Virus record (IMG/VR): IMGVR_UViG_2703718826_000004
Length of the DNA stretch: 25,494 nt
DNA from: a virus
Taxonomy: Duplodnaviria > Heunggongvirae > Uroviricota > Caudoviricetes
Strand: one strand, 5' to 3'
Shown: positions 1 through 25,494 of the stretch, piece by piece
How positions within the stretch are numbered: position 1 is the first letter of the stretch
Layout of the letters: the number at the start of each line of letters is the position of its first letter
The notes under the pieces: generated by a model
Database searches by the model: none
What the model saw: the letters and a program-made list of their open reading frames with translations, nothing else
What the model was told of the DNA's origin: nothing
Program-made: the position numbers and the translations under genes

Positions 1-1284
1 TTACAGACTTCTGGAAGGTTGCGCAGCTCTTACAACACGCGGTTGATCTTCCGCGGCGTCTTCCAGCGCACTTAAATCACGGTCTTTCACTTCTGGCATT
101 TTCAGCGCAGAGATTAAACCAATCACTGAATATGCCATGATCATAATGGCGATCGGATACCAGGATTCCGTCATGGTGCAGAAAATACCCGCCAGGATAG
201 GACCAAAACCGGAAGCGATAAGACCACCAATTTCTTTAGAAATAGCCATCCGGGTAAAGCGGTTTTTACAGCCGAACATTTCTGCCATGGTAATATTTTC
301 CAGAGCAAATAATCCCAGCACCGCACAGTTATGAATCACAATCAGTGCAACCATAATGGTGCTCGGGGCATAGCTTTTATCTACGATGATAGAAAGCATT
401 GGCCATGCCAGCACAATCGCGGAGGTATTCATAATAATATACGGGATCCGGCGACCAATTTTATCGGATAACCAACCAAGGAACGGAATGGTCATAAAGC
501 CGAGAATCGAACTGATCATCAATGCATCTGTTGGAATTGCTTTGTTAAACAATAACGTCTGCACTAAATAGCCCGCAAGGAAAGTCTGAATTAAACCTGA
601 GTTACCCGCCTGACCAAAACGCAGCCCTGTTGCCAGCCAGAAGGATTTGCTCTGGAACATGCTACCAGCAGGTGCAGGTTTTGCTGTCGGTTGGTTGCTG
701 TCGTTAACCTTCTCAAAAACCGGGCTTTCTTTCAGATTCATACGCAACCAGATAGCAAAGACCATCACGACAACGCTCGCCAGGAACGGTATACGCCATC
801 CCCACGCCAGCAGTTCCTCTTTACTGAGAATGAAGAACATAAAGGCCCAGATTGCCGTTGCGCTTAAAGTTCCGCAGTTAGTTCCCATAGCCACAAATGA
901 GGAGATAATTCCGCGCTTACCTTTTGGCGCATATTCCGCCAGCATCGTACCGGCACCGGAAATTTCCGCACCTGCACCCAATCCCTGAATAATACGCAGC
1001 GTCACCAGCAAGATGGGGGCAAAAACACCAATCTGTGCATAGGTCGGTAACACACCAATTAAGGTGGTACAGATCCCCATCATGGTGATGGTAATAAAGA
1101 GCACTTTTTTACGCCCTATTCTGTCGCCCATTTTGCCGAAAATAAATGCTCCGACAATACGCGCCACATAACCTGCACCGTAGGTTCCCATTGCCAGAAT
1201 TAACGCCATTGCCGTTGATGATTCAGGAAAAAATATTTCATGAAACACTAACGCTGCGCCGAGCGAATATAACTGGAAATCCAT
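1..1284 (-). CDS. ydfJ: MFS transporter of the metabolite:H+ symporter family (ShiA/KgtP/ProP-like), N-terminally truncated at the prophage junction
   Basis: 427-aa ORF, multi-TM, with the GxLaDRxGRKK motif after TM2. Against ShiA/KgtP as I recall them, about 30-35 N-terminal residues including the start of TM1 are missing. An in-frame stop lies one codon upstream of the ATG at 1282-1284. Confidence 0.8.
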   Translation of the reverse strand: MDFQLYSLGAALVFHEIFFPESSTAMALILAMGTYGAGYVARIVGAFIFGKMGDRIGRKKVLFITITMMGICTTLIGVLPTYAQIGVFAPILLVTLRIIQGLGAGAEISGAGTMLAEYAPKGKRGIISSFVAMGTNCGTLSATAIWAFMFFILSKEELLAWGWRIPFLASVVVMVFAIWLRMNLKESPVFEKVNDSNQPTAKPAPAGSMFQSKSFWLATGLRFGQAGNSGLIQTFLAGYLVQTLLFNKAIPTDALMISSILGFMTIPFLGWLSDKIGRRIPYIIMNTSAIVLAWPMLSIIVDKSYAPSTIMVALIVIHNCAVLGLFALENITMAEMFGCKNRFTRMAISKEIGGLIASGFGPILAGIFCTMTESWYPIAIMIMAYSVIGLISALKMPEVKDRDLSALEDAAEDQPRVVRAAQPSRSL

Positions 1285-1887
1285 AATTCACAGGTGTTTT
1301 TTCCCATCCTGTGGTTTCCTTGGCGTTTTCTAGGTTTTTTCAGATAGTTGCATTTTTTAAAAAGCATCCTAAGTTCGATCTCAGTGTCTATCTGGGGCCT
1401 ATTTCTGTCCCATATATGCCCCAAAAAAACTCCCCAACAGATAAGTAGTTTTTTCATGGATTTATGCGTAAAATCAAGAACGGCTGGAAATCATTCAATA
1501 CTCACACTATCGAAAAATTTACCAGCCAACCGCAGCACGTTCTTGCATAAGGCGTGTCTGCGGTTTTTCAACTATTCAGATACATCACTCCCATCACATT
1601 CATTCCTCCGCATCAAAGGCATATAGGCTATATCACCTTGATATTTTTCTTTTTCAGATAAAAACTGTTATCTATGTATACTTTTAAACCCAATCCGTGT
1701 AGAGTCTCTGCATAAGATAGTTTGCAGTTGCCGCTTCAGCTTGCGCCATAAACCGCCTGATTTTTGCTGCCACCTGTTAGCATTCCTGTATACCTGAAAC
1801 GACAATGTTTATCTACGAACTTTAAGAACACCCAAGATAAAAATTGTCAACTATATCATATATAACACATTACTAATTCGAGGCTAT

Positions 1888-2001
1888 ATGAACAGCATAC
1901 TGATAATCACATCTCTCCTTATCATATTCAGCATTTTTAGTCATGCCCTAATAAAATTAGGGATTGGCATATCCAATAACCCAGACAAAACCGATGTATA
2001 A
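1888..2001 (+). CDS. candidate small hydrophobic peptide (37 aa, [37 protein letters not shown])
   Basis: Hand-translated ORF with a GAGG Shine-Dalgarno about 5 nt upstream of the ATG and a single predicted TM segment; too short for the ORF track. Confidence 0.2.
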
Positions 2002-2069
2002 GTCAACATATCCTGAATCAGACATACAATATCGCAATGAAAATCAATAATATTTTAAGGAATATCTTC

Positions 2070-2303
2070 ATGAAATCAAAAGACACCCTAAAGTGGTTCC
2101 CTGCGCAGCTTCCTGAAGTAAGAATTATCCTAGGGGATGCTGTAGTGGAAGTAGCAAAACAGGGAAGACCTATCAATACCAGAACATTGCTTGATTACAT
2201 TGAAGGAAACATAAAGAAAAAATCATGGCTGGATAACAAAGAATTATTACAAACAGCGATATCAGTTCTTAAAGACAACCAAAATTTAAATGGTAAAATG
2301 TAA
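2070..2303 (+). CDS. ydfK: small prophage protein of the YdfK/YnaE family (77 aa from the internal ATG)
   Basis: ORF 2037..2303; the internal ATG at 2070 gives MKSKDTLKWFPAQLPEV..., matching recalled YdfK/YnaE, with AAGGA upstream. Sits next to pinQ as in Qin/Rac. Confidence 0.65.
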   Translation: MKSKDTLKWFPAQLPEVRIILGDAVVEVAKQGRPINTRTLLDYIEGNIKKKSWLDNKELLQTAISVLKDNQNLNGKM

Positions 2304-2619
2304 TATAATAAACTTACTTTTTTATCATTTTTCCACTTTAACAACATTTTGCTCCACTTTTCCACGACCAAACAACTTGAAATCTGGTTAAAATAACACG
2401 CAACACTATTCTTCTTCCTTGAGTCCGCCCGGAACTCGAAAAACAAACCGAGTTAAAGCCATTTTTCACAAAATCGATTTTGGGTCTCACCAAAATTACG
2501 GGGTTGCATACGCATTCGTTTATTTTCGAACGTGTACATACAAATATGCACAAAAATAATCATAATTATTTTCTGAGATGCATTATGATATGAACACCAA
2601 TTTCGTATAGAGTCTCACT

Positions 2620-3210
2620 ATGTCTCGAATTTTTGCTTACTGTCGGATATCAACGCTGGATCAGACCACCGAAAATCAACGCCGGGAAATCGAAAGTGCA
2701 GGTTTTAAAATCAAACCTCAGCAAATAATCGAAGAACACATTAGCGGCTCAGCAGCAACCAGTGAGCGTCCTGGTTTTAACCGGTTGCTTGCTCGCCTGA
2801 AATGTGGTGATCAATTGATTGTGACAAAACTGGATCGCCTTGGTTGTAATGCAATGGATATCAGGAAAACAGTGGAACAACTGACCGAAACAGGTATCAG
2901 AGTGCATTGCTTAGCATTGGGGGGCATTGACCTGACCAGTCCAACAGGAAAAATGATGATGCAAGTAATTTCAGCAGTCGCTGAATTTGAACGAGACCTT
3001 TTACTTGAACGCACTCATTCCGGGATAGTAAGAGCCCGCGGCGCAGGGAAACGTTTTGGTCGACCACCTGTGTTAAATGAAGAACAGAAACAGGCGGTAT
3101 TCGAACGAATTAAGTCAGGTGTAAGTATAAGTGCCATTGCCCGGGAATTCAAAACCTCGCGGCAAACCATTTTAAGAGCCAAAGCAAAACTTCAGACACC
3201 TGACATATAA
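2620..3210 (+). CDS. pinQ: serine recombinase / DNA invertase (Pin/Gin/Hin family)
   Basis: 196-aa ORF starting [15 protein letters not shown], with the catalytic Ser motif and a C-terminal HTH; convergent with tfa/stf as in Qin and Rac. Confidence 0.9.
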
Positions 3211-3307
3211 AAAATAATCTCGGTGTGAGATGCTTTACGTCTTCCAAGCCCCCTTCCTTGCCGTAAATGGAAAGATACATCTAATTATAGAATTTATATG
3301 TTTTACC

Positions 3308-3882
3308 CTACGGCAGTGCTGGCCATTCAATATCCTGTGCAGTTGACGTATCAACACGGTTCAGCAATACCCGATACTTTTTCCATGCTTCCAGCAACGA
3401 GATTTCTTCCTCCGTTGCGATTTCCAGATCTGCAGCATCCTGAAGCGGCGCAATATGCTCACTGGCTACCTGCATCAGGTTGTTTTTTGTTTCTTCCGCC
3501 TCCCGGATCCGGAACAGTTTTTCTGCTTCCGTATCCTTCACCCAGGCTGTGCCGTTCCACTTCTGAAACTCCCCTTCCGGCGATAACCAGGTAACATTTT
3601 CCGGTAACGGACCGAGTTCAGAAATAAATAACGCGTCGCCGGAAGCCACGTCATAAACCGTTTTACCCCGATGATCTTCAACGAGATGCCACGATGACTC
3701 ATCACTGTTGAAAACAGCCACGAAGCCAGCCGGAATATCTGGCGGTGCAATATCGGTACTGTTTGCTGGCAGACCTGTATGAGGCGGAATATATGCATCA
3801 CCTTCACCAATAAATTCATTAGTTCCGGCCAGCAGATTATAAATTTTTATGGTCCGTGGTTGTTCACTCATTCTGAATGCCA

Positions 3883-3883
<1 letters not shown>
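3308..3883 (-). CDS. tfaQ: tail fiber assembly protein
   Basis: 191-aa ORF typical of lambdoid Tfa; its start overlaps the stf stop. Confidence 0.9.
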
Positions 3884-8183
<4,300 letters not shown>

Positions 8184-8209
<26 letters not shown>

Positions 8210-8729
8210 TCAGCAACCCCGGTATCAGTTCATCCAGCGCGGCTGCTTTGTTCATGGCTTTGATGATATCCCGTTTCAGGAAATCAACATGTCGGTTTTC
8301 CAGTTCCGGAAAACGCCGCTGCACCGACAGGGGGATCCCGTCGAGAATACTGGCAATTTCACCTGCGATCCGCGACAGCACGAAAGTACAGAATGCGGTT
8401 TCCACCACTTCAGCGGAGTCTCTGGCATTTTTCAGCTCCTGTGCGTCGGCCTGCGCACGCGTAAGTCGATGGCGTTCGTACTCAATAGTCCCTGGCTGGA
8501 GATCTGTCTCGCTGGCCTGCCGCAGTTCTTCAACTTCCCGGCGCAGCTTTTCGTTCTCAATTTCAGCATCCCTTTCGGCATACCATCTTATAACGGCGGC
8601 AGAGTCATAAAGCACCTCATTACCCTTGCCACCGCCTCGCAGAACGGGCATTCCCTGTTCCTGCCAGTTCTGAATGGTACGGATACTCGCACCGAAAATG
8701 TCAGCCAGCTGCTTTTTGTTGACTTCCAT
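8184..8729 (-). CDS. nu1: terminase small subunit (lambda Nu1-like)
   Basis: 181-aa ORF starting MEVNKKQLADIFGASIRTIQNWQEQGMPVLRGGGKGNEVLYDSAAV, differing from recalled lambda Nu1 at only a few residues. Confidence 0.95.
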
Positions 8730-8849
8730 TGCTCATTCCACGGACAAAAACAGAGAAAGGAAACGACAGAGGCCAAAAAGCTCGCTTTCAGCACCTGTCG
8801 TTTCCTTTCTTTTCAGGGGGTATTTTAAATAAAAACATTAAGTTACGAC

Positions 8850-8990
8850 GAAGAAGAACGGAAACACCTTAAACCGGAAAATTTTCATAAATAGCGAAAA
8901 CCCGCGAGGTCGCCGCCCCGTAACCTGTCGGATCACCGGAAAGGACCCGTAAAGTGATAATGATTATCATCTACATATCACAACGTGCGT
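8850..8990. other. lambda-type cos site (cosQ-cosN-cosB); cosN cohesive-end sequence at 8907..8918
   Basis: aggtcgccgccc at 8907-8918 is the reverse complement of the lambda cohesive end GGGCGGCGACCT, about 180 bp upstream of the Nu1 start; the flanks match recalled lambda left-end and right-end sequence. Confidence 0.75.
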
Positions 8991-9117
8991 GGAGGCCATC
9001 AAACCACGTCAAATAATCAATTATGACGCAGGTATCGTATTAATTGATCTGCATCAACTTAACGTAAAAACAACTTCAGACAATACAAATCAGCGACACT
9101 GAATACGGGGCAACCTC

Positions 9118-9351
9118 ATGTCAACGAAGAACAGAACCCGCAGAACAACAACCCGCAACATCCGCTTTCCTAACCAAATGATTGAACAAATTAACATCGC
9201 TCTTGAGCAAAAAGGGTCCGGGAATTTCTCAGCCTGGGTCATTGAAGCCTGCCGCCGGAGACTGTGCTCAGAAAAAAGAGTTTCTTCTGAAGCAAACAAA
9301 GAAAAGAGTGACATTACTGAATTGCTCAGAAAACAGGTCAGACCAGATTGA
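9118..9351 (+). CDS. ynfO: small basic prophage protein (77 aa)
   Basis: ORF lying on DNA that matches the recalled extreme right end of lambda, in the position of Qin ynfO. Confidence 0.55.
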   Translation: MSTKNRTRRTTTRNIRFPNQMIEQINIALEQKGSGNFSAWVIEACRRRLCSEKRVSSEANKEKSDITELLRKQVRPD

Positions 9352-9408
9352 AGCAATTTAGATAATCGTGCAGACTACGCCCCCTCATATCACATGGAAG
9401 GTTTATCT

Positions 9409-9819
9409 ATGGATCAGGTAGTCATTTTTAAACAAATATTTGATAAAGTTCGAAACGATTTAAACTATCAATGGTTTTATTCTGAGCTAAAACGTCACAA
9501 TGTCTCACATTACATTTACTATTTAGCCACAGAGAATGTTCATATTGTATTAAAAAATGATAATACAGTGTTATTAAAGGGCCTAAAAAACATTGTGTCT
9601 GTCAAATTTTCAAAGGATAGGCATCTTATAGAAACGACCTCTAATAAGCTGAAATCCAGAGAGATCACATTTCAGGAATACAGAAGAAACCTTGCTAAAG
9701 CAGGAGTTTTTCGGTGGGTTACAAATATCCACGAACAAAAAAGATATTACTATACCTTTGATAATTCATTACTATTTACTGAAAGCATCCAGAAAACTAC
9801 ACAGATCTTACCACGCTAA
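9409..9819 (+). CDS. ydfO: prophage protein of the DUF1398 family (136 aa from the internal ATG)
   Basis: ORF 9394..9819; the ATG at 9409 is preceded by GGAAGG at 7-nt spacing. Confidence 0.75.
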
Positions 9820-9970
9820 ACCATAACGTCCGGCTTCTCTCACTCCTGAGCCGGACTGCATTGGTTTAATAAAAACCATCAACAATTGTGATTTAGATAT
9901 TCGGAACCATTCAAATATAACAAAACCCCGTAAAAACGAGGTTTATGGATAAATTTTATTATTGAATACA

Positions 9971-10144
9971 TCAGATTAAATTAATCTTGACATCATAGCT
10001 TTCAAGACCCGTCATTTTTTCCCGTGCGGTAAACTGAATACTGGTAACTTCTTTCCCGGTCTTTTTCTTAAGTTCAATAATTTTTTTTGTTATATATTCA
10101 GAAATATCTGCTTCTGCTTTTGTTTTTAAGTTTTCAATATTCAT
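9971..10144 (-). CDS. gnsB: GnsA/GnsB family protein (57 aa)
   Basis: Hand translation of the minus strand gives MNIENLKTKAEADISEYITKKIIELKKKTGKEVTSIQFTAREKMTGLESYDVKINLI, matching the recalled GnsB family; below the ORF-track size cut-off. Confidence 0.8.
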   Translation of the reverse strand: MNIENLKTKAEADISEYITKKIIELKKKTGKEVTSIQFTAREKMTGLESYDVKINLI

Positions 10145-10315
10145 CATTTCCTCTTTTAGTCTGTTATGACTTTCCAGTTACACAGTAAGTCGATTATATG
10201 GTGCAAACGTGTAAAAGATAAGATGAAACATCGCAATAATCAACATACGATAGTCTAAATTTTACACAAACAGACAAAGAGAATTTTCCTGAATTATCAA
10301 TGCAATAGCATCAAA

Positions 10316-10546
10316 TCAACTCAAGAGCCTTATTGCTGCTTCCAGAATTTCTTCTGAAGTAACATGTCGATCCGCGGCTACATAAATGACTTTATGATCT
10401 CCGGTCAGAGATGGAAACCCTGCGGCCATTACAGTAAGGTGTGTTTTTTCGCCATTTGGATATTCACGCATGATGGTGTTAACTCCAGTCATCGCTGGCA
10501 CTACCACTGCTGGTTCAGAGTTAAAAAAAACTATGATTTTTTTCAT
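10316..10546 (-). CDS. small prophage protein of unknown function (76 aa from the internal ATG)
   Basis: ORF 10316..10588; the internal start MKKIIVFFNS is assumed. It occupies the ynfN position of Qin but I cannot confirm identity. Confidence 0.45.
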   Translation of the reverse strand: MKKIIVFFNSEPAVVVPAMTGVNTIMREYPNGEKTHLTVMAAGFPSLTGDHKVIYVAADRHVTSEEILEAAIRLLS

Positions 10547-10587
10547 GATGTTACCGTAGTATGTGAGTATCCATCGAATAGACACCA

Positions 10588-10612
10588 AGCAAAAAAGCTC
10601 CCGAAGGAGCCT
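10588..10612 (-). terminator. candidate intrinsic terminator downstream of cspI
   Basis: Hairpin agctcc-cgaa-ggagc at 10596-10610, followed on the minus strand by a U6 run. Confidence 0.5.
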
Positions 10613-10817
10613 TCATTTTCACTTTTTCAAATCCAACGACAGACGGCTGGCATTTAAGTATTGTGAAATATTATCAAATGTAATCATCATTGATTTACAA
10701 AAGATACATTTTGCCCCGAAAGGATTCATGTCAGAAACATCAAAAGATGATGTTCTATACTGGGAACCATGACAACACGGGCATCTAAAGTGAATATGGT
10801 TTGTAATATTGTCTACC

Positions 10818-11030
10818 TCAAAGCGCCACTACATGAACAGCGGCAGGACCTTTAGGTCCGTTCTCAATACCAAATTCAACTTCCTGATTCTCAGTTAATG
10901 TTTTGAAATCGTTGCTCTGAATTGCTGAGAAATGGACAAACACATCTTTGCTGCCATCTTTCGGCGTGATGAAACCAAAACCTTTTTCAGGGTTAAACCA
11001 TTTCACTAAACCAGTCATTTTGTTAGACAT
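10818..11030 (-). CDS. cspI: cold shock protein of the CspA family
   Basis: 70-aa ORF starting [23 protein letters not shown], with both RNP motifs. Confidence 0.9.
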
Positions 11031-11395
11031 AATTATTACCTTTTGAAGAAATTAGCCCTTGGGCAGAATGGTCCGAAAAAAAATATCAGAGAGAAAAACC
11101 AACAAGGAAATCTCAAGAGGTACAAATAATAAAATTATAACAATGACTGCTTCAGATAAATTTGTAACAAACCAGAACACCATTAACGCATGATTAACCA
11201 CCCATAGCAAGGATTACTTTTGTAAAGAAAAACACAGCAATGAAAGAATAGCTTTATTTATTAATAAAACGTGTCATTCTGATTAAGACCTTTTATCTTA
11301 CCCTTAAGATTTCAGGAATTTTGGCTCATGGAAGAGTCCTTTTTATTTAAATTTTACATTCCGCGATGTAAATGTTCCGATTTAATATTACCCTA

Positions 11396-12415
<1,020 letters not shown>

Positions 12416-12419
<4 letters not shown>

Positions 12420-12727
12420 AGATATTTATGATGAGGACGCTCGTGCTTATTGGCAGGATTTTCAATCTTAAAGGAGTACTGATGCTGCAGATAAGACTCA
12501 ACTTTTTCTGACAATTTTTCTGCTACTTCCAGGAAGACTTGCCGGACGCTCCTTCTGGCTGCTGCCTCATAAAACTCCAGCGCAGCTCCTTCAACACGGT
12601 CCATGGCGACATCCAGGTCAAAAATTTCACCGTCAAAGCGTTCTTTGTCCTGTAAGGCTACAGTTACCGTAACTTTATTCTCAAAATTACGGACTCCTTT
12701 CACAACCAGTTCATAGTCTTGAGTCAT
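12416..12727 (-). CDS. ydfR: prophage protein of the DUF1327 family
   Basis: 103-aa ORF between the holin and the lysozyme, as in Qin. Confidence 0.75.
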
Positions 12728-12731
12728 TGGA

Positions 12732-12947
12732 TTACTCTCCTCTCGCAGCCTTACGCCTGTCTTCTTTAATCTTGAAATAAAGATTTGTCAGATACGTCAG
12801 CAGGCCAAAAACCAGGCTACCCAGCACACCGATTGCAGCCCACTGTGACGGAGTTACTTTATCGAGTAACTGCAATGCCCAGAAACCAGCATTACCCGCC
12901 GATGTGCCATAGGCAACACCTGTTGTTAACTTATCCATTGATTTCAT
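12732..12947 (-). CDS. essQ: class II holin (phage 21 S-like, dual-start MKSM motif)
   Basis: ORF 12732..13022; the internal start [18 protein letters not shown] is preceded by GGTGAGGA. Two TM segments and a C-terminus [13 protein letters not shown]. Confidence 0.85.
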
Positions 12948-13166
12948 ATCCTCACCCCGATGTACACGGATGGTGCAATATGTTTGAAAAGATCGGAGTC
13001 TACGGGGTAGTTTTGACAGCACACGTTGTTCTCAACGGCGCTAAAAAAACATACACATTAAAAATGTGGGTAATTATTTTGAAAGAAAGTCATATATAAA
13101 ATAATAATACGAGAAATGTTTTCATATTTAGTGTACTGTATACGGCCATTTATACAGGAAAAGCCT

Positions 13167-13337
13167 ATGTCAGAACGTAAAAACTCAAAATCACGCCGTA
13201 ATTATCTCGTTAAATGTTCCTGCCCAAACTGCACCCAAGAGTCAGAACACAGTTTTTCAAGAGTACAAAAAGGTGCCCTTTTGATCTGCCCTCATTGCAA
13301 CAAAGTATTCCAGACAAATCTTAAAGCTGTAGCCTGA
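13167..13337 (+). CDS. small zinc-ribbon protein (56 aa; CxCPxC ... CPHC)
   Basis: ORF 13116..13337; the internal ATG at 13167 is preceded by AGGAAAAG. Four-cysteine pattern C-S-C-P-N-C and C-P-H-C. Confidence 0.4.
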   Translation: MSERKNSKSRRNYLVKCSCPNCTQESEHSFSRVQKGALLICPHCNKVFQTNLKAVA

Positions 13338-13391
13338 TTGATTTTATTAGTAACAAGTATTTTTTATATTTTAATAATATATTTAAAGCAG

Positions 13392-13420
13392 ATAATAAAA
13401 AACCCGCCTGAGCGGGTTTG
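13392..13420 (-). terminator. candidate intrinsic terminator (minus strand) between cspB and the holin
   Basis: Hairpin aacccgc-ctga-gcgggtt at 13401-13418, followed on the minus strand by a U-rich run. Confidence 0.5.
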
Positions 13421-13700
13421 AGATTGTGGTGCTTTTTGTGGGAGTCATCCACTTACGCACTTTGTTTTGCCATGCCAGCAGTTAGCTTCTGCTGTAAAAC
13501 TATTCATGCAGCAAACCTGCACTTCACCACAATGGTTAGCATACTTTTCCTGATTAAGATTTTGCCAAATATGCTAGCCATTGTTTCATGTATTGGACCT
13601 CCTTACTTTTTATTAAAGAGATCCAATATTCACTACTCTGTCCGTATCTCTACTCAGGCATCAGCCTTCTTCGTTATCGTATACAGACGAGCGATGAATT

Positions 13701-13916
13701 TTAATCAGTAATGATGACATTTGCTGCTGCAGGACCTTTAGCACCACTCTCTATAGAGAAGGTAACCTTTTGACCTTCAAATAAGGTTCGATAATTATCA
13801 TTCTGAATCGCAGAAAAATGCACAAACACATCTTTACTACCATCAACAGGAGAAATAAAGCCGAAACCTTTATCAGCGTTAAACCATTTTACTAAACCAG
13901 TCATTTTATTTGACAT
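13701..13916 (-). CDS. cspB: cold shock protein of the CspA family
   Basis: 71-aa ORF starting [23 protein letters not shown]. Confidence 0.9.
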
Positions 13917-14216
13917 TCTACATTCCTTAACTTGAGCCTTTCGGCATAAATGGTTTGCATAACAGAAACGACTTCGTACTTAATTGGAGAGACTCAAAGA
14001 AGGAATAAGTGAATAACACCTGAAATGAGAACTGCTTTAGTAAACTACTTCGTATATCGTCTGTTCTTCAAACCGACGCAATCATTAACGCATAGTTGAA
14101 CATATGAAGCAATGTTTATTTTAGACATCCAGCCATCTTCAACCCCATCAAAAAACTATAGCTTTCTTCAGGAACGTGTGTATAGTGCGCCAAGTTATCA
14201 GTATTAAGGAATTTTT

Positions 14217-14429
14217 TTGTCCCGTAAAATGACAGGAATTGTCAAAACCTTTGACGGCAAAAGCGGCAAGGGTCTTATCACCCCATCCGATGGTCGTATC
14301 GATGTCCAGCTTCATGTTTCAGCGCTCAATCTCCGCGATGCAGAAGAAATTACCACCGGATTACGCGTGGAATTTTGCCGGATAAATGGTCTGCGTGGCC
14401 CTTCAGCTGCCAATGTTTACCTTTCATGA
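14217..14429 (+). CDS. cspF: cold shock protein of the CspA family
   Basis: 70-aa ORF starting [23 protein letters not shown], divergent from cspB. Confidence 0.85.
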
Positions 14430-14483
14430 GCTATATTAAAGCTTTAATTTCAGGCCCCATCGGATCACACATGGAGAGTTTTT

Positions 14484-14573
14484 ATGAATAACCCCGTCTG
14501 TCTTGATGACTGGTTGATTGGCTTTAAAAGCTTATGCTGTACTTTGGCCGTAATAGCTCTGCTAATAATATAA
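14484..14573 (+). CDS. candidate small hydrophobic peptide (29 aa, [29 protein letters not shown])
   Basis: Hand-translated ORF with GGAGAG 7 nt upstream of the ATG; below the ORF-track cut-off. Confidence 0.2.
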
Positions 14574-14719
14574 TAAGCAGACTCATTGTGTTTAGGGACA
14601 TTGTACTGGAAGAAAACATTTTAAACATCAGGCAAATAACCAAGTCACCAGCTAAATAATAAGTTAACAGACATGAGTCCCGGGATGAGATTCAACATTA
14701 CCATTGCCCCATTTAAAGC

Positions 14720-14757
14720 ACAAAACCCGCTCATCAGCGGGTTTTCTACTTTTTCTT
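14720..14757. terminator. bidirectional intrinsic terminator; candidate late tR' downstream of the Q gene
   Basis: Hairpin aaacccgc-tcatca-gcgggttt at 14723-14744 with T-rich runs on both strands, about 95 bp downstream of the quuQ stop. Confidence 0.6.
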
Positions 14758-14850
14758 AACGTCGGGTATACAAAGCCCATCGTTGAAAAAATTTTATCCA
14801 TATTTTTTGAAAAATGCAAACATCATGTCGCCATCTTCAGCAAAAATCAT

Positions 14851-15603
14851 TTATCTCGTCACCTTCCTCAATTGCGCTTCCGCGTATGCTTCTTCCTGCC
14901 AGCACTTTGTTACCAGTTTACCAATGACGTCCGCATACCCCTTATACCACTGATAATCGGTCAGGTCTGGTACCAGCTTCTGGACATGACGTCGTGCCAG
15001 CGTGGTCGGTAAACGACTAAACCGGTTTCCATTACAACGCCCACAAATCTTATATACCGGTACGCCATGAAACCGGGTTCTTTTTTCATCCAGAACAATC
15101 CCTTTACCCTTACACCCTCTGCACGCTGTGCTGGCTTCGCCCTTACCATGGCAATGCTGACATAGTTCCTTCACCCATTCTTCCTTGATTACAGATTCCC
15201 CGCGTCTGTAGTGTTTCACCACTTCGCGCAATACATTATAAAATCCCGTACCTGAACAATGCTCACAGCGAGCCTTACTTGCCGCAGACCTGGAGTAATC
15301 AGCAAAGGCAAAACTCACGAGGTAAGGAATAATCTGTAACCGGATTTCTTCACTCAATTTGTTCAATGTCGGGTTATCCAGTGCCATCGCGTAATTTAGC
15401 AGGCCTTCAATCGCAAACTGAGGGTCCTGAACACCAACTTTTGCCAGAAATAAGGCCAACCCAAGTGGTGCTTTCGACTGCACCATCCCCTGCGCTGCCA
15501 TTACATCCGTAATTGTTAAACAACCGGTGCCTGTCGCTGGAGCGTCATCGCTCAATTTTGGAGATTTTGGGGAGTAATATTTTGGTAAGGCTTCAAGGTT
15601 CAT
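14851..15603 (-). CDS. quuQ: late-gene antiterminator Q (phage 82/21 type)
   Basis: ORF 14851..15633; the internal start MNLEALPKYY is preceded by GGAGAA, giving 250 aa. Cys/His zinc-binding cluster (CEHCSGTG ... CQHCHGKG ... CRGCKGKG). Confidence 0.9.
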   Translation of the reverse strand: MNLEALPKYYSPKSPKLSDDAPATGTGCLTITDVMAAQGMVQSKAPLGLALFLAKVGVQDPQFAIEGLLNYAMALDNPTLNKLSEEIRLQIIPYLVSFAFADYSRSAASKARCEHCSGTGFYNVLREVVKHYRRGESVIKEEWVKELCQHCHGKGEASTACRGCKGKGIVLDEKRTRFHGVPVYKICGRCNGNRFSRLPTTLARRHVQKLVPDLTDYQWYKGYADVIGKLVTKCWQEEAYAEAQLRKVTR

Positions 15604-15616
15604 GCTCGTTCTCCAC

Positions 15617-16666
15617 TTACGCCAGTACGCCAATTGCCAGCGCGCGATCGATAAAACGAAATATCAGCTCCAGTTGGGAGCCATACTTATCTTCAAATGC
15701 CACTGTATCCGTATGCAGCTCGTTGTGATGCTTTCTGCACAAAGGCAACACAAAGAGATCATGTGCTTTTGTTCCCATTCCGCCCTGCCCGTGACCAATC
15801 AGATGATGCGGATCGTCGGCTGGCATACCGCAGCAAGCACACGGCTGTGTCTTAACCCAACGTGTGTATTTCTCCTTAACCCAGCGGCGACGTTTAGGCA
15901 GCTTCATGAAAGATTCCGGAGACTCTGGATCAACGGTGATGCTTACCACCGTCTTTTCCTGTGGTGATTTTTGTTGCTGGTGGGCGTAAGGCAACGGTGC
16001 AAGATTTTTTGTGCGTTGTTTCAATATGCTGGTGGCGGTCTGCTCTCCCGGTACGATGTCGCTTTCGCGGTACACCGAGCAGATTTTTTCCGCTGGTAAT
16101 CCCAGCGAACGACGCGATACAGCCTCAGGTAGTGCATCCACCACCTGATTGCAGACCGCCCACCAGGATAATTCAGCCAAAGATAATTCCCGCTCCTGCG
16201 TACCGCTTATTGCGTGACGGATGACGTCAATCACCCATGCTGTCAGATTTTGTTGAGCAAGCAGCTCCAGTGATTCCGATGTCTGGTCACGCAGTTGGTT
16301 GTCGCAGTGCCAGCACAACACCATTGCGCCGGTACCATAACGGTGAATGACTGTTTCAGTGTGATGGTAATCGCCATTAGGCCACTGGCAGGATGTAACA
16401 TGACGTAATAGCCAGTCGGACAATGCGCCAACGCCGCCAGCAGCACGAATCACCCGTTCGTTACTAAAAAACGGCAGCAATGTTTTGTCTTCCGCCAGCG
16501 GCTGGCGAACGGCAGGAACGACTCCGGATGGCAGATTACGCATGCTTTTTGGTTCCGGTTCCACCAGCACTCGAGGATTATGAAATATCTGTATGGATTC
16601 ACGGCCCGGCTTAAGGACCACCAGCCCAAGCTCAGGCACCAGAACAGGTCTAAGTAATACCCGCAC
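15617..16666 (-). CDS. ydfU: DUF968-type prophage protein with a C-terminal HNH-like zinc-finger nuclease motif
   Basis: ORF 15617..16705; the GTG at 16664-16666 is preceded by GGAGGT 3 nt upstream, giving 349 aa. C-terminal motif CACCGMPADDPHHLIGHG ... AHDLFVLPLCRKHHNELH. Confidence 0.8.
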   Translation of the reverse strand: MRVLLRPVLVPELGLVVLKPGRESIQIFHNPRVLVEPEPKSMRNLPSGVVPAVRQPLAEDKTLLPFFSNERVIRAAGGVGALSDWLLRHVTSCQWPNGDYHHTETVIHRYGTGAMVLCWHCDNQLRDQTSESLELLAQQNLTAWVIDVIRHAISGTQERELSLAELSWWAVCNQVVDALPEAVSRRSLGLPAEKICSVYRESDIVPGEQTATSILKQRTKNLAPLPYAHQQQKSPQEKTVVSITVDPESPESFMKLPKRRRWVKEKYTRWVKTQPCACCGMPADDPHHLIGHGQGGMGTKAHDLFVLPLCRKHHNELHTDTVAFEDKYGSQLELIFRFIDRALAIGVLA

Positions 16667-16667
16667 G

Positions 16668-16946
16668 TTACCTCCAGATCCGTTGCTGGAAAGTGCGGGA
16701 CGCACGTGGTGGGCGTTCGGAATAAGGCAGCCTGACAGAGATTATCCAGTGCCGATAGTCGAGACTGAGAGCTTTCTTAACCTCGAACCCGCGCCTGCGG
16801 TAAGAATGAATCAGCCATTCGGCCTGTTCTGCAGTGCATGGAGGGTGCTGGAACCATTCAGACTTGAATGCGTGAGAATACCGCCCGTGCGTGCAGGCAA
16901 GAACGGGCGAATTATCAGAATTGTAATATTTTGCGTTGCGTGCCAT
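16668..16946 (-). CDS. hypothetical protein (92 aa) translationally coupled to ydfU
   Basis: ATG preceded by GGAGAA; its TAA stop lies inside the ydfU Shine-Dalgarno/start (GGAGGTAACGTG). Confidence 0.5.
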   Translation of the reverse strand: MARNAKYYNSDNSPVLACTHGRYSHAFKSEWFQHPPCTAEQAEWLIHSYRRRGFEVKKALSLDYRHWIISVRLPYSERPPRASRTFQQRIWR

Positions 16947-17012
16947 CGGTTTTCTCCGGTGGCACGGTGTTACTCAGCGGGAGTTCAGCCCCGCGCAAGA
17001 TTGTAGATGAGT

Positions 17013-17264
17013 TTATTCTCCTGAAAAAGCAGAAAAGCCAGCTTTTATTCCGATCTCTTTCAATGCCTGTAATGAAGTGACAAACTCACCTTCGCGCAAG
17101 ATAAATCCGTCCGTGACCCGAGCATCCACAAAATTAATTAACGCAGCCCCATTCTTTCGCAAACACATAATGCGGTAATGACTAACAAGATTTCCATTTT
17201 CAACGCACACAGCATAGAGGCCATCTTCACAAAAAATTTTACGCAGTTCTTCGATGTTCATCAT
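17013..17264 (-). CDS. rem: small prophage protein (83 aa)
   Basis: 83-aa ORF between ydfU and hokD, the position and length recalled for Qin rem; sequence identity not verified. Confidence 0.55.
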   Translation of the reverse strand: MMNIEELRKIFCEDGLYAVCVENGNLVSHYRIMCLRKNGAALINFVDARVTDGFILREGEFVTSLQALKEIGIKAGFSAFSGE

Positions 17265-17380
17265 CAGAATCCTTCCGGATAATTAGCTCTCCCCTTTAAG
17301 GGACCATCCCTCTTATCCCTGCGCGCTACTTAAGTATTTTTGATTCTATTCCGGCACCGTCCAGAACTTCAAACGCGTTG

Positions 17381-17412
17381 AAAATAAAAACAAAAACCCG
17401 CCGAAGCGGGTT
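17381..17412 (-). terminator. intrinsic terminator downstream of hokD (end of the relB-relE-hokD operon)
   Basis: Hairpin acccgc-cgaa-gcgggt at 17396-17411, followed on the minus strand by a long U-rich run. Confidence 0.55.
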
Positions 17413-17480
17413 AAGTGCGGGTGCGTTGAGGATGCCTGCCACATCAGAGGTGGCGAGGGATTTCTCCCCCGCCGGGTCTC

Positions 17481-17636
17481 TTACTCCTCAGGTTCGTAAG
17501 CTGTGAAGACAGCGACCTCCGTCTGGCCGGTTCGGATTCGTACCTCGCAGAGATCTTTCCTCGTTACCAGTGCCGTCACTATGACGGTTAAACAGATGAC
17601 GATCAGGGCGATTAACATCGCCTTTTGCTGCTTCAT
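17481..17636 (-). CDS. hokD: Hok-family type I toxin-like membrane peptide (51 aa)
   Basis: Hand translation gives MKQQKAMLIALIVICLTVIVTALVTRKDLCEVRIRTGQTEVAVFTAYEPEE; below the ORF-track cut-off. Confidence 0.85.
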   Translation of the reverse strand: MKQQKAMLIALIVICLTVIVTALVTRKDLCEVRIRTGQTEVAVFTAYEPEE

Positions 17637-17707
17637 AGCCTGCTTCTCCTGTCAACGCAAAGCAGAAGTGTCACCTTCGGTGCGAAACAGAGATGTCATG
17701 CTTTGGT

Positions 17708-17995
17708 TCAGAGAATGCGTTTGACCGCCTCGCTATATACTTCCGAGCGTTCTCTTTTCCCAACAGAAATCACGAAAACGACAACTTTCTCGTCTATAAC
17801 CTGGTATACAAGGCGATAGCCTGAAGACCGGAGCTTAATCTTGTAACAATCAGGCATACCACGGAGCTTGTTTGCTTCAATCCGGGGTGACTCAAGTACT
17901 TCAACCAGCTTCTTTTTCAACTGTTCACGTACCGTCGAGCCCAGCTTTCGCCATTCCTTTAGTGCCCGCTCGTCAAAATCCAGAAAATACGCCAT
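17708..17995 (-). CDS. relE: RelE mRNA-interferase toxin
   Basis: 95-aa ORF starting MAYFLDFDERALKEWRKLG; its start overlaps the relB stop. Confidence 0.95.
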   Translation of the reverse strand: MAYFLDFDERALKEWRKLGSTVREQLKKKLVEVLESPRIEANKLRGMPDCYKIKLRSSGYRLVYQVIDEKVVVFVISVGKRERSEVYSEAVKRIL

Positions 17996-18234
17996 CAGAG
18001 TTCATCCAGCGTCACACGTACTGGCTTAGGATTACGAAGCCGTTCTTTCACTATCTCCACAAGTTCAGCATCTTCATCACTCAGGAGTGTCTGTTTGAAC
18101 GGCAAGCGTTCATTGTCAGCGATATACTCGAGCATGAGACGAAGCGCTTCAGAAGGAGTTACACCCATTTTTTCAAGCGCGGCGTAAGAACGCGCTTTAA
18201 GTTCATCGTCAATACGCAGGTTAATGCTACCCAT
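17995..18234 (-). CDS. relB: RelB antitoxin
   Basis: 79-aa ORF starting MGSINLRIDDELKARSYAALEKMGVTPSEALR. Confidence 0.95.
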   Translation of the reverse strand: MGSINLRIDDELKARSYAALEKMGVTPSEALRLMLEYIADNERLPFKQTLLSDEDAELVEIVKERLRNPKPVRVTLDEL

Positions 18235-18245
18235 GTCTTACACCT

Positions 18246-18271
18246 CTTGTAATTACAAATGTCATTACAAG
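18246..18271. promoter_or_regulatory. relBE operator-like palindrome in the promoter region upstream of relB
   Basis: cttgtaattacaaatgtcattacaag contains inverted TTGTAAT/ATTACAA repeats, 12 bp upstream of the relB start. Confidence 0.5.
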
Positions 18272-18564
18272 TATCGCACTACAACATGCTTAGGGCAAGT
18301 CACGAAGGAAGTCAGAAAGTAGTCGTAAGAACGGTGATCACTGTCCGCTTTGTGCCAGGAGCAGCCATTGCTAAGTCCATCCTGTATTGTGCAGGTCAGC
18401 TCGTTTTTAAAGAGTCTGGCCATCATCTTACTGGTACAGACACCATATACTTTGTGACGGTCAGGCTACATATGCACAACTCAACTTATTCATCTATTTT
18501 TTGCTTTAGCATGTCAGTGTTGCTTTCTCGTCGGCGGGTGAGCGGTGACCTGACCTGTCGATAA
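18259..18564 (+). CDS. ydfV: dubious ORF in the position of Qin ydfV (101 aa)
   Basis: 101-aa ORF divergent from relB, with no convincing RBS and weak protein-like composition; listed only because length and position match a recalled annotation. Confidence 0.25.
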   Translation: MSLQVSHYNMLRASHEGSQKVVVRTVITVRFVPGAAIAKSILYCAGQLVFKESGHHLTGTDTIYFVTVRLHMHNSTYSSIFCFSMSVLLSRRRVSGDLTCR

Positions 18565-18716
18565 AGGAACGTAACACGTTTTATGCAACACCCGCATGCG
18601 GCAGAAAATTATTGCCGAACGTTTACCCCTGTCAACAAGCTTTACTTTCTGAGGCGCGCCAGCCCGCGAGGAAAACAATCTGAACATCAAACAATTAATG
18701 ACACAAGAAATACGAT

Positions 18717-18743
18717 TAAAGATTTTTTTGTGCATGCCGATAG
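18717..18743 (+). promoter_or_regulatory. sigma-28 (FliA) type promoter for flxA
   Basis: TAAAGATT - 11 nt - GCCGATAG against consensus TAAAGTTT-N11-GCCGATAA, about 25 bp upstream of the flxA ATG. Confidence 0.6.
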
Positions 18744-18766
18744 TGCTTTTTTAAAAGGAGAAATCT

Positions 18767-19099
18767 ATGTCTGTCACAATTCAGGGAAATACCTCAACCG
18801 TTATTTCAAACAACTCCGCCCCGGAAGGAACATCAGAAATAGCCAAAATCACAAGACAAATTCAGGTGCTGACTGAAAAGCTTGGGAAAATCTCATCGGA
18901 AGAGGGGATGACGACACAGCAGAAAAAAGAAATGGCTGCATTGGTACAGAAGCAAATTGAAAGCCTCTGGGCTCAACTGGAGCAGTTGTTAAGGCAGCAG
19001 GCAGAGAAAAAGAATGAAGACGCGACAGTTCAGCCTGATAAAAAAGAAGAGAAAAAAGACGATACAAATACCGCTGGCACCATTGATATTTACGTCTAA
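18767..19099 (+). CDS. flxA: FliA-regulated protein FlxA
   Basis: 110-aa ORF starting MSVTIQGNTSTVISNNSAPEG, with GGAG upstream. Confidence 0.9.
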   Translation: MSVTIQGNTSTVISNNSAPEGTSEIAKITRQIQVLTEKLGKISSEEGMTTQQKKEMAALVQKQIESLWAQLEQLLRQQAEKKNEDATVQPDKKEEKKDDTNTAGTIDIYV

Positions 19100-19111
19100 G
19101 TGACAGCCGTA

Positions 19112-19138
19112 TTGTGGCCCTCATCGGGCCACTTTTCG
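19112..19138 (+). terminator. intrinsic terminator downstream of flxA
   Basis: Hairpin gtggccc-tcatc-gggccac at 19114-19132, followed by TTTT. Confidence 0.6.
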
Positions 19139-19177
19139 CCATCAGCCTTTTCTTTAAAGACATATTATCTTTGTATC

Positions 19178-19227
19178 ATTTCTGATAGTTAACATTACAA
19201 GAATTTCTGATAGTTAACATTACAAGA
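19178..19227. repeat. perfect 25-bp tandem direct repeat, two copies (atttctgatagttaacattacaaga)
   Basis: Read directly: 19178-19202 and 19203-19227 are identical. Confidence 0.9.
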
Positions 19228-19560
19228 TATAAGTAATGGACGCACTCCCAATTAGTCTATTTAAATCGCCACGAGTTTAACTGACAACCCATGATCAATT
19301 ATGAATTGCAACTATTTCTGTAGTCACTTTTGTGGGGACAGTCCACAAAACTGCCAACTTCCGCTTCTTGCTCTTAGCGGACATTAGCATAGGCTATTTA
19401 CCATAACGCCTCATTACGCGCACCGCCCAGACTGACTCAGCGCGTTTCTGGCATATCCCCGGTAAAACAAGTAACAAACCACCCGAAAATGAACACCAGA
19501 AACGCGACTTAAGAATCTACCCTATGAATGGATATGCACTCAACCGAATCGATCTTGGTT

Positions 19561-20874
19561 TCAATCTTTTTTATCGGGATCAGGCTTCTTTTTAGGTAAC
19601 TTCGGGGGCTTAACTTGCTGATGACTTTGCGTTCGGCGCGTAAGCCAGGGATGGTCAGCTTTAGGTTTAACATAGTATTTTGAGCGTAAATCAATACGGG
19701 CATTATCCACTCGTTCATGGACACTCTTTTCATCATCCAGTGGTATAGGCTCCGGGCCATCAACATACTTTTCCCAGCCCAGCGCTTTCCCGTCATACAG
19801 AACGTTAATTTCACCGTCAAAGTTCTCGCATACAGTAACAACCGAATGCCTAAGTCGATATCCCCGGCCCTCACTGCGTACCTGAAACGCACTGCTTTTG
19901 TACTGGAAAGTGAGATTTTTAGACAGAACGCGCTTCGCCTGTAGGCTGAAGATATAACCCAGTTCCTCTTCAGAATGGTGCACATCAAGATGAGCATTAT
20001 CAGTAGTACGAGGCGACGTAGCGAACCGGTTGTTATAGGCTTCAATAAAGGTCGGCAACCATGCATTTGCTGTTTCAATATCACTGATATTCTGAAGCCG
20101 CATTTCTTTGACCAGCCTGTCCTGTAGTGTCTGATTGGCGCGCTCTACCCGCCCTTTTGCCTGCGGGCTGTTGGCATGGATTGGCTCGATGCCCAGTGTC
20201 TTTATCGCACGAGTGAACTGGGTCAGCTCACCTTCCCGCTCTGGGTTATTTACCCTGAATATACTGTGTCTATCAGAGTAGAGAGCGAGCGGTACGCCAT
20301 GATCATTAAGGTAACCCCGGAGGGTTTCCATGTAAGCCCGGGTTGTTTCAGCAGGCACAAAACGCAACGCCATCAACGCACTGGTGGCATCATCAATGAA
20401 AACGATCAGTGTACATCTGGGGCCTCGATTTTCAAACCAGTCATGAGGTGAGCCATCAATCTGGATCAGTTCACCGTAAGATGGTCGTCGCATGCGGCGT
20501 TGATATATACGGGCAATTTTACGACGGCGTTCACGCCATAACCCCTCTTCTATCATCCACTTTCTGAGAGTTTCAACGGATAAAGATAAACCGTGTATCT
20601 CGCGCAATTTTTCGCACGCAAACGTAGGTCCAAAATCAGCGTAACGGCCTTTGAGGAGTGAAATTACTGTTGCTCTGAATTCAGTAGAAAAGGAATTATT
20701 AGGACGCTTTCCACGTCGGTGGGAAACCAGACCAGAAGGCCCTTCATTTCTATACCGTTGCACCAGACGTTTAACCTGCCGAATAGAAATGCCAATGCGT
20801 GCCGCAGCTTGTTCCTGAATAATCTGAAGTCGGTGGAGTTCCTTATGACTCATCGTAACAGTCTCTTTGATCAT
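19561..20874 (-). CDS. DDE transposase (N-terminal HTH plus integrase-core domain; IS481/ISNCY-like, family not resolved)
   Basis: 437-aa ORF with the N-terminal motif RQVKRLVQRYRNEGPSGLVSHRRGKRP and candidate catalytic residues (QIDGS, YSDRH, GRVERANQ). Confidence 0.85.
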   Translation of the reverse strand: MIKETVTMSHKELHRLQIIQEQAAARIGISIRQVKRLVQRYRNEGPSGLVSHRRGKRPNNSFSTEFRATVISLLKGRYADFGPTFACEKLREIHGLSLSVETLRKWMIEEGLWRERRRKIARIYQRRMRRPSYGELIQIDGSPHDWFENRGPRCTLIVFIDDATSALMALRFVPAETTRAYMETLRGYLNDHGVPLALYSDRHSIFRVNNPEREGELTQFTRAIKTLGIEPIHANSPQAKGRVERANQTLQDRLVKEMRLQNISDIETANAWLPTFIEAYNNRFATSPRTTDNAHLDVHHSEEELGYIFSLQAKRVLSKNLTFQYKSSAFQVRSEGRGYRLRHSVVTVCENFDGEINVLYDGKALGWEKYVDGPEPIPLDDEKSVHERVDNARIDLRSKYYVKPKADHPWLTRRTQSHQQVKPPKLPKKKPDPDKKD

Positions 20875-21208
20875 GAAAAATCCCCCAGAGAATTGTCTGG
20901 GGACATTTTAGAATGGTTCAAAGGGGACATTACAGCTTGGTGTTAACAATAGCCTGCTTCTCCGTGCCTTTCGGCACGTAAGAGGCTAACCTACATGTGT
21001 CTAGCATGAAATTGGCCTCAGATTAATGTTAAGCGTCTTGCAGGACGCGTAATGTTAACTGGGGCTTTTCTCTATCTGCCGTTGGTGTCCATGCCCGAGG
21101 CAGATAGCCTCAAGCACCCGCAGTCATTCTACTTAACTAAGATTTCCCCGCAAACCGTTTTTGTCCAGCACAGTAAATATCCAACTAAACCAATGGAGTT
21201 CGCTGTAT

Positions 21209-21388
21209 TTACCGCCAGTATTCAATGCACATGACCGCCATGAACACCCCTAAAAAAAGGGCATTTATATATCCAAATATTAATATCAAAACATCAACTT
21301 TTTCCATATACCTTGCTGTGAAGATGATGGGCATACATGATGCGAACAACCAGAACGCAACAAACAAAAACTGCAATGCGTTTTTCAT
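21209..21388 (-). CDS. small membrane protein (59 aa, two predicted TM helices)
   Basis: ORF 21209..21427; the internal ATG at 21386-21388 is preceded by AGGAGG at 5-nt spacing. MKNALQFLFVAFWLFASCMPIIFTARYMEKVDVLILIFGYINALFLGVFMAVMCIEYWR. Confidence 0.5.
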   Translation of the reverse strand: MKNALQFLFVAFWLFASCMPIIFTARYMEKVDVLILIFGYINALFLGVFMAVMCIEYWR

Positions 21389-21869
21389 TATTCCTCCTAC
21401 AATCAATGTGCAATTACATTTAAACACACCTCAATTTGGCCGGACATATAAATATCTAAACCAGAAAAAATCACTTACATAGCGTTACAAACTCTTTAGT
21501 CTAAAGGTTCATCGTAAAACATTCCCCATACTTATCAGTCCGTTCCGCGCCAGGTAGCTCATTGCCTTATCTGGCAACCTGTAATCAGGTTTCCGCTTTT
21601 TCAGTTGGCTGGTCGTTTAACCGACATAGTTAATCCATTAATCTAGTTGCCGGATGTTGGTGGATTTTCGCGTTTTAGTTGTTCATAAAAGTGCACAGCT
21701 TTAACCAGTTCTTCTGATGTAACTGGGACTGGTGAGGCAGTGAATAAGGCCTGAATTTGATAGTTCGGCCTGTCGTTGCAATCCTCTTTTTTCGGTACAT
21801 ATTTCCAGTCACCAGACCACTACTTCCCCTGAAAGTCCGTAACGCCTTTTTTCACGTAGCGATATCGCC

Positions 21870-23855
21870 ATGCCACTGGTTTTGCTTGCCCCGCCGTTTC
21901 ATGCCCTTAAGCATAAATGTATTCCTGGTGCTAAATGGCCCGAAATTCAGGCAGAGATGCGCATCTGGAAAAAACGTCGCGAAGGTGAACGCAAGGAAAC
22001 CGGAAAATACACGTCTGTTGTTGATCTCGCCCGCGCCAGAGCCAATCAACAGTACACTGAAAATTCAACAGGAAAAATCAGCCCGGTCATTGCTGCCATT
22101 CATCGCGAATACAAGCAGACATGGAAAACACTGGATGACGAACTGGCCTACGCTCTCTGGCCTAGTGATGTGGATGCCGGAAACATTGACGGCAGCATCC
22201 ATCGCTGGGCAAAAAAAGAAGTTATCGACAACGACCGCGAAGACTGGAAGCGTATCTCGGCATCAATGCGCAAACAGCCTGATGCCCTTCGCTACGACCG
22301 CCAAACTATTTTTGGCCTTGTCCGTGAGCGTCCGATCGACATTCACAAAGATCCCGTAGCACTGAACAAATATATCTGCGAATACCTGACGACAAAGGGC
22401 GTGTTTGAGAATGAAGAAACAGACCTGGGCACTGTTGATGTTCTCCAGTCATCAGAAACACAAACTGATGCAGTGGAAACTGAGGTATCTGATATCCCAA
22501 AAAATGAAACCGCGCCGGAAGCTGAACCATCTGTAGAGCGTGAGGGGCCGTTCTATTTCCTCTTCGCAGATAAGGACGGAGAAAAATACGGTCGCGCAAA
22601 CAAACTCTCTGGTCTGGATAAGGCACTGGCTGCTGGCGCCACTGAAATCACAAAAGAAGAATATTTTGCCCGAAAAAATGGCACATACACGGGCTTACCG
22701 CAAAATGTAGATACCGCTGAAGATTCAGAACAACCAGAGCCGATAAAAGTTACCGCTGACGAAGTAAACAAAATTATGCAGGCAGCCAATATCAGCCAGC
22801 CTGACGCCGATAAGTTGCTTGCTGCATCACGTGGTGAATTTGTTGAAGGGATTAGTGACCCGAATGATCCGAAATGGGTTAAGGGGCTCCAGACCCGCGA
22901 TTCTGTGAACCAGAACCAGCATGAATCGGAACGGAACTACCAAAAAGCGGAACAAAACAGTCCAAATGCGTTACAAAACGAGCCAGAAACGAAACAGCCT
23001 GAACCAGTAGCGCAACAGGAAGTGGAAAAAGTCTGCACCGCCTGCGGTCAGACCGGCGGCGGCAACTGCCCTGATTGTGGCGCGGTGATGGGCGACGCAA
23101 CATACCAAGAAACATTCGATGAAGAGTATCAGGTTGAAGTTCAGGAAGATGATCCGGAGGAAATGGAAGGCGCTGAACATCCACACAAGGAGAACACTGG
23201 CGGCAATCAGCATCACAATAGCGATAATGAAACTGGCGAGACGGCAGATCACCCAATTAAGGTGAACGGTCATCACGAAATCACATCCACCAGCAGGACG
23301 TGTGACCATCTAATGATCGACCTTGAAACCATGGGAAAAAATCCTGATGCCCCGATCATCTCAATAGGTGCAATATTTTTCGATCCGCAAACCGGAGATA
23401 TGGGACCGGAATTTAGTAAGACTATCGATCTGGAAACTGCTGGCGGAGTCATTGATCGGGACACCATTAAATGGTGGCTTAAGCAATCACGCGAAGCGCA
23501 ATCTGCCATTATGACCGATGAAATCCCGTTAGATGATGCACTGTTACAATTGCGAGAATTTATCGACGAAAACTCCGGTGAATTTTTTGTTCAGGTTTGG
23601 GGAAATGGAGCCAACTTCGACAACACGATTTTGCGCCGTTCATACGAACGGCAGGGGATCCCCTGCCCGTGGCGTTACTACAACGATCGCGATGTACGCA
23701 CAATCGTTGAGCTGGGGAAAGCCATAGACTTCGATGCCAGAACGGCTATTCCATTCGAAGGTGAGCGCCATAATGCACTTGATGACGCCCGTTACCAGGC
23801 AAAATACGTTTCAGTTATCTGGCAAAAACTGATCCCGAGTCAGGCTGATTCTTAA
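21870..23855 (+). CDS. large acidic protein with a central CxxC...CxxC zinc ribbon and a C-terminal DEDDh (DnaQ-like) 3'-5' exonuclease domain
   Basis: 661-aa ORF. Exo motifs MIDLETMG (I), GNGANFDNTIL (II) and ERHNALDDARY (III); zinc ribbon CTACGQTGGGNCPDCG. The true start may be the internal ATG at 21957 (MRIWKKRREGE). Confidence 0.8.
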   Translation: MPLVLLAPPFHALKHKCIPGAKWPEIQAEMRIWKKRREGERKETGKYTSVVDLARARANQQYTENSTGKISPVIAAIHREYKQTWKTLDDELAYALWPSDVDAGNIDGSIHRWAKKEVIDNDREDWKRISASMRKQPDALRYDRQTIFGLVRERPIDIHKDPVALNKYICEYLTTKGVFENEETDLGTVDVLQSSETQTDAVETEVSDIPKNETAPEAEPSVEREGPFYFLFADKDGEKYGRANKLSGLDKALAAGATEITKEEYFARKNGTYTGLPQNVDTAEDSEQPEPIKVTADEVNKIMQAANISQPDADKLLAASRGEFVEGISDPNDPKWVKGLQTRDSVNQNQHESERNYQKAEQNSPNALQNEPETKQPEPVAQQEVEKVCTACGQTGGGNCPDCGAVMGDATYQETFDEEYQVEVQEDDPEEMEGAEHPHKENTGGNQHHNSDNETGETADHPIKVNGHHEITSTSRTCDHLMIDLETMGKNPDAPIISIGAIFFDPQTGDMGPEFSKTIDLETAGGVIDRDTIKWWLKQSREAQSAIMTDEIPLDDALLQLREFIDENSGEFFVQVWGNGANFDNTILRRSYERQGIPCPWRYYNDRDVRTIVELGKAIDFDARTAIPFEGERHNALDDARYQAKYVSVIWQKLIPSQADS

Positions 23856-23927
23856 TGTTCAACTGTCGCCGGTTGTGACTGGTATTCTGCAACCGGCGCT
23901 CGTCTGATGTAAGAGATAAAGAAATCG

Positions 23928-24179
23928 ATGAGCGAAGTAATCATGATTGTCTCTCCCGGCAAATGGGTATCCGAAGAGCAGTTAATTGCGCTGAAAGGAA
24001 TAAAAAAAGGTACGTTAAAAAAGGCCCGGGAAAAATCGTTTATGGAAGGAAGGGAATATAAGCATGTCGCTCATGACGGTATGCCATGGGATAACAGTCC
24101 ATGCTTTTACAACCTGGAAGAAATTGATCGCTGGATTGAGCGCCAGGCATCAGCGAGACCAAGACGTCATCTTACTTGA
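23928..24179 (+). CDS. excisionase-like small protein
   Basis: 83-aa ORF immediately upstream of, and co-directional with, the integrase gene. Confidence 0.55.
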   Translation: MSEVIMIVSPGKWVSEEQLIALKGIKKGTLKKAREKSFMEGREYKHVAHDGMPWDNSPCFYNLEEIDRWIERQASARPRRHLT

Positions 24180-24198
24180 CTAAAAGCCACACTAACTA

Positions 24199-25494
24199 AT
24201 GAGAGAAGTTGAAATGAAATATCCGACAGGCGTGGAAAACCATGGAGGGAAATTACGTATCTGGTTTGTTTATAAAGACGTAAGAGTCAGGGAAAATCTG
24301 GGGGTTCCTGACACAGCAAAAAACAGGCGCGTTGCAGGTGAACTACGCTCCTCTGTTTGTTACGCAATAAAAACTGGTGTTTTCGACTATGCAAAACAGT
24401 TTCCCTCCTCACGCAATCTGGAAAAATTTGGTGAGGCCCGACAAGATTTAACCATAAAAGAACTGGCTGAAAAATTTCTGGCACTGAAAGAAACTGAAGT
24501 CGCCAAAACATCACTCAACACATACCGTGCCGTCATCAAAAATATCCTGAGCATAATCGGTGAAAAAAATCTTGCCTCATCGATTAATAAAGAAAAATTA
24601 CTGGAGGTTCGTAAAGAGTTACTGACTGGATACCAGATCCCCAAAAGTAACTATATTGTTACACAACCAGGGAGATCGGCTGTAACTGTAAATAATTACA
24701 TGACAAATCTTAACGCCGTGTTCCAGTTTGGTGTTGATAACGGTTACCTGGCAGATAATCCGTTTAAGGGGATCTCGCCATTAAAGGAATCAAGAACCAT
24801 TCCGGATCCTCTTTCGCGGGAAGAATTTATCCGTCTTATCGATGCGTGCAGAAATCAGCAAGCAAAAAATTTATGGTGTGTTTCTGTTTATACTGGAGTT
24901 CGCCCTGGTGAGCTGTGTGCACTTGGATGGGAGGACATAGATCTGAAAAATGGAACAATGATGATCAGGAGAAATTTAGCAAAAGACCGTTTCACGGTAC
25001 CAAAAACACAGGCGGGAACCAATCGGGTCATTCATCTTATTAAGCCAGCAATCGACGCTCTCCGGAGTCAGATGACATTAACGAGACTGAGCAAAGAGCA
25101 TATCATTGATGTTCACCTCAGAGAGTATGGCAGAACAGAAAAACAAAAATGCACCTTTGTTTTTCAACCTGAAGTGTCAGCGAGAGTAAAAAATTATGGT
25201 GACCATTTTACCGTTGACTCAATAAGGCAGATGTGGGACGCAGCGATAAAACGTGCCGGACTCCGCCATCGAAAATCATATCAGTCGAGACATACTTATG
25301 CCTGCTGGTCGCTGACAGCTGGTGCTAACCCGGCATTTATAGCAAACCAGATGGGCCATGCAGATGCGCAAATGGTATTTCAGGTATACGGAAAATGGAT
25401 GTCTGAAAACAATAATGCACAGGTAGCTTTGTTAAATACACAGTTAAGCGAGTATGCCCCAACCATGCCCCATAACGAAGCAATGAAAAATTAA
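24199..25494 (+). CDS. phage integrase (tyrosine recombinase)
   Basis: 431-aa ORF (likely start at 24214, MKYPTGVENHGG). The C-terminal catalytic region has RHTYACWSL and MGHADAQMVFQVYGKW (HxxR and the Tyr nucleophile). Confidence 0.9.
   Translation: MREVEMKYPTGVENHGGKLRIWFVYKDVRVRENLGVPDTAKNRRVAGELRSSVCYAIKTGVFDYAKQFPSSRNLEKFGEARQDLTIKELAEKFLALKETEVAKTSLNTYRAVIKNILSIIGEKNLASSINKEKLLEVRKELLTGYQIPKSNYIVTQPGRSAVTVNNYMTNLNAVFQFGVDNGYLADNPFKGISPLKESRTIPDPLSREEFIRLIDACRNQQAKNLWCVSVYTGVRPGELCALGWEDIDLKNGTMMIRRNLAKDRFTVPKTQAGTNRVIHLIKPAIDALRSQMTLTRLSKEHIIDVHLREYGRTEKQKCTFVFQPEVSARVKNYGDHFTVDSIRQMWDAAIKRAGLRHRKSYQSRHTYACWSLTAGANPAFIANQMGHADAQMVFQVYGKWMSENNNAQVALLNTQLSEYAPTMPHNEAMKN

Follow-up and report, generated by a model that had tools for sequence, protein, structure and literature searches.

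Gene organization at the Qin locus

The window, meaning the whole 25,494-nucleotide stretch of DNA that was analysed (IMG/VR record IMGVR_UViG_2703718826_000004), represents the Qin cryptic prophage of Escherichia coli K-12 and is 100% identical to K-12 strains C600, J53 and ER1709. On the minus strand its genes run in the order relB, relE, hokD, rem (17264–17013), a 92-residue open reading frame (ORF; 16946–16668), ydfU (16666–15617) and the antiterminator Q gene quuQ/ydfT (15603–14851), which is identified by annotation and by a Pfam Antiterm match (4e-54) and starts 13 nt downstream of ydfU. An earlier sequence-only reading of this DNA had placed ydfU and the ORF before it in a nin-like region upstream of Q, and the position of quuQ/ydfT immediately after ydfU agrees with that placement. 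The arrangement is ordinary lambdoid phage organization.

The ydfU coding sequence (15617–16666, minus strand, stop codon included) specifies 349 residues and is present both in the ORF list and in the PGAP annotation. Its start is the GTG at 16666–16664, as given by PGAP and as indicated by the phrog_96 profile and homologue alignments, which begin at the same GTG; the MRxLL N terminus is kept from residue 1 in homologues. A longer frame of 362 residues, opening at a GTG at 16705 and overlapping the small ORF, was rejected, as it is not conserved in relatives. The small-protein gene (16668–16946, minus strand) is likewise found in the ORF list and in PGAP, where its product is a hypothetical protein (WP_012304870.1), and it is omitted from the MG1655 reference annotation (NC_000913.3). 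The gene was thought to carry its own ribosome-binding site, and a GGAG motif is indeed read from the sequence 7 nt before its ATG (16954–16957). Scans for promoters and terminators near the two genes returned background levels only, and neither YdfU nor the 92-residue protein has a match in NCBIfam.

The HNH finger and domain layout of YdfU

The C terminus of YdfU, in which an HNH-like nuclease motif had been suspected, matches Pfam DUF968 (PF06147) over residues 160–346 with an E-value of 1.5e-76 and a score of 256.6 bits against a cut-off of 27.8, and the protein also matches phrog_96, labelled ‘HNH endonuclease’, at 4e-171. The Pfam models HNHc_6 and RecA_dep_nuc gave sub-threshold matches. 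The C-terminal motif, CACCG..DDPHHLIGHG..PLCRKHHNELH, is present, and the His-Me (HNH) finger core, residues 276–318 (15713–15841, minus strand), has the pattern CxxC, HH, C-x2-(C/H)-H-x3-H. Residues C276, C279, H287, H288, C310, H314 and H318 are invariant in an alignment of 39 YdfU homologues of 35–90% identity, so that all four finger histidines, whose loss from the alignment would have spoken against a nuclease, are retained. Position 313 is a cysteine in 26 of the 39 and a histidine in the other 13, among which the K-12 protein falls.

These residues include the cysteine pairs of a structural zinc site (C276, C279 and C310 with the Cys/His at 313), and the finger histidines align with the H and H..D of YbcO, that is, with its catalytic histidine and helix metal ligands. 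The AlphaFold model (mean pLDDT 77.6) places a β-β-α unit of the ββα-metal type in the C-terminal region, followed by helices, and a fold search with it returned the HNH nucleases P1 Ref and YbcO as the nearest structures. Profile comparison with hhalign against YbcO-type proteins gave probabilities of 90–93%, and a profile search of PDB sequences found YbcO (3g27) with an E-value of 0.0025. Alignment and model together show the C-terminal 100 residues of YdfU to be an intact, zinc-stabilized His-Me/HNH finger of the DUF968/YbcO group. The assignment is already in the literature and is not new in kind: the HNH motif of DUF968 was noted earlier, together with Gram-positive DUF968 proteins that have an Orf/NinB-like N-terminal domain (Curtis et al. 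2014, PMC4118853), and DUF968 YdfU and YbcO were placed in His-Me finger group 7 with a proposed role in recombination (Jablonska et al. 2017, PMC5714182).

The finger is preceded by a linker, residues 191–250 (15917–16096, minus strand), which is variable, contains many insertions and deletions among the aligned homologues and has pLDDT values of 38–62, the model being disordered at approximately residues 194–250. The N-terminal domain, residues 1–190 (16097–16666, minus strand), is covered by phrog_11007 and is modelled confidently, with pLDDT values of about 90 for residues 60–150. Pfam has no match in residues 1–159, the fold search of YdfU yielded nothing for the domain beyond the HNH matches described above, and a relationship to Orf/NinB was not detectable in Pfam, profile or fold searches. 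Column counts and the alignment define a conserved C93/H101/C118/C-or-H121/D122-N123 segment in the domain (16289–16390, minus strand), with strands predicted at residues 105–118 and a helix at 119–125; the segment may be a structural zinc site on a hairpin–helix unit. By eye the region SCQWP..DYHH..LCWHCDNQL resembles a second HNH finger. This candidate was rejected: hhalign gave no signal against YbcO, and the alignment with YdfU’s own C-terminal domain, while collinear, was not significant (probability 3%, E-value 0.014).

YbcO of the DLP12 prophage (PF07102/DUF1364; PDB 3G27) is a single domain of 96 residues, to which YdfU adds the 190-residue N-terminal domain and the 60-residue linker, and the model that YdfU matches is DUF968, not that of YbcO. 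P1 Ref, a RecA-dependent HNH nuclease (PF16786; PDB 3PLW), is a structural neighbour in predicted fold only, given that YdfU scores 17.6 bits against the RecA_dep_nuc profile, below its cut-off of 26.9; the N terminus of Ref is basic and disordered, whereas that of YdfU is predicted to be a folded domain. The λ structure-specific endonuclease Rap/NinG (PF05766) is, like YdfU, a His-Me finger nuclease encoded in the slot just upstream of Q, but YdfU has no match to the NinG Pfam family and its domain architecture differs.

Full-length homologues of YdfU occur in Salmonella, Klebsiella, Citrobacter, Yersinia, Edwardsiella and Vibrio phages. PdcB of phage P1 is also one, sharing 26% identity across 91% of the length with both domains represented, and its gene directly precedes the late-gene activator gene lpa, just as ydfU precedes Q. 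Several finger histidines are replaced in PdcB, unlike in YdfU. PdcB has been described as non-essential or dispensable and of unknown function (PMC10695390, PMC10067587).

The 92-residue ORF encodes a separate, conserved protein

A database search identified 129 homologues of the 92-residue protein, all from Escherichia or Shigella and most of them 90–92 residues long, with identities of 58–100% (63–100% for full-length members); the gene is present in thousands of E. coli genomes. Residues 27–92 match profile positions 1–66 of phrog_1212, which is the whole model, with an E-value of 1.7e-35. The protein is thus divided into a conserved 66-residue core, the phrog_1212 domain (16671–16868, minus strand), and an Escherichia-specific extension of 26 residues at the N terminus (16869–16946, minus strand), which is variable in alignments. 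A profile search of 1.8e9 representative proteins gave 75 members of phrog_1212 type, for the most part free-standing proteins of 66 residues.

Among three diverged copies of the gene, dN/dS was 0.10–0.18 in the core, 0.6–1.6 in the N-terminal part and 0.26–0.37 overall, values that indicate purifying selection on the core. Only F32, Y49, D63, L73, P74 and W91 are conserved throughout the family; the conserved C-terminal tail has the pattern LP..PR..QQRxW. The AlphaFold2 model of the core (pLDDT about 87) is a compact β-α-β-β arrangement ending in a C-terminal helix, and phrog_1212 proteins have a basic median pI of 9.5. Fold and sequence searches with the small protein found no informative relative. 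Since its homologues are conserved in length, and because the 66-residue family, the low dN/dS of the core, the compact predicted fold and the basic pI point the same way, the 92-residue ORF is, on comparative grounds, a real and separate protein-coding gene.

The N terminus had been described as rich in cysteine and histidine. The residues are there, in the extension, but they do not behave as a metal-binding motif: C19, H21 and H25 vary even within Escherichia, C37 is replaced by Met, Leu, Val or Ile across the family, and residues 1–23 are predicted to be disordered (pLDDT below 50). A zinc-finger identity was rejected, as no set of four Cys/His ligands is conserved in this variable part of the protein.

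In size and location the gene resembles ninE, ninF, ninX and ninH, which are also short and tightly packed between replication genes and Q, and NinF and NinX occur next to it in some phages. Its product matches none of the NinE, NinF, NinX or NinH families in a Pfam search, and it forms a family of its own, phrog_1212. P1 PdcA, encoded by the gene before pdcB, was considered as a possible homologue and discarded, having no HMM match and no membership of phrog_1212.

The two ORFs had also been suggested to be a single gene of about 440 codons split by a frameshift, and a search for fused relatives found one: a protein of 438 residues (P0122). It occurs once, on one contig, where an in-frame loss has removed the final three codons of the small ORF together with its stop codon and the spacer, and for this reason the fusion is read as a rare deletion and not as the ancestral form. 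Two ORFs joined in the same way are retained in thousands of copies, the small domain stands alone, typically at 66 residues, before unrelated genes, and YdfU homologues start at the same methionine without any small domain ahead of them. A frameshifted ancestral gene thus has a negligible probability.

The stop–start junction

The small ORF and ydfU meet in the sequence GGAGG-TAA-C-GTG (16664–16675, minus strand), in which the stop codon (16670–16668) is separated by 1 nt from the ydfU start, exactly as the sequence-only reading had it, with the TAA lying inside the Shine–Dalgarno/GTG start of ydfU. The Shine–Dalgarno sequence is formed by the last codons of the 92-residue ORF, so that the geometry of translational coupling is present, with the SD inside the upstream ORF and the next start a few nucleotides beyond its stop. 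This part of the earlier proposal is observed and recurs across the family; that the two genes are actually coupled is an inference from it.

The same layout, TGG followed by GGG, GAG or AGG, a TGA or TAA stop, 1–2 nt and ATG or GTG, is found in 53 of 56 phrog_1212 members. Where a member is uncoupled the tryptophan codon stays and the last codon is ACA or CGC. Because the last codon is purine-rich (GGG/GAG/AGG) only in coupled genes and the tryptophan is always kept, the final residue of the small protein appears, from these codon patterns, to be set by the downstream ribosome-binding site and the tryptophan by the protein itself.

A local hairpin in which the last part of the small ORF pairs with the SD and GUG start (16660–16699, minus strand) is weakly indicated by MFE and centroid structures; its paired probability in K-12 is 0.89, compared with 0.72 ± 0.11 in controls. 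As a general coupling device such sequestration was rejected, the paired probability over 57 junctions being 0.61 and that of shuffled controls 0.63. In phage mEp237 and at locus L002 most neighbouring genes overlap or abut. Tight junctions are thus the rule across such phage operons, and the junction alone does not prove a functional pair.

The small gene precedes six nuclease families

The gene neighbourhood was compared at 63 loci encoding 56 distinct small proteins, drawn from Escherichia contigs, named phages, species-representative genomes (one scan) and viral contigs; the 56-member set is biased, since the genomes were searched with one peptide pattern and the viral contigs with three seeds. 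Two single-seed viral scans gave no matches. In 53 of the 56 members the next gene starts between −8 and +2 nt from the stop codon of the small gene, and in every such case it encodes a DNA nuclease. RusA accounts for 21 of these (in two clades), NinG/Rap for 18, YbcO for 8 and DUF968/YdfU for 3; the remainder are exonucleases, comprising two Rv2179c-like 3′–5′ exonucleases and one RNase_T/DnaQ-like protein, gp41 of N15. Six families in all therefore follow the small gene: NinG/Rap, RusA, YbcO, YdfU and two of DEDD exonucleases.

Direct adjacency is seen in 6 of 9 diverse named phages: YbcO comes directly after the small gene in mEp237 and phiES15, NinG in GF-2 and SPN3UB, RusA followed by YdfU in Chris1, and the exonuclease in N15. 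The other three have intervening genes, namely NinX and one more gene before NinG in Hafnia phage Meifeng, a Dcm methylase and NinF before NinG in Erwinia phage Eho59, and ORF48 after the small gene in PY54, where the exonuclease is three genes on. NinF-like and 83-residue ORFs likewise intervene before NinG in two near-identical viral contigs (L065 and L066), and in one viral contig Q is the next gene, 130 nt after the small gene. Upstream, the typical neighbours are the recombination mediators NinB, DUF1367, YbcN and RdgC. The nuclease arrangement is also found in N15, PY54 and contig L061, whose cluster comes after a Q-like gene, and in N15-like and PY54-like phages this downstream cluster is next to RdgC.

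Pairing with any one nuclease is loose. The small proteins of two loci, L019 and L021, are 97% identical, yet one precedes RusA and the other a YbcO-type gene; those of L007 and L028, at 88% identity, precede YbcO and NinG, respectively. Conversely, no family member was found near the YdfU homologues, of up to 58% identity, in Ayreon, ST64B, a Klebsiella phage, YeP2, EPP-1, Vibrio phage Cla and P1. The occurrence of near-identical small proteins before different nucleases, and of YdfU homologues without the small gene, argues against a role as a subunit, inhibitor or antitoxin dedicated to YdfU. Of the two-gene nuclease module that had been proposed, what stands is that the small gene usually lies directly before a nuclease gene; an exclusive tie to YdfU does not. 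From gene order and sequence, the small gene most likely serves the phage recombination cluster as a facultative leader or accessory and is not a partner specific to YdfU.

One arrangement in which the tie would be specific, a toxin–antitoxin-like pair with the small protein as inhibitor or immunity partner of YdfU, is very improbable. A small upstream gene with coupling geometry before a potentially toxic nuclease would suit it, as would the Rho-dependent silencing of ydfU in K-12 (PMC9160355). Against it, the nuclease that follows can change while the small protein stays nearly the same, as the RusA- and YbcO-associated copies demonstrate, and full-length YdfU homologues dispense with it in Klebsiella, Yersinia, Edwardsiella and Vibrio phages; it is also basic, not an acidic DNA mimic. 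Membership of a defence system was rejected, with no PADLOC match for YdfU, the small protein or Rem.

Interpretation of the gene pair

Taken together, the best explanation is that ydfU and the small ORF are two separate genes of the lambdoid recombination (‘nin’) cluster, a composite reading to which we assign a probability of about 70%. Within it, YdfU would most likely nick or cleave recombination or replication intermediates, by analogy with P1 Ref, Rap/NinG, RusA and YbcO, and its N-terminal domain would probably select the substrate. The terminal Trp and Gly/Arg/Glu codons (TGG-GGG/AGG/GAG) double as the Shine–Dalgarno sequence for the nuclease gene, and a ribosome that terminates on the small ORF is thereby placed to start on that gene. 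The small basic protein could be a generic accessory of the recombination cluster, binding nucleic acid or a host factor in the same pathway as the nuclease, and/or its ORF could be a portable translational leader that sets the nuclease level.

Whether, within this composite, the small protein is functionally linked to the nucleases or the gene order is simply conserved stands at roughly even odds. A more far-reaching form of link is unlikely: phrog_1212 proteins would be universal accessories for unrelated recombination nucleases (His-Me fingers, RusA resolvases and DEDD exonucleases), made in fixed proportion through a junction with the SD in the last two codons and acting on a substrate or host factor that they have in common (branched DNA, RecA or SSB, for example).

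It is about equally unlikely that synteny is the whole of the matter, with a fixed gene order and tight packing keeping beside the nuclease a protein whose role is unrelated to it, for example a host effect or anti-defence. The generality of tight and overlapping junctions in these operons would be expected in that case, and so would the genes that sometimes intervene (NinX, NinF, Dcm and ORF48), the contig with Q directly next, the frequent absence of the small gene beside YdfU homologues and its lack of co-variation with nuclease family. Such an account fits poorly with an adjacency that survives six unrelated nuclease families and three genome layouts: lambdoids have it upstream of Q, N15 has it downstream of Q, and in PY54-like contigs it follows RdgC. 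Recombination breakpoints, moreover, fall exactly at the stop codon of the small gene, the SD-bearing end being kept before each new nuclease.

For the organism, ydfU is an uncharacterized ‘y-ome’ gene of K-12, to which a specific assignment can now be given from homology and predicted structure, as a putative Ref/YbcO-like HNH nuclease with an extra domain and with PdcB as homologue. The more useful result is the 92-residue ORF, a conserved protein-coding gene left out of the reference annotation; this omission, and the recurrence of its family at the head of the temperate-phage nuclease block through a shared junction, are the new elements of this analysis. In lambdoid and N15-like phages phrog_1212 marks the start of that block. 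If the small protein does work with the nucleases, then the Rap/RusA recombination systems, studied until now as individual proteins, have been missing a component; otherwise the locus would be a clean example of mosaic phage modules exchanged at a shared ribosome-binding junction.

A second Cys/His segment and variant forms of YdfU

The N-terminal domain of YdfU, a 349-residue HNH protein, contains a Cys/His segment (residues 93–126, window 16289–16390) in which C93, H101 and C118 are invariant, apart from a cysteine in place of H101 in the Vibrio and P1 homologues, and in which position 121 shows a Cys/His swap. These four positions sit on a predicted hairpin–helix, and their pattern mirrors the zinc ligands of the C-terminal finger, C276, C279, C310 and C-or-H313. 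Residues 93–126 may represent a second finger, degenerate and without catalytic function, for which hhalign gave a probability of only 3%.

Phage P1 encodes a full-length YdfU homologue, PdcB (L013, the P1 locus, 2405–3448), which differs from YdfU in that several of the finger histidines are replaced. The pdcB gene directly precedes lpa, the gene for the late-promoter activator, paralleling the position of ydfU upstream of the antiterminator gene Q. In Salmonella phage ST64B, the homologue is annotated as two overlapping coding sequences, sb47/sb48 (L012, the ST64B locus, 2483–3437), labelled ‘HNH endonuclease’ and ‘DUF968’. Splitting by frameshift does occur in the YdfU family, within ydfU itself and not between ydfU and the small open reading frame. 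Several database entries, the YdfU homologues P0121, P0127 and P0227 (393–526 residues), carry internal tandem duplications of 45–180 residues, which may reflect either genuine rearrangement or faulty assembly.

Annotation of the small gene

The conserved 92-residue gene directly upstream of ydfU (window 16668–16946, corresponding to NC_000913.3 about 1644306–1644584) is annotated by PGAP in other K-12 strains. It has no b-number because, in the MG1655 reference annotation, ydfU (b1560) is followed directly by rem (b1561), with no feature in the interval. The homologue of its phrog_1212 family in phage N15, located between genes 40 and 41 (L008, the N15 locus, about 3013–3219), likewise has no coding sequence in the N15 RefSeq record, and a longer version is held in UniProt as ‘Orf QD1’, of 142 residues. 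This homologue ends 2 nt before gene 41, which encodes an exonuclease of the RNase_T/DnaQ type. In one record, that of phage vB_EcoS-813R8 (H69), the region under the small-protein match is labelled ‘toxin to Rem’.

Neighbouring modules

In the O157-type prophages (L004–L006), a ParE/ParD toxin–antitoxin pair (3303–3865) is located just upstream of the small gene, on the opposite strand. It occupies the slot held by relBE-hokD-rem in Qin, and this position therefore seems to collect addiction modules. Related prophages, and phage phiES15 as well, carry after the Q gene a pair of genes whose products are a Ser/Thr protein kinase and a phosphatase of the PP2C type (L002, 6537–8041; L009, 4742–6195), with a PemK toxin gene in the same slot in locus L003.

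Rho-dependent termination ahead of ydfU

A published study counts the terminator upstream of ydfU as one of the strongest in E. coli that depend on Rho, and its supplement records ydfU as derepressed and rem as barely changed in rho mutants (PMC9160355). Termination would therefore fall between rem and ydfU (window about 16667–17012), across the unannotated 92-residue open reading frame, which suggests that this frame is poorly translated in uninduced K-12.
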